A stretch of DNA of 64,000 nucleotides, from assembly GCA_040414495.1 (NCBI GenBank), contig JBEDUI010000081.1, positions 528 to 64,527 on the forward strand, read 5' to 3'. Origin of the DNA: Mycobacteriales bacterium (GTDB lineage: Bacteria > Actinomycetota > Actinomycetes > Mycobacteriales > QHCD01). The position numbers and the translations under genes were made by a program. Below, piece by piece: positions 1 through 64,000 of this stretch (the first letter of the stretch is position 1; each line of letters starts with the position of its first letter). The notes beneath the pieces are model-generated. The model did no database searches, was not told the origin of the DNA, and saw nothing but the letters and a program-made list of their open reading frames with translations.

Positions 1-1381
1 GCCGGACCGTCGCCAACACCGAGGCGGCCTGCTCGCCGCCCATCACCGAAATGCGAGCGTTCGGCCACATCCACAGAAAGCGCGGCGAATACGCCCGGCC
101 GCACATCGAGTAATTCCCGGCGCCGAACGAACCGCCGATCACCACGGTCAACTTCGGTACCCGGGCACACGCGACCGCAGTGACCATTTTCGCGCCGTGC
201 TTGGCGATTCCGCCGGCCTCGTAATCGCGGCCGACCATGAACCCGGTGATGTTCTGCAGGAACACCAACGGAATCTGACGCCGGTCGCACAGCTCGATGA
301 AATGCGCACCCTTCAACGCCGACTCGCTGAACAGAATGCCATTGTTAGCGACGATTCCCACCGGATGGCCGCAAATATGCGCGAACCCGGTCACCAGCGT
401 CGGACCGTACAACGCCTTGAACTCCGCGAATCGGCTGCCGTCCACGACGCGCGCGATTACCTCGCGCACGTCATAGGCGGTACGGATTTCCGCCGGCACC
501 ACGCCGTACAACTGGGTCGGATCCACCGCCGGTTCCGCGGTCGGTTCGACCGCCCACGGACGCGGAATCCGCGGCGGCAACGTAGCGACGATCGACCGCA
601 GGATCTGTAATGCGTGCGCGTCGTCCTCGGCCAAATGGTCGGTGACGCCGGAAGTTCGGGAATGCAACTCACCGCCACCCAATTCCTCGGCGGTGACGTT
701 TTCCCCGGTCGCGGCCTTAACCAATGGCGGGCCGCCGAGAAAGATCGTCCCCTCGTCCCGGACGATCACGGCCTCGTCGCTCATCGCCGGTACGTACGCG
801 CCGCCGGCGGTACAGGAACCCATGACCGCGGCCAGCTGCGGAATTCCCTGGGCCGACATCGTGGCCTGGTTGTAGAAGATCCGGCCGAAATGCTCGCGGT
901 CGGGAAACACCTCGTCCTGGCGGGGCAGGAACGCGCCGCCGGAATCGACCAGGTAAATGCACGGCAGGTTATTGTGCAGCGCTATTTCCTGGGCCCGCAG
1001 GTGCTTTTTCACCGTCATCGGGTAATACGTGCCGCCCTTGACCGTGGCGTCGTTGGCGACGATCACGACCTCGCGGCCACTGACCCGGCCGACCCCGGTG
1101 ATGAGCCCGGCCGCGGGCGCTTCGTCGTCGTACATTCCGGTCGCGGCCAGCGGGGAAAGCTCAAGAAACGGCGAGGCCGGATCGACCAGCGCGTCAACCC
1201 GTTCCCGGGGCAGCATCTTGCCTCGTTCGGCGTGCCGGGCGCGGGCGCGGTCGGTGCCGCCCCGGGCCGCGGTCGCGAGCCGTTCCCGCAACTCGTCGGC
1301 CAATTCCCGGTGGTATTTCTCGTTACGGGCGAATTGCTCGCTGTTGGGGTCGGCGGTCGTGCCCAACACCGGAGCGTCCAT
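1..1381 (-). CDS. acyl-CoA carboxylase carboxyltransferase (beta) subunit, methylcrotonyl-CoA carboxylase-beta-like; 3' end runs off the window
   Basis: Absent from the ORF track because there is no in-window stop. My reverse-complement translation from ATG (1381..1379) reads [35 protein letters not shown]...[33 protein letters not shown]...[17 protein letters not shown]...[27 protein letters not shown]...[16 protein letters not shown]. These are the two carboxyltransferase half-domains of AccD/MccB-type enzymes. Confidence 0.85.
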
Positions 1382-1521
1382 CCCTCGACTCACACCCTCC
1401 GAATGCCGGTGGAGCGACCCCGCTCCGTCGTTTCAGGTTAACGATCTTTGCCCGGCTGTGTCAGGGTGCGCGGCGGCGAAATACGGCCACCGCTGGTTTG
1501 GTCGGCTGAGCAGTCGCACCC

Positions 1522-2916
1522 CTAGAGCCCAGCGGTTTCCAACAGCCGCAGCCAGACCTCGCTGACGGTCGGGTACGACGGCACCGCGTGCCACAGCCGT
1601 TCCAGCGGTACCTCGCCGACGATCGCGATCGTCGCGGCGTGCAGCAACTCGCCCACCTCCGGGCCGACGAACGTCGCCCCGACCACCACCTGCCGCGACT
1701 CGTCGAGCACCAGCTGCGCCGTACCCCGGTACCCATCGGCCCGGACCGCGGCACCGGAGACGTCGCCGATCTTGTAGCTGACCACGCGGACCGCAAGCCC
1801 GGCCTCGCGGCCGGCGTACTCGGTCAAGCCGACCGACGCGACCTGCGGATCGGTGAAGATCACGCTCGGCGTGACGCCCTCGCGCACCGTGAACCGCTCG
1901 GCCGTCAACTCCTCACCCCGTACCCGGGCCACGATCACGTCCCCGCAGACCCGGGCCTCGTACTTGCCCATGTGCGTCAGCAACTCCCGGCCGGCCACAT
2001 CACCAACGGCGTAGAGCCAGCCCCCGGCGACATGCGTGTGCCGGTCGGCCCGCAGCCACGAGCCCGGTTTCAACCCGACCCGGTCCAGCCCGATGTCCGC
2101 GGTGTTGGGCCGCCGGCCGGTCGCCACCAACAGCGTGTCGACCTCGATCTCCTCGTCGCCGAGCATCACGGTGGTCGGGCCCTCGCCGGTCCGCCGTACC
2201 TCGCTGACGTTGGCGCCGGTATGCACGATCACCCCGCCTTCACGCAGCACCTCGACCATGCGCTCCCCAACGAACGGCTCGTGTGTGGCCAGCAGTCGGT
2301 CGGCCACCTCGAACAACGTGATCTTCGAGCCGAAGGCGTTCCACGCGGTGGCCATCTCGACACCGACCACGCCCCCGCCGATGATGCCCAGCCGGCGCGG
2401 CACCAGGTGCGTGCTCGTCGCCTCCCTACTCGTCCAGGGCCGGGCTTCACGCAGCCCGGGTATCGGCGGGATGCTGGCCGACGAACCGGTCGCCACGACG
2501 ACCGCGTGCCGGGCGCTGACGGTCTGCTCGATCCCGTCCGCGTCGACCACCGCCACGGTCCGCTCGCCGATCAGCCGGCCCCGACCCCGCAACACGTCGA
2601 TCCCCTTGCTGGTGGCCCAGTCGACCTGGCTCTTGTCCTCCCAGTGATGGGTGAATTCGTCGCGCCGGGACATCGTCGCCGGCACGCTGAGCGAACCGGT
2701 CACCGCCTCGGCCGCGCCGTGCACCGCCCGCGCCTGGGCCAGTACCTCGGGTCCGCGCAGTAACGCCTTGCTCGGCATGCAGGCCCAGTACGAACATTCG
2801 CCGCCGACCAGATTCGATTCGATCAGCGCCGCCGACAGCCCACCCCGTACGGCCCGGTCGGCGACGTTCTCACCGACCGCTCCCGCCCCGAGTACCACCA
2901 CGTCGTAGGTGTCCAT
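1522..2916 (-). CDS. class I pyridine nucleotide-disulfide oxidoreductase (dihydrolipoamide dehydrogenase / mercuric reductase-like family)
   Basis: ORF 1522..3141 trimmed to the internal ATG at 2916, which has GGAGG just upstream. MDTYDVVVLGAGAVGENVA gives the FAD GxGxxG fold, GGECSYWACMPSK the redox-active CxxxxC, and IIGGGVVGVE the second dinucleotide fold; a C-terminal dimerisation region follows. Confidence 0.85.
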   Translation of the reverse strand: MDTYDVVVLGAGAVGENVADRAVRGGLSAALIESNLVGGECSYWACMPSKALLRGPEVLAQARAVHGAAEAVTGSLSVPATMSRRDEFTHHWEDKSQVDWATSKGIDVLRGRGRLIGERTVAVVDADGIEQTVSARHAVVVATGSSASIPPIPGLREARPWTSREATSTHLVPRRLGIIGGGVVGVEMATAWNAFGSKITLFEVADRLLATHEPFVGERMVEVLREGGVIVHTGANVSEVRRTGEGPTTVMLGDEEIEVDTLLVATGRRPNTADIGLDRVGLKPGSWLRADRHTHVAGGWLYAVGDVAGRELLTHMGKYEARVCGDVIVARVRGEELTAERFTVREGVTPSVIFTDPQVASVGLTEYAGREAGLAVRVVSYKIGDVSGAAVRADGYRGTAQLVLDESRQVVVGATFVGPEVGELLHAATIAIVGEVPLERLWHAVPSYPTVSEVWLRLLETAGL

Positions 2917-2983
2917 GTCGCCTCCAGGTGGATCGACTCGAACAACAGCAAGCACGGCCGCGTCTACTAGTGTCGGTACGGTC

Positions 2984-3475
2984 ATGGTGACATCCGGAGA
3001 GTTCACGGCGGCGATGGCCGAGCTGGCCGGCAGCGTGGCGATCGTCTGCGTCCGGGACGAGGACGACGACGTCGGCATGACGAGTACGACGTTCTGTTCG
3101 CTGTCGCTCGAGCCGCCGCTGGTCGGGCTCGCGATCAACACGAAGTCCTATGTGGACGAACTGCTGGACCGGCGGCCCCGGTGGGCGGTGACCGTGCTCT
3201 CGGCCGGCCAGCGTGGAGTGGCGAGCCGGTTCGCCGCGGCGGGCCGGCCGAGCGCCCGGCTGTTGCTGGCCGATCTGCCGCATCACCGCGGGACGCTCTC
3301 CGGTGGGCTCATCGCCGAGGGCGGGGTGGCCGCATTGGAGTGCGAGACCGTGCAGCGGGTTCCGACTGGCGACCACACGCTGCTGGTGGCCCGGCCGTTG
3401 GCGGTCGACTACCTCGGCGGGGAGGCGGACCGGCCGTTGATTTATCGGCGCCGGCGCTACGGCGGGGTCGAATAG
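2984..3475 (+). CDS. flavin reductase-like FMN-binding domain protein
   Basis: ORF 2909..3475 trimmed to ATG 2984 (MVTSGEFTAAMAELAGSVAIVCVRDEDDDVGMTSTTFCSLSLEPPLVGLAI...), an HpaC/NADH:flavin reductase type pattern. Divergent from the disulfide reductase with 67 bp between the starts. Confidence 0.75.
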   Translation: MVTSGEFTAAMAELAGSVAIVCVRDEDDDVGMTSTTFCSLSLEPPLVGLAINTKSYVDELLDRRPRWAVTVLSAGQRGVASRFAAAGRPSARLLLADLPHHRGTLSGGLIAEGGVAALECETVQRVPTGDHTLLVARPLAVDYLGGEADRPLIYRRRRYGGVE

Positions 3476-3482
3476 AAACGGC

Positions 3483-3537
3483 GAAAGCGGAGACGTGCCG
3501 CCTCACCCCGTGGCCGAGGCGGACCGTCTCCGCTTTC
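3483..3537. terminator. bidirectional stem-loop between convergent genes
   Basis: GAAAGCGGAGACG (3483-3495) is the perfect complement of CGTCTCCGCTTTC (3525-3537). An inner CCGCCTC/GAGGCGG hairpin is also present. It lies between the flavin reductase stop and the sortase stop. Confidence 0.6.
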
Positions 3538-3552
3538 TGTGCCCTCTATGTG

Positions 3553-4215
3553 TTACGGACCAACTTTGGTCAGATGCGCCGACACCACGACGTTCTCCGG
3601 CGGCCGGCCGGGACGCAACGCGCCTCCGCAGCTGATGAGCCGGAGGGATGGGTACGTCGTGGGGGCGTAGATCTGCTCGGTCGGCAGCGTTCCGGGCCGG
3701 TAGCCACGGACGCTGTCGACCGAATACGTCGCCACGCGGCCGTCCTTGCGACGGACCGACATGGTCTGGTGCGGACCCAGTTTGGCGAGTCGGGCGAATA
3801 CGGCTGGCCTGCCGTCGCTCGCCCGGATGTAGCCGACAATGACGCTGGTGCCGGCCGAGCCAGGCGTCGCCGACCGGTCGTACCAACCTGCACGCGATGC
3901 CGGATGGGGCAGCTGCAGTTTGTGTTGGACGGTGCCGAGTCGGACCAACGAGCTGTCGACGCCCATAGTCGGGATGGCGATATGAACCGGATCCGAAGCC
4001 GGGAGCGCGGCCCCGCCGAGCGGGCGACTCGTCGTCGTTGACGATCCGTCCCGCCCGGCGTGTGGCGTCGGCCTCGCCCGGTTCGCGTCAGGGGATGGGT
4101 AACGCGAACCGAACAGGCCTGCGCCAAGCACGGCCGCCCCGGAGAGGATGAGGGCACCGACGGCCACCGACGCGATGATGCGTCGGCGACCGCCGTCGTG
4201 CCGTGCGCGAATCAC
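3553..4215 (-). CDS. sortase family protein, class F-like, with Tyr at the canonical catalytic His position
   Basis: N-terminal TM (IIASVAVGALILSGAAVLGAGLF), then IPTMGVDSSLVRLG...AGWY...GTSVIVGYIRASDGRPAVFARL...LRLISCGG...ENVVVSA, matching the class F sortase layout (xAGHVD....GPAVF / TCGG). The GTG start sits directly after the TAA stop of the upstream giant gene (TAAGTG). Confidence 0.8.
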   Translation of the reverse strand: MIRARHDGGRRRIIASVAVGALILSGAAVLGAGLFGSRYPSPDANRARPTPHAGRDGSSTTTSRPLGGAALPASDPVHIAIPTMGVDSSLVRLGTVQHKLQLPHPASRAGWYDRSATPGSAGTSVIVGYIRASDGRPAVFARLAKLGPHQTMSVRRKDGRVATYSVDSVRGYRPGTLPTEQIYAPTTYPSLRLISCGGALRPGRPPENVVVSAHLTKVGP

Positions 4216-7200
4216 TTAGAGCGGGAGTCCGCTCTCGTTCAGGCTGCTCAGCGGCGAACCGTTGGTGATCTGGCCAACCGGCAGACCACCCATGTCGGCG
4301 CCACCGAGGACGCTGGACAGACCGCCCAGACCCTGCAGCACGTTGGTCAGCCCAGTGATGTTCTGGACCGGCAGCTGGCTAACCGGAGAGGACACCGGAG
4401 CCGCAGCCGGGGCGACCGAAGCCGCACTCGGGCTGACGACCGGCAGCTGGCCGACGGGCAGCTGCCCGAGGGGCAGCTCCTCGAGCGGGTCACCGCCGAG
4501 GGCACCGGACAGACCGCCCAGACCCTGCAGCACGTTGGTCACACCGGTCAGGTTCTGGACCGGCAGGCCACCCAGCGGAGAAGACACCGGTGCGGCCACC
4601 GGGTGGATCTCCTGGGTCGAGGCCGCGGGCGCCGCGCCGCCACCGGCGACCGGCAGACCCTGCAGCGCGCTCGCCTGGCTCAGGACCGGCAGGCCCTGGC
4701 TCGCCAGACCGTTGCTGGCCACCCCGGCACCACCGAAGAGGCTGGTGAGCGGGTTGCTGGGCGCCTCACCCGGGTCGTTGAACGGGAAACCGTCCAGCGC
4801 GGCCGGGATGTGCATGACGTCCACCAGCGGGTTGCTCGGCACCGTGGTCGGGGTGTCGGTCAGCTCAGGGCTCTCGTTGAGCATGCCGTTGCCCTCGGCC
4901 AGCGCGATCAGGTTGCCGTCGATCGGCAGGTTGGTCGTGCCGGCGCCCTTGAAGTCCCGGGACGAACCCAGGTAGGACTCCGAGGGGTTGCCGTTCTCCG
5001 CGCCGTTGCCGGACGCGATCGCAACCACGTTGCCCACCACCGGCACGTTGATGTTGTCCGCGAGGTCAACATTCGAGCCGTACTTCTTCTGGGTGGGCGA
5101 GTCGAGCTGGGTCGGGTTGCCGTTCTGGTCGCCGTTGCCGTTGCTCAGCGCGGCGAAGCTCCCCAACACCGGGACGTTGACGTTGTCGGCGACGCCGAAG
5201 CTCTCGCCGTTGTTGTCCTTGGTGTCGACCTGCACCGGGTAACCGTTCTGCGACCCGTTGCCGTGGTCGACCGCCCAACCGGAGCCGTTCAGCGGGAGGT
5301 TCAGGTTGCGGAACAACCGGAACTCCGAGCCGTAACCGGAGCTGTCACCGTCCTGCGTGACGTGGCCGGGGTTTTCGTTGTTGAGCTGGGTCACGCCACC
5401 GTTCTGCGACCCGTTGCCGGAGTCGCCGGCCTGGCCCGCACCGGAGACCGGCAGGTTGACGTTGTCGCCGATGCCGATCCGGGAACCCGGGTTGCTGGCG
5501 GTGTCACCCTGGCTGACCAACTGGTTCTGCGTGCCGTTGCCGACATCCGCACCCTGGCCGACGCCGACCGCGGGGATGTTGATGTTACGGAACAGCAGCA
5601 GGCTCGAGCCCCACCCGGAGGTCACCGGGTCGGTGGTCGAACCGATACCAGAGGTGTTGTTCTGGTCGACCTTGCCGTTCTGCGACCCGTTGCCGGAGTC
5701 GCCGCCCTGACCCGCACCGTTCAGCGGGATGTTGACGTTGTCGCCAACGCTGAGGCTCGAGCCGGGGGTACGGCCGGTGTCGTTCTGGTTGACGACCTGG
5801 TTCTGCGCGCCGTTGCCGACGAGGCCGCCCTGACCCACACCCACGACCGGGATGTCGGCGTTACGCAGCAACTCGATCTGCGAGCCGAACCCACGGGCGG
5901 AGCCGTCCTTGGACAGCGTCCCGTTGTCGGTCCAGTTGCGCTGATGTACGTCGCCGTTCTGCGCGCCGTTGCCGGACGCGCCGCCCTGACCCGCACCGTT
6001 GATCGGGAAGATCGCGTTGTCCGCGACACCGATCTGCGAGCCGGGGTTGTTCCCGCTGTCGAACTGGGTGCGGTTCCCGTTCTGCGCGCCGTTACCGACG
6101 TCGCCGCCCTGACCCACGCCGATGGCGCCGCTGTCCAGGTTGCGGAACAGCTTGACCTCGGAGCCCCAGCCGTAGACGTCGTCAGCGACGCCGCCCTTGC
6201 CGGTCGTGGTCTGGGTGGTGTTGCCGTTCTGCGACCCGTTGCCGGTGACCCCGCCCTGCCCGACACCGACGGCCTGGATGATGCCGTTGTCGGCGATCGT
6301 GATCGACGAGCCGGGGCTGTTGTGGCTGTCGGTCTGGGTCGCGTTGCCGTTCTGCGACCCGTTGCCGGAGACCCCGCCCTGGCCCGCGCCGTTCAGCGGG
6401 GCGTAGACGTTGCGGAACACGTTGACGCTCTCGCCCCAACCGCCCACGCCGTCCTTGTTGACCCAGCCGTGGCCCTGGGTGTTGGTCTGGGTCTTGTCGC
6501 CGTTCTGCGCGCCGTTGCCGACGTCGCCGCCCTGGCCGACCCCGACCACCGGAATCGCGATGTTGTCCGCCGCGCTGATGGCCGACCCCTGGGTGTGGCC
6601 GTCATCGCTCTGGCTGACGTTGCCGTTCTGCGACCCGTTGCCGGAGACCCCGCCCTGACCCGCACCGTTCAACGGGATGTCGAGGTTACGGAACAGGTTG
6701 ACCGCCGAGCCCCAGCCCTGGATCTTGTCCGGGGTGTTGGAGCCCTCGCCGTTGGTGTTGCTCTGGTCGATGTTGCCGTTCTGCGCACCGTTGGCGACGT
6801 CACCGGCCTGGCCGGCGCCCGCGCCCTGCACGACCGCGTTGTCGGCGATCGAGACCGCCGAGCCCGGCGAACCGGCCTCGTCGACCTGCGACACGTCACC
6901 GTTCTGCGCCGCGTTGCCGACCACGCCAGCCTGCCCGGCACCGTCAATCGGCACCCGGACGTTGCGGAACAGGTTCACGGCCGAGCCGAACCCGGTGATG
7001 TTGTCGTAGCTCTGCGGCGGGTCGTTCGGCCCGAAGTTGGCCTGCGACACGTCGCCGTTCTGCGCGCCGTTGCCGACGACGCCCGCCTGACCCGCGCCGG
7101 TGGCCGGGATGTTCAGGTTGTCCGCCAGGCTGGCGAACGCCGGGTTGCCGCTGGGCTGATCCAGCTGCGAGATGTCGCCGTTCTGCGACCCGTTACCGAT

Positions 7201-8943
7201 GTCGCCGGCCTGACCCGCGCCGTTGAGCGGGGTGTTGGCGTTGCCGAGCAGGTTCAGACCCGAGCTGGTCGTGTTGTCCTGCAGCGCCTGGTCGACGTCG
7301 CCGTTCTGGGCGGCGTTACCGGTGTCGAATGCCTGGCCGGACGCGTTGACCGGCAGGTTCAGGTCGTCGACCAGCCGGAAGGCCGATCCCTCGCCACTGT
7401 CGCCGGTCCCTGCCATCGGGCTGGCGGCCGCGTTCGTCGTGCCGCGGTACGGCTCCGCCCCGTCGGTGTTGTCGGAGTACTGGGTGACGTCACCGTTCTG
7501 GGTGTTGTTGCCGGTGTCGACGGCCATGCCGTGCGCGTTGATCGGCACGTTGACGATGCCGGCGATGCCGTGCCCGTCGCCGAGCGTCTGGCTGACGGCG
7601 CCGTTCTGCGAGTTGTTGCCGCTGTCCACGGTCAAGACGTTGGCGTCAACCGGCATGTCGACGCTGCCCAGGATCCGCGACCCGTTGCCCTTGCCGACGT
7701 ACTCCTGGTCGATCGTCCCGTTCTGGGAGTTACGGCCGGAGTCGATGGCGGCCGCGGTCAGGTGCAGCGGAGCCTCGATGTCGCCGAGGGCGCCACCGGA
7801 CTTGGTGCTGTGCTGACCGGCCGGCGTACGCGGCTTGACGCCCACGTCGAGCAGCTCGATCTCGTGCCCGCTGGCCGTCTCGATGTTCGCGTGCGCGGTA
7901 GCCGCACTCAGTACGGTCTGCACCGGGTTGCTCGCGTCGGGCTTGAGCCCGCCGTCCGGTCCGATGCCCAGGTCGGGCGCCACCGGCAGGCCGGTGTCCT
8001 GCAGCGGCAGGCTCTTGCCCGCTGCCGACAGCTGGCCGGTCGGCTTCGTGGCCCCCGGCTGCAGCGATTCGGTGACCGTGCTGACGCCCTTGTTGAGCCC
8101 CTGCTCGGTCAGGTTCTGTGCAACCGGCAGGTTCCCGAGCATCGCCTTGGCCGCGTTGCTCGGCCCGGACGTCGCGTTGGCCAAGGTGTTGGCCGGCTTC
8201 GACTCGGGCGTGTTCTTCGGCGCGGCCGAAGCGGCTGGCAGATGACCCAGTACGGATCCGGCCGCCGGCAGTTGGCCCAGCGACTGCAGCGCGCTGGTCG
8301 GCGCCTGGACCAGGTTGGTCGGCGCCTGCAGCAGCGAGGTCGCCGAGTCCAGTCCAGGCAGACCACCGAGCAGCCCGCCGGACTGCTGCGGCCGGCTAAC
8401 CGGGTGCACAGTCTCGCGGGTGGCGTGCGTAGTGGTGTGCGCCGGAGCCGCGTGCGACGTGGCCACCTTGGGGGTGGTGGCCACGTGCGGGGCGGTGTGC
8501 GTCGCCGGCTGCGGAGCCGGAGCCGAGTGGGTGACCGGCGCCTGGGGCAGCGCGTGCTCCACGGTGCTGGTCGCACGACGGGCGGCCTTCACGACCGCCT
8601 TGGCCGGAGCCCCTGCCCGCTTCGTAGCAGCCCGCTTCGTAGCTGCCGGCTTGGCTGCCGACCTGGTCGGTGTCGCCTGGTGCGCCGGCGCTGCCGCACG
8701 GGGGGTCAGCGGCGACTGCGGCGAGAGGACATCGACGGTGTTGCTGACAATCTGCTTCGTGCTGTGCACCGCGTCCTGCACGGTGCCGTGCGTTGCCGAC
8801 CCTGACAATCCCGGCAACGCAAGTCTGGTCACGTCACTGGACGCCTTGCCCGGCGTGGAAGCGTGTGCCGCTCCCGCGCCGACCGCGACGAAACCCGCGG
8901 TGATGACGGCTGTTTCCAGTGATCTCCGGACCCAAGACTGCAT
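4216..8943 (-). CDS. 1575-aa secreted repeat protein (Asn/Gly/Gln-rich, solenoid-like), function unknown
   Basis: Signal peptide MQSWVRRSLETAVITAGFVAVGAGAAHA|ST, then an Ala/Pro/Thr/His-rich linker. This is followed by 22 repeats of N-[LIV]-x-[IV]-P-[LIV]-x-G-x-G-Q-[GA]-G-x-x-G-N-G-[SA]-Q-N-G and a duplicated C-terminal LPVQN[LI]TG[VL]TNVLQGLGGLS module. The antisense 1581-aa ORF (4060..8805) is a high-GC shadow. Confidence 0.85.
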   Translation of the reverse strand: MQSWVRRSLETAVITAGFVAVGAGAAHASTPGKASSDVTRLALPGLSGSATHGTVQDAVHSTKQIVSNTVDVLSPQSPLTPRAAAPAHQATPTRSAAKPAATKRAATKRAGAPAKAVVKAARRATSTVEHALPQAPVTHSAPAPQPATHTAPHVATTPKVATSHAAPAHTTTHATRETVHPVSRPQQSGGLLGGLPGLDSATSLLQAPTNLVQAPTSALQSLGQLPAAGSVLGHLPAASAAPKNTPESKPANTLANATSGPSNAAKAMLGNLPVAQNLTEQGLNKGVSTVTESLQPGATKPTGQLSAAGKSLPLQDTGLPVAPDLGIGPDGGLKPDASNPVQTVLSAATAHANIETASGHEIELLDVGVKPRTPAGQHSTKSGGALGDIEAPLHLTAAAIDSGRNSQNGTIDQEYVGKGNGSRILGSVDMPVDANVLTVDSGNNSQNGAVSQTLGDGHGIAGIVNVPINAHGMAVDTGNNTQNGDVTQYSDNTDGAEPYRGTTNAAASPMAGTGDSGEGSAFRLVDDLNLPVNASGQAFDTGNAAQNGDVDQALQDNTTSSGLNLLGNANTPLNGAGQAGDIGNGSQNGDISQLDQPSGNPAFASLADNLNIPATGAGQAGVVGNGAQNGDVSQANFGPNDPPQSYDNITGFGSAVNLFRNVRVPIDGAGQAGVVGNAAQNGDVSQVDEAGSPGSAVSIADNAVVQGAGAGQAGDVANGAQNGNIDQSNTNGEGSNTPDKIQGWGSAVNLFRNLDIPLNGAGQGGVSGNGSQNGNVSQSDDGHTQGSAISAADNIAIPVVGVGQGGDVGNGAQNGDKTQTNTQGHGWVNKDGVGGWGESVNVFRNVYAPLNGAGQGGVSGNGSQNGNATQTDSHNSPGSSITIADNGIIQAVGVGQGGVTGNGSQNGNTTQTTTGKGGVADDVYGWGSEVKLFRNLDSGAIGVGQGGDVGNGAQNGNRTQFDSGNNPGSQIGVADNAIFPINGAGQGGASGNGAQNGDVHQRNWTDNGTLSKDGSARGFGSQIELLRNADIPVVGVGQGGLVGNGAQNQVVNQNDTGRTPGSSLSVGDNVNIPLNGAGQGGDSGNGSQNGKVDQNNTSGIGSTTDPVTSGWGSSLLLFRNINIPAVGVGQGADVGNGTQNQLVSQGDTASNPGSRIGIGDNVNLPVSGAGQAGDSGNGSQNGGVTQLNNENPGHVTQDGDSSGYGSEFRLFRNLNLPLNGSGWAVDHGNGSQNGYPVQVDTKDNNGESFGVADNVNVPVLGSFAALSNGNGDQNGNPTQLDSPTQKKYGSNVDLADNINVPVVGNVVAIASGNGAENGNPSESYLGSSRDFKGAGTTNLPIDGNLIALAEGNGMLNESPELTDTPTTVPSNPLVDVMHIPAALDGFPFNDPGEAPSNPLTSLFGGAGVASNGLASQGLPVLSQASALQGLPVAGGGAAPAASTQEIHPVAAPVSSPLGGLPVQNLTGVTNVLQGLGGLSGALGGDPLEELPLGQLPVGQLPVVSPSAASVAPAAAPVSSPVSQLPVQNITGLTNVLQGLGGLSSVLGGADMGGLPVGQITNGSPLSSLNESGLPL
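4876..7791 (-). repeat. intragenic tandem repeat array (22 units; ~92-aa super-repeat made of alternating 41-aa and ~51-aa units)
   Basis: Counting residues, the xQNG/xQNQ/AENG cores fall at 406, 445, 481, 545, 586, 627, 679, 720, 771, 812, 863, 904, 953, 994, 1046, 1087, 1138, 1179, 1231, 1272, 1315 and ~1352. From residue 545 to 1272 the spacings are 41,41,52,41,51,41,51,41,49,41,52,41,51,41,52,41 (alternating after the first two). The long units carry G[WFY]GSxVxLFRN. Confidence 0.9.
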
Positions 8944-9034
8944 GGGAGATCCCTCTCTCTCGGATTCTGGCGGTGGTTACGTACGCCAGACAGGGGGGCG
9001 TACGGGACCCTCGTTGTGATCGCGAGAGAGCGGA

Positions 9035-10303
9035 TTAGTCAGGGGAAGTAGAGGGCCGCTTCGAGACCGAGCGGGCCATGCTGGCATCGGTCGGGTCGAC
9101 CGTTCCCAGCGTGCGTAGCGGGGCGTCCGCGTCGGCGTCCAGCGCCGCCGGGGCGCTGCTGCCGACCGAGCCGGAAGAGTTCGCGTTGGCACCCGCGCCG
9201 CTGCTCACACCGCCGGACGGAGCGGGCGGAGCCGCCGGCGCGATCGGGGTGAGCGGCTGCGGGTGCGGCAGGCCATGGTCGGCGTGGCTGATCCGCACGC
9301 TGATGGCGAGCGGGACGCTCAACTCGTCGGCCTGACGGGTCGGTCCCGCCGCGGTCGACGTCGCCGGGACGACGTGGCGGCCGGTCTCCCGAACGACCCG
9401 GTGCGCGGCAGCCACCGTCCGCTGGTGAGCAGCGGGGGCGTGCCGGACGACCGTCGCGGCAACCGACCGGACCACCGGCGTGGTGCCGACGACCGGAGTC
9501 GTTCCCAAATCCACCGGGCCGAGCTGCTCGCCGGCCGGGACCGAAAGGCCGGGCAGCGAAACGTCCGGAGCGGTGTGCTGGACCGTCTGGTTCACGGTCG
9601 AGGTGACCCGGTGCACGGTCGAGGTGACCGGCGCGGTCACGGTCGACAGGTCGGGTGCCTTACCGGAGATGGTCTGCGTAACCGACTGAACCGGCTCGCT
9701 GACCTGCTTGGCTACATGAGTGGTCTGGTCGGTCAGCGACGTGGTGGCGTGCCGGGCAGCGTCGGTGATCGGAGTGACCACCTTCTGCGTGACCGGCTTG
9801 GCCGCATCCGTGACCGACCTACTCGCGTCACCGAGCCGATGCTCGAGTTGATCACGGACCTGGCTACCGATGTCGGTCGAGTCGAGCGTCTTTCCCAGAT
9901 CAGTCGGATCGTCGGAGTGCCGGCTCGGAGCCGGAGCCGACGGAAGGCTGGAGTGGGAAGAGGCCGCGTCTTCGGTCGCGCTCGAAGCGCTGTGTTGGGC
10001 GCGAACCGTGACCGACGCCGTGTGCCGGGAATGCACGACCTGCGAGACCGCGTGGTGAACCGAGTCCGAGAGACCGGACACCGGCTGGGCCTGGTGCGTG
10101 GTCTCGTCGACGCTGTGCAGTATCGAGGTCACCGGCGTCGCGTCCTGCGGCGTCGCCGCGTGCGCCATGCCGCCAATCGCGGTGGCGCCGATCCAACCGG
10201 CGACCGCAAAGCCGCCGGTCACGAGGAACCGGCGCGCGATCCGGACCGCGGTGGAGCGCTCGGACGCCTGGTGGCGCCTCGCCCTCTCCGGTCCGAACGA
10301 CAT
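9035..10303 (-). CDS. exported Thr/Val/Ser/His-rich protein, function unknown (first gene of the sortase-linked operon)
   Basis: N-terminal basic region plus a hydrophobic segment ending AHA|ATP (RFLVTGGFAVAGWIGATAIGGMAHAATPQD). The body is low-complexity with V-T-x-x-V type repeats (PVTQKVVTPITD..., VTAPVTSTVHRVTSTVNQTV). Same strand as the giant gene and 91 bp upstream of it. Confidence 0.65.
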   Translation of the reverse strand: MSFGPERARRHQASERSTAVRIARRFLVTGGFAVAGWIGATAIGGMAHAATPQDATPVTSILHSVDETTHQAQPVSGLSDSVHHAVSQVVHSRHTASVTVRAQHSASSATEDAASSHSSLPSAPAPSRHSDDPTDLGKTLDSTDIGSQVRDQLEHRLGDASRSVTDAAKPVTQKVVTPITDAARHATTSLTDQTTHVAKQVSEPVQSVTQTISGKAPDLSTVTAPVTSTVHRVTSTVNQTVQHTAPDVSLPGLSVPAGEQLGPVDLGTTPVVGTTPVVRSVAATVVRHAPAAHQRTVAAAHRVVRETGRHVVPATSTAAGPTRQADELSVPLAISVRISHADHGLPHPQPLTPIAPAAPPAPSGGVSSGAGANANSSGSVGSSAPAALDADADAPLRTLGTVDPTDASMARSVSKRPSTSPD

Positions 10304-10724
10304 GCGGCTCCTCTGACGATGTGAAGCGGATCAGCTTCGCTCTGTCCGATTACTGCTACGCAACGTAGCGATCTTGCCGATGGTCTGCAAGTGCTGATTC
10401 CCAGCGTGTTGCGCGTAGGTCTAGGTGCGTTCGGCAGTTAATTTGTACGGCCATTAGGCGGCATTGATCCGCGCCAAACAGCGCTCAATTTCCGTGCTTG
10501 ATAGTCAAGCGGCTGCCCATCGTGACAGCTCATCGGGCCGCCCGGTCCGGCTGTTGTGCCGACCGCGACGACGATTCCGACGCCCCCGAACGGCGTCGTC
10601 TGTTCATCCGCGAACGCGGCGCCGACGTTACATCGCCGGTTAAATTGCCGGCCGGACTAATCGAGCCGCGATCTGCGCCCCAGATCGACCTGCCGACTCG
10701 ACCGTTCTGTCCTCGGTGGACTGT

Positions 10725-11489
10725 CTACTTAGGAGCGAGCCGAACGGCTCCGTCGAGCCGGATCGTCTCACCGTTCAACATAGGGTTTTCCACAATCGCG
10801 GCGACGAGCGCGGCGTACTCCTCGGGATGACCGAGCCGGCTGGGATGCGGGACCTGAGCCGCGAGCGAGGCCTGCAGGTCGCCTGGCAGACCGGCCACCA
10901 TCGGGGTTTCGAATATGCCGGGCGCGATCGTCATCACCCGGATCTGCCGGGCCGCCAATTCACGGGCGACCGCGAGGGTCAGCGACACGACGCCGCCCTT
11001 GGAGGCCGCATAGGCCGGCTGACCGATCTGCCCGTCGTACGCCGCGATCGACGCCGTGCAGATCAATACGCCCCGTTCCTCGCCGACCGGTTCGAGTGCC
11101 GCGATCCGTTCGGCCGCCAGCCGAAGGACGTTGAACGTCCCGACCAGGTTGATGTCGATGGCCCGCTGGAATTCAGACAGCGGCAGCGGACCGTGCCGGC
11201 CGAGCATCCGGCCGACGGTCGCGACGCCGGCGCAGTTGACCACCAGCCGCAGCGCGCCGAGCCGCTCGGCCGTATCGAGCGCGGCAGCGACCTGGTCCTC
11301 GTCGCGGACATCGGTCGGCCTGAACGCGACCGCGTCACCCAACTCGGCCGCCACCTCCGCTCCGGCCGAGCCGGGAAGGTCGGCGATGACGACCTTCGCG
11401 CCAGACGAGACCAGTCGCCGGACCGTGGCCTGCCCGAGGCCCGAGGCGCCGCCGGTGACGAGGGCGGCGACCGTGTCGTCAAGAAGCAT
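10725..11489 (-). CDS. short-chain dehydrogenase/reductase, 3-hydroxyacyl-CoA dehydrogenase type-2-like
   Basis: TGGASGLG cofactor motif and YAASKGG catalytic Y-x-x-x-K. Overall similarity to HSD10/FadB2-type SDRs ([24 protein letters not shown]). Confidence 0.85.
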
Positions 11490-12162
11490 GTACGGCTCCC
11501 AGTCGGATCGGCTCGATGTCCAGCGCGATACCGGACTCGTGCGGGGCGGCGCGGACCAATCGCAGATCGGGTACGACCCAATCGGCGCCGGTCAGCTCGT
11601 CGGCCCGGTGGGTCGTGGTGACGGCCAGCACGCGGCAGCCGGCGGCGCGGGCGGCCGCGATGCCGCTGGGCGCGTCCTCGACCACAACGCACCAGGCCGG
11701 GTCGACACCCAGCCGCTTCGCCGCGAGTCGGTAGCCCTCCGGGTCCGGCTTGCCTCGGCTGACGTCCTCGGCCGTGACCACAACCGTCGGGCGGCCCAGA
11801 CCCGCGGCACCGAGTCGCGTGGTCAGCAGCGGTGCCGTCGCCGAGGTCACCACGGCCCACGGCAGCGAGTCCAGCGAACCGGTCAGCTCGAGGGCGCCGG
11901 GTACCGGGACCAGACCGTCGAGGTCGGTCAGCTCAGCGGTCCGGACCAGCTGAACCGCCTCGTCGCGCTCCGGCTCGGGCAGGAAGTGGGCGACGATGTC
12001 GACATCGCGACGGCCATGTGCGACGCGCCGCAGCTCGTCAACATCTGCCCCGTACCGGTTGATGAACAGCGCCCAGGCCCGTGCGATCGGACCGGACGAG
12101 TCGACCAACGTGCCGTCATTGTCGAAGAGGAGGGCCGCACAGTGAGTCCGCATCGAGCGCAA
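11479..12162 (-). CDS. HAD-superfamily hydrolase (beta-phosphoglucomutase-like subfamily IA)
   Basis: [12 protein letters not shown] (DxDGT motif I), VVTSA (motif II), GKPDPEGY and [17 protein letters not shown] (motifs III/IV). Its 3' end overlaps the SDR start by 11 nt. Confidence 0.85.
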
Positions 12163-12213
12163 GCCTAGCCGCCCGGGACGCTCGGTTCCGCGCCCTTGTC
12201 CTTATATAAGAGG

Positions 12214-12246
12214 CAGAGCCCGCTCAGGTGAACCGAGCGGGCTCTG
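12214..12246 (-). terminator. intrinsic terminator-like hairpin after the HTH/Clp_N gene
   Basis: CAGAGCCCGCTC (12214-12225) pairs with GAGCGGGCTCTG (12235-12246), a perfect 12-bp stem with a 9-nt loop. On the minus strand it is followed by CCTCTTATATAAGG. Confidence 0.6.
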
Positions 12247-12260
12247 GAGTGCGCCGTTGT

Positions 12261-12944
12261 TCAGGTCGCCTGGAATCCGGCCAGGGCCTGGGCCACGTCG
12301 GCCCGCACCTGGTCGGCGGTCAATTCGAGCTTGCGCAACACCGTGCTGCCCACGCTGTGCGGATACCGGTCGATCGCCAGCAGCAGGTGCTCGGTGCCGA
12401 TGTAGTTGTGGCCTCGGTCGATCGCCTCGGTCAGCGCGCCGGACAGAATCTGGCTCAGCGGCGGGTTTTCCTCCGACGCCTGCTCGGCGGCCGCGGCCGG
12501 GATCTCGGCCAGCACCTTGTCCCGGGTAATGCCGTGCGCGATGAGGATCTTCGTCGCAATCGCCTCGGGTTGTGCGTACAGCGCCAGCAGTATGTGCTCG
12601 GTGCCTACGTATTCCTGGCCGGCCGCGGTCGATTCCTCCTGGGCCTTGGCCAGCGCAGCGCGGGTCCGCTGGGTGAAGCGCTCGTACGATGGCATGTTCA
12701 CTCCCGATGATGAGAAGCGCTTGTGGACGGCTTGTTTGCTCACGCCGAGTACGGCGCTGATCTCGGTCCACGTCTTGCCCGAGCCGCGGGCCCGGTCGAC
12801 GTAATGGCCGAGCAGTGCGTCGCTGGTTTCCGCGATCTGCGAGACCGTGGACGAGGCGGTGGCCAACTGGTCGAGCGGGTCGGCGCTGGGTGCGTCCCGT
12901 TGCACCGTGGTGATCAGGTCGTCGAGTGAGGGCGGTGGCGACAT
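12261..12944 (-). CDS. helix-turn-helix protein with two Clp N-terminal (Clp_N) repeats
   Basis: ORF 12261..13109 trimmed to ATG 12944 (GGAGG upstream). HTH segment KTWTEISAVLGVSKQAVHKRF, then two Clp_N repeats (YVGTEHILLALYAQ..., YIGTEHLLLAIDRY...). Confidence 0.8.
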   Translation of the reverse strand: MSPPPSLDDLITTVQRDAPSADPLDQLATASSTVSQIAETSDALLGHYVDRARGSGKTWTEISAVLGVSKQAVHKRFSSSGVNMPSYERFTQRTRAALAKAQEESTAAGQEYVGTEHILLALYAQPEAIATKILIAHGITRDKVLAEIPAAAAEQASEENPPLSQILSGALTEAIDRGHNYIGTEHLLLAIDRYPHSVGSTVLRKLELTADQVRADVAQALAGFQAT

Positions 12945-12972
12945 GGTGTCCTCCGTGGTTGATCCGATGTCG

Positions 12973-13016
12973 TCAACCGTAGGTTGACCGCCATGGATCG
13001 TCAACCCAAAGTTGAC
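12973..13016. promoter_or_regulatory. two tandem 17-bp palindromic operator-like sites
   Basis: GTCAACC-GTA-GGTTGAC (12973-12989) has perfect 7-bp arms. GTCAACC-CAA-AGTTGAC (13000-13016) matches 6/7. Centres are 27 bp apart, 29-72 bp upstream of the HTH/Clp_N start and divergent from valS. Confidence 0.6.
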
Positions 13017-13241
13017 CCGTTCGCTCACGGCGAATAGCCAGCCGGTTTTCTCAATACGGCCACGGCCCGCTCTGCTAACCTCGCCACCGTGAGGCCCGCA
13101 ACTCAGCACGTATTCGTAGCCACCACCTCGTGGCCGGGTGCGTCATGCCCTCACCGATTCAGCTGATCTGATTCATTGGTGACCCCGGTCGTACCGGGGT
13201 CACGAACTCCCGTACGGCCGGCCTGTCGAAAGGCCGACAAC

Positions 13242-15662
13242 GTGCCAGCGAAAATCCCATCCCCGCAATCCCTGCCCGACAAATGGGCGCCGTACTGGGA
13301 ACAGCAACGGACGTACGAATTCGACCGTACCGCCGCTCCGGACCGCGTCTTCAGCATCGATTCGCCGCCGCTCACCGTGAGCGGCACCCTCCACATCGGA
13401 CACTTGTACTCGTACACCCACACCGACGTGATCGCGCGTTTCCAAAGAATGCGCGGAAAAGCCGTCTGCTACCCGGTCGGCTTCGACGACAACGGGCTGC
13501 CGACCGAACGGCGGGTGCAGAACTATTACGGCGTGCGGGTCGACCCGACGATTTCCGAATCCACCAATGGCGTCGTTGGACGGGCCCGGTTCCGGGAATT
13601 GTGTGCCCGGCTCACGGCACGCGACGAGCAGATTTACGAACGGGCCTGGCGCCGGCTCGGATTGTCGGTCGACTGGTCACTGTCCTACCGCACCATGGAC
13701 GAACGCTCGCAGGTCATTTCGCAGCGGGCCTTTCTGCGCAACCTCGCCCGCGGGGAGGCGTACCGGTCCGAGGCGCCGACGCTCTGGGACGTCACCTTCC
13801 ACACCGCCGTGGCGCAGGCCGAATCGGTCGACCGGGAAATCCCCGGCGCCTTTCTCAGCCTGCGGTTCGTCGGCCCGGACTGCGATATCGCGGTCGAGAC
13901 GACCCGACCCGAATTGCTGCCGGCCTGCGTCGCTCTGGTCGCGCACCCCGACGATGCCCGCTACCAACGGCTTTTCGGCCGCACCGCCCGTACACCGCTC
14001 TTTGATGTCGAGGTGCCGATTCACCCGCACCGCCAGGCCGACCCGGACAAGGGCAGCGGAATCGCGATGGTGTGTACGTTCGGCGATCCGACCGATGTCG
14101 TCTGGTGGCGCGATCTCGCACTCGACACCCGGGCCGTGCTCGGATTCGACGGCCGATTCCGCACCGAGCCACCGTCTGGTGTGGACAGTGACCGATACGC
14201 GATCCTGGCGGGGAAATCGATCGAGGAAGCCCGGGCGGACATCGTGCAACAGCTCCGGGATTCGGGTACGTTGCTCGGACCGCCCCGGCCGGTGACGCAC
14301 TCCGTGCCGTTCTACGAGAAGGGCGAGCGCCCACTGGAGATCGTGCCGAGCCGGCAGTGGTATATCCGCAACGGTGGCCGCGACGAGGAACTGCGCGAGC
14401 AATTGTTACGCCGCGGCGCACAATTGTGTTGGCATCCAGAATGGATGCGTAGCCGCTTCAACGGCTGGGTCGAGGGGCTCCGCGGCGATTGGCTGATCAG
14501 CCGGCAGCGGTTCTGGGGTGTGCCGTTTCCACTGTGGTATCGGCTCGATGACACCGGTCAGCCCGGTGAGGTCCTCATTCCGGACGAGACCGCATTGCCG
14601 CTCGACCCGACTCAGGCCTGCCCACCCGGATTCCGGCCTGACCAACGCGATCAACCCGGTGGTTTCACCGCCGAACGCGACATCATGGATACCTGGGCCA
14701 CGTCCTCGCTGACCCCGCTGATCGGCACCGCCGAATTGACCGGCCCGCCGCGACAATTCGACCTGCACCCGCAGGCGCACGAAATCATCCGTACCTGGCT
14801 TTTCACCACGTTGTTGCGCGCACATGTCGAACGCGACGAACTGCCCTGGCGGAATGCCGCCATTTCCGGCTGGGTCGTGGATTCGCAGCACGAGAAGATC
14901 GGCAAATCCGCCGGCAACGCCGAATCACCCGAGGCGTTGCTGGACCAATTCGGTCCCGATGCGATTCGGTATTGGGCCGCGCGGGGCCGGCTCGGTTACG
15001 ACCTGACCTTCGACCTGAACCAGGTGAAGGTCGGACGGCGCCTCGCGACCAAACTCTTGAACGCGAGCCGTTTCGTGCTCTCGTTCGAGGCGACCGAGGA
15101 AATCGTCGACCGGCCGCTGGATCGGGCCCTGCTGGCCGGACTGTCCACAGTGGTGAGTGATGCGACCGCAGCGCTGGAGCTGTACGACCACGCACGGGCG
15201 CTGGAGCGTATCGAACGATTCTTCTGGCAGTTCTGCGACGACTACATCGAGTTGGTGAAGGAACGGGCATACGCCGGCTGCCCGTCCGCGCGGACGACGC
15301 TGCGGTCGGCATTGGCGCAGCTGCAACGGCTCCTGGCGCCGTACCTGCCGTTCGTGACCGAAGAGTCCTGGTCCTGGTGGCAGTCCGGTTCGGTGCACCT
15401 GACGCAATGGCCAGAACCGGGCGACGCGGGCGAGGACGCGACGCTGCACGCAGCCAGCACCGTGCTGACCGGCATCCGGCAACAGAAGTCGGCGGCCGGC
15501 CTGTCCATGCGCACACCGGTCGGGAGCATCCGGGTCGCCGGTAGCACCGACCTGGTCGCGGCCGCGGCCCGCGCCGCGACCGAACTCCAGCAGGCCGCGC
15601 ACGCCGACCAGATCGAGTTCACCGAAGCCGAGGGGCCACTCGTGGTCAGCGTGAACCCGTAA
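13242..15662 (+). CDS. valS: valine--tRNA ligase (archaeal/actinobacterial short type)
   Basis: Class I aaRS with HIGH motif ([11 protein letters not shown]) and a KMSKS-equivalent KIGKSAGN. The editing-domain signature [22 protein letters not shown]...[17 protein letters not shown] is typical of ValRS. Start moved from TTG 13176 to GTG 13242 (GAAAGG upstream); the start is uncertain. Confidence 0.8.
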
Positions 15663-15741
15663 CGCTCGGCGACCGCCAAGTCACCGATCAGCCCGTCCCA
15701 CGGGCAAAATCGAATTCTGGTCCGCCTCGTCTAGTAGGGTC

Positions 15742-16398
15742 ATGCCGATGAATGACAGGCTCGTATGGATCGATTGCGAGATGACCGGCCTCGATCTCGC
15801 CCACGACGCGTTGATCGAGGTGGCCGTCCTCGTCACCGACTCCAATCTCACGGTGCTGGGCAAAGGCATCGACATCGTCATCTCCGCCCCGGCCGAGAAG
15901 CTGGAATCGATGAACGAGGTCGTATCGGCGATGCACGCCGCCTCGGGCTTGACCGAGGCGGTCCGCGCGTCGACGGTCACGATGCAGGACGCCGAGCGGC
16001 AGGTCCTCGACTACATCCGGGAGTACGTACCGGAGCCGCGGACCGCGCCGCTGGCCGGCAACTCCATCGCCACCGACCGTGGGTTCCTCGCCCGCGACAT
16101 GCCGGCGCTGGACAACCATCTGCACTACCGGATGGTCGACGTGTCCTCGATCAAGGAGCTGAGCCGGCGCTGGTATCCGCGCGTCTACTACGCGCAGCCG
16201 GAGAAGGGCATGCAGCACCGGGCGCTGGCGGATATCGAGGAGAGCATCCAGGAGTTGCGGTATTACCGCAGCGCGATCTTCGTACCGGAGCCCGGGCCGA
16301 GTACCGATGAGGCGCGGGCGATCGCGGCCCGGATCATGAACGGCGACGCCGCAAAGGCCGATTCACCGCTGCACGAGGCGGGCCAGGCGGAGGCGTAA
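15742..16398 (+). CDS. orn: oligoribonuclease
   Basis: DEDDh exonuclease motifs: [44 protein letters not shown]. The orn/tRNA-His adjacency is common in actinobacteria. Confidence 0.92.
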
Positions 16399-16453
16399 GC
16401 CGGAGTTCCAGACGTCCGCTATGATCGTGCGGAGCCGCCGATGTGCGGCCCGC

Positions 16454-16530
16454 GGTGGGTGTAGCTCAGTTGGTAGAGCACCTGGTTGTGGTCCAGGGAG
16501 TCGTGGGTTCAAGTCCCATCACTCACCCCA
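16454..16530 (+). tRNA. tRNA-His (anticodon GTG), with encoded G-1 and 3' CCA
   Basis: Manual cloverleaf: G-1; acceptor GTGGGTG/CACTCAC; D arm GCTC-AGTTGGTA-GAGC; anticodon arm CCTGG-TTGTGGT-CCAGG; T arm GTGGG-TTCAAGT-CCCAT; discriminator C and CCA. Confidence 0.95.
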
Positions 16531-16537
16531 AGGGAAA

Positions 16538-16566
16538 GGGAGCAGCTTCGGCTGCTCCCTTTTTTC
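16538..16566 (+). terminator. rho-independent terminator after tRNA-His
   Basis: GGGAGCAGC-TTCG-GCTGCTCCC followed by TTTTTTCTT. Confidence 0.85.
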
Positions 16567-16664
16567 TTGCCCATCTCGTACGTGAATTGCGTCTCGCCGA
16601 TCCGGCGTCACTTCTGCGGCCGATCGCGCGATGAACCGGACAGCAACGTACTGAGGAGGACAAG

Positions 16665-17831
16665 ATTCCCAGATACTGGCTGTCGGTCGCGGTCGCGGCC
16701 GCATTGTCCGCGGCACTCGCCACACCAGCGACTGCCGACTCGCCAAACTGGACGCTGGACCTGCACGGGACCGACGCCAACGTCGCAGTCGATCACGGCA
16801 CGCTGCGCCTGGCCGACCCGAAGGCGCCGGCGTTGGCCAGCCCGACCGCGCTCGGTTCGCTCATCACCGCGCCGCACCGGCTCGACCGGCTCGCCACCGG
16901 GCTGGTCGCCACCCTCAACGCCGATATCCCGGCCGGCGCGGCGGTCCGGATCGACGTACGCGGCGTTGGGGGCACCGGCCGCTGGGGCGAATGGACCCCG
17001 GCCGGGGCCGCGCTGCCCGGACCGGCCCGAGTCGTTCAGGCCCGGGTCACCCTCATCGCCGCTCCGGACGGCGCCAGCCCGCGGGTGCGCGCGGTATCGC
17101 TGCGACCAATGGATTCGGGCGTCACGCCGCGGACCTCGGGCACCGCCTCGACGTACCGGGTATTCGCCACCCGCGAGGGTCTGGTCGGCGGCACCACGGC
17201 CAACGGCCACGTCATCGTCTCCCGCGATCATTTCGTCGCGCTGCCCTCCGGACGTGGACTGTCCCCCAAGGACGGCGGCAGCTACACAGTCCGGGTCTGC
17301 GCGACCAGCGGGCGCTGCGAATGGGCGCCAGTGTGGGACGTCGGGCCGTGGAATACACACGATGACTACTGGAATCCAGCCGCGATCCGCGAGGACTGGA
17401 AGGACGTAACCCAGGGCGAGCCGGAATCGCAGGCGGCGTACTCCAATGGCTACAACGGCGGTAAGGACGGCTTCGGCCGTACCGTCTCCAATCCGGCCGG
17501 GATCGACCTGGCCGACGGCACGTTCTGGGACGGACTGCAACTGACCGACAATGCCTGGGTCAACGTGACCTATTTGTGGACTGGGGCCGCTGGCGTGACC
17601 GGCACCATCGACACCGCGTTGAATGTCCGCAGTGGACCACACGGCACCGCTACCGCGGTCGGCTTGGCCGATGAGGATGCCCAGGTGCCGATCGTCTGCC
17701 AAACGACAGGCGACTCGGTCTCCGGCAGCGTAAAGAAAACGAATCTCTGGGATGAATTGGCGACCGGTTATTACGTTTCGGACGCCTATGTGGACACTGG
17801 GTCAACAAAGCAGGTCGCTCCGAATTGCTGA
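16665..17831 (+). CDS. secreted protein with RlpA-like double-psi beta-barrel region and C-terminal SH3b domain (putative cell-wall-binding/lytic protein)
   Basis: The ORF track starts it at TTG 16704, but the in-frame upstream codons encode the missing signal peptide (I-PRYWLSVAVAAALSAALATPATA|DS) behind a GAGGAGGA Shine-Dalgarno. The core YRVFATREGLVGGTTANGHVI...HFVALPS...WAPVWDVGPWN is DPBB-like. The C-terminal GTIDTALNVRSGPHGTATAVG...NLWDEL...GYYVSDAYVD is SH3b-like. The start codon is uncertain. Confidence 0.7.
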   Translation: MPRYWLSVAVAAALSAALATPATADSPNWTLDLHGTDANVAVDHGTLRLADPKAPALASPTALGSLITAPHRLDRLATGLVATLNADIPAGAAVRIDVRGVGGTGRWGEWTPAGAALPGPARVVQARVTLIAAPDGASPRVRAVSLRPMDSGVTPRTSGTASTYRVFATREGLVGGTTANGHVIVSRDHFVALPSGRGLSPKDGGSYTVRVCATSGRCEWAPVWDVGPWNTHDDYWNPAAIREDWKDVTQGEPESQAAYSNGYNGGKDGFGRTVSNPAGIDLADGTFWDGLQLTDNAWVNVTYLWTGAAGVTGTIDTALNVRSGPHGTATAVGLADEDAQVPIVCQTTGDSVSGSVKKTNLWDELATGYYVSDAYVDTGSTKQVAPNC

Positions 17832-17866
17832 GAATCGCCCCCGGAATTAGCTTCCGGGGGCGATTC
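17832..17866. terminator. bidirectional terminator hairpin between convergent genes
   Basis: GAATCGCCCCCGGAA-TTAGC-TTCCGGGGGCGATTC, a perfect 15-bp stem. Confidence 0.75.
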
Positions 17867-17882
17867 GGTATCTATCGAAAAC

Positions 17883-18674
17883 CTAGTGGGTGTTGGTGGC
17901 CCAGGCTGCCTTCGTGCCACTGTAGAGCACCAGGTTTCCGTCGGTTTGCACAAGTAGTCGACTCATATTTCCGTGCGTTCCGCTCTGCCAGAGAACGGTG
18001 CCGCGCGCCGAGTGGATAACCAGGTTTCCATTGCTCTGGAAGCTCAAATACGCGCCCCGGTGGCCCTGCGTGTGGGAATTCCACAACGCGGTGCTGCCGC
18101 GCCGAAGCACAAGATTTCCGTCGGTGCCCATGGCCAGCCGGAATGTACGGTTCTGGGAGAGGCGAGTGTGCCCGGCCGTCAACGTTTCGCCGGGCAGCAT
18201 CTCGGTCGAGTTGGTTTTCCACGCCCACAACGCTTTCTTGCCGGAGTAGATGACCAGGTTGCCGTCGTCCTGCATCGCCAGGTACGAGCCGGCGTGCCCG
18301 CCGGTGCGGCTGGTCCACAGTGGCTTGTGGGCGCGGTCATATACGACGAGGTCGCCATTCGACTGGAATTCGGTGTACGCGCCACGGTGGCCGTCGGTCT
18401 CGGTAGCCCATAGGGGAGTCTTGTCACTGGTTCGGTATATGACGGCGTTGCCGTCGCTCTGCTGCAGGAACCCATACCGCCCATTGGGCGAGCGCAGATA
18501 ATGGCCGGCCCGCAGAATCACGCCGCCCCGCAAAACACCGACCGCGGCTGGCGCCGCCGAATTGGCCTTGGCCGCCGGAGTGGCTGTATTCGCCCCGGCC
18601 GTACCGGCACCGACGCCAATTGCCACCATCGCGAGCGCGCAGCCGGCAAGAATTGCCTTGAACGTGGATTTCAC
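17883..18674 (-). CDS. secreted tandem bulb-type (monocot mannose-binding, B-lectin) lectin domain protein
   Basis: Signal peptide MKSTFKAILAGCALAMVAIGVGAGTAGA. Six QxDxNxVxY-type subdomain motifs: QQSDGNAVIY, FQSNGDLVVY, MQDDGNLVIY, MGTDGNLVLR, FQSNGNLVIH, VQTDGNLVLY. That makes two beta-prism II domains. GTG start with GGAGGA upstream. Confidence 0.85.
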   Translation of the reverse strand: MKSTFKAILAGCALAMVAIGVGAGTAGANTATPAAKANSAAPAAVGVLRGGVILRAGHYLRSPNGRYGFLQQSDGNAVIYRTSDKTPLWATETDGHRGAYTEFQSNGDLVVYDRAHKPLWTSRTGGHAGSYLAMQDDGNLVIYSGKKALWAWKTNSTEMLPGETLTAGHTRLSQNRTFRLAMGTDGNLVLRRGSTALWNSHTQGHRGAYLSFQSNGNLVIHSARGTVLWQSGTHGNMSRLLVQTDGNLVLYSGTKAAWATNTH

Positions 18675-18789
18675 TGTTCCTCCGAGAATTACCCCGATGG
18701 GTGATCGTTGTGATCACGCCCAGCCGAGCGTATTCACGGAGCTTGTCACGCAACTGACGGATTCGTGCCAACCGTGCTCAGGGCATGTA

Positions 18790-19578
18790 CTAGTCGAATT
18801 GATACGACCGTTTCGACAGGCCGTACCAGAATCCTTCGATCACGGCCTGCTGCGCGTCGATGCGGCCGGCCGCGCCGAGCGATACGAATAGCGGCGCGAA
18901 ATGCTCGGTGCGCGGATGCGCGATCCGGCCGGCCGGCGCCTTTCGGGCGAAATCGATGAGCCCGTCGAGGTCGCCGGCGGCCACCGCGCCCGAACCCCAC
19001 TCGTCGAATTCAACCGACCAGGCCGGTGGCGGCGCATCGGCCGGCGCGCCCAGATTCATTTCCCGCAGATTGTGGGTGAAAAAGCCACTGCCCATGATCA
19101 GCACGCCCTGCTCCCGCAGCGGCGCCAACCGGCGTCCGACCTCGAGCAGGCTCTGCGGGTCCAGGGTCGGCATCGACACCTGCAACACCGGAACGTCGGC
19201 GTCCGGGTACATCTCGACCAACGGTACGTATGCGCCATGGTCCAGACCACGCCCAGGAACGTCCTGTGTGGACATTCCGGTCGTGTGCAGCAGCGACCGG
19301 ACCTGCGCCGCGAGCGCTGGGGTGCCCGGGGCCGGATACCGCACCTGGTAGTAGTGGTCCGGGAAGCCCCAGAAGTCGTACGTCAGCGGCACGGTCTCGG
19401 TCGCCCCGATCGCCAGCGGCGCCTCTTCCCAGTGGGCCGAGACGACCAGGACCGCCGTGGGCCGGGGCAGATCGCGGGCCCAGGTCGCGAGTTGACTGGT
19501 CCAGAGGCGGTCGTCGGCCAGGATCGGGGCGCCGTGGCTCAGATACAGCACCGGCATCCGGGTGGTGGGCTGGCTCAT
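18790..19578 (-). CDS. class III extradiol ring-cleavage dioxygenase (4,5-DOPA dioxygenase / YgiD-like)
   Basis: ORF trimmed to ATG 19578 (AAGGAG upstream). MPVLYLSHGAP...VVSAHWE...TYDFWGFP...GLDHGAYVPL...GSGFFTHNL matches the LigB/YgiD family. Confidence 0.85.
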   Translation of the reverse strand: MSQPTTRMPVLYLSHGAPILADDRLWTSQLATWARDLPRPTAVLVVSAHWEEAPLAIGATETVPLTYDFWGFPDHYYQVRYPAPGTPALAAQVRSLLHTTGMSTQDVPGRGLDHGAYVPLVEMYPDADVPVLQVSMPTLDPQSLLEVGRRLAPLREQGVLIMGSGFFTHNLREMNLGAPADAPPPAWSVEFDEWGSGAVAAGDLDGLIDFARKAPAGRIAHPRTEHFAPLFVSLGAAGRIDAQQAVIEGFWYGLSKRSYQFD

Positions 19579-19614
19579 ATCCGCTCCTTGGGCCCTGACT
19601 CGTTGAGCATTCAA

Positions 19615-21339
19615 CTATACGGTGGCGGTGGCGCGCCGGCCACGAAACGCAAGCCGGGCCACAATGCCGAACACCACCAGCATGAGCCCGGCGTCCAGCA
19701 ATGCCGAACAGACCATGGCCCGGTCGTACCCGGAGTCCGCGACCGCGAAGAACGCCGCGCCGATCGCGGCAACCCCGGCCGAGCCGGCGAACTGGACCGT
19801 GGTGTTGAGCAGGCCCGAGCCCGCGCCGGCCTGGTCGGCCCGAACCTCGGCCATCGCCAACCCGAGAATCTGCGGCAGGACCAGACCGTTGCCCCCGCCG
19901 ACCAACAGCAGCGAAACCATGAGCCAGGCCAGCCCCGGCCGGCCCGGTTGCGCGACCTCCCACACGATCAACAGCAACCCGAGCGCCACGACCGCAGCAC
20001 CGACCGCCACAACCCGCGACCCGTACCGGCGGATCAGCCGGAATCCCAGCAACGACGTCGTACCGAACAGGACGCCCATCGGCGCGAACACCAGCCCGGC
20101 CTGCAACGCCGAGTAGCCCAACCGGTCCTGCAGCAGCAGGGTCAACGTGAACATGAAGCTGGCGAAGTACGCCATGAACGCGGCGCCGGCGACCAGACCC
20201 GAGCGGTACGAACGAACCCGCAGCAGGCTCAGGTCGAGCAACGGCTGGCGGCCCAGCGCGCCCAACCGTCGCTCGTACCGCAGGGTGACCACGGCAATCG
20301 GGACGGCGGCGACCGCCACCAGCCAGACCAACGGCCGGGAAATCGTGAGCGGAGCGAGTATCAACGCGAGCGCCGCCGAGACCCCGATCGCACCGCGCAG
20401 GTCCAGCCGGGTATGCCGGTCCGGGACCGAAGCCGGCAGCAGTCGCCAGGCCAGCGGGGCGGCGACCGCACAGATCGGCGTCGCGAACAGGAAGATGATC
20501 CGCCACCCGAGGCCGAACAGGTCCAGATCCAGCAGCAGCCCACCCAGCACCTGGCCGGCGATCGAGCCCAGACCGGAGGCGACCCCGTACCAGCCGAGCG
20601 CCCGACCGCGGTGTTCCTGCGGGATCGCAACCGTGACGATCGCCAACACCTGCGGCACCATCAGCGCACCGGCCAGCCCCTGCAGCATCCGGGCCAACAC
20701 CAGTTCGGTCGGGTTCTGCGCCAGCCCGCACAGCAGCGAGGCGACTGCGAAACCGACCATCCCGGCGACGAACGCGCGCCGGTGACCCCACAGATCGCCC
20801 AGTCGCCCGCCGGTGATCATGCCGGTCGCGTAGGCAAACGCGTAGCCACCGACGATCAGCTCCAACGCGGTCGGGCCGGCCTGCAGGTCGCGCGCGAACG
20901 AAGGCGCCGCGACATTGACAACAAAGAAGTCGAACTGGGCCAGGAACATCGCCGACATCAGCACGACCAGCATCGGGCCGGTCCGCTTGGTTCTGGTGGT
21001 CCTCACCATGTCGGTCCCAGTGTTCGTTGGCGCCCTGGTCGCAGTGTTATCCGTGCGGTCAGGCGCTGTGTTCGACATTGCGTTTTCCATTCCGCGATCG
21101 CCGCTCAGCGAGGCATCAGCCGCTCGTACGTTTGCCGCCCGGTTGTCATGCCCGGGTTGGTCCGGCGGGCTTTCCGGCCGCGGCGCATATATCCGAACGG
21201 CCGCCCGCGCTTCGAATCTTTCCGACGCCGTTACTGAAAATCGTTGCGCCCGGGCTGATCCCGCAACCACCGGCGCGGGCGTGGTTCTGTTCCTTCCCGA
21301 AATTCTCCGGCCGCGTTCCGTCCCGATTTCCGAAAGCAT
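19615..21339 (-). CDS. MFS transporter, DHA2 (14-TMS, EmrB/QacA-like) family; start uncertain
   Basis: The TM core starts near residue 120 (MLVVLMSAMFLAQFDFFVVNVAAPS...GGRLGDLWGHRR). ATG 21339 has a strong AGGAGGAG SD, but the first ~110 codons are compositionally atypical. Alternative starts are at 21090, 21078 and 21009. Confidence 0.85.
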   Translation of the reverse strand: MLSEIGTERGRRISGRNRTTPAPVVAGSARAQRFSVTASERFEARAAVRIYAPRPESPPDQPGHDNRAANVRAADASLSGDRGMENAMSNTAPDRTDNTATRAPTNTGTDMVRTTRTKRTGPMLVVLMSAMFLAQFDFFVVNVAAPSFARDLQAGPTALELIVGGYAFAYATGMITGGRLGDLWGHRRAFVAGMVGFAVASLLCGLAQNPTELVLARMLQGLAGALMVPQVLAIVTVAIPQEHRGRALGWYGVASGLGSIAGQVLGGLLLDLDLFGLGWRIIFLFATPICAVAAPLAWRLLPASVPDRHTRLDLRGAIGVSAALALILAPLTISRPLVWLVAVAAVPIAVVTLRYERRLGALGRQPLLDLSLLRVRSYRSGLVAGAAFMAYFASFMFTLTLLLQDRLGYSALQAGLVFAPMGVLFGTTSLLGFRLIRRYGSRVVAVGAAVVALGLLLIVWEVAQPGRPGLAWLMVSLLLVGGGNGLVLPQILGLAMAEVRADQAGAGSGLLNTTVQFAGSAGVAAIGAAFFAVADSGYDRAMVCSALLDAGLMLVVFGIVARLAFRGRRATATV

Positions 21340-21423
21340 CCCCGCGCTCCTCCTAGTTCACACTATTACGGATAGTAGATATCCACGATTTGAGATGTCC
21401 AGGATGTTTTCTAAACTGGTCCG

Positions 21424-21900
21424 GTGAAGTTGTCTCAGGGCGTCGAGTGGGGCTTGCACGTGGCCACGTTGCTGGCGCTGGCACCGGCCGGCCAGACGGT
21501 CCGGCGGGACGCCCTGGCCGGGCATTACGCCCTGCCCGAGGCGTATCTGGCCAAGCACCTGCAGGCGCTGACCCGGTCCGGCGTACTGCACGCCACGCCC
21601 GGGCCACGGGGCGGTTACCGGCTGGCCCGTGCGGCCGCCGATATTACGGTTCTCGAAGTCGTGGAGGCGGTCGACGGAGCGGCCAAGCCGTTTATCTGCC
21701 AGGAGATCCGGCAACGCGGCGCCAGCGGATTATCGCCCGAGGAATGCCGCCGCCCGTGCCTGATCCATTCGGTGATGAACGATGCCGACGAGGCGTGGCG
21801 GTCCTCGCTGCGCGAAGTGACCCTGGCCGATCTGGTCGCGGGCCTGCCGAGCCGGATCCGGCGGCGCAACGAGAAGCTAATGGCGGACGCGGCCAGCTGA
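21424..21900 (+). CDS. Rrf2 family transcriptional regulator
   Basis: MKLSQGVEWGLHVATLLA...RRDALAGHYALPEAYLAKHLQALTRSGVLHATPGPRGGYRLAR is a winged-helix Rrf2 signature. Three Cys (CQE...EECRRPC) might ligate a cluster. Divergent from the MFS gene. Confidence 0.9.
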   Translation: MKLSQGVEWGLHVATLLALAPAGQTVRRDALAGHYALPEAYLAKHLQALTRSGVLHATPGPRGGYRLARAAADITVLEVVEAVDGAAKPFICQEIRQRGASGLSPEECRRPCLIHSVMNDADEAWRSSLREVTLADLVAGLPSRIRRRNEKLMADAAS

Positions 21901-21909
21901 ACAATCAGG

Positions 21910-21959
21910 GACCGCCTCCCGGGACACCGGAGAGGGGGGTGATGTCCCCGGAGGCGGTC
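21910..21959 (+). terminator. long stem-loop after the Rrf2 gene
   Basis: GACCGCCTCCCGGGACA (21910-21926) pairs with TGTCCCCGGAGGCGGTC (21943-21959), 17-nt arms with one mismatched pair and a 16-nt loop. Confidence 0.6.
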
Positions 21960-22091
21960 GGTCATCACGAGCCGCTTGATCAGAGCGACATCGTGCCGTG
22001 CAGGTCACACCGTAGCCCCGGAACACCCCCCGCTGGGAATGGAACGGGCAAATATCTCATTGCTGGCAGGGATTCTCGTACAGTCGAGCGC

Positions 22092-22523
22092 ATGGCGCCG
22101 ACCTTTGACGATGTTCGGCGGCTCGCCGCCGAGGAAACTGGCCTGGCCGTTCTGGCCACTACCCGAACCGACGGCAGCGTGCACGCCACCGTGGTAAACG
22201 CGGGCCCGCTCACCGACCCGATCTCCGCACAACCCAGCGTCGGCGTGGTGGTTCGCGGCGATGCCCGCAAGCTGGAGCACCTGCGTCGTACCGGGCACGC
22301 GACGCTGACCTTCCGCCGCGGCTGGAACTGGGTATCGCTCGACGGCCCGGTGCGGATCATTCCGCCGGGCCACCCGGACGTGGACGTACCGGCCCTGCTG
22401 CGAGCGATCTTCACCGCGGCCGGAGGCACCCACGAAGACTGGGCCGAGTTCGACCGGGTGATGGCCGCCGAGAAACGGGTCGCGGTCCTGGTCGAGCCGA
22501 CCCGCATCACCGGCAACGGTTGA
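22092..22523 (+). CDS. pyridoxamine 5'-phosphate oxidase-family protein (probable F420-dependent PPOX class)
   Basis: Only the C-terminal part of track ORF 21390..22523 looks coding. It starts at ATG 22092: MAPTFDDVRRLAAEETGLAVLATTRTDGSVHATVVNAG...ATLTFRRGWNWVSLDGPVRII. Confidence 0.75.
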   Translation: MAPTFDDVRRLAAEETGLAVLATTRTDGSVHATVVNAGPLTDPISAQPSVGVVVRGDARKLEHLRRTGHATLTFRRGWNWVSLDGPVRIIPPGHPDVDVPALLRAIFTAAGGTHEDWAEFDRVMAAEKRVAVLVEPTRITGNG

Positions 22524-22572
22524 CCGAACCGGGTTAGGGTAGGGCGTTTGTACCGCCGGCCAACGGATCGAG

Positions 22573-23076
22573 ATGAACGAACACTTCAAGGACGTCCTGC
22601 ACGCGAACGAACAGTTCGCGCAGCACTACAACAGCAGCCACCTGGTCGGACGCGCCGCCCGCGGGCTGGCCATCGTCACCTGCATGGACTCGCGTATCGA
22701 CCCGCTGGGCATGCTCGGCCTGGCCAAGGGCGACGCCAAGATCCTGCGCAACGCCGGCGCCCGGGTGACCGATGACGTGCTACGGACCCTCGTGCTCGCG
22801 GTCCACCTGCTTGCGGTCGACCGGGTCATGGTCGTGGCCCACACCGACTGCCGGATGACCAAGGTCACCGACGACGAGGTGCACGAGGCAATTCGGGCCG
22901 ACGCCGGCCTGGACACCCGCAGCCTGGAATTCGGCGCGATTTCGGACCAGCGGGCCGTGCTGGCCCACGACGTGCAGCGGGTCCGTAGCTCGCCGTATCT
23001 GCCGGACGGCCTGCCCGTGCTTGGCTGCGTGTACGACCTGGACACCGGGCGGGTCAACATTCTGGTAACCGAGTAG
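22573..23076 (+). CDS. beta-class carbonic anhydrase
   Basis: Zinc ligand motifs CMDSRID and VAHTDCRM; size and layout like Rv1284-type beta-CAs. Confidence 0.88.
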   Translation: MNEHFKDVLHANEQFAQHYNSSHLVGRAARGLAIVTCMDSRIDPLGMLGLAKGDAKILRNAGARVTDDVLRTLVLAVHLLAVDRVMVVAHTDCRMTKVTDDEVHEAIRADAGLDTRSLEFGAISDQRAVLAHDVQRVRSSPYLPDGLPVLGCVYDLDTGRVNILVTE

Positions 23077-23154
23077 CGGCTCATCTGTCGAAATCGCCGC
23101 CACAGTTTCTACGGGTTCTATGACAGCTCCACCACGAACCCGATAGGAGAAACA

Positions 23155-23523
23155 ATGGCAACGACTCTCGGCAGCATTCTGCTGGGCACCGCCGATCCGG
23201 ACCGGCTGCGGCGTTGGTACGTCGAAGCTTTCGACGCGAAGGTCGACGAGTACGGATTTCTCCAGTTCGAGGACAGCCCGGGCGTTCTGGTCGACGGCCG
23301 CTCCGATGTGCAGCCGGCCAATCCCGAGCCGGGCCGGGTCATCCTCAACTTCCATGTCGACGACGCCCGGGCCACCGCGGCCCACCTCGATGGAATGGGC
23401 GTCTCCTGGCTGGTGCCGGTCGAGAAACGCGACAACGGCCTGTTCGGCACGCTGCTCGACCCCGACGGCAACTACGTCCAGATCATCCAGCTGAGCGAGG
23501 AATACCTCGCCGCTCGGTCCTGA
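23155..23523 (+). CDS. VOC (glyoxalase/bleomycin-resistance/dioxygenase) family protein
   Basis: 122 aa with single VOC domain pattern (LGSILLGTADPDRLRRWY...LLDPDGNYVQIIQ). Confidence 0.75.
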   Translation: MATTLGSILLGTADPDRLRRWYVEAFDAKVDEYGFLQFEDSPGVLVDGRSDVQPANPEPGRVILNFHVDDARATAAHLDGMGVSWLVPVEKRDNGLFGTLLDPDGNYVQIIQLSEEYLAARS

Positions 23524-23560
23524 CCCGTAATTTACTGTCCACTGTGAGGGGACAATTGTC

Positions 23561-23926
23561 ATGTTCGAGAAAACAAAGGCATTCAGCGGCTTCTCGGTGA
23601 ACGACATCCCGAACGCCAAGGCGTTCTACAGCCAGACCCTGGGCCTGCGGGTTTCAGAGGAAAACGGAATGCTGATCCTGCATGTCGCCGGCGACCGGGA
23701 CATCCTGGTCTACCCAAAGGACAACCACACCCCGGCCACGTTCACCATTCTCAATTTCCCGGTGACCGATATCGAGACGGCCGTCGACGAGCTGTCGTCC
23801 CGGGGCGTCCGGTTCGAACACTACGAAGGCCTGGACGAAAAAGGAATCAACCGGCAGGGCGGCCCGCTGATTGCCTGGTTCCAGGACCCGGCCGGCAACA
23901 TTCTGTCCGTACTGCAGGAAGACTGA
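23561..23926 (+). CDS. VOC (glyoxalase) family protein
   Basis: 121 aa: [21 protein letters not shown]...[13 protein letters not shown]. Confidence 0.75.
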
Positions 23927-24004
23927 ACCACCAGATAGGCGGCCCAGGGCGTGTCTCTCGAATTCTCGGCCTGCTGCGACGCCCGAGATTTATGAGACGC
24001 GCCC

Positions 24005-24032
24005 AGGGCGTGTTGCTAAAGCAGCACGCCCT
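24005..24032. terminator. stem-loop overlapping the dnaB stop codon (member of the GGGCGTG-armed element family)
   Basis: AGGGCGTGTTGC-TAAA-GCAGCACGCCCT, a 12-bp stem including one G-T pair. It sits between the convergent VOC and dnaB genes. Confidence 0.55.
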
Positions 24033-25404
24033 AGTCCTGCTGCATATCGACGAACCGTTGGTAATGGCCCTGAAAGGCGACGGTGATCGTGCCGGTCGGG
24101 CCATTACGGTTCTTGGCCAGAATCAGGTCCGCCTCGCCGGCGCGGGGCGATTCGCGTTCGTACATGTCCTCGCGGTGCAGCAGGATGACCATGTCGGAGT
24201 CCTGCTCGATAGCTCCGGATTCACGCAGGTCCGAGAGCATCGGCTTTTTGTCGGTGCGCTGCTCTGGACCACGGTTCAACTGGCTGATCGCAATGACGGG
24301 GCAATCGAGTTCCTTGGCCAGCAGCTTCAGCGACCGGGAGAACTCGCTGACCTCCATCTGCCGTGATTCGACCCGCTTGCCGCTGGTCATCAGCTGCAGA
24401 TAGTCGATGACGATGAGCTTGAGGTTGTGCCGCTGTTTCAGGCGCCGCGATTTGGCCCGGATTTCCATCATGGTCAGGTTGGGCGAGTCGTCGATATACA
24501 GCGGCGCGTCGGCTACCTCGCCCATTCGCCGGGCCAGCCGGCCCCAGTCGTCGTCGCTCATATTGCCCGAACGCATGTGGTGCAGCGGAACCTTCGCCTC
24601 GGCCGAGAGCAGACGCATGGTGATCTCGGACTTGCTCATTTCCAGCGAGAAGATCACCGATGCCTCGCCGCCGCGGATCGAGCACTGCCGGGCCAGATTC
24701 AGCCCGAGGATCGACTTTCCGACACCGGGCCGAGCGGCGATGGTGACCATCTGCGAGGGCTGCAAGCCGTTGGTGATTTGGTCCAGTTCGGAGAATCCGG
24801 TGGGTACGCCGAGGCTCACCCCGCCGCGGCTGGCGATGGCGTCGATCTCATCCATCGTCCCCTGCAGCAGCTGCTCGAGCCGGACGTAGTCCTCGCTGGT
24901 CCGCTGCTCGGTGATGTCGTAAACGGCGGCCTGGGCCCGGTCGACGACGTCGTCGATGTCGCCGGCATCGTTGGCCGCGCCGTACCCCAACTGCACGATC
25001 CGCGTCCCGGCCTCGATGAGCCGGCGCAACACGGCCCGTTCGGCCACGATCTGGGCGTAGTAGCCGGCGTTGGCCGCGGTCGGCACGGACGAGATCAGGG
25101 TGTGCAGGTACGGAGTGCCACCTATCCGGGTCAGCTGCCCGGAGCGGGTCAGCTCGGCCGAGACGGTGATCGGGTCGGCCGGCTCGCCCCGCCCGTACAG
25201 ATCGAGGATGGTGTCGTAGATCGACTGGTGCGCTGGGCGGTAGAAGTCGGTGCCATTGAGCACCTCGACCACGTCGGCGATGGCGTCCTTGGAGAGCAGC
25301 ATGCCGCCAAGCACCGACTGCTCGGCCTGCAGATCCTGCGGCGGCTGCCGGTCATACGCCGCTGGCGCTGGCCCGGCCACCTCGCGGTCATCGACAACCG
25401 CCAT
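24031..25404 (-). CDS. dnaB: replicative DNA helicase DnaB (no intein)
   Basis: N-terminal PPQDLQAEQSVLGGMLL. Walker A GARPGVGKS, Walker B LIVIDYLQLM, and the RecA-like C-terminal domain. Confidence 0.97.
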   Translation of the reverse strand: MAVVDDREVAGPAPAAYDRQPPQDLQAEQSVLGGMLLSKDAIADVVEVLNGTDFYRPAHQSIYDTILDLYGRGEPADPITVSAELTRSGQLTRIGGTPYLHTLISSVPTAANAGYYAQIVAERAVLRRLIEAGTRIVQLGYGAANDAGDIDDVVDRAQAAVYDITEQRTSEDYVRLEQLLQGTMDEIDAIASRGGVSLGVPTGFSELDQITNGLQPSQMVTIAARPGVGKSILGLNLARQCSIRGGEASVIFSLEMSKSEITMRLLSAEAKVPLHHMRSGNMSDDDWGRLARRMGEVADAPLYIDDSPNLTMMEIRAKSRRLKQRHNLKLIVIDYLQLMTSGKRVESRQMEVSEFSRSLKLLAKELDCPVIAISQLNRGPEQRTDKKPMLSDLRESGAIEQDSDMVILLHREDMYERESPRAGEADLILAKNRNGPTGTITVAFQGHYQRFVDMQQD

Positions 25405-25458
25405 CAGCGTCTCCCCCCTCCGGCCTGTCTGCTCGCGCCGACAGCCAACCCCGCGGCA

Positions 25459-26130
25459 ATATCCACAGCCCTGTCCACCGGGCCACTACCGATCGGCCGA
25501 ATCAACGACGGCTTGTGGACAACCGGCTCGACGAATGCACCGATACCACCCTTGCCGATCACGTCCGCGCCGTCGCGCGGCGCGCCGGGCCCGTTGTCCG
25601 ATGTTGCGAACAGCACGCCCCGGCCACCTGCTTTCACAGCGGAGTCCAGGCCGGCCTTTCGGCCCGCCGCCATCGTCACGCCCGGCTTGTCCGTCGACCG
25701 TCGCCCCATGCCCGCCTTGCGCCCCCTGCATCGTCGGATCCGAGCCGGTTAACCGACCCGGATCCGATCCCGCCGCCATGTCGGACCGCCCCGGTCCGTC
25801 CGTCCATCTGTCGACATCTGTCTACATCGAGGGTCTGACATGGCTCGCCCCCAAAACCGCGTCGGAGACCGACTCAGAAACCGACTGGGTGAGGCTAGAG
25901 CCGGTTGCGCCGCCGACTCAATTCCGCCTGTGGGCGAAGCTGCGGACAGCCTGTGGAGGAAGCGGCGCGTCCCTGTGCGGAGAATGCGGACGGCCTGTGG
26001 ATTAGCTTGTGGGAAACGCTCACATAGGGGCGCTGACCTGCGGCTTCACGATCGACAGGCTGTGGACAAAAAATTCCTGGGCTCGATTTGTCATCGACTG
26101 ACGAGCCGCGGCGGTGACCGTTGTGGGCGA
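25459..26130. promoter_or_regulatory. cluster of DnaA-box-like 9-mers in the rplI-dnaB gap
   Basis: Perfect TGTGGACAA at 25514-25522 and 26061-26069. Also TGTGGATTA 25996-26004, TGTGGGAAA 26008-26016, TGTGGGCGA 25929-25937 and 26122-26130, and TGTGGAGGA 25952-25960. On the opposite strand, ATATCCACA 25459-25467 and CTGTCCACC 25471-25479. Confidence 0.6.
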
Positions 26131-26340
26131 ATTCGCCGGGCCGGCTTTCAGCCGTATTGAGCCTCTCTCGCGACCGCTGGTGGGCAAGGCCCACCAAAAG
26201 GCGACGTCAATCCGTAGCCAAGTGCGCTGCGCCAGCCTGGGGCTGGGGACTCGGCGGTTACCGAAAGTCATCGCGACCGCCGCGGCGCCAGATCGGTGCG
26301 CGCCAATGGCCGGAGCGGCCGGACCCGCTCAAGCAGATGG

Positions 26341-26379
26341 CCCGGGTACTCGCCGCCAGAACGACGGCGAGATCCCGGG
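26341..26379 (-). terminator. GC-rich stem-loop just downstream of rplI
   Basis: CCCGGG..CTCGCCG (26341-26355) pairs with CGGCGAG..CCCGGG (26365-26379), with a 2-nt internal mismatch and a 9-nt loop. There is no clear U-tract. Confidence 0.4.
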
Positions 26380-26401
26380 CCTGATCTTGCGGTGCGGTTG
26401 G

Positions 26402-26848
26402 CTATTCGCCGACGACGTTCAGCGAGACCGCGGCGACAACCTCAGGGTGGATCCGAACGCTGACCTTGTGCGTACCGGTGCTCTTGATGTGGCCCGGCAA
26501 CTCGATGCGACGACGGTCGACGTTCGGTCCGCCGGCCGCCTTCACTGCCGCGACCACGTCGGCCGCGGTGACCGAACCAAACAGGCGGCCGCCATCGCCG
26601 GCCTTGGCGCGCAGGGTCACCTTCAGCGACTCGAGCTGGCCCTTGATCTCGTTGGCGTGGCCCAGGTCGCGCACCTCGCGCACCTCGCGGGCTCGCTTGA
26701 TCTGGGCGATCTGCTTCTCGCCGCCACGCGTCCACGCGATCGCGTAGCCACGCGGGACGAGGTAATTGCGGCCGTAACCGTCCTTGACCTCGACCACGTC
26801 GCCGGGCGCGCCGACCCCGCTGACCTCCTGCGTGAGGATGAGCTTCAC
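26402..26848 (-). CDS. rplI: 50S ribosomal protein L9
   Basis: [36 protein letters not shown]..., 148 aa. Confidence 0.97.
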
Positions 26849-26862
26849 GATCGACTCCTTCC

Positions 26863-27099
26863 TCAGCGAGCGGTGCTGGTGTAGGGCAGCAACGCCATCT
26901 CACGGCTGTTCTTGATCGCCGTGGCGACGTCACGCTGGTGCTGGCTGCAATTGCCGGTCACCCGGCGGGCCCGGATCTTGCCGCGGTCGGAGATGTACTT
27001 CCGCAGCAGGGTGGTGTCCTTGAAGTCGATGTAGCGCACCTTGTCCTTACAGAAAACGCACACCTTCTTCTTGGGCTTGCGTATTGGTGCCTTGGACAT
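26863..27099 (-). CDS. rpsR: 30S ribosomal protein S18
   Basis: [60 protein letters not shown]. Confidence 0.97.
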
Positions 27100-27129
27100 G
27101 TTGATCTGATTTCTCCTAAAAATCTGGGG

Positions 27130-27642
27130 TTAGAACGGCGGCTCGTCCGAGTACCCACCGGAGGAGGCCGCCGGAGCAGAGGCCCACGGGTCGTCGGACT
27201 GTCCTCCGCCCGACGGCGCACCGCCGCCGTAGCCACCGCTGTCGCCGCCGCCACCGAAACCGCCGCCCGAGCTGCCCCGCGAGGTCTTGTTGACCTTCGC
27301 GGTGGCGTAACGCAGGGACGGGCCGATTTCGTCGACGTCGAGCTCGACGACGGTCCGCTTCTCGCCTTCCTTGGTTTCGAACGACCGCTGCTTGAGCCGG
27401 CCGTTGACCACCACGCGGGTGCCCCGGGTCAGCGACTCCGCGACGTTCTCCGCGGCCTGCCGCCAGACCGAGCAGCGCAGGAACAGCGCTTCGCCGTCCT
27501 TCCACTCGTTGGTCTGCCGGTCGAAGGTGCGCGGCGTCGAGGCCACGGTGAAGTTGGCGACGGCCGCACCCGACGGGGTGAACCGAAGCTCAGGGTCGGC
27601 GGTCAGGTTGCCGACCACGGTGATGACTGTCTCGCCTGCCAT
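27130..27642 (-). CDS. ssb: single-stranded DNA-binding protein
   Basis: OB fold [36 protein letters not shown]..., a Gly-rich tail, and a C-terminal acidic tip DEPPF. Confidence 0.97.
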
Positions 27643-27759
27643 GAGTGACTCCTCTGCCCTCGGGCCAGAGCTGGATTTCGGATCAGTGTTGTCGCACGCT
27701 AGCGCGCCGGGAGGACCCGCCGCTTGACTTGTCCACCGATCCAGCTGGCTGGGTTAGGG

Positions 27760-28053
27760 CTACTTGCGACCCGGTCGGATGACCTTGGTGCGCAGCACCG
27801 CATCGGTGAGGTTGAGCTGACGGTCCAGCTCGGCCACCGTGTGTGCCTCGGCCTGCAGGTCGATCACGGCGTAGATGCCCTCGACGCGCTTCTTGATTTC
27901 GTACGCGAGACGGCGGCGACCCCAGATGTCGACGTTTTCCACAGCGCCGCCGTCATTGCGGACCACGCCGAGGAAGGTGTCGAGCGATGGAGCGACGGTG
28001 CGTTCCTCAAGATCGGGATCGAGGATCACCATCAGTTCGTAATGACGCAACAT
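27760..28053 (-). CDS. rpsF: 30S ribosomal protein S6
   Basis: ORF 27760..28254 trimmed to ATG 28053 (AGGAGG upstream): [28 protein letters not shown]... Confidence 0.95.
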
Positions 28054-28196
28054 CCACTCACCTCCTGTGGACTGGAACGGCCGCGGACCTTCCGCGGCAG
28101 GAGGGTGTGCGTCGACCATCGCGCACGCTCGGGTGGTTGATGGTCTGGCGGTTCGCGATCGACGCGAAACCTCAAACAGCGTACCGGAAGAAATCA

Positions 28197-28271
28197 GGGC
28201 ACCTGACCAGCCGGTTGCCGGCGCCGGATCCCGGGTGGATCCGATCGCCGTCAACTGGCTGGCCGGTGCCC
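28197..28271 (-). terminator. large imperfect stem-loop after the 357-aa secreted-protein gene, upstream of rpsF
   Basis: GGGCACC..CCAGCC (28197-28212) pairs with GGCTGG..GGTGCCC (28257-28271). An inner CGGATCC/GGATCCG hairpin is present. On the minus strand it is followed by TGATTTCTTCC. Confidence 0.5.
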
Positions 28272-28291
28272 TTTGAGTCTTTGTGTGCGGG

Positions 28292-29365
28292 TTAGGCGGT
28301 CCGACGCTGGGTGACGAGCGTACGGACCAGAGCCAGGGCGACCGTGCTGAGCAACGCGATCGCCGCGATCACCGACCAGTTGGCGCCGAGGGGTGACCCG
28401 GCTGAGCTGGTCGAAGCCGTCGTGTCCAATGCCCGCTCGGGCGGAGCCTGGTGGTTCTTGGAACCACCGTTCGAGTTGCCACCGCCCGGACCGTCGGACT
28501 TGTGGCCGGCGGCCGCACTGCTGCTGCTGGTGGACACGGGTTCCTGGGTGTGGCGGGGCGACCGGTGAGTCGCCGGCCGGGTGGAACTGGCCGTGGGTGT
28601 CGGCTCGGTGGTGCCGGTGCCGTGGGTCTGGCCGCTGCCACCGTGGTCGCTCCCGCCCCGGCCCGGCGGCGGCATGACCTGGCTGGCCACATCCGAGGGC
28701 GGCGGGGTGTAGCCGGAAATGGTCGGCGACGACTGGCCGCCACCGCTGCCCGAACCGGAGGTGGGGCCGGCCGATGACGACGCTTTACTGGTCGGCTGGG
28801 CCGGCGGTGGCGTGCTGGTCTTGCCCTGAGTCGGCGACGGAGCGCTCGACGACGTGGCCGGCGGTGTCGACTTGGCCGGTGTCGCGGCAACCGTGATCTG
28901 CCCGTGGAACGTTTCGCTCTGTGGATCCGTAGCGAGACCGAGCAGCGCGTGGCCCTGGTACGTGGCCGAGAAGTTGACGACGAACGGCTTGCTGCCGGAG
29001 CTGTACCCGGGGACGACCCGCTCCTGGTTGCGTTCGACCGTGAACTGCTGCTGGGTGGCACCGGTCACGGTGACCGTGACCGAACGCAGGGTGCCGCTGA
29101 GCGCCCCGATTACGGGCACGCTCTGGCTCGGGTCGATGTCGTTGCTGAACACGACGTCGGAGCCTGGTGCGATGGTGACCGAGGTCTGTCCCTTGTGGTC
29201 ACCAATTTGGATCCCGTTGGCGGTGAAGTGCACTACGGCGGTGCTAGCGGCACCAGCCGAATGCGACGTCAACCCGACAATTCCTATACCGATCGCCGCG
29301 GCGGCGGTCGCAACTGCACCAATGCGACGCGCCGCTCGCGGGACCCCCGAACTCGTACCGCGCAT
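28292..29365 (-). CDS. exported protein: N-terminal ~120-aa conserved domain, long Ser/Thr/Pro/Gly linker, C-terminal hydrophobic anchor; function unknown
   Basis: Signal-like N-terminus ([28 protein letters not shown]). The domain contains [40 protein letters not shown]. The C-terminus is [30 protein letters not shown]. Paralogous to the next gene. Confidence 0.7.
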
Positions 29366-29389
29366 TCCTACTCCAAAGGAGGCGAATCG

Positions 29390-29962
29390 CTACTTGTGAG
29401 TGACCGACGCCGCGGAGGGGACCTTGGCGTTACCTGGAACTGGCGCGCGCGAAATCGGCGACGCGGCCACGGTGAGCGTGCCCGACTTTGTCGCGCTCGG
29501 GCCGGGCACCAGGCCAGCCACCAGCTTGGAGTCGTAGTTGCTCCGGTAGCGGATGACGACCTTCTGGTTGCCCGAGAAGTACGGGCCGACGGTCGCCTTC
29601 TGACCCGGGGCGAGCGTGAACGGCTTCTGGGTCGCGCCGCTGACGGTGACCGTCACGGTGTTGAGGGCACCGGTGACCGTACCCAGCACCGGCGTCTTCG
29701 CAGTCGGGTCAATGTCGTTCTCGAAGACGACTTTCTGGCCGTAACGGATGGACAGCGAGGACGGTGTCGCTCCACTGCCGGTGAACGCGATCTTTGGCGT
29801 CGCGGAGGCGGCGGCTGGCTGCGGGGCCGCACCCGAGGGAGCAACTCCCCAGGCCACGCCGGCCCCGACGGCGGCGACTGCGACAACACCGAGAGCGGTG
29901 CGGCGCGAGAGACGCGGTACGCGAATCCCCATGCTTGGCATCACTTTCTCCCAAATAGGCAT
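29390..29962 (-). CDS. exported protein, single-domain paralog of the 28292-29365 product; function unknown
   Basis: Signal with RR (RLSRRTALGVVAVAAVGAGVAWG, possibly Tat-like). The domain contains VVFENDIDPTAKTPVLGTVTGALNTVTVTVSGATQKPFTL. The start may be an internal Met at 29941 or 29932. Confidence 0.65.
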   Translation of the reverse strand: MPIWEKVMPSMGIRVPRLSRRTALGVVAVAAVGAGVAWGVAPSGAAPQPAAASATPKIAFTGSGATPSSLSIRYGQKVVFENDIDPTAKTPVLGTVTGALNTVTVTVSGATQKPFTLAPGQKATVGPYFSGNQKVVIRYRSNYDSKLVAGLVPGPSATKSGTLTVAASPISRAPVPGNAKVPSAASVTHK

Positions 29963-30259
29963 TTGTAGTTAGCCCCGACCTTGCGGGCCGTGGGTGGAGC
30001 GATGGGCCCGATGGCGCTGGGCCGCTGGGTGTAACGCCGGGATAACGACCGGCGCGAGCAAAAGTAACGCAGATCGTCGGCTATATGACACACGGTCGCA
30101 CGAAGGACCTGCTCCTCCCGATTGCGGCTACCATATCGACTATTCCTGGACACAGTCCGTAGCGCAAGCGGGGCAGCGAGTGACCGCCGTTCGGCTGGTG
30201 GCGCAATTCCGGTCAGCCGCCGAAAAAAGATCGTCAGGGTCGCACCGTAGCCTGACCGC

Positions 30260-31036
30260 ATGGTTGCGATTGGTGCCCATGTCGACCCAGAGGACCCGCT
30301 GGCCGCCGCGGCCGAGCGAGGCGCCGACATCGTTCAGTTCTTCCTTGCCGATCCGCAGGACTGGAAGAGTCCGCGTCCGCGCGCCGACGCCGAGCAGATC
30401 CGGAACGCGCCGACCCAGGTCGTCATCCACGCGCCGTACGTGATGAACGTGGCGTCCCGTAACAACCGGATCCGCATCCCCAGCCGCAAGCTGATCCACG
30501 CCCACGCCAAGGCGGCGGCGACGGTCGGCGCGATCGGCCTGGTGGTGCACGGCGGCCACGTCGGTGCGAAGGAAGATCCGACCGAAGGCGTGGAGAACTG
30601 GCGCAAGCTGTTCGTCCGGGCCGCCGATGACGGCGGTTTCGGGGTACAGATCCTGATTGAGAACACGGCCGGCGGCGACAACGCCATGACCCGTGAGCTG
30701 GACCGGCTGGCGGCGCTGTGGGACGCGATCGGCGAGTTCGAGCCGGGCTTCTGCCTGGATACCTGCCATGCGTTCTCGGCCGGCATCGACCTGTCCGACG
30801 TGGTCGACCGCGTCATGGGCATCACCGGCCGGATCGATCTGGTGCACGCCAACAACTCACGCGACGAGTTCGGGTCCAGCCGGGACCGGCACGCCAACCT
30901 GAAGGCCGGCCAGATCGATCCGGCGCAGATTGCCGGCGTCGTGGCCGCGGCCGGCGCGCCGGTGGTCGTCGAGACGCCGGGCGGCGCGGCCGAGCACATC
31001 GAAGACATCGGGTTGCTGCGCGAGCAGCTCGCTTAG
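30260..31036 (+). CDS. nfo: deoxyribonuclease IV (endonuclease IV)
   Basis: TIM-barrel AP endonuclease 2 pattern: IGAHV...VIHAPYVMNVAS...GLVVHGG...ILIENTAGG...CLDTCHAFSAG...VHANNSRDEFGSSRDRH. Confidence 0.88.
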   Translation: MVAIGAHVDPEDPLAAAAERGADIVQFFLADPQDWKSPRPRADAEQIRNAPTQVVIHAPYVMNVASRNNRIRIPSRKLIHAHAKAAATVGAIGLVVHGGHVGAKEDPTEGVENWRKLFVRAADDGGFGVQILIENTAGGDNAMTRELDRLAALWDAIGEFEPGFCLDTCHAFSAGIDLSDVVDRVMGITGRIDLVHANNSRDEFGSSRDRHANLKAGQIDPAQIAGVVAAAGAPVVVETPGGAAEHIEDIGLLREQLA

Positions 31037-31052
31037 GACTGCGAGGCGTGTC

Positions 31053-31907
31053 ATGAGCAACAACGTGGATGCTCCCGTCGGCCGCGTCTGGCTGATCACC
31101 GGCGCCTCGTCCGGGTTCGGCCGGGCGATCACCGAGGCCGCGCTGCAGGCCGGCGACACGGTGGTCGCGGCCGCCCGGCGTACCGAGGCGGTGGCCGATC
31201 TGGCCGCCGCCCACCCCGACCGGCTCAGCCCGATCGCGCTCGATGTCACCGACTCGGCCCGGATCGCGGAGGTCGTGGCCGAGGTGATCCGCCGGTACGG
31301 GCGGATCGACGTTTTGGTCAACAACGCCGGTCACGGCATGGTCGGCGCGGCGGAGGAGACCACGGACGCGGAGCTGCGCGAGCTGATGGAGGTGCACTTC
31401 TTCGGACCGGCCGCGCTGACCCGGGCCGTACTCCCGCACATGCGCCGGCAGGGCTCGGGCGCCATCGTGCAGATGACCAGCCAGGGCGGTCAGCTCGCGT
31501 TCGCTGGCGTCTCGGCCTACTGCGCTACGAAGTTCGCGTTGGAAGGCTTCTCCGAGGCGTTGGCGGCGGAGGTCGGACCGCTCGGCATCGACGTACTCAT
31601 CGTGGAGCCCGGCTCGTTTCGGACCCGACTCTTCGGCGGTGGCCTACACCAGTCGGGCCGTATCGACGCCTACGACCAGACGGTCGGACCGGTGCGGGAC
31701 ATGATGGCCAGCGGCGACGGGACCCAGCCGGGCGACCCGGCCAAGGCGGCCGCCGCCATTCTCACGGCGCTGGCGGCCGACCGCACCCCGTTGCGACTGC
31801 CCTTGGGCGCCGACGCGGTCGACGCGCTCATCGCGCACGCCGACGGGGTAAGGGCAGAGCTGTTGGCCTGGGAACAGATCAGTCGCAATACCGCACTGGC
31901 CGACTGA
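31053..31907 (+). CDS. SDR family oxidoreductase
   Basis: ORF trimmed to ATG 31053. VWLITGASSGFGRA (TGxxxGxG), NNAG, and YCATKFALEG (YxxxK). Confidence 0.85.
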   Translation: MSNNVDAPVGRVWLITGASSGFGRAITEAALQAGDTVVAAARRTEAVADLAAAHPDRLSPIALDVTDSARIAEVVAEVIRRYGRIDVLVNNAGHGMVGAAEETTDAELRELMEVHFFGPAALTRAVLPHMRRQGSGAIVQMTSQGGQLAFAGVSAYCATKFALEGFSEALAAEVGPLGIDVLIVEPGSFRTRLFGGGLHQSGRIDAYDQTVGPVRDMMASGDGTQPGDPAKAAAAILTALAADRTPLRLPLGADAVDALIAHADGVRAELLAWEQISRNTALAD

Positions 31908-31973
31908 CCATCCCGGATGCGGGACGATAGGCGCCATGTGGGGGACGCGTATCCGTAGCGAAACAGCCGCACC

Positions 31974-33338
31974 ATGACCGAGCCACAGCTACGCCGGATC
32001 CGATGGTGGGCCGACCCGCTCGTCGTGATCGCGCTGGTGGCGTTGGCGGCGTTGCTGCTGGGGGCCTGGCTCATCAAGCAGGGCTGCATCGGCCCGCACT
32101 ACGACCAGTTCGGCATCTCCAGCGCCTTCGGGCCGAACCGCCACAAGGACTACTGCTACTCCGACATCCAACAGCTCTGGCCCTCCCGCGGCATCTCCAC
32201 CCACGTCTTCCCGTACCTACACGGCAATCTGCGGGACGGGGCGCTGACCGGCAGCACGGTCGAGTACCCGGTGCTGACCGGACTGTTCATCTGGCTGACC
32301 GCGCTTGCCGCCCACAACGATGGTCAGTTCATGGCCATCTCGGCCGCCTGCCTGGCCCCGTTCGCGTTGCTGACCGGTGCGCTGCTGGCCCGGCTGACCG
32401 GCCGCCGGGCGCTGATCTTCGCCGCGGCACCGGCGATCCTGTTCTACGCATTCCTGAACTGGGACCTGCTGGCCGTGGCCGCCTTCGTCGCTGCGGTGTG
32501 GTGCTGGTGGCGGGGGCGGCCGGTGAGCGCGGCCGTGCTGCTCGGTGTCGGCGCGGCGTTGAAGCTCTATCCGGGGCTGGGCATCGTGCCGCTGGCCCTG
32601 GCCTTGCTGGTCGAGCGGGACCGGGCCGGCGCGGCCAAGGTGGTCGCCGCCGGCGTCGGTACGTTCATCCTGATCAATCTGCCGTTCGTGCTGGCGAACC
32701 CGCGCGGCTGGTGGGCTACGTACGCGTTCCAGTCGGCCCGGCCCGCCGATATCACCACGAACTCGATCTGGTTCTGGGGTACGCCTTCACTGTCCACCCA
32801 CGACCTGAACCAGCTCACCACCGGACTCATCCTCGCGGCCTGGCTGGTCGCGGTCGGCGTCGGCTGGCTGCGCACCCGCGGCGGTGGACCGTACCCGTGG
32901 TTGCAGGTCACCGCCGCCATGACCTGCGCGTTTCTGGTGCTGAACAAGGTGCATTCGCCGCAGTACGTGTTGTGGGTGCTGCCGTTCCTGGCGCTGATCA
33001 AGGTGCGGTGGGGCTGGTGGGTGGCGTACTGGGTGTTCGACGCGCTGCTGTTCTTCGGTCTCGACCGCTGGTTCTACGTCATCGCGCAGGGTGGTGACGA
33101 CAGCCTGGTCAAGCAGTTGGTCATCCTCGGCGTGTGGGGTCGGGCCGGGACGCTGGCCCTGCTCTACGTGGTATTTCTCGTCACGCCGCTGGCGCTCAAG
33201 CCGGCGAACCGTTGGTCCTTGCCGGTCCAGCCGTCGGGGGCGCCGTCGAGCACCCCGCCGGCCGGATCGTCGACACCGTCGGCCCGCACCACATCCCGAT
33301 CCGGCGCGAGCACGTCCCGGACCACCAGCACGCCGTAA
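31974..33338 (+). CDS. polytopic membrane protein, GT87/DUF2029-type glycosyltransferase-like (Rv0051-like)
   Basis: Many TM segments. Shares with the next gene the motifs CYSDI..L, VEYPVLTGLF, FLNWDLLAVA, GAALKLYP and KVHSPQY. Confidence 0.75.
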   Translation: MTEPQLRRIRWWADPLVVIALVALAALLLGAWLIKQGCIGPHYDQFGISSAFGPNRHKDYCYSDIQQLWPSRGISTHVFPYLHGNLRDGALTGSTVEYPVLTGLFIWLTALAAHNDGQFMAISAACLAPFALLTGALLARLTGRRALIFAAAPAILFYAFLNWDLLAVAAFVAAVWCWWRGRPVSAAVLLGVGAALKLYPGLGIVPLALALLVERDRAGAAKVVAAGVGTFILINLPFVLANPRGWWATYAFQSARPADITTNSIWFWGTPSLSTHDLNQLTTGLILAAWLVAVGVGWLRTRGGGPYPWLQVTAAMTCAFLVLNKVHSPQYVLWVLPFLALIKVRWGWWVAYWVFDALLFFGLDRWFYVIAQGGDDSLVKQLVILGVWGRAGTLALLYVVFLVTPLALKPANRWSLPVQPSGAPSSTPPAGSSTPSARTTSRSGASTSRTTSTP

Positions 33339-35251
33339 AGCACCACCATCAGGTCCCGGACCACCACGACGAGCAGGAACCAGGACTGGTCCAGGCCACG
33401 CACCAGCACGTGGTAGCCCTGGTTGGCATAGTCCTGCTGTTGCATCTGCAGGAACCAGTACATACGCGGGAACCACAGCAGCACCTCGACCGCCTGCCAG
33501 GCCAGGTACGAGCGCCACGAGGGCCGGGCCAGCACCGCCAACGGCACCAGCCACAACGAGTACTGCGGGCTCCACACCTTGTTGGTCAGCAGGAATCCGG
33601 CGACCAGCAGGAACGCCAACTGCGCCACGCGGGGCCGGCGCGGCGCGAAGAGGCCGAGCGCCCCGACACCGAGGCACACCAACACGAACAGCGCCATCGT
33701 GGCGGCGTTCAGCGTGCTCTTGGGGATCGTGGTGCCACCGGCGATCTGCTGCCCGACGTTCCACAATGTGTCCGGGTCGGCCAACCGGCTGGAGTTCAAC
33801 GTGAAGAACTGCTTCCACGCGGTCGGCCACAGCAGCGCGATCGGAATGTTGACCACGGCCCAGCCGACGATCGCCGTACCGAGCGTGACCCCGAATTCCC
33901 GCATCCGCCGGGTTCGCAGGCACAGCACCAACAGCGGGCCGAGCAGGAACAACGGATACAGCTTGGCCGCCGCGCCGAGTCCGAACAGCAGTCCGGCCAG
34001 GCCGTGCCGGCGCCGGGACCAGGCAAGCATTCCGCACGTGGCCAGCGCGACCGCGAACAGATCCCAGTTGGTGAACGCGTGCAGGAACAGCACCGGCGAG
34101 AGCGCCACCATCGCGGCGTCCCAGACCCGGCGGCGGGCCAGCCGGGACACCGCCCAGACGATCACCAGCGCGCAGATGGCCAGCATGATGACCGTGACCT
34201 GCCAGTAGGTCTCGACCGGCGGGGGACGGGGCAGGCCCGAGACGTTGGCCGCGACGCGGTCGTACCCGTGCGCCACCTCGGCCGCGGCGTACATGAAGAA
34301 GCCGGTCAGGACCGGATACTCCATGAGCTGGTTCGGGTCCTGGTTGTGGTACGGCACTTTCTGCTGATCCAGGCCCTTCCCGCTGTACAGCGGGATCACG
34401 TCCGAATAGCACATCCAGACGTATTCCTTGCCCAGCACGAACGCCTTCTGGTTGTTGTTCGTGGCGACCTGCTGGGAGAGCGTCCAGTTGCCGGACTGAC
34501 ACGGCGCCTTCTGCACCCAGCCGAGCAGAAGGGTGAAGATCGCGAACGCCAGTAGCACCCGTAACGGCGTCCAGAACCATTGCCGGCCGATCACGCCGTG
34601 CCGGCCCCACGGCCCGCCGACGACGGTGCTCGCGCCGCGGACGACGGAGTCGCTGCGGCTGGGTACGACCCGCCCGATCAGGCCTCGGCCTACGACCGGA
34701 GAGCCGACGCTGGGCCGGGTCGGCCGGTTTTCCGGTCCCGGTCCGGGCGACGGTGGCTCTGGTCTGTTCGGGGCGAGCCGGATATCGGGTCCTGGCTGTG
34801 GTGGTGCCGCTGGTACGGGCCGCGGTTGAGTCTGGTCTATCGGCTTCGCAGGCGGTCGCGGCTCTCGCTCGGCGGCCGGCGTCGGCTGCGGTGCTCCCGA
34901 CTGCGGCTCTCGCTCGGCGTGCGGTGTCGGCGGGGGCGGTGCTGGCTGTGGCGTTGGGTCGGGATGCCTGGCCTCCACCGGTACCGGTTCGGCCTGTTGT
35001 GCTGTGGCGTCGGTCGACGTCGGCTCAGCCGACGCCGGGTCGGCCGGTGCCGGCTCCGGCCGGCGTGCATTCCCCGGCACCGGGCCGGGCCCGGGTGGGG
35101 GCGTGCCGGCGCGGGAGGATGGCCTCGGCTCGTTGCCGTTCGATCGGCCGTTCGACGCTGGCTCATCGTGGCCATGCGTGCGCTCGGCCGGCTCGGTTTC
35201 CCTCTCGCTCACGGGCCCCATGCTGCCGTACGCGGCTGTGTGCCCACACAC
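33164..35251 (-). CDS. polytopic membrane protein, GT87/DUF2029-type (Rv0051-like) with ~230-aa Pro-rich N-terminal extension
   Basis: MCYSDVIPLY, MEYPVLTGFF, FTNWDLFAVA, GAAAKLYP and KVWSPQY are paralogous to 31974..33338. It follows ponA on the same strand. The start could be ATG 35251 or 35221. Confidence 0.8.
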   Translation of the reverse strand: MCGHTAAYGSMGPVSERETEPAERTHGHDEPASNGRSNGNEPRPSSRAGTPPPGPGPVPGNARRPEPAPADPASAEPTSTDATAQQAEPVPVEARHPDPTPQPAPPPPTPHAEREPQSGAPQPTPAAEREPRPPAKPIDQTQPRPVPAAPPQPGPDIRLAPNRPEPPSPGPGPENRPTRPSVGSPVVGRGLIGRVVPSRSDSVVRGASTVVGGPWGRHGVIGRQWFWTPLRVLLAFAIFTLLLGWVQKAPCQSGNWTLSQQVATNNNQKAFVLGKEYVWMCYSDVIPLYSGKGLDQQKVPYHNQDPNQLMEYPVLTGFFMYAAAEVAHGYDRVAANVSGLPRPPPVETYWQVTVIMLAICALVIVWAVSRLARRRVWDAAMVALSPVLFLHAFTNWDLFAVALATCGMLAWSRRRHGLAGLLFGLGAAAKLYPLFLLGPLLVLCLRTRRMREFGVTLGTAIVGWAVVNIPIALLWPTAWKQFFTLNSSRLADPDTLWNVGQQIAGGTTIPKSTLNAATMALFVLVCLGVGALGLFAPRRPRVAQLAFLLVAGFLLTNKVWSPQYSLWLVPLAVLARPSWRSYLAWQAVEVLLWFPRMYWFLQMQQQDYANQGYHVLVRGLDQSWFLLVVVVRDLMVVLYGVLVVRDVLAPDRDVVRADGVDDPAGGVLDGAPDGWTGKDQRFAGLSASGVTRNTT

Positions 35252-35269
35252 CCCCGCATGGTGTACGGG

Positions 35270-37606
35270 TCAACCAGCGGAGTTGGCGGAGGTCGCCGGT
35301 GCGTTGGTAGGCGGCGAGGACGGACTGGACGAGCGCGGTGCGAGCGTGACCGGCGCGGTCGGTGGTGCCGGCGGCAGGTTCGTGGGCGGCGCGGTCGTTG
35401 GCGGCGGTGTCGTGGTCGGCGGAGCGGTGCTCGTTGGGGGCTGCGTTGTGGGCGGAGGCGTGGTCGTGGGCGGGGTGGTCGTGGGTGCCTGCGTCGGCGG
35501 GAGGGTGGTCGGGACGCTGCTGGATGGTGGCGCGGTCGGAATCGTGCTCGGCAGGCTGCTGCTGGTCGCCGGCGGCACCGAGTCACCGCTGCCGTTGATC
35601 ACCGGCGCGGCCGGCAACGGCTGGTTCGGGCTGTCGGCCAGGTAGGCGTCCATGAACGCCTGCCACGTCTTGCCCGGAAGCCCCGAGCCGTAGACGATTT
35701 CGCCGGCAGCGTTGACGATCGGATCGCTGCCGTCGGTGCCGACCCAGACGGCGGCCGAGACCTTCGGGGTGAAGCCGGCCATCCACGCGTCCTTGTTCTG
35801 CCCGGTCTCGGCCAGCTGCGCGGTACCGGTCTTGGACGCGGTCTGCCGGTCACCGGCCAGCCCGTCGCCGGATGAGCTGGCAACCTGCTCCATCGAGTAC
35901 GTGACGTCGTTGGCGACCTGCGGGGTGAAGACCCGCTTGCCGGCCGGCGTGTGCTGGTAGAGCACCCGCCCCGAGCTGTCGGTGACCTGCTGCACGAAGT
36001 ACGGCGTGTGGCTCACGCCGCCGTCGGCCAGCGTGGCGTAACCGGACGCCTGGTCGATCGGCCGCACCTCGTACTGACCGATCGAAATACCGCCGCCGAC
36101 CTGGCCGTCGCTGTTCTGCAGCGTGGGCTGGTGGTTGTCGTTGCGACGGGTCGGAATGCCGGCCGCGTGCGCGGAGGCGGCCACGGTCTTCGGTCCGACC
36201 TGCAGCCCGATCTTGTAGAAGACGGTGTTCAGCGACATCGTCATGGCCGTGGTGACCGAGCAGAATGAACACGACTCGCCGTCGGAGTTGTGCACGACGA
36301 CGCCGCCGAGCAGCTGACCGCTGGAGCCGTCGTACTCGGTGTTGTCGGTGATATCGGCCTTGCCCTGCTGGGTCTGGGTCAGCGCGGCGGCCAGCACGTA
36401 CGGTTTGAACGTCGACCCGGGCTGCCGCCACGCCTGGGCGTAGTCGAAGCCGTCGCCGCTGGATCCGCCGTAATACGCGAGCACCTTGCCGCTGGACGGG
36501 TCGATCGCGACCAACGCCTGTCGTAGGTTCTTTGGCTGCCCGGCGAACGTCTGGTCCACCGCCGCTTCAGCGTCCTGCTGGGCCTTCGGGTCGATCGTGG
36601 TGACGATCTTCAGGCCGTCCCGGTTGAGCGTGGACTCGTCGACACCATTGGCCGCCAGCTCGGCCTTTACCTGGGCGACGACGTAACCGGCCGGCCCGGA
36701 GGCCTGGTTGAGGGTGGCGTCGCGCCCGATCGGCTTGACGGTCGGATACCGCAGCGTCGCCGCCTGCTGACTGGTGAGCTTGCCCATTTTCACCATGCCG
36801 TTGATAACGAATTGCCAGCGGGCCTTGGCGTTGGCCGGATGGTTTTCCGGGTCGTACAGCGCCGGGGAACGAATGCTGGAGGCCAACACCGCGCCCTGGG
36901 CCACGTTCAGCTCGTTGACCGGCTTTCCGAAATACGTTTCGGCGGCGGCCTCAATGCCGTACGCGCCACGGCCGAAATAGATCGTGTTGAGATACCAATC
37001 CAGGATCTGGTCCTTGGAATACTTCCGATCCAGCTTGACCGCGATAAAGATTTCCCGGAATTTGCGGCTGAACGTGCGCTTCTGGGTGAGGAACGCGTTT
37101 TTCACGTACTGCTGGGTAATCGTCGACCCACCCTGCACGCTTCCACCGCGAATGTCCTCCCACGCGGCCCGGGCAATGCCTTTAGGCGAGATGCCTGGTT
37201 CGGAATAGAAACCGCGGTCCTCGGCCGCGAGCACGTCATTACGCACCTGGACCGGCACCTTGGTGAGCGGAACGTCGGTACGGTTCTGCGCGCCGATCTT
37301 TGCCATCACGGTCTTGCCGTCGGAGTACGTGATCGTCGAAACCTGGTTGGTGGAAATCTGGCTCGGCTTCGGCACCTTGGTCGTGACGTAAAGGAACGTC
37401 ACGCCGCCGATCATGATCAGCAATAGCACCAGGGCGCTGGAGAGGGCGATCTTCCAGCGGCGGCGACGACGCTTCCGCCGCTCAGGGGAGCGCCGATCGG
37501 GTCGCTTCTTCTTCCGTGGCCGCAGATCCTGTTCCGACCATGGCATCGTGCCCCCGTCGTCGAACAGCGGACCGGTTCGGTCCGAGTCCCACGAATCCTT
37601 GCTCAC
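35270..37606 (-). CDS. ponA: class A penicillin-binding protein (bifunctional transglycosylase/transpeptidase, PonA1-like)
   Basis: GT51 motifs (AAEDRGFY, GGSTITQQYVKN, RKxxE) and transpeptidase STFKP (SxxK), SDG and KTGT. The tail is Pro/Thr-rich. Confidence 0.95.
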   Translation of the reverse strand: MSKDSWDSDRTGPLFDDGGTMPWSEQDLRPRKKKRPDRRSPERRKRRRRRWKIALSSALVLLLIMIGGVTFLYVTTKVPKPSQISTNQVSTITYSDGKTVMAKIGAQNRTDVPLTKVPVQVRNDVLAAEDRGFYSEPGISPKGIARAAWEDIRGGSVQGGSTITQQYVKNAFLTQKRTFSRKFREIFIAVKLDRKYSKDQILDWYLNTIYFGRGAYGIEAAAETYFGKPVNELNVAQGAVLASSIRSPALYDPENHPANAKARWQFVINGMVKMGKLTSQQAATLRYPTVKPIGRDATLNQASGPAGYVVAQVKAELAANGVDESTLNRDGLKIVTTIDPKAQQDAEAAVDQTFAGQPKNLRQALVAIDPSSGKVLAYYGGSSGDGFDYAQAWRQPGSTFKPYVLAAALTQTQQGKADITDNTEYDGSSGQLLGGVVVHNSDGESCSFCSVTTAMTMSLNTVFYKIGLQVGPKTVAASAHAAGIPTRRNDNHQPTLQNSDGQVGGGISIGQYEVRPIDQASGYATLADGGVSHTPYFVQQVTDSSGRVLYQHTPAGKRVFTPQVANDVTYSMEQVASSSGDGLAGDRQTASKTGTAQLAETGQNKDAWMAGFTPKVSAAVWVGTDGSDPIVNAAGEIVYGSGLPGKTWQAFMDAYLADSPNQPLPAAPVINGSGDSVPPATSSSLPSTIPTAPPSSSVPTTLPPTQAPTTTPPTTTPPPTTQPPTSTAPPTTTPPPTTAPPTNLPPAPPTAPVTLAPRSSSPSSPPTNAPATSANSAG

Positions 37607-37667
37607 GGCCTACAGTCTCCTCGCGAGATCGGGTCCTCTGGTGACGACCCGACCGAGGTCGACTCGA

Positions 37668-38078
37668 CTATTCCTGCGCGGCCTTCTTGCGGCGGCGCGG
37701 GCGGGTCTGCTGCTCCGGCTCTTTCCCGAGCACGAACGAGCGAACCAGATGGTTCCAACCGCAGGTCTTGCAGACCTCTACAACGTAGACGTTGAACTCG
37801 TTGTGCGCTGCCGCCATTGCCGGCAACTCGGCCGGCGCCTTGGCCTGGCCGGAGATGTGGCCCAGGTCGTCGCCGTAGACGTAGTAGACGTTGATCAGCC
37901 GTTCCTTGCGGCAGATCGGGCACGTCGTTTCGGTGAGGCTGCCGTGATATTTCGCGGCCCGTTGCAAGTAGGGGTGGGCGTCGCACGCCTCGAAAGTGCC
38001 GATGCGGCCCGCGTAGACATCCGCCAGCAGCGAGCGGCGCTGCAGCGAGTAGTCGACTACGGATCTGCGCAAGGTCAC
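37668..38078 (-). CDS. DUF5318-type conserved actinobacterial protein (Rv0049-like), Cys4 zinc-ribbon-like
   Basis: 136 aa with CPICRKE...CKTCGWNH. Syntenic position between PadR/ino1 and ponA. Confidence 0.75.
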   Translation of the reverse strand: MTLRRSVVDYSLQRRSLLADVYAGRIGTFEACDAHPYLQRAAKYHGSLTETTCPICRKERLINVYYVYGDDLGHISGQAKAPAELPAMAAAHNEFNVYVVEVCKTCGWNHLVRSFVLGKEPEQQTRPRRRKKAAQE

Positions 38079-38391
38079 GTCGGTCAGGGTACGGGCGCAA
38101 ACCGCGCTCTGCCAGCGCCACAGCCGTTCGCCGACCGTAATCGGACGTGAACACTCTCACCTCGATAGCTCTGCCGAACACCTTGCGTTCCAGCGAAGAA
38201 AGGGGTGTGCCGTCTCGTCGGCCGCGGTGGTTGACGCCATGCACACATTGCGTCAACCAGTGCGTCGCCACGTCCCTGGATCCGCGCGGCAGAGTTACGG
38301 TCCGTATCGGCCAGCCGGCAAGAGGTCCGGCGTAGTTTTTGGTGATGGGTGGAGCCATTGGTCAATTCCGAACGGTGTAGCGAGTGGACAC

Positions 38392-38802
38392 TCAGCGCTG
38401 GATTTGGTCGGCCAGGCGCCGGCCGCCGTGGCCTACGTCCTGAATCACAATGCGGTCGGCGCTGAATGTCCCCGACGAATTCCCGGACTCGTTCCATTTC
38501 CCCGGCGTCTTTTTCGGAATGTTCACAGTGGACAGTGGGCTGTTTCCGACCGCGTACGGGATCGGGATGCCGATGCTGGTGTCGCGCGGCGCCCATATCC
38601 CGGCCGGATCACGGGATATAGAGAAGGGCTTCGATTTCCTCGCACACGTCACCTGGATATAGCCGTGGGCTGAGTTCACGACCATGGCGCTAACGGGCCG
38701 CGTCGCCGCGCCCATCGTGATCGTTGGGGTAGCCGCCTTAGCTGTCCCCGTCCATGCGACTACTCCCACGCCCGTCCCCCGCCGCCGGATCCACTTCGGC
38801 AT
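38392..38802 (-). CDS. hypothetical small protein, possibly exported
   Basis: ORF 38392..38925 trimmed to ATG 38802 (MPKWIRRRGTGVGVVAWTGTAKAATP...). Third-position GC looks coding-like by eye, but I recognise no family. Confidence 0.4.
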   Translation of the reverse strand: MPKWIRRRGTGVGVVAWTGTAKAATPTITMGAATRPVSAMVVNSAHGYIQVTCARKSKPFSISRDPAGIWAPRDTSIGIPIPYAVGNSPLSTVNIPKKTPGKWNESGNSSGTFSADRIVIQDVGHGGRRLADQIQR

Positions 38803-38989
38803 TCCATTCCCCTCGTCGCGCGCTGTCGGTGCCATCCCCCATAGAAGAGACTGACGAGCCGGTTGCGTGGTTCGGCCCGATTCAGTTCTCGCCGCTCCCG
38901 GACTCCGGTTTGCCCCTTCGGGCACTCCCCGGCGATGGACGTGCTGGCACCCGCCCGGCTCCCCGTGTATCGTCGCGCTCTATCGAAAG

Positions 38990-39010
38990 GATGTATCGAA
39001 TCGATACATC
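38990..39010. promoter_or_regulatory. 21-bp perfect palindrome, probable PadR operator
   Basis: GATGTATCGA-A-TCGATACATC has 10-bp perfect arms and contains ATGT...ACAT, as in PadR-family operators. It lies 55 bp upstream of the PadR start, and an extra TATCGA copy sits at 38981-38986. Confidence 0.65.
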
Positions 39011-39064
39011 GGAATGACGGGTAGTGGGGATGGCAGACGTGCTCTTCGGGGTGGGTGACCTGCG

Positions 39065-39670
39065 GTGAGTCGACGCTCAGGCGTACTCGAGCTCGCCGTA
39101 CTCGGGTTGCTGCACGAGCATCCGCTGCACGGCTACGAGCTACGCAAGCGACTCAACGCCGTGCTCGGGCCGTTCCGGGCGATCTCGTACGGGTCGCTCT
39201 ACCCGTGCCTGAAAGAGCTGCTGGCCGGTGGGTTGATCGCCACCGAGGAGCCGGACCAGACGGAGGTGAGCGCAACGCGGCGCTCGCGCATCGTCTACAA
39301 GCTCACCGCCGAGGGCAAGGACCACCTGCAACAGCTGCTGGACGAGGCCGGACCAGCGGCGTGGGAGGACGAGACCTTCGGCGTACACCTTGCCTTCTTC
39401 GCGCAGACCGACGCGGCCGTACGGCTGCGCATTCTCGAGGGTCGACGCAGCCGCCTCGAGGAACGCAAGGAGCACGTCCGGTCCGCCCTGTCGCGGACCC
39501 GGGAACGCCTGGACAACTACACCCTCGCGCTGCAGGAACACGGCCTGGAGTCTGTGGAACGCGAGGTCCGTTGGCTGGACGAACTGATCGAAACCGAGCG
39601 ACGGGGCGCACCCGATCGGCGTCAAGCCGACGAGCGCGACGGCGGGGCGAGTGGAGCCGAGGACCAGTAA
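39065..39670 (+). CDS. PadR family transcriptional regulator (Rv0047c-like)
   Basis: LELAVLGLLHEHPLHGYELRKRL...ISYGSLYPCLKELLAGGLI...RIVYKLTAEGK. Confidence 0.9.
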   Translation: MSRRSGVLELAVLGLLHEHPLHGYELRKRLNAVLGPFRAISYGSLYPCLKELLAGGLIATEEPDQTEVSATRRSRIVYKLTAEGKDHLQQLLDEAGPAAWEDETFGVHLAFFAQTDAAVRLRILEGRRSRLEERKEHVRSALSRTRERLDNYTLALQEHGLESVEREVRWLDELIETERRGAPDRRQADERDGGASGAEDQ

Positions 39671-39729
39671 CCGGCACCGCGCAGCCGACGCGCCAGCACT
39701 GACCAGAGGAAAAATAAAGGAGAAATACA

Positions 39730-40809
39730 ATGAGTCCGATTCGCGTCGCCGTGGTGGGCGTCGGCAACTGTGCCGCCTCGCTCATCCAGGGCGTGCAGTA
39801 TTACCGCCACGCTGATCCCGCCGAACGGGTACCCGGCCTGATGCACGTCAGGTTCGGCGACTACCACGTCCGCGACATCGAATTCGTGGCTGCGTTCGAC
39901 GTTGACGCCAAGAAGGTCGGGCGTGACCTGTCCGAGGCGATCTTCGCCAGCCAGAACAACACGATCAAGTTCGCCGACGTACCGCCGCTGAACGTGACTG
40001 TCGCACGTGGACACACCCACGACGGTCTCGGCAAGTACTACCAGGAAACCATCGAAGAGGCCGACGAGAGCCCGGTCGACGTGGTCGAGGCGCTGAAGGA
40101 AGCCCACGCCGACGTGCTCGTGTCGTATCTTCCGGTGGGTTCGGAAGCGGCGGATCGGTTCTACGCCCAGTGCGCGATCGACGCCAAGGTCGCGTTCGTC
40201 AACGCGCTGCCGGTCTTCATCGCCGGTACGCCGGAATGGGCCGACAAATTTACCGCGGCCGGCGTGCCGATCGTTGGTGACGACATCAAGAGCCAGGTCG
40301 GCGCGACCATCACCCACCGGGTGTTGGCCAAGCTGTTCGAGGACCGCGGCGTGCAGCTCGATCGCACGATGCAGCTGAATGTCGGCGGCAACATGGACTT
40401 CATGAACATGTTGGAGCGCGACCGCCTCGAGTCCAAGAAGATCTCGAAGACCCAGTCGGTCACCTCGCAGCTCTCACACGACATCGGCAAGGACAACGTC
40501 CACATCGGACCGTCGGATTACGTGGCCTGGTTGGATGACCGGAAATGGGCATACGTCCGGCTCGAGGGACGCGCGTTCGGTGACGTTCCGCTGAACCTGG
40601 AGTACAAGCTCGAGGTCTGGGACTCGCCCAACTCGGCCGGCATCATCATCGACGCGATCCGCGCGGCGAAGATCGCCAAGGACCGCGGTATCGGTGGCCC
40701 GATCCTCTCGGCGTCCTCGTACTTCATGAAGTCGCCGCCGGTGCAGTACGACGACAGCGAGGCCCGCGAGCAGGTGGAGAAATTCATTCGCGGTGAGGTC
40801 GAGCGCTAG
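39730..40809 (+). CDS. ino1: inositol-3-phosphate synthase (myo-inositol-1-phosphate synthase)
   Basis: [18 protein letters not shown]-type N-terminus, [20 protein letters not shown] and NVGGNMDF. Strong AAAGGAG RBS. Confidence 0.95.
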
Positions 40810-40825
40810 CTCGTTTTCAGCACGG

Positions 40826-40862
40826 ACGTGGCGTTGGTCGGTCAGCCCGGCCAACGCCACGT
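40826..40862. terminator. hairpin between the convergent ino1 and SDR genes
   Basis: ACGTGGCGTTGG (40826-40837) pairs with CCAACGCCACGT (40851-40862), a perfect 12-bp stem, followed by TTTG. Confidence 0.6.
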
Positions 40863-40883
40863 TTGCGTGAATTGCTGTTGCAG

Positions 40884-41657
40884 TCAGCGCTTTCGCAGTC
40901 GCAAAGACTGCCACGAAGAATCCGATGACCAACCGCCGTCGACCGGTAATGCGGCGCCGTTGATGAAACCGCTGCGCTCCGGGTCGGCCAGAAATGCCAC
41001 CGCGGCGGCGATATCGCCGGGCCGGGCGAATCGGCCCATCGGCACCTGATTGATGATGTCCTCATCGACATAGCCGCCGCCGGCCTGATCGGCGGCGTCC
41101 ATTTCGGTCTTCACCCAGCCCGGGCAGACCGCATTCACCCGCACACCGCGTCCGCCCCATTCCCCGGCCAGGGTCCGGGTGAGACCGACCAGCCCGTGCT
41201 TGCTGGCGTTGTACGCCGCCCGGTCGCTCACCCCGCGCAGCCCGGCGATCGAGGCGATATTGACGATCGACCCGGAGCCGGCGGTCAGCATTACCCGGCC
41301 GATTTCCCGGCTAAGCAGAAACGGCCCGGTGAGGTTGACCTCCAATACCCGCCGCCACAACTCGGCCGTGGTTTCCTCGGCCGGCGTGATCGCGCTGATG
41401 CCGGCGTTGTTCACCAATACGTCGATCCGCCCGTACCTGCTGAGCACCTGCTCGGTCAGCGTACGAACCGCCGATTCATCACTGACGTCAATGACGGCCG
41501 GGAGCGTTTCGCCAGAGATCGCCGCGGCGGTCGCCTCGGGCGGGCGAATGTCCACAAGCACCACCCCGTAGCCTTCGCCGGCCAGTGTTTCGCTGACCTG
41601 CCGGCCGATTCCCTGGCCGGCTCCGGTCACCACCGCGATTCGTTGAGTCGTAGGCAT
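40884..41657 (-). CDS. SDR family oxidoreductase (FabG-like)
   Basis: VVTGAGQGIG, NNAG and YNASKHG (YxxxK). Confidence 0.88.
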   Translation of the reverse strand: MPTTQRIAVVTGAGQGIGRQVSETLAGEGYGVVLVDIRPPEATAAAISGETLPAVIDVSDESAVRTLTEQVLSRYGRIDVLVNNAGISAITPAEETTAELWRRVLEVNLTGPFLLSREIGRVMLTAGSGSIVNIASIAGLRGVSDRAAYNASKHGLVGLTRTLAGEWGGRGVRVNAVCPGWVKTEMDAADQAGGGYVDEDIINQVPMGRFARPGDIAAAVAFLADPERSGFINGAALPVDGGWSSDSSWQSLRLRKR

Positions 41658-42083
41658 TTCGGCAGTTTAAGACGCGAAGTCGGGCATGATTCACGTCACC
41701 ACGCCGCGCGTCGCAGCGCGACACCCCGCCACCGGGTAATCCGCGGAAATGCGGCTTGCGATGTCGTGGTTCACTAAATGGGGTCGCGCCGGTCAATGTC
41801 GATCGCGATGACGACCACATCCCGTAAGAGGCCAGCCCTGGATAGGGCGGCTGCGCAGTGCCCGAAATACCGCAGGACCCGAAAGACCCGCAGCACCCCG
41901 AAAGTCCCGACGTACCAACACACCTCATAAGCAAGATCGAGAAACCGCCGTTGCGCCTGAATTAACCCCGGCGCAACAGATTCCAGCAGTACCCCGACAT
42001 GCCGCAATGGTGTGCCGGTCACCCCGCACTGCCCGAAAACAGCCCTCGACTAATTCGTCCAGAACTAATTCAAAGGTTGCACG

Positions 42084-43361
42084 TTGTTCACCCCGTATCG
42101 CTCGCTGTTCGCCCTGCCTGGCACGCGAGCTTTCATCATCGCCGGCGTCATCGGACGTTTTCCCCTTTCCATGCTCGGATTGGGCACCACCCTGCTCATT
42201 ACGATCACGACCGGCTCGTACGGGTTGGCCGGTCTGATCAGTGCCACGCTGGCGTTGTCGAATGCCGCGATGGCGCCGCTCGTCGGGCGGCTTTCGGACC
42301 GGCACGGTCAATCCAAGGTCGTGCTGCCGGTCGTCGGCCTGCACGTGATCGGCGTGATCACCTTGACCAGCGCGGTGTTGTCGCACGCCCCGCGTCCACT
42401 GTGGATTCCGGCCGCGATGCTGGCCGGCGCATCGGTGCCGCCGATCGGGTCGATGGTGCGCACCCGGTGGACGGCTCTGGTCGGCGGGACTGAGGCGCTG
42501 AATACCGCCCTGTCGTTGGAGTCCGCACTGGACGAGACGGTGTTCGTCATCGGCCCGGTCGCCGCGACCGTCCTGGCCACGACGGTATGGCCGGCGGCCG
42601 GCGTGAGCATCGAGGTGCTGCTCGCCATCATCGGCGGGCTGGCGTTCGCGGCCCAGCGTCGCACCGAACCGGCGCCCCGACGGCACGAGGGGGCGGCCCG
42701 CGCCCGGGCGATCTCGGTCCGCGGTCTGCGCGTGCTGGTCGGCACGTTCGTCATCGTCGGCATGATCTTCGGGACGATCGACATTTCGATGGTTGCCTTC
42801 GCTACGCAGCACGGCAGCCGGGGCGCGTCCGGTCCGATCCTGGCCGTGTTCGCGTTCGGCAGCCTGACCGCCGGCGTGCTGTACGGCACGGTGAAATGGC
42901 GGGCGCCACTGCACCGGCGGTTCCAGCGCGGGGTCGCCGGGCTCGCCCTCGGTACGGTCCCGGTGGCCCTGGCCCCGAACATTCCGATCATGGTGGTCGC
43001 CGGGCTGATCATCGGTGTGACGATCTCGCCGACCCTGGTCGCGGGCATGGGTCTGGTCGAGGAGTTGGTGCCGGCGAGTGCGCTGACCGAGGGCTTCGCC
43101 TGGGTCGGTACGGCGCTGGGCGTCGGGGTCGCGGTCGGCTCGTCGGTCTCGGGCCGGATCGTCGACGCGACCAGTGGTCACCAGGCCATGCTCGGGGCGA
43201 CCTGTGCCGCCACGCTCGCGGCGATCGTCGCGTACTTCAGCCGGCGGTTGCTGGTCGCGCAGACACCGGCGGACATGCTCGCCTCGGTGGAGGAGCACCC
43301 ACTGGTCGGACCGGAGCCCGTGGTCAGCGAGCCGGTCCCGGGCGAACTCGAGGCCTGCTAG
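42084..43361 (+). CDS. MFS transporter
   Basis: 12-TMS-like hydrophobic profile with the GRLSDRHGQ motif between TM2 and TM3. TTG start. Confidence 0.85.
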   Translation: MFTPYRSLFALPGTRAFIIAGVIGRFPLSMLGLGTTLLITITTGSYGLAGLISATLALSNAAMAPLVGRLSDRHGQSKVVLPVVGLHVIGVITLTSAVLSHAPRPLWIPAAMLAGASVPPIGSMVRTRWTALVGGTEALNTALSLESALDETVFVIGPVAATVLATTVWPAAGVSIEVLLAIIGGLAFAAQRRTEPAPRRHEGAARARAISVRGLRVLVGTFVIVGMIFGTIDISMVAFATQHGSRGASGPILAVFAFGSLTAGVLYGTVKWRAPLHRRFQRGVAGLALGTVPVALAPNIPIMVVAGLIIGVTISPTLVAGMGLVEELVPASALTEGFAWVGTALGVGVAVGSSVSGRIVDATSGHQAMLGATCAATLAAIVAYFSRRLLVAQTPADMLASVEEHPLVGPEPVVSEPVPGELEAC

Positions 43362-43934
43362 TCAATTCATGCGGGGATCGTCCGGGAACGAGGCGATCAA
43401 CGCCAGCCGGTTGCCCTGCCGGCGCAGCACCTCACTCCACAGATCGACCTCGGGATCGGCGAAAACGTCGGCGGGGCGCCCCGGCACGATCAGCCAGGCG
43501 CCCTCGCTGATCTCGTCGGCCAATTGTTGTGCGCCCCAGCCGGCGTATCCGGCGAACACCCGCAACCCGGACAGCGCCGTCTGCAACCCGTCCGGGTCGC
43601 TGTCCAGATCGGCCAGCCCGACCCGGCCGGTGATCGCGGTCCAGCCGACCGGCGCATGTCCCGGCAACGCCTGAGCCAGGCACAGCGCGGCGTTCCGTTC
43701 AACCGGCCCACCGACAAACAGCTGCCGCGGTCCACTGGCCAGCTCCCACCACTGTGGAAGGACGTCGAGCAGCTGCACGTCGCTGGGGCGGTTCAGGATC
43801 ACCCCGGTCGTGCCGTCTTTTCGGTGATCAATGACGAAGATGACGGCACGGGTGAAATTCGGGTCGCGCAACAACGGGGACGCGACAAGTAACATGCCGG
43901 GTTCGATTCCGGCGTCCGGACGGAGGGCACACAT
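43362..43934 (-). CDS. YqgE/AlgH family protein (UPF0301)
   Basis: LLVASPLLRDPNFTRAVIFVIDHRKDGTTGVILNRPS...FVGGPV...VFAGYAGWGAQQLADEI..GAW. The start may be 43934 or 44021. Its stop abuts the stop of the convergent MFS gene with zero gap. Confidence 0.85.
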   Translation of the reverse strand: MCALRPDAGIEPGMLLVASPLLRDPNFTRAVIFVIDHRKDGTTGVILNRPSDVQLLDVLPQWWELASGPRQLFVGGPVERNAALCLAQALPGHAPVGWTAITGRVGLADLDSDPDGLQTALSGLRVFAGYAGWGAQQLADEISEGAWLIVPGRPADVFADPEVDLWSEVLRRQGNRLALIASFPDDPRMN

Positions 43935-44052
43935 ACTGGCTTCGATCTTGCCGTACCGAAGAGTCCTGGCGCGATAGCCCTGGCCGCTTCGGTAGCCAAA
44001 CAGTGACAACAATGGCGGCACGTACGCTTTCCTTGTAGGAGGAGAGCAGCCA

Positions 44053-45369
44053 GTGACCGATTATCCAGCGACCGCGGGCCAGCTGCCGACCAGCCGGCGT
44101 GGACACGTTCGGGAAATCCTCGCCACCGGCGATTTCGACCGGCTTTTCTGCACCCGGCTGACGAGCCAGTGCGCGGACGGGGTTTTCCAGGCCAGCCTGG
44201 CCGGCGCGGTGCTGTTCAACCCGGAACGGGCGGCCCATCCGACCCAGGTCGCGGCCGGGCTCGCCGTACTGCTGCTGCCGTATTCCTTCGTCGGGCCGTT
44301 CGCCGGCGTGCTGCTGGATCGCTGGAGCCGACAGCGGATCCTGCTGCTGGGCAACCTGATCCGGTGTGTGCTGGTCGTGCTCGTCGCGGTCGAAATCGCC
44401 AGCGGGCTGGGCGGACCACCGCTGTACGCCACCGCGCTGGTGACGATTTCGGTCAACCGGTTCTTCCTGTCCGGTCTGTCGGCGGCACTCCCGCACGTCA
44501 TTGACCCCAGGCACCTGGTCACCGCCAATGCACTCTCCACAACGGCCGGAACCGGGGCTACCGCGCTCGGTGGGGCGGCGGCGCTGTTGGTCCGGCTCGC
44601 GGTCGGTTCCGGGAATCACGGGTACGCCGCAATCGCGATCTCCTCGGCCATCGGGTACGGCGCCTCGGCCATTGCCGTGTCCGGATTCCGCCGGGACCGG
44701 CTCGGTCCGGACGAGACCGAGGTCGCCGGCCGCGAATCCGCCCGCGAGATCGTGGCCGGGCTGACCGCCGGCGCCCGACATGTGTACCGCCGCAAGCCGG
44801 CGTTCTACGCGCTGGCCACGATGACCGTGCACCGGTTCTGCTATGGCATGACGACCATCGCGGGGATCCTGCTGTACCGCAACTACTTCCACGACGACGG
44901 GATCTTCCGGGCCGGCCTGGCCGGATTAAGCCAGATGGTCGCGCTCGGCGCGGCCGGGTCGCTGCTGGCCGCGGTGGTCACGCCAGCGGCGACCCGTCGG
45001 ATCGGCAAACCGGCCTGGATCACCGGACTGCTCATCGGGGCCGGCGTGGTCGAGTTGGCGCTCGGCGCGCCGTACACGATGCCGGCTCTGCTGCTGGCCG
45101 CGTTCCTACTCGGGCTGGCCGCGCAGGGCGTGAAGATCAGCGTGGACACCACGGTCCAGGAGACGATCGACGACGACTTCCGCGGCCGGGTGTTCTCGGT
45201 CTACGACACGTTGTTCAACGTCATGTACGTGCTGGCCGCCGTCGTCGGGGTGTTCACGCTGCCGGACACCGGTAAGTCGTACGCGATGCTGATCGCGGTC
45301 GCCATCGGGTACGTCGCGACCGCCCTGCTCTACCGGACTGCCACCCGCCGGCTAGGGCGTGTCTCTTAG
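44053..45369 (+). CDS. MFS transporter
   Basis: Polytopic profile with [11 protein letters not shown]-type loop motif. Confidence 0.85.
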
Positions 45370-45515
45370 ATCCTGGCCGTCGCGAGCGGTGATCCAGGCG
45401 GCGTCCGGCAAGGCAGAGGAGGAGCCGATACCGGTGTTGTATCGGCGACGACGACAACGCAGCCGGTCGTCGTCTGGGCGCCGCGCAGCAGGCCGAGGAT
45501 TTAAGAGGCACGCCC
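45355..45515. repeat. 161-bp palindromic intergenic element (19-bp imperfect terminal inverted repeats)
   Basis: GGGCGTGTCTCTTAGATCC (45355-45373) versus GGATTTAAGAGGCACGCCC (45497-45515) is 17/19 complementary. Inner hairpins are CCGATAC..GTATCGG and GACGACGAC..GTCGTCGTC. The arms resemble those at 23945-24005. Confidence 0.6.
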
Positions 45516-45519
45516 TAAC

Positions 45520-46299
45520 TTACGGCAACTCCAGGTCGGCGTAGGCCGGGACGTGGTCGGAGGGCCATTCGTCGCCGTCGTGGTAATCGCAAATGCCGGC
45601 CGAACTGGCCCCGATCCCGCGGACCAACAGCCAGTCGATCCGCCCGCCCGGCTCCGGCGGCTTCCACCCGGCGTACGTGCTGATATCCGGCCCGTTGCCG
45701 AGGCTCCAGGCGTCGGACAGGCCGGTGTCCTTGGTCAGAATGTCGTACGCGGCGCATCGACCGGCGGAGCAGTTGAAATCGCCGGAAACCACCAATGGCC
45801 GGTCGGCCGGAAATCGCGCCAACCGCGAGGCGATGAGCCGCGCGCCCCGCACGCGAGCTTTTTCGAACGCATTGTCCAGGTGCGTATTGAGCCAGGTGAA
45901 TTCCCCGCCCTCGTAGCCGAAACGCACCCAGGTCGCCATCCGGATCGAGCGATTCCGCCAGGTCAGCGACCGCGATCCCATCTTCGACGGTCGATTGGAC
46001 AACCAGAAATGGTCGTATTCCAGCGGTTCGAGAATTCGCGGGTCGTACAGAATCGCGCTGTACTCGTCATGGCTGCCACCGCGCCGGCCCAATCCGATCC
46101 ATTCGTACGGCACCGGCGCGTCCGCGACGATCTGCCGTAACTGAAAGAAATGGCCCTCCTGCGTACCAATCACATGCGGCTGGGTGCGCCGTAAAACCTC
46201 GGCCATCAAAGGCCGGCGCGCCGACCACGGATGCGGCCCGCGTTCGCTCGGGAATTTCAGGTTGTATGTCATTCCGCGAATCAACACGGGCCTAATCAT
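45520..46299 (-). CDS. endonuclease/exonuclease/phosphatase (EEP) family protein
   Basis: TYNLKF...GTQEG...NTHLD...SGDFN...SDHVP catalytic motif series. Confidence 0.85.
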   Translation of the reverse strand: MIRPVLIRGMTYNLKFPSERGPHPWSARRPLMAEVLRRTQPHVIGTQEGHFFQLRQIVADAPVPYEWIGLGRRGGSHDEYSAILYDPRILEPLEYDHFWLSNRPSKMGSRSLTWRNRSIRMATWVRFGYEGGEFTWLNTHLDNAFEKARVRGARLIASRLARFPADRPLVVSGDFNCSAGRCAAYDILTKDTGLSDAWSLGNGPDISTYAGWKPPEPGGRIDWLLVRGIGASSAGICDYHDGDEWPSDHVPAYADLELP

Positions 46300-46486
46300 G
46301 CCCGAATTACGGCACGACCTGGACTACCTCGCCCGGCGACAGATGCCGGTAGAACGTCTTCGCCGCATTCAACGACAGGTGCACGCACCCGTTGGACTGC
46401 ACGTACAGGCTGGGCGGACAGGTCGACGCAGGCGTGTGCCGCCGGTCTCTTCGGCGAGCGATTCCTCGTTGGGGTGATTCCGTGGT

Positions 46487-47953
46487 TCAGCGCGGCGGCG
46501 TGATGCCCTGCTGCGCCGCCCAGCGGTACAGCTCGGCCACCACGTCGTCGCGATCCTGCGGTCCGTGCTCCATGCGCAACGCCAGCAGGTGCTTGTACGC
46601 CTGCCCGACCAGCGGACCCGGCGGAATGCCCAGCAGCTCCATGATCTCGTTGCCGTTGAGGTCCGGCCGGATCGCGTCCAGCTGCTCCTGGGCCGAGAGC
46701 GCCTCGATCCGTTCCTCCAGGGCGTCGTACGACGCGGCCAGCATCGCCGCCCGGCGCTTGTTCCGCGTGGTCGAGTCGGACCGGACCAGCTTGTGCAGCC
46801 GGGGCAGCAGATCACCGGCATCGGTCACGTACCGGCGTACCGCTGAATCGGTCCACTCGCCGCGGCCGTACCCGTGGAACCGCAGATGCAGGAAGACCAG
46901 CTTGGCCACGTCCTCGATGAACGCCTTCGGGTAACGCAACGCGCGGAGCCGCTTGCGGACCAGCTTCGCCCCGACCACCTCGTGGTGGTGGAACGAAACC
47001 CCGCCGCCCGGTTCGTGCCGCCGGGTCGCCGGCTTGCCGATGTCGTGCAGCAGCGCGGCCATCCGCAGCACCAGGTCCGGCTCGTCCTCCAGATCGATCG
47101 CCTGCTCCAGCACGGTCAGCGTGTGTGCGTACACGTCCTTGTGCTGGTGGTGCTCGTCGATCTCCATCCGCAACGCCGGCAGCTCGGGCAGGATATGGTC
47201 GGCCAGCCCGGTGTTGACCAACAGCTGCAGGCCGGCGCGGGGATGCGCGCCCAACAGCAGCTTGGACAGCTCCACCTGCACCCGCTCGGGCGTGATCCGG
47301 GTGATCTGCTCGGCCATTGCCGTAATGGCGTCGATCACCAACCGGTCCGGAGTGAACCCCAGCTGCGATACGAACCGCGCCGCCCGCAGCATCCGCAACG
47401 GGTCGTCGCGGAACGAGTCCTCCGGCGCGCCCGGCGTACGCAGCGTCTGCGTGGTGATGTCACCCAGCCCGTCGAACGGGTCGATGAACTCGTGCCGCGG
47501 CACCGAGATCGCCATCGCGTTGACGGTGAAGTCGCGACGGACCAGATCCTCGGCCAGCGACTGCCCGAACGTCACCTCCGGGTCCCGGCTGACCCAGTCG
47601 TACTGGTCGGTCCGGAAGGTGGTGATCTCCAGTTGCAGGCCGGATTTGGTCAGCCCGATCGTGCCGAACTCGATACCGATGGTCCACGTGGCCTCGGCCC
47701 AACCCTCGGCGATCTTCAGCACCTGCTGCGGCACCGCGTCGGTCGTGAAGTCCAGGTCGGCACCGAGCCGACCCAGCAGCGCATCCCGTACCGAACCGCC
47801 GACCAGATACAGCTCGTGGCCGGCTTCGGCGAACCGGCGACCGAGTTCATCGGCAATCGGGAAGACACCGAATAGCTCGGCAACGGCGCGCTCCTGCGCG
47901 TCGGTCAAGCGGCGGCGCTCTTCAGTCACAACCCTCTCCACACTCCCGGACAC
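46487..47953 (-). CDS. cca: CCA tRNA nucleotidyltransferase / poly(A) polymerase family (PcnA-like) with HD domain
   Basis: LVGGSVRDALLGR..DLDFTT nucleotidyltransferase head, RDFTVNA, and HD domain LHDIGKP. Confidence 0.9.
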   Translation of the reverse strand: MSGSVERVVTEERRRLTDAQERAVAELFGVFPIADELGRRFAEAGHELYLVGGSVRDALLGRLGADLDFTTDAVPQQVLKIAEGWAEATWTIGIEFGTIGLTKSGLQLEITTFRTDQYDWVSRDPEVTFGQSLAEDLVRRDFTVNAMAISVPRHEFIDPFDGLGDITTQTLRTPGAPEDSFRDDPLRMLRAARFVSQLGFTPDRLVIDAITAMAEQITRITPERVQVELSKLLLGAHPRAGLQLLVNTGLADHILPELPALRMEIDEHHQHKDVYAHTLTVLEQAIDLEDEPDLVLRMAALLHDIGKPATRRHEPGGGVSFHHHEVVGAKLVRKRLRALRYPKAFIEDVAKLVFLHLRFHGYGRGEWTDSAVRRYVTDAGDLLPRLHKLVRSDSTTRNKRRAAMLAASYDALEERIEALSAQEQLDAIRPDLNGNEIMELLGIPPGPLVGQAYKHLLALRMEHGPQDRDDVVAELYRWAAQQGITPPR

Positions 47954-48055
47954 GAGCCGACAGCCTAGTTGGCGAGCTCACGGCGGCGCGGAGCACCAGC
48001 AACACCAGCTTGCGGCAGCACGGCGTCGCTCCGCGCTCCGTCTACGATCGGAGCC

Positions 48056-48520
48056 ATGCCTCGCACGCAGCCTCGACGCCGGAAGCTGCGGACTGTCACC
48101 GAGACGTCCGCCGGCGGGCTGGTTGTGGACCGGCTGGACGAGGAGGCGCGAGGCGTGTTGATCGGACGGTTGGATCGGCGCGGCCGGCTGTTGTGGTCGC
48201 TGCCCAAGGGGCATTTGGAGCCGTCCGAATCGGCGGAGGACGCGGCGATCCGCGAGGTCCATGAGGAGACCGGGATCTCCGGCGAGATCGTGCACCGGCT
48301 CGGCACCATCGACTTCTGGTTCGTGGCCGACGGCCGCCGGGTCCACAAGACCGTGCACCACTTCCTGCTGCTCGCGCGCAGCGGTGAACTCTCCGACGCC
48401 GACGTCGAGGTATCCGAGGTGGCCTGGGTGCCGCTGCCGGATGTTCCGGCGCAGTTGGCGTACGACGACGAACGCGAGCTGGCCTCCCGCGCGCAGGGAC
48501 TGCTCGCCAGCAGCGCGTGA
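48056..48520 (+). CDS. NUDIX hydrolase (MutT4-like)
   Basis: ORF trimmed to ATG 48056 (GGAG upstream). Nudix box [26 protein letters not shown]. Confidence 0.88.
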
Positions 48521-50799
48521 ACCGGCCCCGCACGCCGCAGCGGCGCATCCAGTCGCCGCGGCGCTCCCCCGTGCCACGGCACCGGTCCGTCCTGGCCCCG
48601 GTGGTCGGGGTGGTGGTCGGGGCGCTGGTCGTGGCGGCCGGCTGGGTCGGACCGACGCCGGCCTCGGCCCAACCCGGTGGCGTGGACAACCTGACCTCCG
48701 GACCCAAGCAGGTCCGGGTGACCGTCGATCAGCTGAACCCGAAACTCATCAAGGCCGACTCGACCATCACCGCCACCGGCACTCTGACCAACGTCAGCGC
48801 GCACAAGGTCACCTCGCCGCAGATCCGGCTGCAGACCGGCACGCCGCTGACCGACCGGTCGCAGCTGACCGCGAACCCGCCACCCGAGGCCGGTGCATAC
48901 TCGTGCACCTTCAAGGACCTGCCGCACGACCTCGTCCCCGGACAATCCCAGAACTACACGGTCTCGTGTCCGGCCAGCACGCTCGGGCTGACCGCGACCG
49001 GTGTGTACCCACTGACCGTGAACGTCAACGGCACCTTGTTCGACGGCACAACCGCCCGGGTCGGCGAGGCCGACACGTCGCTGCCGTTCTTCACCCAAAA
49101 GCCGGCCGCGCCGACCAAGGTGTCCTGGCTGTGGCCCATCATCGACCGCCCGCACCAGTTCACCCCGGGTCTGCTCTACGGCGCCTCGCACAGGTTGCCC
49201 AGTGGTGTGTTCCGCGACGACGCGCTGGCCTCCTCACTCAAGGCGACCGGTCGCCTCGGCCGGCTCGTATCGACCGCGCTGTTCGCGCCGAAAGACGTCC
49301 AGCTGACCATCGTTCTGGACCCGGAGCTGATCAGCGAGGTGGCCGCCATGCGCAGCAGCTACCAGGTGGCCAACGGCTCCGCCACGGTCGCCGGCACCGG
49401 CAGCCGGGCCGCCCGCGACTGGCTGACCCGACTCGAGCGGCTGACCAAGCGGCCCGGCGTCACCGTCGACGTCCTGCCCTACGCCGACCCCGACCTGCTC
49501 GCCCTGGCCGACGGGCCAGTGGGACTGTCCGCCCGGATCGGGCCGGCCTACGAACAGGGTCTGAGCGCGATCCGGAAGATCATGCCGATCAACAACCCGC
49601 TCGCTCTGGCCTGGCCGGCCGACGGTCAGCTCGACAACAACACGCTCTACACCCTGGCCGGACAGTCGCTGGCCGGCGTGGTCGCCTCGTCCGACTCGCT
49701 GCCGCTGACGCAGAGCCAGACCCCGACCCCGAACGCCGCCGCCAGCATTCCGGCCCAGGGCACCACGCTGCGGGCGGTGGTGCCGGACAGCCAGCTCGGC
49801 AAGGTGGTCGGCATACCGCGGCTGACCAAGGGCCTGCGGTTGAGCGAGCAGGAGTTCATCTCCGAGCTGGCCATGATCACCGCGGAGGCGCCCAGCAACG
49901 CCCGCAGCATCGTCATCGCGCCGCCGCGCCGCTGGGCCACCTCGCCGTCCTATCTCAAGGCGATGCTCGAGGACAGCACCTCTTTGCCGTGGGCCCAGAG
50001 CACGTCGGTCTCCGACACGCTGGCCGCCCCGATCACGGCCCAGCGCGGCGCGCTGCAGCATCCGGCCAACGCGAGCCGGAACCAGGTGACGCAGACCCAG
50101 CTGAGCACGCTGAGCGGCGACCTGGGCTCGCTCAACAGCTTCAGCTCGACCCTGTCCAATCAGGACGCCGACACGCTGCTGACCCCGTATTACAAGGCCA
50201 TCCTCACCGCCAGCTCCTCGGCCTGGCGGAGCGACCAGCCGCTGGGCGAGTCGTTTCTGCGCGACCTCGGTCAGGCGATCGCGGGCCTGCAGTCCCGGGT
50301 GTACGTGGTGGCGCCGTCGACCAAGCAACGCAGCTACACCCTGGCCTCTTCGTCCAGCCCGCTGGTGCTGACGGTCGCCAATACGTTCAATGTCCCGGTC
50401 AAGGTGCTGGTCCAGGTCATCCCGCGCGGTTCGGCCGGCTTCCGGGCCAGCTCGGTACCGGTCACGATCGCCCCGAACTCGCGGCAGACGGTCAAGGTGC
50501 CGGCGCACGTCGAACGGTCGGGCAGCTTCTCGGTCATGGCCGGCATCACGACCCCGCAGGGCAGCGGACAGGTTCTCGGACAACAGGTGCAGTTGAAGGT
50601 ACGGAGCACCGCATACGGAGTGGTCACCCTGGGCATCACCGGCGGCGCGTTCGCCCTCCTGCTTCTGCTGGTCATGCTGCGGCTCTACCGCCGTATCCGG
50701 GCATCCCGCCGGCCACCGGAGCCGCACGATCCCTCAGTCGAGTACCCGACCGGTGAATACCCGACCCTGACCCGGCACCGCTCGGACGCCGCCTCATGA
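48517..50799 (+). CDS. conserved actinobacterial exported protein with C-terminal TM anchor (Rv3909-like, DUF6049-type)
   Basis: Signal/[23 protein letters not shown] and C-terminal [25 protein letters not shown]. Syntenic between NUDIX and murJ. GTGA start/stop overlap with NUDIX and ATGA overlap with murJ. Confidence 0.75.
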
Positions 50800-52820
50800 G
50801 CGACTACTACCCACGCGGCGCACCACCGCGGCCACCGCATCGTTCGCGGCCCCCGCAGCAGCCTCGGCAACAAGCTCCGCAGCGACCGCCGCAACAGCCT
50901 CCGCCGCGGCCACCACGCGAGCCGTACCGCGACCGCTACCAAGGTGCGTACGAAGACCTCTACAGCGACGACTACTACAGCCCGCAACCGCTGGGCAGCT
51001 GGAACGGCGACGAACCGTATTCCAGCCTCGTCCTCGGCCGCTGGGACGGGCATCGGATCGTCAGCCCGGAAGAGGACGCGCAACGGCAGGGCCTCGAGGC
51101 ACCGCCGATCAAACCGCGCAAGCAGCTGTACACGGTCACCGCACGCGGCGGGGTGCGCCGGGTCGGGCCGAGCGAGGTCGGGGCCGAGCAGCGCCAGCCG
51201 GGAACCCGGGCCGGCGCCGAGCCGAGCCTGGCCCGGTCCAGCCGCATCATGGCGATCGCCAGCGCGACTTCCCGGATCACCGGCTTCGCCCGGCAGATCG
51301 CGCTGACCGCCGCGGTCGGCCTCGGCCTGATCGGCGACGCGTACAACACCGCCAACTACCTGCCCAACATCGTCTACGAGCTGCTGCTCGGCGGCGTGCT
51401 CACCTCGGTGATCGTGCCGCTGCTGGTGCACGCGCAACGCAACCACGCCGACGACGGCGAGGCGTACGCGCAGCGGCTGCTGTCCCTGGCCACGGTGATG
51501 TTGACCGTCGCCACGATTCTCGCGGTCCTGGCGGCGCCATTACTGGTCCGGTTATTCGGCATCTCCGGCGGTTCGCAGGAACACGTGGCGACGTGGCTGG
51601 CCAGACTGCTGTTACCCGAGATGGTCTTCTACGGCGTCGGGGCGATGCTCGGCGCGATCCTGAATACCCGCGGCGTCTTCGGCCCACCGATGTGGGCGCC
51701 GGTCCTGAACAACGTTGTCGTCATTCTTACGGCCGCGCTGTTCTTCGTCATGCCCGGGCCGCACACGTTGACGGTCGAGTCGATGACCACGGCCCAGATC
51801 CTGGTGCTGGGCATCGGTACGACGTTGGGCATCGTGGCCCAGACAATCGTGCTGCTGCCGTATGTGCGCCGAGTCGGCTTCCGCTGGCGGTGGCGCTTCG
51901 ACCTGCGCGGATCCGGGCTCGGCCAGGACGGCGCGCTCCTGCTGTGGGTCATCGGGTACGTCGTGGTGAGCCAGATCGGCGTCTCCACGATCGTGCACCT
52001 GTCGAACTCGGCCGGGACCGAGAGCGGCGGCATCGGGTACGCGGTGTACGCCAACGCCAGCCTGCTGTTCCAGATGCCGTACGGCATCGTCGGCGTCGCG
52101 CTGCTGACCGCGCTACTGCCCCGGATGAGCCGGGCCGCGGCGACCGGCGACATTCGCCGGATGCTCGATGACCTGTCGCTGGGCAGCCGGCTCACCGCGG
52201 TCGCGCTGATCCCGATCACCGTCGGTTTCATCGTGCTCGGGCCGGCGATCGCGGTGTCGATCTTCGCTCACGGGCGCACCTCGATCAGCAGCGCACACAC
52301 CATGGGTCTGGCCCTGGCATGGTCGGCGTTCGGTCTGCTGCCGTACGCGATGACGTTGCTGCAGTTGCGCGCGTTCTACGCGGTCAAGGACGCCCGGACG
52401 CCGACTCTGATCAACGTTGCGATTGTGGCGTTCCGCTTGGTCATCTGCTTCATCGTGCCGGTAATCCTGCCGGCGCGGCAGGTGGTCATTGGGCTCGCGG
52501 TTGCCAACAGCCTGTCATTCATAGTCGGTCTGGTGCTCGGGGATGTGCTGCTGCGTAAGCGGTTCGGGCCGCTGGGCACCGGCCGGTTGGTCCGGACGAG
52601 TACGCAGATGCTGATCGCATCTATCATCGGCGGGCTCGTCGCCTGGCTGGCCCTGTACGTCATCACCCAGGAATTCGGTTCGGGCCGGGCCGGCTACACG
52701 CTGGCCACCATCGTCGGCTGTCTGGCCGGTGGCGTCGTCGCGTTCATCGTGGCGATGCGCCTGCGGGTCGAGGATCTCAATGCGGCGGTGGGCCGGGTCC
52801 GCCAACAACTCGGACGATGA
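50796..52820 (+). CDS. murJ: lipid II flippase MurJ (MviN) with ~150-aa Pro/Gln/Tyr-rich N-terminal extension
   Basis: SRITGFARQIALTAAVGLGLIGDAYNTANYLPNIVYELLLGGVLTSVIVPLLV plus 14 TM-like segments. Confidence 0.92.
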   Translation: MSDYYPRGAPPRPPHRSRPPQQPRQQAPQRPPQQPPPRPPREPYRDRYQGAYEDLYSDDYYSPQPLGSWNGDEPYSSLVLGRWDGHRIVSPEEDAQRQGLEAPPIKPRKQLYTVTARGGVRRVGPSEVGAEQRQPGTRAGAEPSLARSSRIMAIASATSRITGFARQIALTAAVGLGLIGDAYNTANYLPNIVYELLLGGVLTSVIVPLLVHAQRNHADDGEAYAQRLLSLATVMLTVATILAVLAAPLLVRLFGISGGSQEHVATWLARLLLPEMVFYGVGAMLGAILNTRGVFGPPMWAPVLNNVVVILTAALFFVMPGPHTLTVESMTTAQILVLGIGTTLGIVAQTIVLLPYVRRVGFRWRWRFDLRGSGLGQDGALLLWVIGYVVVSQIGVSTIVHLSNSAGTESGGIGYAVYANASLLFQMPYGIVGVALLTALLPRMSRAAATGDIRRMLDDLSLGSRLTAVALIPITVGFIVLGPAIAVSIFAHGRTSISSAHTMGLALAWSAFGLLPYAMTLLQLRAFYAVKDARTPTLINVAIVAFRLVICFIVPVILPARQVVIGLAVANSLSFIVGLVLGDVLLRKRFGPLGTGRLVRTSTQMLIASIIGGLVAWLALYVITQEFGSGRAGYTLATIVGCLAGGVVAFIVAMRLRVEDLNAAVGRVRQQLGR

Positions 52821-52953
52821 GGAGCGCACTGACTCGTGACAACCGTCGCCACAGCACCTGCGTCTGGACGTGTGGTGTGTTCGATCCAGTTTCTGGCTGG
52901 TGCATGCCTGGACGGTTGCGCATACTGGGTTGGTCACCGATGGGGGGAGAGCG

Positions 52954-54441
52954 GTGAGTTCTGACGTCGCCAGCGGACGGGCATCATCCGGCCGGTTGGG
53001 CTCCCGTTACGAGTTGCACGAGCGCATCGAAACCTCCACGACACGCTCGTCCCGTCTCACATCGTGGCGTGCCTACGACACCACCCTGCGCCGGCAAGTC
53101 CGGCTCGACGTGCATCGTCCCGGCGGCGAGGCCGCCCGCCGGTTTCTGACCACCGCGTACGCCGCGGGCGCGGTGACCCACCCGGCTCTGGCCCGGGTGC
53201 TCGACGTCGTCGACGAAGGTCAGCAGGCCTACGTGGTCAGCGCCTGGATCGACGGCACCCCGCTGACCCGGTTGTTGTCCGAGTCGCCGTTCGAGCCCGA
53301 TCAGGCCGCGTCCATCGTCGGCCAGCTCACCGACGGGGTCATCGCCGCCCACCAGGCCGGCACGACGGTCGGCGTGCTCCGCCCGGATCATCTGCTCCTC
53401 ACGCCCAGCGGCACCGTGACCCTCGTACGGGTGCCCCGACCCGGCCCGACTCCGACCGATGACGTGCGCGGCCTGGGCGCCCTGCTGTACGCCGCACTGA
53501 CCAGCCGTTGGCCGCTGGACACCGGCGGCGCCGGCCTGCCGCCCGCGCCCACCACCAGCGGCCGGCTGTGCACTCCGCGCCAGCTGCGCGCCGGCATCCC
53601 AGCCGACCTGTCCAACCTCACGATGCGGGCGCTGTACCCAGACCAGCCCGGAGGCATCAGCTCGGCCACCACGTTCGCCGACGCGATCCGGGCCCGGACC
53701 GGGCCGCCGCCGGACCTGCTGCCGTTCCGTGGCGCCGGCGAGCCACCCGAGCCGGACGACCGACCGGAGCGGACCCGCCGTAGCTCCACTCGGCTGGTGG
53801 TGCCCCTGGCCTGCCTGCTCGTATTCGGCCTGATGGCCTGGTTGGTGGTCAGTGTGGTCACCGGGAATGGCAACCACGGCTCCAAGCCGGCCGCCGCCGG
53901 TCAGTCGCCGAAAACGTCGGCCTCGGCGACGCATCCGTCGCGCTCATCGACCTCTGGTCACAAGGCGCCGGCCCACGAGGTGTCGGCACCCACCGCGATC
54001 AAGGCCGCCAGCGTGAACAGCTTCAATCCGTATAACCAGCCGCCCGGCGACGACAACGCGTCGAAAGTCGGGTTGGCCTCGGACGGCAATCCAGCCACGG
54101 CCTGGGAGACCGATCCGTACAGCCGTTCGCCCAAATTCGGCAACCTGAAGCCGGGTTCGGGCCTGATATTCGACATGGGCTCTGCCGTCACGATCCGGCA
54201 GATCCGTATCAGTACGCCCACTCCGGGTATCTCGTTACAGGTGCTGGCGGCCGACTCCCCGTCCGAGGCACAGAACTCGATGACGGTGGTCGGCAGCGAG
54301 TCGCACACTGGTTCGTCGATGACGGTCTCGTCGGCATCGAAGACGCCGCATCGCTACTGGGTCGTCTGGCTCACCGAGTTGGCGCCGACGTCGTCGGGTC
54401 AGTACCAGGGCGGCATCAGCGAGGTCCGTTTCCTGCACTAA
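52954..54441 (+). CDS. membrane pseudokinase: intracellular kinase-like domain, single TM, extracellular F5/8 type C (discoidin)-like domain
   Basis: ORF trimmed to GTG 52954 (GGGGGGAGAG upstream). The kinase-like fold lacks the canonical catalytic motifs as far as I can see. TM LVVPLACLLVFGLMAWLVVSVV. C-terminal DGNPATAWETD...GGISEVRF. It matches the C-terminal half of M. tuberculosis MviN. Confidence 0.75.
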   Translation: MSSDVASGRASSGRLGSRYELHERIETSTTRSSRLTSWRAYDTTLRRQVRLDVHRPGGEAARRFLTTAYAAGAVTHPALARVLDVVDEGQQAYVVSAWIDGTPLTRLLSESPFEPDQAASIVGQLTDGVIAAHQAGTTVGVLRPDHLLLTPSGTVTLVRVPRPGPTPTDDVRGLGALLYAALTSRWPLDTGGAGLPPAPTTSGRLCTPRQLRAGIPADLSNLTMRALYPDQPGGISSATTFADAIRARTGPPPDLLPFRGAGEPPEPDDRPERTRRSSTRLVVPLACLLVFGLMAWLVVSVVTGNGNHGSKPAAAGQSPKTSASATHPSRSSTSGHKAPAHEVSAPTAIKAASVNSFNPYNQPPGDDNASKVGLASDGNPATAWETDPYSRSPKFGNLKPGSGLIFDMGSAVTIRQIRISTPTPGISLQVLAADSPSEAQNSMTVVGSESHTGSSMTVSSASKTPHRYWVVWLTELAPTSSGQYQGGISEVRFLH

Positions 54442-54494
54442 TGACGGACCGACATGGTCCGTGGGTAGGCAGGCATCGGAGATACGGCGGAGCG

Positions 54495-55127
54495 ATGGCA
54501 CGTCTGACTGGTACGCAGCAATCCGACTATTCTCGCACCGTGCCCGCGGCCGGTGATCCCACCCAGATGAGCGACGCCGAGTTGCTACGAGCCCACGTGG
54601 CCGGCGACCCCTATGCGTTCGACACCCTCATCAAACGGCACCGGGACCGGCTCTGGGCGGTCGCTCTGCGGACCATGCGGGACCCCGACGAGGCGGCCGA
54701 CGCCCTGCAGGACGCGCTGATCTCCGCGTTCCGGGCGGCCGGATCGTTCCGCGCCGAGTCCGCGGTCACCACCTGGCTGCACCGCATCGTCGTCAACGCC
54801 TGCCTCGACCGCATTCGCCGGCGTAAGGCCCGGCCGACCGTCAGCCTGCCCGAGGAAGGTCCGGGTGAGCCGGTCGAGCGGCGCGACCAGATCTCCGAAC
54901 GGGACACGGCGATGGCGATCGAGGCGGCGCTCGGTGAGTTGCCGGTCGAGCAACGGGCCGCGATCACGCTGGTCGACCTGGAGGGCTACTCGGTCGCCGA
55001 CAGCGCGCAGATCCTCGGCGTCGCCGAAGGCACCATCAAAAGTCGGTGCGCCCGGGGCCGCGCGCGGTTGGCGACTCTCCTCGGACACCTGCGGAACCAG
55101 GACGGGCCATCGGTCGTCGCACCGTAG
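54495..55127 (+). CDS. sigM: ECF RNA polymerase sigma factor SigM-like
   Basis: Region 2 DEAADALQDALISAFR...VTTWLHRIVVNACLDRIRR. Region 4 LPVEQRAAITLVDLEGYSVADSAQILGVAEGTIKSRCARGRARL. ATG 54495 has GGAG upstream. Confidence 0.88.
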   Translation: MARLTGTQQSDYSRTVPAAGDPTQMSDAELLRAHVAGDPYAFDTLIKRHRDRLWAVALRTMRDPDEAADALQDALISAFRAAGSFRAESAVTTWLHRIVVNACLDRIRRRKARPTVSLPEEGPGEPVERRDQISERDTAMAIEAALGELPVEQRAAITLVDLEGYSVADSAQILGVAEGTIKSRCARGRARLATLLGHLRNQDGPSVVAP

Positions 55128-55150
55128 TTGGCACGTATTGGGGAGGCGCG

Positions 55151-56008
55151 ATGAGTGCTGAGGATCGGCTCGAGCCGGTGTTCGGACCAGATGGCCAGCC
55201 GGACGCAGCGACCTTGGCGGGCTTGGAGCTCGACGCATTCGACGCCGAGACCACGGCTATGATCCGCGCCCGTCTGAGCGAATCCCCCAAATCCCGCGAA
55301 ACTCTCGCCGCCCTGGATGCTGTCCGGGACCGGCTGCACGAGCAACCGACTCCGCGGATGCCGGATGCGGTCGCGGACCGGATCTCGGCCGCCTTACGGT
55401 CCGAGCAGCAGGCGCGTGCCGCCGGTCCGCCCGCCATCGCGGAGGAGTCGCGGCAGCCGCAGCAGACCGCCGGAGTCGTCAGCCTCGAGGAGGCCCGGAC
55501 GCGACGCGCGCGCCGTACCCGCCGACTCGGTCTGGCCGCTGCGGGGGTCGCGGTCCTCGCCGCCGGTGGCATCGTTTACGGCGTCACCGCCCAGAACTCG
55601 ACCAGCGGCAACCCCCAGCAACCGAACCAGGCGCTGGTCCACCCCTCCGCGGGCGCGAAGTCCTCGCACCAGGTCGGGCAGCCGGACATCGGACAGTCCG
55701 CACCGCATCAGACCGCCGTCCCCAGCTACACCAAAGACAACCTTCGGGCCGCGTTGCCCACCATCGTCGCCACGTCCAAGACCGGCGTGAACGTCCCCGG
55801 CGGTTCGAGCGCCGGGCCCGACATAGCCGCCTGCAGCGGGACGCTCGGTCAGAAGTCCGAACCGCTCGCCGTGCAGCACGCGCAGTTCCAGGGCCGCAGC
55901 TCGTACGTCTTCGTCTACCCGACCGGAACCGACCACCAGGCCAAGGTCTTCGTCGTCAGCCCGACCTGCACCGGTGCCCCGCTCTACCAGACGAGCGGTC
56001 AGTACTGA
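55151..56008 (+). CDS. anti-sigma-M factor-like membrane protein
   Basis: Immediately downstream of sigM. Single TM LGLAAAGVAVLAAGGIVYGV after a ~120-aa cytoplasmic domain. GGGAGG RBS. Confidence 0.7.
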   Translation: MSAEDRLEPVFGPDGQPDAATLAGLELDAFDAETTAMIRARLSESPKSRETLAALDAVRDRLHEQPTPRMPDAVADRISAALRSEQQARAAGPPAIAEESRQPQQTAGVVSLEEARTRRARRTRRLGLAAAGVAVLAAGGIVYGVTAQNSTSGNPQQPNQALVHPSAGAKSSHQVGQPDIGQSAPHQTAVPSYTKDNLRAALPTIVATSKTGVNVPGGSSAGPDIAACSGTLGQKSEPLAVQHAQFQGRSSYVFVYPTGTDHQAKVFVVSPTCTGAPLYQTSGQY

Positions 56009-56189
56009 GCACGTAGCGGGTTTATCGGACAGCGGTACCGGGTGTGGCCTGGTCCTACGGCCCGGTGCGGGAATGTCAACCCCGTAGGATCCGTTGGGCG
56101 CGATGGTGGGTCGCAACCGATTCAAGAACGGCTCGACCACCGTGCTTCAAGTGACTTCAGGTGCTTGCAGGCGAGGGAAGGGTCCAGGC

Positions 56190-57161
56190 GTGAGCAGCGA
56201 AGACATCCGCAACGTCATCATCATCGGTTCAGGTCCGGCCGGATACACGGCCGCGCTGTACACCGCTCGCGCCAACCTGGAGCCGCTCGTTTTCGAGGGC
56301 AGCCAGTACGGCGGCGCGCTGATGACCACCACCGAGGTGGAGAACTACCCGGGTTTCACCGAGGGCATCCTCGGCCCCGAGCTCATGGAGACGATGCGGT
56401 CCCAGGCTGAGCGGTTCGGAGCGGAACTGCGCCCCGACGACGTAGCCGAGGTCGACCTGTCCGGTCCGGTGAAGACCGTGACCGCCAGCGGCAAGACCTA
56501 CCGAGCCCGGGCCGTCATCGTGGCGACCGGTTCGGCGTACCGGTACCTGGGGCTGGGCAGCGAGAAGGAACTGCTCGGTCACGGCGTATCGGCGTGTGCG
56601 ACCTGTGACGGGTTCTTTTTCCGCGATCAGGACATCGCCGTGGTCGGCGGCGGCGACACCGCCATGGAAGAGGCGACGTTCCTCACCCGGTTCGCGCGCA
56701 GCGTGACGATCATCCACCGCCGCGACCAGTTGCGGGCCAGCAAGATCATGCAGGAGCGGGCGTTCAACAACGACAAGATCCGGTTCGTCTGGGACAGCGA
56801 AGTCACCGAGGTGCTCGGCGACAAGTCGGTGACCGGTGTACGGCTACGCAACCGGGTCACCGGCGATGAGTCGACGCTCGAGGTGAGCGGGCTGTTCGTC
56901 GCGATCGGACACGAGCCGCGCACCGAGCTGGTTCGGGGCCAGCTGAAGCTGGACGACAGTGGGTACGTCGTTGTCGAGTCGCCCTCGACCCGGACCAACC
57001 TCGACGGCGTGTTCGCGTGTGGCGATGTCGTCGACCACACGTACCGTCAGGCCATCACCGCCGCGGGGACCGGCTGTTCGGCGGCGTTGGACGCCGAGCG
57101 TTGGCTCGCCGCTCAGGACGAGGCCGGCGAGCCCGCACCCAGCTCAGCCGTCACCGCCTGA
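56190..57161 (+). CDS. trxB: thioredoxin-disulfide reductase
   Basis: [16 protein letters not shown], active site CATCDG, second fold [15 protein letters not shown] start at 56190. Confidence 0.95.
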
Positions 57162-57190
57162 CCGATCATCACAACCGAGAGAGAGACACC

Positions 57191-57517
57191 GTGTCTGAAC
57201 ACAGCGTGAAAGTCACCGACGAGAGCTTCGCCAGCGACGTACTAGGTAGCGACAAGACCGTCGTGGTGGACTTCTGGGCTGAGTGGTGCGGGCCATGCAA
57301 GATGGTCTCGCCGGTGCTCGAGGAGATCGCCGGTGAGCACGCCGACAAGATCACCCTGGCCAAGCTGAACATCGACGATAACCCGCAGATCGCCCGCGAG
57401 TACCAGATCATGTCGATCCCGACGATGTCGGTGTTCCAGGGCGGCAAGCTGGTCAAGTCGATCGTCGGCGCGAAGCCGAAGGCCGCACTGCTGTCGGACC
57501 TGAAGGACTACCTGTAA
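57191..57517 (+). CDS. trxA: thioredoxin
   Basis: VVVDFWAEWCGPCKM (WCGPC). 108 aa from GTG 57191. Confidence 0.95.
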   Translation: MSEHSVKVTDESFASDVLGSDKTVVVDFWAEWCGPCKMVSPVLEEIAGEHADKITLAKLNIDDNPQIAREYQIMSIPTMSVFQGGKLVKSIVGAKPKAALLSDLKDYL

Positions 57518-57696
57518 TCCGTCGGTAATGTCCTCGCCTGTCGTTTTCTGACGGGCCCCGTCATCGCCCGATGTGAGCTATCTGCAGAATGGTCGACGAC
57601 GACCCGCCCTTGGATGTGCCGGTCCGGGCCGCCTCCGCATTGCGCGGAACAGTGGCCCGAGGCCGGCACAACCATTCAGACCGTAGGAACCCACGC

Positions 57697-58815
57697 ATGC
57701 CGTTGATCAACCGCGGCGACACTGGCGCCGCCGTGACCGAGATCCGTAGCACGTTGATGGCGTTGGGCCTGCTGGTCAACGGCACCTCGCCCGGCGGTGT
57801 CTTCGACGACGAGACCGACCTCGCCGTCCGCACGTTCCAGCAGAACCGCGGGCTGACCGTGGACGGCGTCGTCGGGTCGGAGACCTACCAGGCGATCAGC
57901 GCGGCGCGCTGGCGGCTCGGCGACCGGGTTATCGCGTTCATCCCCGACCATCCGGTCGTCGGCGACGACGTCAGCGTTCTGCAGGAACGACTCCTTGAGC
58001 TCGGTTACGACAGCGGTCGCCCGGACGGTGTCTTCGGTTCCCGGACCGAGGGCGCGCTGCGGGCATTCCAGCGCGACTCCGGGTTGCAGTCCGACGGGAC
58101 GTGTGGCCCGGAGACGTTGCGGGCGCTGAGCCGACTCGGTCGCAAGGTCATCGGCGGTCGGCCGCAGCTGCTACGCGAAACGACCCGGGTCGCCAGCGCC
58201 GGTCCGGCCCTGGTCGGCAAGCGGGTCATCATCGATCCCGGTCATGGCGGCGACGACGCGGGCGGTCAGTACGGACCGTGGACCGAGGCCGAGCTGGTGT
58301 GGGACCTGGCCACCCGGTTGGAAGGTCGGCTCGGCGCCGCCGGCGTCACGGCCTACCTGACCCGCGGTCGGACGAGCGGCTTGTCCGAGCAGGAGCGGGC
58401 CCGGTTCGCCAATTCCACCGGCGCCGACCTGGTCATCTCGCTACACATCGACGCCAACCGCTCTCCCCTCGCCCAGGGAGTTGCGACCTACCACTTCGGT
58501 ACCGGCTCGGGCCTCACCTCGACCGTCGGCGAACAGCTGGCTGGCCTGGTACAGCGGGAAGTCGTGGCCCGTACCGGCCTGCTCAACTGCCGGACCCACG
58601 CCAAGACCTGGGAGCTGTTGCGGCTCACCACGATGCCGGCGATCCGGTTGGAGGTCGGCCACCTCTCCCATGCCGGCGACCGGACCCGGCTGACCGACCC
58701 GGCGTTCCGCGACACCGTCGCCGAGGCCGTCCTGGTCGCCGTACAGCGGCTCTACCTGCCGGCCGAGATCGATCCGCCGACCGGCACGTTCACAATCCCG
58801 ACGATCTCGGTCTGA
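57697..58815 (+). CDS. cwlM: N-acetylmuramoyl-L-alanine amidase CwlM-like (two PG-binding domains + amidase_3)
   Basis: Two PGBD1 repeats (GDTGAAVTEIRSTLMALG...TFQQNRGLTVDGVVGSETY; GDDVSVLQERLLELGY...AFQRDSGLQSDGTCGPETL). Amidase_3 core VIIDPGHGGDD...SLHIDA. Confidence 0.9.
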   Translation: MPLINRGDTGAAVTEIRSTLMALGLLVNGTSPGGVFDDETDLAVRTFQQNRGLTVDGVVGSETYQAISAARWRLGDRVIAFIPDHPVVGDDVSVLQERLLELGYDSGRPDGVFGSRTEGALRAFQRDSGLQSDGTCGPETLRALSRLGRKVIGGRPQLLRETTRVASAGPALVGKRVIIDPGHGGDDAGGQYGPWTEAELVWDLATRLEGRLGAAGVTAYLTRGRTSGLSEQERARFANSTGADLVISLHIDANRSPLAQGVATYHFGTGSGLTSTVGEQLAGLVQREVVARTGLLNCRTHAKTWELLRLTTMPAIRLEVGHLSHAGDRTRLTDPAFRDTVAEAVLVAVQRLYLPAEIDPPTGTFTIPTISV

Positions 58816-58827
58816 CCCCGGGCTGTC

Positions 58828-59544
58828 TCAGACCGGCCGCAGAATCGGATCAGGGCTCATACTGCCCAGCAGTCGTTCGAGCGCCGACTCGACGTCCTCC
58901 CGCCACGACACCGTGCTCTTGATCTCCAGGCGCAGCCGCGGGTAACGCGGGTGCGGCCGTACGGTCTTGAACCCCACCGCCAGCAGGTAGTCGGCCGGCA
59001 ACACGCAGCCCGGCTTGGACCAGCGCACGTCGCCGAACGCCTCCACCGCCTTGACCCCGCGCCGGGTCAGGTCCTTCGCCACGCCCTGGATCAACATCCG
59101 GCCCAGGCCCCCACCGGCGAACTCGGGGATGATCGTGGCGGTCATCAGCAGCACCGCATCGGCGCCGACCGGACTCGTCGGAAAGGTGACCGAGCGTGGC
59201 ACGTAACCCGGTGGCGCGTACATCACGTAACCGGCCGGGACGCCGTCGACGTACGCGATCTTGCCGCAGGAACCCCACTCCAACAGCACCGAGGAAACCC
59301 AGGACTCCTTCTCCAACCCGGGGTCGCCGGTCGTCTGGGCCCGTTCGCCGTGAATCGGACCCAGCTCCCAGAACACGCAGCGGCGGCAGCGCAGCGGAAG
59401 GTCGTCGAGGTTGTCCAACGTGATGCTGACCAAGCGCCGAGACACGCTTCGCTGCGCCTCCTTGCTCCAACGGCGGTCCGCCAAACAGCGGTCGCAGGGC
59501 CCGGGCAATCGATCGTACGCGTAGGCACTGAATCTCGGTGGCAA
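58828..59544 (-). CDS. GNAT family N-acetyltransferase-like protein (Rv3916c-like)
   Basis: LRCRRCVFWE Cys motif followed by an acetyltransferase-like core (FAGGGLGRMLIQGVAKDLTRRGVKAVEAF). TTG 59544 lacks an RBS; the alternative GTG 59445 has GAGG upstream. Confidence 0.7.
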   Translation of the reverse strand: MPPRFSAYAYDRLPGPCDRCLADRRWSKEAQRSVSRRLVSITLDNLDDLPLRCRRCVFWELGPIHGERAQTTGDPGLEKESWVSSVLLEWGSCGKIAYVDGVPAGYVMYAPPGYVPRSVTFPTSPVGADAVLLMTATIIPEFAGGGLGRMLIQGVAKDLTRRGVKAVEAFGDVRWSKPGCVLPADYLLAVGFKTVRPHPRYPRLRLEIKSTVSWREDVESALERLLGSMSPDPILRPV

Positions 59545-59630
59545 GCGCGGTTAGACTTCTCCTTGGCCCTCAGGCGGGTCGACCGTAGCCGAGGTGCGGC
59601 GCGGGACAGCTGAGATGCGGAGGAGGGGAC

Positions 59631-61007
59631 GTGCGCGACGTACTGCGAGGCGGTTCATCGAGCGAAGGTCTACCGATTGGTCCGCAGACAGCAGCAGCAA
59701 GCGCCGGCACCACCCTCGATCCGTACGCAGACCGCTACGCAGACCGCACCCGCGGCATGTCGGTCTCGGAGATCCGGGCTTTGTTCGCGGTCGCCAACCG
59801 CCCCGAGATCGTCTCGCTTGCCGGCGGAATGCCCTACACCGCCGCGCTTCCGATCGACGCCGTCGCCGAGATGGTCGGCGAGTTGCTGGCCAACAATGGG
59901 CCAAAGGCGTTGCAGTACGGACCGGGTCAGGGCGACCCCCGACTACGCGAACTGATCTGCGAAGTGATGGCCCTGGAGGGCATCACCGGGTCGGCCGAGG
60001 ACGTCACGGTGACGGTCGGTTCGCAGCAGGCGCTGGATCTGGTCAGCCGGATCTTCATCGACCCGGGCGATGTCGTGTTGGCCGAGGGCCCGTCGTATGT
60101 CGGCGCGCTGGGCACGTTCGAGGCGGCGCAGGCCGAGGTGCGGCACGTACGGATGGACAGCGACGGGCTGATTCCGGAGGCGTTGCGCGAGGCGTTGGAG
60201 CTGTTGCGCAGCCAGGGCCGGCGGGCCAAGTTCCTCTACACAGTGCCGAATTACCACAACCCGGCCGGCGTGACCCTGACGCTGGAGCGGCGGCGCGAGG
60301 TGCTGGCGATCTGCGAGGAGTACGACCTGCTCGTACTCGAGGACAACCCGTACGGGTTGCTCGGCTTCGACGGAGTGATCCAGCCGGCACTGCGGTCGAT
60401 GGCGCCGGACCGGGTGATCTACCTCGGGTCGTTCTCCAAGACGTTCGCCGCCGGAGTCCGGGTCGGCTGGGCGCTGGCGCCGCCGGCGGTACGGCAGAAG
60501 CTGGTGCTGCTGTCCGAGGCCGAGGTGTTGTGCCCGCCGAACCTGACCCAGTTCGTGGTGGCCGAGTACCTCGCGACGCAGCCCTGGCGGGAGCAGCTCA
60601 AGGTGTTCCGGGAGCTGTACCGCGACCGTCGGGATGCGACGTTGGATGCGCTTACGGCGTTGATGCCGGCCGAGTGCACCTGGACCAAGCCGGCCGGTGG
60701 GTTCTACGTCTGGTTGACCCTGCCGGAAGGGCTCGACTCCAAGATCATGCAGCCGCGGGCGATCCACTCCCGGGTCGCTTATGTGCCGGGCATTGGCTTC
60801 TACGCCGATGGCAACGGCCGGCGGGACATGCGGCTCTCGTACTGCTTCCCCGAGCCGGAGCGGATCCGGGAAGGCGTACGGCGGCTGGCCGGAGTCATCG
60901 AGGAAGAGCTCGAGCTGCGGGAGACGTTCCTCGGTGATCGGCCTCAGGCCCAGCACGCGCCGGGTGTCCGGCACGCAAGCGACGCGCCGGGGCCAGACGT
61001 CGCCTGA
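59631..61007 (+). CDS. PLP-dependent aminotransferase, class I/II fold (2-aminoadipate/aromatic aminotransferase-like)
   Basis: ISLAGGMP, YGPGQG, PSYVGAL, VPNYHNPAG and SFSKTFAAGVRVGW (PLP lysine). AGGAGG RBS before GTG 59631. Confidence 0.85.
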   Translation: MRDVLRGGSSSEGLPIGPQTAAASAGTTLDPYADRYADRTRGMSVSEIRALFAVANRPEIVSLAGGMPYTAALPIDAVAEMVGELLANNGPKALQYGPGQGDPRLRELICEVMALEGITGSAEDVTVTVGSQQALDLVSRIFIDPGDVVLAEGPSYVGALGTFEAAQAEVRHVRMDSDGLIPEALREALELLRSQGRRAKFLYTVPNYHNPAGVTLTLERRREVLAICEEYDLLVLEDNPYGLLGFDGVIQPALRSMAPDRVIYLGSFSKTFAAGVRVGWALAPPAVRQKLVLLSEAEVLCPPNLTQFVVAEYLATQPWREQLKVFRELYRDRRDATLDALTALMPAECTWTKPAGGFYVWLTLPEGLDSKIMQPRAIHSRVAYVPGIGFYADGNGRRDMRLSYCFPEPERIREGVRRLAGVIEEELELRETFLGDRPQAQHAPGVRHASDAPGPDVA

Positions 61008-61092
61008 CTCGCACGTATGCTCTCCCGCGCATGGTTGATTCGTGTGGGGGTGCCGGCGGGGCTCCGTTCCCGGGGTTCTGTGACCGGCGTAC

Positions 61093-62124
61093 ATGAGCGG
61101 AGCGGGCGTGGATTCGAAGTCGGTAGTGACCAGTGACGTCCCGGCAAGCCAGCCCGGCGAGGACCTGCACGCGGTGGTCCTCGCCGGCGGCCTGGCCTAC
61201 GAGCGCGAGGTGTCGTTGTCCTCGGGTCGCCGGGTGGCCGACGCGTTGCACCGGGCGGGCGCGGATGCGCTGATCATCGACGCCGACGCCGAGCTGGTGT
61301 CCCGGTTGACCACGACCCGGCCCGATGCGGTGTTCATCGCGCTGCATGGTTCGTCCGGCGAGGACGGCGCGCTGCGGGGCGTACTGGATCTGCTGGACGT
61401 GCCGTACGTCGGCAGCTCAGCGGTCGCGTGCCGCGCCGCGTGGGACAAGCCGACCGCCAAGGCCGTGGTTCGAGCGGTCGGGGTCGCGACGCCGGACTGG
61501 ATCGCGCTGCCCCAGACGACGTTCCGGGAACTCGGCGCGGGCGAGGTCCTGGATCGGTTGGTCACCCGGTTCGGGGTGCCGTTGATTGTGAAGCCGGCCC
61601 AGGGCGGCTCGGCGCTGGGGACGCAGTTGGTCACCGACGTGGCCGACCTGCCGGCCGCGATGGTCGGCTGCTTCTCGTACGCCGACACGGTGCTGGTCGA
61701 GCGGTACGTGCGTGGGGTCGAGGTTGCGGTGAGCGTGCTCGACGACGGTTCCGGTGCCCAGGCGCTGCCGGCGGTGGAGATCGTGGCGTCGGCGGGGATC
61801 TTCGACTACGCGTCGCGGTACACGTCCGGGATGACGACGTACCACACGCCGGCCCGGCTGGAGCCGGATACGGCGGCCGCGCTGGCTTCGATGGCGGTGA
61901 CGACGCACCAGGCTTTGGGGCTGCGGGACCTGTCCCGGGTCGACGCGATCGTCACCGCCGACGGGCGGATCGAGTTCCTCGAAGTCAACGTCGCGCCGGG
62001 CATGACGGAGACCAGCCTGTTCCCCATGGCAGTGGCCGCTGCCGGTCTGGATCTCGGTGAGCTGTGCGTGCGGCTGCTCTCGCAGGCGGCGAGCCGGTCG
62101 CGTGGCGGTACCCCGGCGGTCTGA
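61093..62124 (+). CDS. ddl: D-alanine--D-alanine ligase
   Basis: VVLAGGLAYEREVSLSSG, ALHGSSGEDGALRGVLDLLDVPYVGS, LIVKPAQGGSALG and EVNVAPGMTETSLFP. Confidence 0.9.
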   Translation: MSGAGVDSKSVVTSDVPASQPGEDLHAVVLAGGLAYEREVSLSSGRRVADALHRAGADALIIDADAELVSRLTTTRPDAVFIALHGSSGEDGALRGVLDLLDVPYVGSSAVACRAAWDKPTAKAVVRAVGVATPDWIALPQTTFRELGAGEVLDRLVTRFGVPLIVKPAQGGSALGTQLVTDVADLPAAMVGCFSYADTVLVERYVRGVEVAVSVLDDGSGAQALPAVEIVASAGIFDYASRYTSGMTTYHTPARLEPDTAAALASMAVTTHQALGLRDLSRVDAIVTADGRIEFLEVNVAPGMTETSLFPMAVAAAGLDLGELCVRLLSQAASRSRGGTPAV

Positions 62125-62250
62125 GCTTTTACTCCGTCGCTGCCCGGCACGGTTACTTTCTGGTCTTCGTCGTGGCGCGGCCGTTTGCTGCGACTGTACG
62201 GCCGCCGCGTCCGGGTCAGGCTTTCCGTAATAGTCAGCTGCAATCCTCGT

Positions 62251-62294
62251 GATTTCCGTGCCGCACGTCCCTCTCTCGATTTCCGTGCCGCACG
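62251..62294 (+). repeat. 17-bp perfect direct repeat pair
   Basis: GATTTCCGTGCCGCACG occurs at 62251-62267 and 62278-62294, 27 bp start-to-start. Confidence 0.9.
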
Positions 62295-62530
62295 CCTCCC
62301 GGTTGGGCTTTAGCAATCCCCGCGATCCGCGACCGTTTCGGCGCCGCCGGACCCCCCGGTCAGACCGTCGCCTAATGCGCAGCCAGCCGTGCCATGCCCG
62401 TCGCTCCCGGCCGGTCTTCCGGCAATGCCCAGCCACATGCTGCCCTTCGCCGCACTGCCCGCGGTCGACCTTCCGGCGATGCCCGGCGCTCGGCTGGCCC
62501 GGACCTCACACCGCTACTTACCGGGCGACC

Positions 62531-62900
62531 CATTCATTCGGCCCTTGTGCGTCGCCCACGGGCGCTGGCTATCGGCGGCTCCCGCTCGATCTTGCTTCCC
62601 GGTCGGTGTTCTCGGTCTCTTCTGCGTCGCCCGGACGGATCCCCGTCTGACGGGCGCGGCGATCGTTCGATCCTGCTTCCCCACCGGCCATTCGTTCGGT
62701 GCTTGTGCTTCGCCTACCCGCGGGTGATCGCTCGCCTATCGGGTGAGTCTCGTGTTCGATCCTGCTTCCCCACCGGCCCGCTCGACTGGCTCTTCTACGT
62801 CGCGCACCTGCCAGGCGGTCACTGTCTCGGCCTCGTGTTCGATCCCGCTTCCCCGCTAGCCCTTCCGTTCGGCCTTGTACGTCGCGCACCTTCCGGGCTC
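62531..62900 (+). repeat. degenerate tandem repeat, 4-5 units of ~81-89 bp, non-coding
   Basis: Core GTTCGATCCTGCTTCCCCACCGGCC at 62665-62689 and 62754-62778, with variants at 62837-62861 and 62584-62606. A second conserved block cattc[ag]ttcgg..cttgt[ga]c.tcgc sits at 62531, 62689 and 62861. The unit lengths (81, 89, 83) are not consistently multiples of three. Confidence 0.8.
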
Positions 62901-64000
62901 CCGGCCTCCGCGGCCTCCCGCCGGCATCTTCGTACTGCCTCACTGTCCGCGGCTCCAGCTCTCCGTGCCGCCACTGTCGCTCATCGGTGCAGTACCTGTG
63001 TTTCTGCTCTCTGGTCAGTCTTCCCAGCGTCGTCATGTTCGCGGTCGGGCTGCGTCGCCTTTGCCTGATCGGTCACCGGTGCGCCGCCAGCCGCTGCGCG
63101 TGCCGCCGGATCCTGCCGAGTGCTCAGACTGTCGGCTGGGCCGGCGACCTCCCGAGTCGGACTTCAGTCCCGCCCGATGTACCGGCCCGTTCGTCTCCCC
63201 CTGCCTTCGACCTGACTGGAGCGCGACATTCGTACGGCATCCTCTGCGCTCGCCCTGGCCCTGAGCCGACCTAAGTCCTCGCTATGCCCCGGTCGTCAAC
63301 CCCGGCCGGCCAGGGAGGCCGTCGCTTGGGTTTTGACACCGCCGAACTTTCGCTCGACTCGCCGGAGGTTTGACGCTGTTCAGCCTTCGCCGATTACCCG
63401 ACTCGCCTTCACCGAGTCGCAGACCGGGCACCTCGCCCAGTGCTTCGGTTGTTCGTCACTCCCTGCTTTTTCGACCCTTCGAGAACCCGGGTCTTGACGG
63501 CTCCTCGGGTACTGCCCCGATCCACGCCCGCCGCCGATTTGGATCGTCGCGACCTCTTCTTCCCGCCGGGTTACGTCGCCAGACACGGCCGGGTTTCGTC
63601 GCCAGGCGTGATCGGCCAGCCGAATCGGCCGGTTGGGAGTTTGCTAGCAGTGATCAGCTGGCGTTCGACCCGCGGTACAGGCACAGGTGTGGCAGCAACG
63701 TCTGGCACGCACTTGTTGGGATAGCTCGGACACGCCCTCTTCGGTAGCTTCGGACTCCTCATTGCCCGACCACCCGACGTCGATCGCGCGGCGAGCCTGG
63801 TCGGCTCTGCGCTGGATCGTGTGTGCGCGAACTGTCGCGCAGTCCGCTGTCGAGTCACCTGCACTCGTCGTCCAGTCTGAGGAGGCAGTCCCTTCGGTCC
63901 GGCGGCTCATACGGCTCCGCTCCCGCCGCGACCCGAGCCTGTTCGGAGAGGCGCCGGGCCCGACCACGCGATGCGGCGAGTCGAACGGATGGCGCGTGCT

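Follow-up and report, generated by a model that had tools for sequence, protein, structure and literature searches.

Mycobacterial interspersed repetitive units (MIRUs), which are bacterial minisatellite or VNTR loci, range in size from tens of bases to about 100 bp and are dispersed over about 40 loci, and the rut sites of Rho-dependent terminators are roughly 80-100 nt long. The passages cited here describe MIRUs as minisatellites with copy-number variation (PMC3635867). Canonical Rut sites are pyrimidine- and YC-rich with a C>G bias, and full-length mycobacterial Rho has been reported to select less canonical sites (PMC13650167). Clusters of parS sites and DnaA boxes are arrays of short motifs within enlarged intergenic DNA near parAB and oriC.

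The window analyzed here is a 64,000-nt stretch of a genome of the Mycobacteriales. From the stop codon of ddl to the end of the window, at 62125-64000, it is genuinely non-coding, rich in pyrimidines on one strand and in part the product of local tandem duplications. An earlier note, made from the same letters, had singled out this tract and offered several readings of it.

The tract shares some properties with each of the systems above. Like MIRUs, its main array is made of head-to-tail units (66-87 nt, within a range of about 40-100 bp) in intergenic actinobacterial DNA. A proposed slippage or unequal-exchange origin and variability between close relatives are further points of likeness. 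The units are, however, far more diverged than those of MIRUs, and the array occupies only 0.4 kb of a strongly strand-biased tract of at least 1.9 kb. A dispersed family was not seen, as no other copy of the unit occurs in the 64 kb, and relatives carry unrelated sequence rather than a different copy number.

RNA read from the plus strand of the tract would resemble that of rut regions: it would lie 3' of a stop codon, be untranslated, pyrimidine- and YC-rich with C>G, and perhaps be weakly structured. This composition fits a Rho substrate, a role that is predicted. In length, the 1.5 kb of the tract differs from the roughly 80-100 nt of a rut site. As in parS and DnaA-box clusters, short motifs are arrayed in enlarged intergenic DNA near parAB and oriC, but the motifs of the tract are direct and orientation-locked instead of palindromic. 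Scans for GTTTCACGTGAAAC and TTGTCCACA, allowing 3 mismatches for parS and 1 for the DnaA box, found no parS site in the window and no DnaA box in the tract.

The tract is non-coding and strand-asymmetric

Codon periodicity, assessed by GC content at the codon positions, is absent throughout the 1.9 kb 3' of ddl. The spread between codon positions was 0.00-0.19 in all 240-nt windows from 62021 to 63761, compared with 0.35-0.54 within ddl and the aminotransferase gene, and the tract is the longest periodicity-free stretch of the whole 64 kb. The real genes of the window have a GC3 of 0.81-0.91; no tract ORF of at least 60 aa exceeded 0.75. Ten tract ORFs had no match in Pfam. A tblastn search of the tract with 1,123 proteins from syntenic loci gave no meaningful match, the three short ones that appeared (21-39 aa, E of 0.002-0.008) being taken as chance. 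Thus, neither the GC periodicity nor the detectable homologues of a protein-coding gene or recent pseudogene were found in the tract. The earlier note had held that no ORF after ddl looks coding and that third-position GC is unremarkable, and periodicity, GC3, Pfam and tblastn agree. The identity of ddl itself is supported by Dala_Dala_lig Pfam domains on an identical Logan product.

An open minus-strand frame at 63644-64000 was considered as a gene and rejected, its GC content by codon position being about 0.62/0.70/0.79. The sole phmmer match of this frame among 1.84 billion representatives (E of 7.8e-5) was judged spurious: it was repeat-inflated and fell on an unrelated, low-GC TPR-like protein.

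The plus strand of 62125-64000 is composed of 10.6% A, 22.1% T, 38.1% C and 29.2% G, compared with 15.5%, 16.7%, 34.3% and 33.5% for the whole window. The GC content of the tract, about 67%, equals that of the genome. In the 1,500-nt segment from 62101 onward the purine fraction falls to 0.377, the minimum of the window (mean of 0.491, standard deviation of 0.021). C exceeds G and T exceeds A in fifteen consecutive 100-nt bins (62200-63599); the excess of T over A is present already from 62000, and the skew weakens past about 63600. Within the skewed tract, C outnumbers G in 95% of 78-nt windows, with a median C/G ratio of 1.5, and the density of YC dinucleotides is 0.235 as opposed to 0.168 in the window. 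The pyrimidine skew and A-poverty described in the earlier note are therefore upheld when computed over the full tract, which includes the most extreme 1.5 kb of the window. Its local counts were correct for 63361-63480 (14 A, 32 T) and for the 8 A of 62581-62700, where there are 32 T rather than 33.

Repeats account for about a third of the tract

Using 18-mers with at least 16 matches and a spacing of 10-100 as the definition of a local direct repeat, we found seven such repeats, as opposed to 0.01 +/- 0.12 in 200 dinucleotide shuffles. The principal features are listed in Table 1. All repeats named in the earlier note were located where it had placed them. Its array of about 85 bp, given as 62531-62900, is likewise real, but it is degenerate and its five units extend over slightly different coordinates.

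Table 1. Features of ddl and of the non-coding DNA downstream of it
Feature	Position	Strand	Description
ddl (D-alanine--D-alanine ligase)	61093-62124	+	343-aa ORF, GC3 0.90; last gene before the tract
Strand-skewed non-coding tract	62125-63600	.	Plus strand C/T-rich and A-poor; minus strand purine-rich
CGTCGC hexamer, twelve copies	62135-63602	+	None on the minus strand; spread across the whole skewed tract
Direct repeat pair	62246-62294	+	22 nt, 91% identity, 27-nt spacing, CTC[GT][TC]GATTTCCGTGCCGCACG
Direct repeat pair	62403-62487	+	31 nt, 77% identity, 54-nt spacing, contains CTTCCGGC[AG]ATGCCC
Degenerate tandem array, minisatellite-like	62509-62902	+	Five units of 66-87 nt; core GTTCGATCCTGCTTCCCCACCGGCC
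Direct repeat pair	63565-63605	+	18 nt, 94% identity, 23-nt spacing, GCCGGGTT[AT]CGTCGCCAG
Ordinary-composition non-coding tail	63601-64000	.	Skew fades; continues to the window end

The units of the array have a mean column identity of 66%, and their lengths are not multiples of 3. The array matched itself in BLAST with an E of 4e-13. An nhmmer profile of the unit recovered exactly the five array units (E of 2.7e-17 to 2.6e-9) and no further copy in the rest of the tract or of the 64 kb. Since the profile matched only the five known units, we rejected the idea that an ancient array of 85-nt units makes up the entire tract. A TRF run missed the array at 62509-62902. A 25-mer from the array core was not found in metagenome contigs, in a collection that also missed a control JGI-contig pattern, so that this negative weighs little. 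A CRISPR array was considered as well and discarded: the repeats are merely 72-81% identical, and the segments between the cores are homologous from unit to unit. As for IS, MITE or other integrated elements, no strong inverted repeats, element genes or other copies were seen as far as the end of the window. Overall, the demonstrably repeat-derived share of the tract is only about a third. Ungapped autocorrelation of the tract was uninformative on 85-nt periodicity.

The most frequent hexamer of the tract is CGTCGC, with 12 copies versus 2.8 +/- 1.6 in 1,000 dinucleotide shuffles; elsewhere in the window it occurs 2.0 +/- 1.5 times per 1,526 nt. The tetramer TTCG is also enriched (23 copies in 62125-63650 versus 8.8 expected). 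The many cTTCGg strings of the earlier note are an overstatement, as CTTCGG occurs only 4 times.

RNA and promoter signals

Rfam searches of both strands of 61500-64000 gave no match at E<=1, and the sole match at gathering score in the whole window was a tRNA-His at 16455. ARAGORN found no tRNA in the tract. The GTTCGATCC...CCACC core had been suspected of likeness to a tRNA 3' end, which neither Rfam nor ARAGORN backed. Folding z-scores for four 1-kb pieces and the ddl-proximal 216 nt ranged from +0.33 to +1.65 on both strands; those of the plus strand, from 20 shuffles each, were +1.65 for 62125-63124 and +0.85 for 63001-64000. Thus, neither strand folds better than its shuffles.

A promoter and terminator signal scan of the tract returned neither a promoter-like site nor a terminator signal, and no sigma-70-type pair of -35 and -10 elements with 16-18 nt spacing is present in it. 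TANNNT occurs once per strand across 1.5 kb. The three TTGAC(A/G) hexamers of the earlier note do exist, at 63333, 63370 and 63494, close to where it had put them, and none of the three is followed by TANNNT 15-20 nt downstream. The proposal of a multi-promoter leader finds no support in these results, given the lack of promoter-like sites and of -10 partners for the hexamers.

The ddl-parB junction in relatives

Four related lineages have ddl and parB in convergent orientation, with no more than 60 nt between them. The gap between them is 24 nt in L086-L090, 34 nt in L082 and 60 nt in L083, and the two genes overlap in L091. In L085 the gap is 541 nt and contains unrelated sequence. The nearest relative, L092, aligns at 89.4% nucleotide identity over 60562-62125 of the window and not beyond; the alignment ends exactly at the ddl stop codon. 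Past this point L092 has unrelated non-coding DNA for at least 472 nt, including a 58-nt tandem duplication without mismatches that suggests the same duplication process has acted recently. Depletion of A is common to the long gaps of L085 and L092, but L085 has only a weak C>G bias and L092 has none.

Comparison of the tract with more than 80 related loci revealed no DNA similarity beyond chance. A tblastn search of the window with the ParB of a relative gave no match, and no more than 815 nt of the source contig lie past the window. In relatives, 2-7 parS sites are located nearby. The earlier note had expected parB-parA soon after the cwlM/GNAT block; in relatives parB directly follows ddl, at the place taken here by the tract. 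Given this order, the tract is, as far as these alignments indicate, lineage-specific extra DNA without a counterpart even in the closest relatives, and the ddl-parB junction is hypervariable.

Skewed spacers in Nonomuraea

In Nonomuraea, spacers of the same type occur independently next to ddl, parB and parA. They reach 2.2 kb, are non-coding, strongly skewed and built of tandem repeats, and cannot be aligned with one another even though the flanking genes align at 79-92%. The tract has in common with them, and with those of related Streptosporangiales, its kilobase scale, skew, degenerate tandem repeats, location at an oriC-proximal junction and lack of alignability. The Nonomuraea spacers differ in being purer (purine fraction of 0.21-0.31 versus 0.38 in the tract), in having younger repeats, in lying 5' of ddl or in the parB-parA interval instead of after ddl, and in having no sequence similarity to the window. 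Our literature searches turned up no account of such repeat-built polypyrimidine spacers at these genes.

The polarity of the skew flips within single parB-parA spacers of Nonomuraea (L045, L060), so that neither the direction of replication nor a single direction of transcription sets it. Replication-strand bias was accordingly rejected as the cause of skew, both polarities being found on one replichore and even in one spacer. No known mutational bias predicts C>G together with T>A at such strength. Strongly skewed gaps between co-directional genes had a pyrimidine-rich sense strand in 12 of 14 cases, many of which represent the same orthologous junction in related species and are not independent. 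Skewed tracts were located at ddl or on its oriC side in 32 of 36 cases. Arrays numbered 0.9-1.3 per kb on the oriC side of ddl compared with 0.5-0.85 on the other side, an excess of which much stems from more uncalled DNA on the oriC side.

Origin and possible role of the tract

On balance, we favor by a little the view that the tract is a lineage-specific, fast-turnover spacer that serial duplication of local sequence has enlarged where ddl and parB converge, a few kb from oriC. The junction spans at most 60 nt in related genomes, and at least 1.9 kb have accumulated here. Part of this DNA demonstrably derives from local tandem duplication of units of 22, 31, about 85 and 18 nt, which have since diverged. 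The whole tract may have grown by repeated slippage or unequal-exchange duplication of a pyrimidine-rich seed, and duplication of such a seed would explain why the strand bias and the orientation-locked CGTCGC are shared over 1.5 kb. Extending a duplication origin to the entire tract is an extrapolation, as the 85-nt profile finds nothing in the remainder.

The tract would have no sequence-specific function under this duplication scenario, and its only plausible effect would depend on composition. Transcripts that run on past ddl would not be translated and would be C/U-rich, poor in G and A and weakly folded, as is the classic loading substrate of the termination factor Rho. The near-absence of -10 motifs (TANNNT) on both strands would leave the DNA promoter-poor. 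With Rho-substrate RNA and few -10 motifs, the tract may be a passive buffer that ends transcription and insulates the convergent ddl and par units from each other. Counting against such a Rho buffer, Rho needs about 100 nt and the tract offers 1.5 kb. Useless DNA is normally deleted from bacterial genomes, so that 1.9 kb without any function would in turn be out of the ordinary.

Selection could instead act on composition alone. Pyrimidine-rich spacers near oriC would then be kept as Rho-loading zones or insulators while their sequence is free to change, or asymmetric, repeat-rich DNA would be needed beside the partition locus in some other way. The recurrence of skewed, repeat-built and unalignable spacers at the same junctions in unrelated actinobacterial lineages speaks for selection, together with the rut-like composition of the tract, the sense-strand preference in 12 of 14 gaps and the position of 32 of 36 skewed tracts at ddl or on its oriC side. 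We nevertheless regard it as unlikely: many of the 14 gaps are orthologous, polarity flips inside single parB-parA spacers (L045, L060), a junction of at most 60 nt suffices in four close relatives, and the oriC-side repeat excess owes much to the uncalled DNA there. It is still less probable that a mobile or integrated element entered between ddl and parB and that the tract is its non-coding end or scar, with the remainder of the element beyond the window. Such an insertion would account for the break in nearest-relative homology exactly at the ddl stop codon, for the different unrelated DNA that two relatives carry at this position, as at an integration hotspot, and for the end of the source contig within 815 nt, contigs often ending at repeated elements. 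However, the 1.9 kb yielded no coding remnant and have the GC content of the genome, about 67%; no tRNA, att-like site or convincing terminal inverted repeats were found; plasmid and phage databases gave no match; and there is no second copy in the 64 kb. The decayed element or integration scar of the earlier note thus gains nothing from the searches for coding remnants, plasmid or phage matches and further copies in the window.

We consider it very improbable that the tract is an artefact, that is, the chimeric or collapsed contig end of a metagenome-assembled genome. It does lie within about 2.7 kb of the contig end, an independently assembled Logan contig of the same strain covers only its first 156 nt (up to 62280), and the ParB that most likely belongs to the same genome lies on a separate 16.6-kb contig, a weak inference. 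Yet those first 156 nt are identical in the independent assembly, the GC content matches that of the genome, repeats diverged to 66-91% identity cannot come from an assembler, and L085 and L092 independently have long non-coding DNA at the same junction. Least probable of all is a long non-coding RNA, whether a C/U-rich one read from the plus strand or a purine-rich one read from the minus strand. The structured RNA proposed in the earlier note meets with no Rfam match at E<=1, shuffle-level folding on both strands, no promoter-like site, no homologue even where the flank is 89% identical, and no conserved sequence on which structure could be tested. These outweigh the length, non-coding nature and strand asymmetry of the tract, and the SD-like purine motifs of the minus strand, which are at the top of the background range (27 versus 11 +/- 5).

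A broader reading, which we put forward as a long shot, is that kilobase-scale, fast-turnover, strand-asymmetric, repeat-built spacers recur under selection for composition in the oriC-proximal ddl-parB-parA region of several actinobacterial lineages. They could be Rho-loading or insulating buffers that keep convergent or read-through transcription out of the partition operon and ddl. Asymmetric, non-B-prone DNA could also matter for ParB spreading or for the organization of the origin region. The tract of this window would then be an old and degenerate case.

By itself, the tract is a stretch of apparently functionless DNA that is unusually long for a compact bacterial genome. Its main use is as a warning against annotating genes or RNAs there, and it is a possible strain-typing locus. 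Its wider interest is that distant actinobacteria repeatedly enlarge the same partition-gene junctions by skewed, repeat-derived DNA whose rapid evolution defeats alignment. If the composition of this DNA is selected and does not reflect a mutational hotspot, it would indicate that high-GC bacteria have an unrecognized layer of insulation between transcription units or of architecture in the origin region, and such spacers would be natural test sequences for the choice of sites by actinobacterial Rho.

Coding potential and composition of the DNA downstream of ddl

The conserved gene block that precedes this DNA reads murJ, ECF sigma and anti-sigma genes, trxB, trxA, cwlM, a conserved minus-strand gene, an aminotransferase gene, and ddl. 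From 62125 to the end of the window no coding signal was detected, in agreement with the earlier note. The codon-position GC difference was 0.00 to 0.19 in every 240-nt window of the tract, as opposed to 0.35 to 0.54 in the neighboring genes, and none of its ORFs of at least 60 codons reached a GC3 of 0.76 (0.81 to 0.91 in the real genes of the window). The tract is the longest periodicity-free stretch of the 64 kb. A detectable gene remnant was rejected as well: translations of ten ORFs had no Pfam match, tblastn with 1,123 proteins from syntenic loci gave no meaningful match (three short matches, E = 0.002 to 0.008, were read as chance), and a search of 1.84 billion representatives gave no credible relative for the frame still open where the window ends.

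The second-longest periodicity-free stretch, about 1 kb (25405 to 26401), lies between two minus-strand genes and carries two perfect DnaA-box nonamers, TTGTCCACA, at 25514 and 26061 on the minus strand; the whole window contains 13 DnaA boxes within 1 mismatch (8.1 ± 2.6 expected). The sole Rfam or ARAGORN match in the 64 kb, a tRNA-His (GTG) at 16455 to 16530, starts a 1.6-kb stretch left uncalled by the crude gene caller.

The plus strand of the tract consists of 10.6% A, 22.1% T, 38.1% C, and 29.2% G. Earlier base counts proved essentially correct on recount. The purine fraction was 0.377 in the 1,500 nt starting at 62101, the lowest of the window (mean, 0.491; SD, 0.021). C>G and T>A were both seen in each of the 100-nt bins between 62200 and 63599. 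The excess of T over A is present already from 62000, and the bias fades past 63600; the feature therefore comprises a skewed tract and a tail of ordinary composition. Elsewhere, positions 34531 to 35430 are A depleted (7 to 9% A), G rich, and weak in codon periodicity; they fall inside or between large minus-strand genes (33164 to 35251 and 35270 to 37606) and may be a low-complexity coding segment.

Features of the ddl junction and of comparable Nonomuraea loci (L numbers denote related loci)
Feature	Position	Strand	Basis or remark
ddl	61093-62124	+	Final gene of conserved origin-proximal block
Skewed tract, ~1.5 kb	Up to ~63600	Plus strand pyrimidine rich	100-nt bins
Noncoding tail, ~0.4 kb	After ~63600 to 64000		Ordinary composition; 100-nt bins
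Short direct repeat pair	62246/62273	+	Direct-repeat search
Short direct repeat pair	62403/62457	+	Direct-repeat search
Degenerate tandem array, five units of 66-87 nt	62509-62902	+	Alignment, profile HMM
Short direct repeat pair	63565/63588	+	Direct-repeat search
Polypyrimidine repeat-built spacer (Nonomuraea)	L064 8498-9750
Polypyrimidine repeat-built spacer (Nonomuraea)	L056 9480-9960
Polypyrimidine repeat-built spacer (Nonomuraea)	L045 14863-17035
Polypyrimidine repeat-built spacer (Nonomuraea)	L008 10960-11400

Local duplications

A fixed criterion yielded seven local direct repeats, where dinucleotide shuffles would give 0.01. When the window was searched with a profile HMM of the array unit, exactly the five copies were recovered and no others. 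Unit lengths are not divisible by three, and TRF misses the array because its copies are only about 66 to 80% alike. Between 62135 and 63602 the plus strand carries 12 copies of the hexamer CGTCGC (2.8 ± 1.6 in shuffles), and the minus strand has none. The copies span the whole skewed tract, including parts without any other detectable repeat. Several of the distances between them approximate multiples of some 80 nt, and their flanks show no extended consensus. Repeat coordinates in the earlier note were essentially right, but its "many" cTTCGg strings amount to four occurrences of CTTCGG.

The ddl junction in related genomes

The evidence that decides on the tract comes from its relatives, which vary sharply in the junction that follows ddl: ddl and parB are convergent and 34 nt apart in L082 (ddl protein 89% identical), separated by 60 nt in L083 (85%) and by 24 nt in L086 to L090 (83%), and overlapping in L091. 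In L085 (84%) a 541-nt noncoding gap is likewise A poor and T rich and has no similarity to the tract. The closest relative, L092, shares 89.4% DNA identity over 1.58 kb, ending at the ddl stop codon; at least 472 nt of noncoding DNA unrelated to the window follow, with a perfect 58-nt tandem duplication (1838 to 1953), apparently a recent outcome of the same sort of process. Scanning metagenome_contigs for a 24-mer copied from this locus (JGI contig Ga0572181_0198018) gave no match, so nulls from that collection are weak. No similarity to the tract beyond chance was found in the related loci. At this junction, then, noncoding DNA arises, undergoes local duplication, and turns over too quickly for alignment; at the level of sequence, a conserved cis-element or RNA is thereby excluded.

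Tracts of this kind also occur outside the clade. Several spacers in Nonomuraea and related genera (aminotransferase gene-ddl, after ddl, and parB-parA) hold 0.5 to 2.2 kb of noncoding degenerate tandem repeats with purine fractions down to 0.21; those of Nonomuraea are very pure polypyrimidine. Between species, the flanking genes align at 79 to 92%, whereas the spacers are unalignable. Of 14 strongly skewed gaps between codirectional genes, 12 are pyrimidine rich on the sense strand; many of the 14, however, represent the same orthologous junction. Skew polarity flips within single parB-parA spacers. This speaks against an origin of the skew in replication direction or in a single direction of transcription and agrees with the amplification of seeds of arbitrary orientation. 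Over the outermost 9 kb to either side of ddl in 57 loci, 195 noncoding tandem arrays lie on the oriC side and 59 on the other, much of this excess being due to more uncalled DNA there (0.9 to 1.3 versus 0.5 to 0.85 arrays per kb).

Four exact parS-like sites, GATGTTTCACGTGAAACATC, occur at 13028 to 13661 of L083, within the 940 nt that separate the called parA and rsmG genes. Nonomuraea loci instead have 4 to 6 parS sites clustered immediately past the 3' end of parB.

Origin and possible role of the tract

The tract is most likely a lineage-specific spacer at a convergent ddl/parB junction, and we give somewhat better than even chances to its being neutral and hypervariable. Such a spacer would have grown through serial local duplication and then diverged. 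The data establish the duplications themselves, the hypervariability of the junction, and the lack of a coding, RNA, or motif signal. The unrepeated two-thirds probably share this origin, and the common strand bias and CGTCGC enrichment would be inherited from the amplified seed sequence. parB presumably follows. The source contig, metagenome assembled and from NCBI, is 64,815 nt long and therefore extends at most 815 nt beyond the window. No sequence-specific role is expected.

C exceeds G in 95% of 78-nt windows, YC density is high, and structure is probably weak, so any ddl read-through transcript would be a good predicted Rho substrate (canonical Rut features are described in PMC13650167). 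Owing to the strand-asymmetric A depletion, -10-like motifs are almost absent from either strand. These properties lead us to propose a single role, a passive termination and insulation buffer, and 1.5 kb far exceeds what it would need. A promoter array, suggested earlier as an extended multipromoter leader, was rejected: the promoter scan was empty, each strand has a single TANNNT in 1.5 kb, and the three TTGACR hexamers all lack a -10 partner. Neither parS (within 3 mismatches, whole window) nor a DnaA box (within 1 mismatch, tract) was present, and a cluster of either was rejected.

Among the rival readings, selection on composition, making the tract a functional element, is possible but doubtful. 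The end of a mobile element is less likely still, the tract having no match in known plasmid or phage sequence. An assembly artifact in this metagenome-derived contig is improbable; the first 156 nt were confirmed by a Logan assembly obtained independently for the same strain. We give least credence to a long noncoding RNA, which the earlier note had envisaged as structured. Rfam gave no family at E ≤ 1 over the tract, no tRNA was found there, and neither strand folded better than shuffled sequence (z, +0.33 to +1.65); known and structured RNAs were thus both rejected.

The array resembles minisatellites or VNTRs (MIRU, for example) in the size of its units, its intergenic location, and the way it originated, but within the data available it does not form a dispersed family of the MIRU type. 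By its composition, the skewed part is similar to a rut region but oversized. The literature searched gave no account of tracts like these in actinobacteria, and we file this one under an already known kind, hypervariable repeat-derived intergenic DNA. The recurrence of such spacers next to partition genes across lineages is the one aspect that merits a systematic survey.
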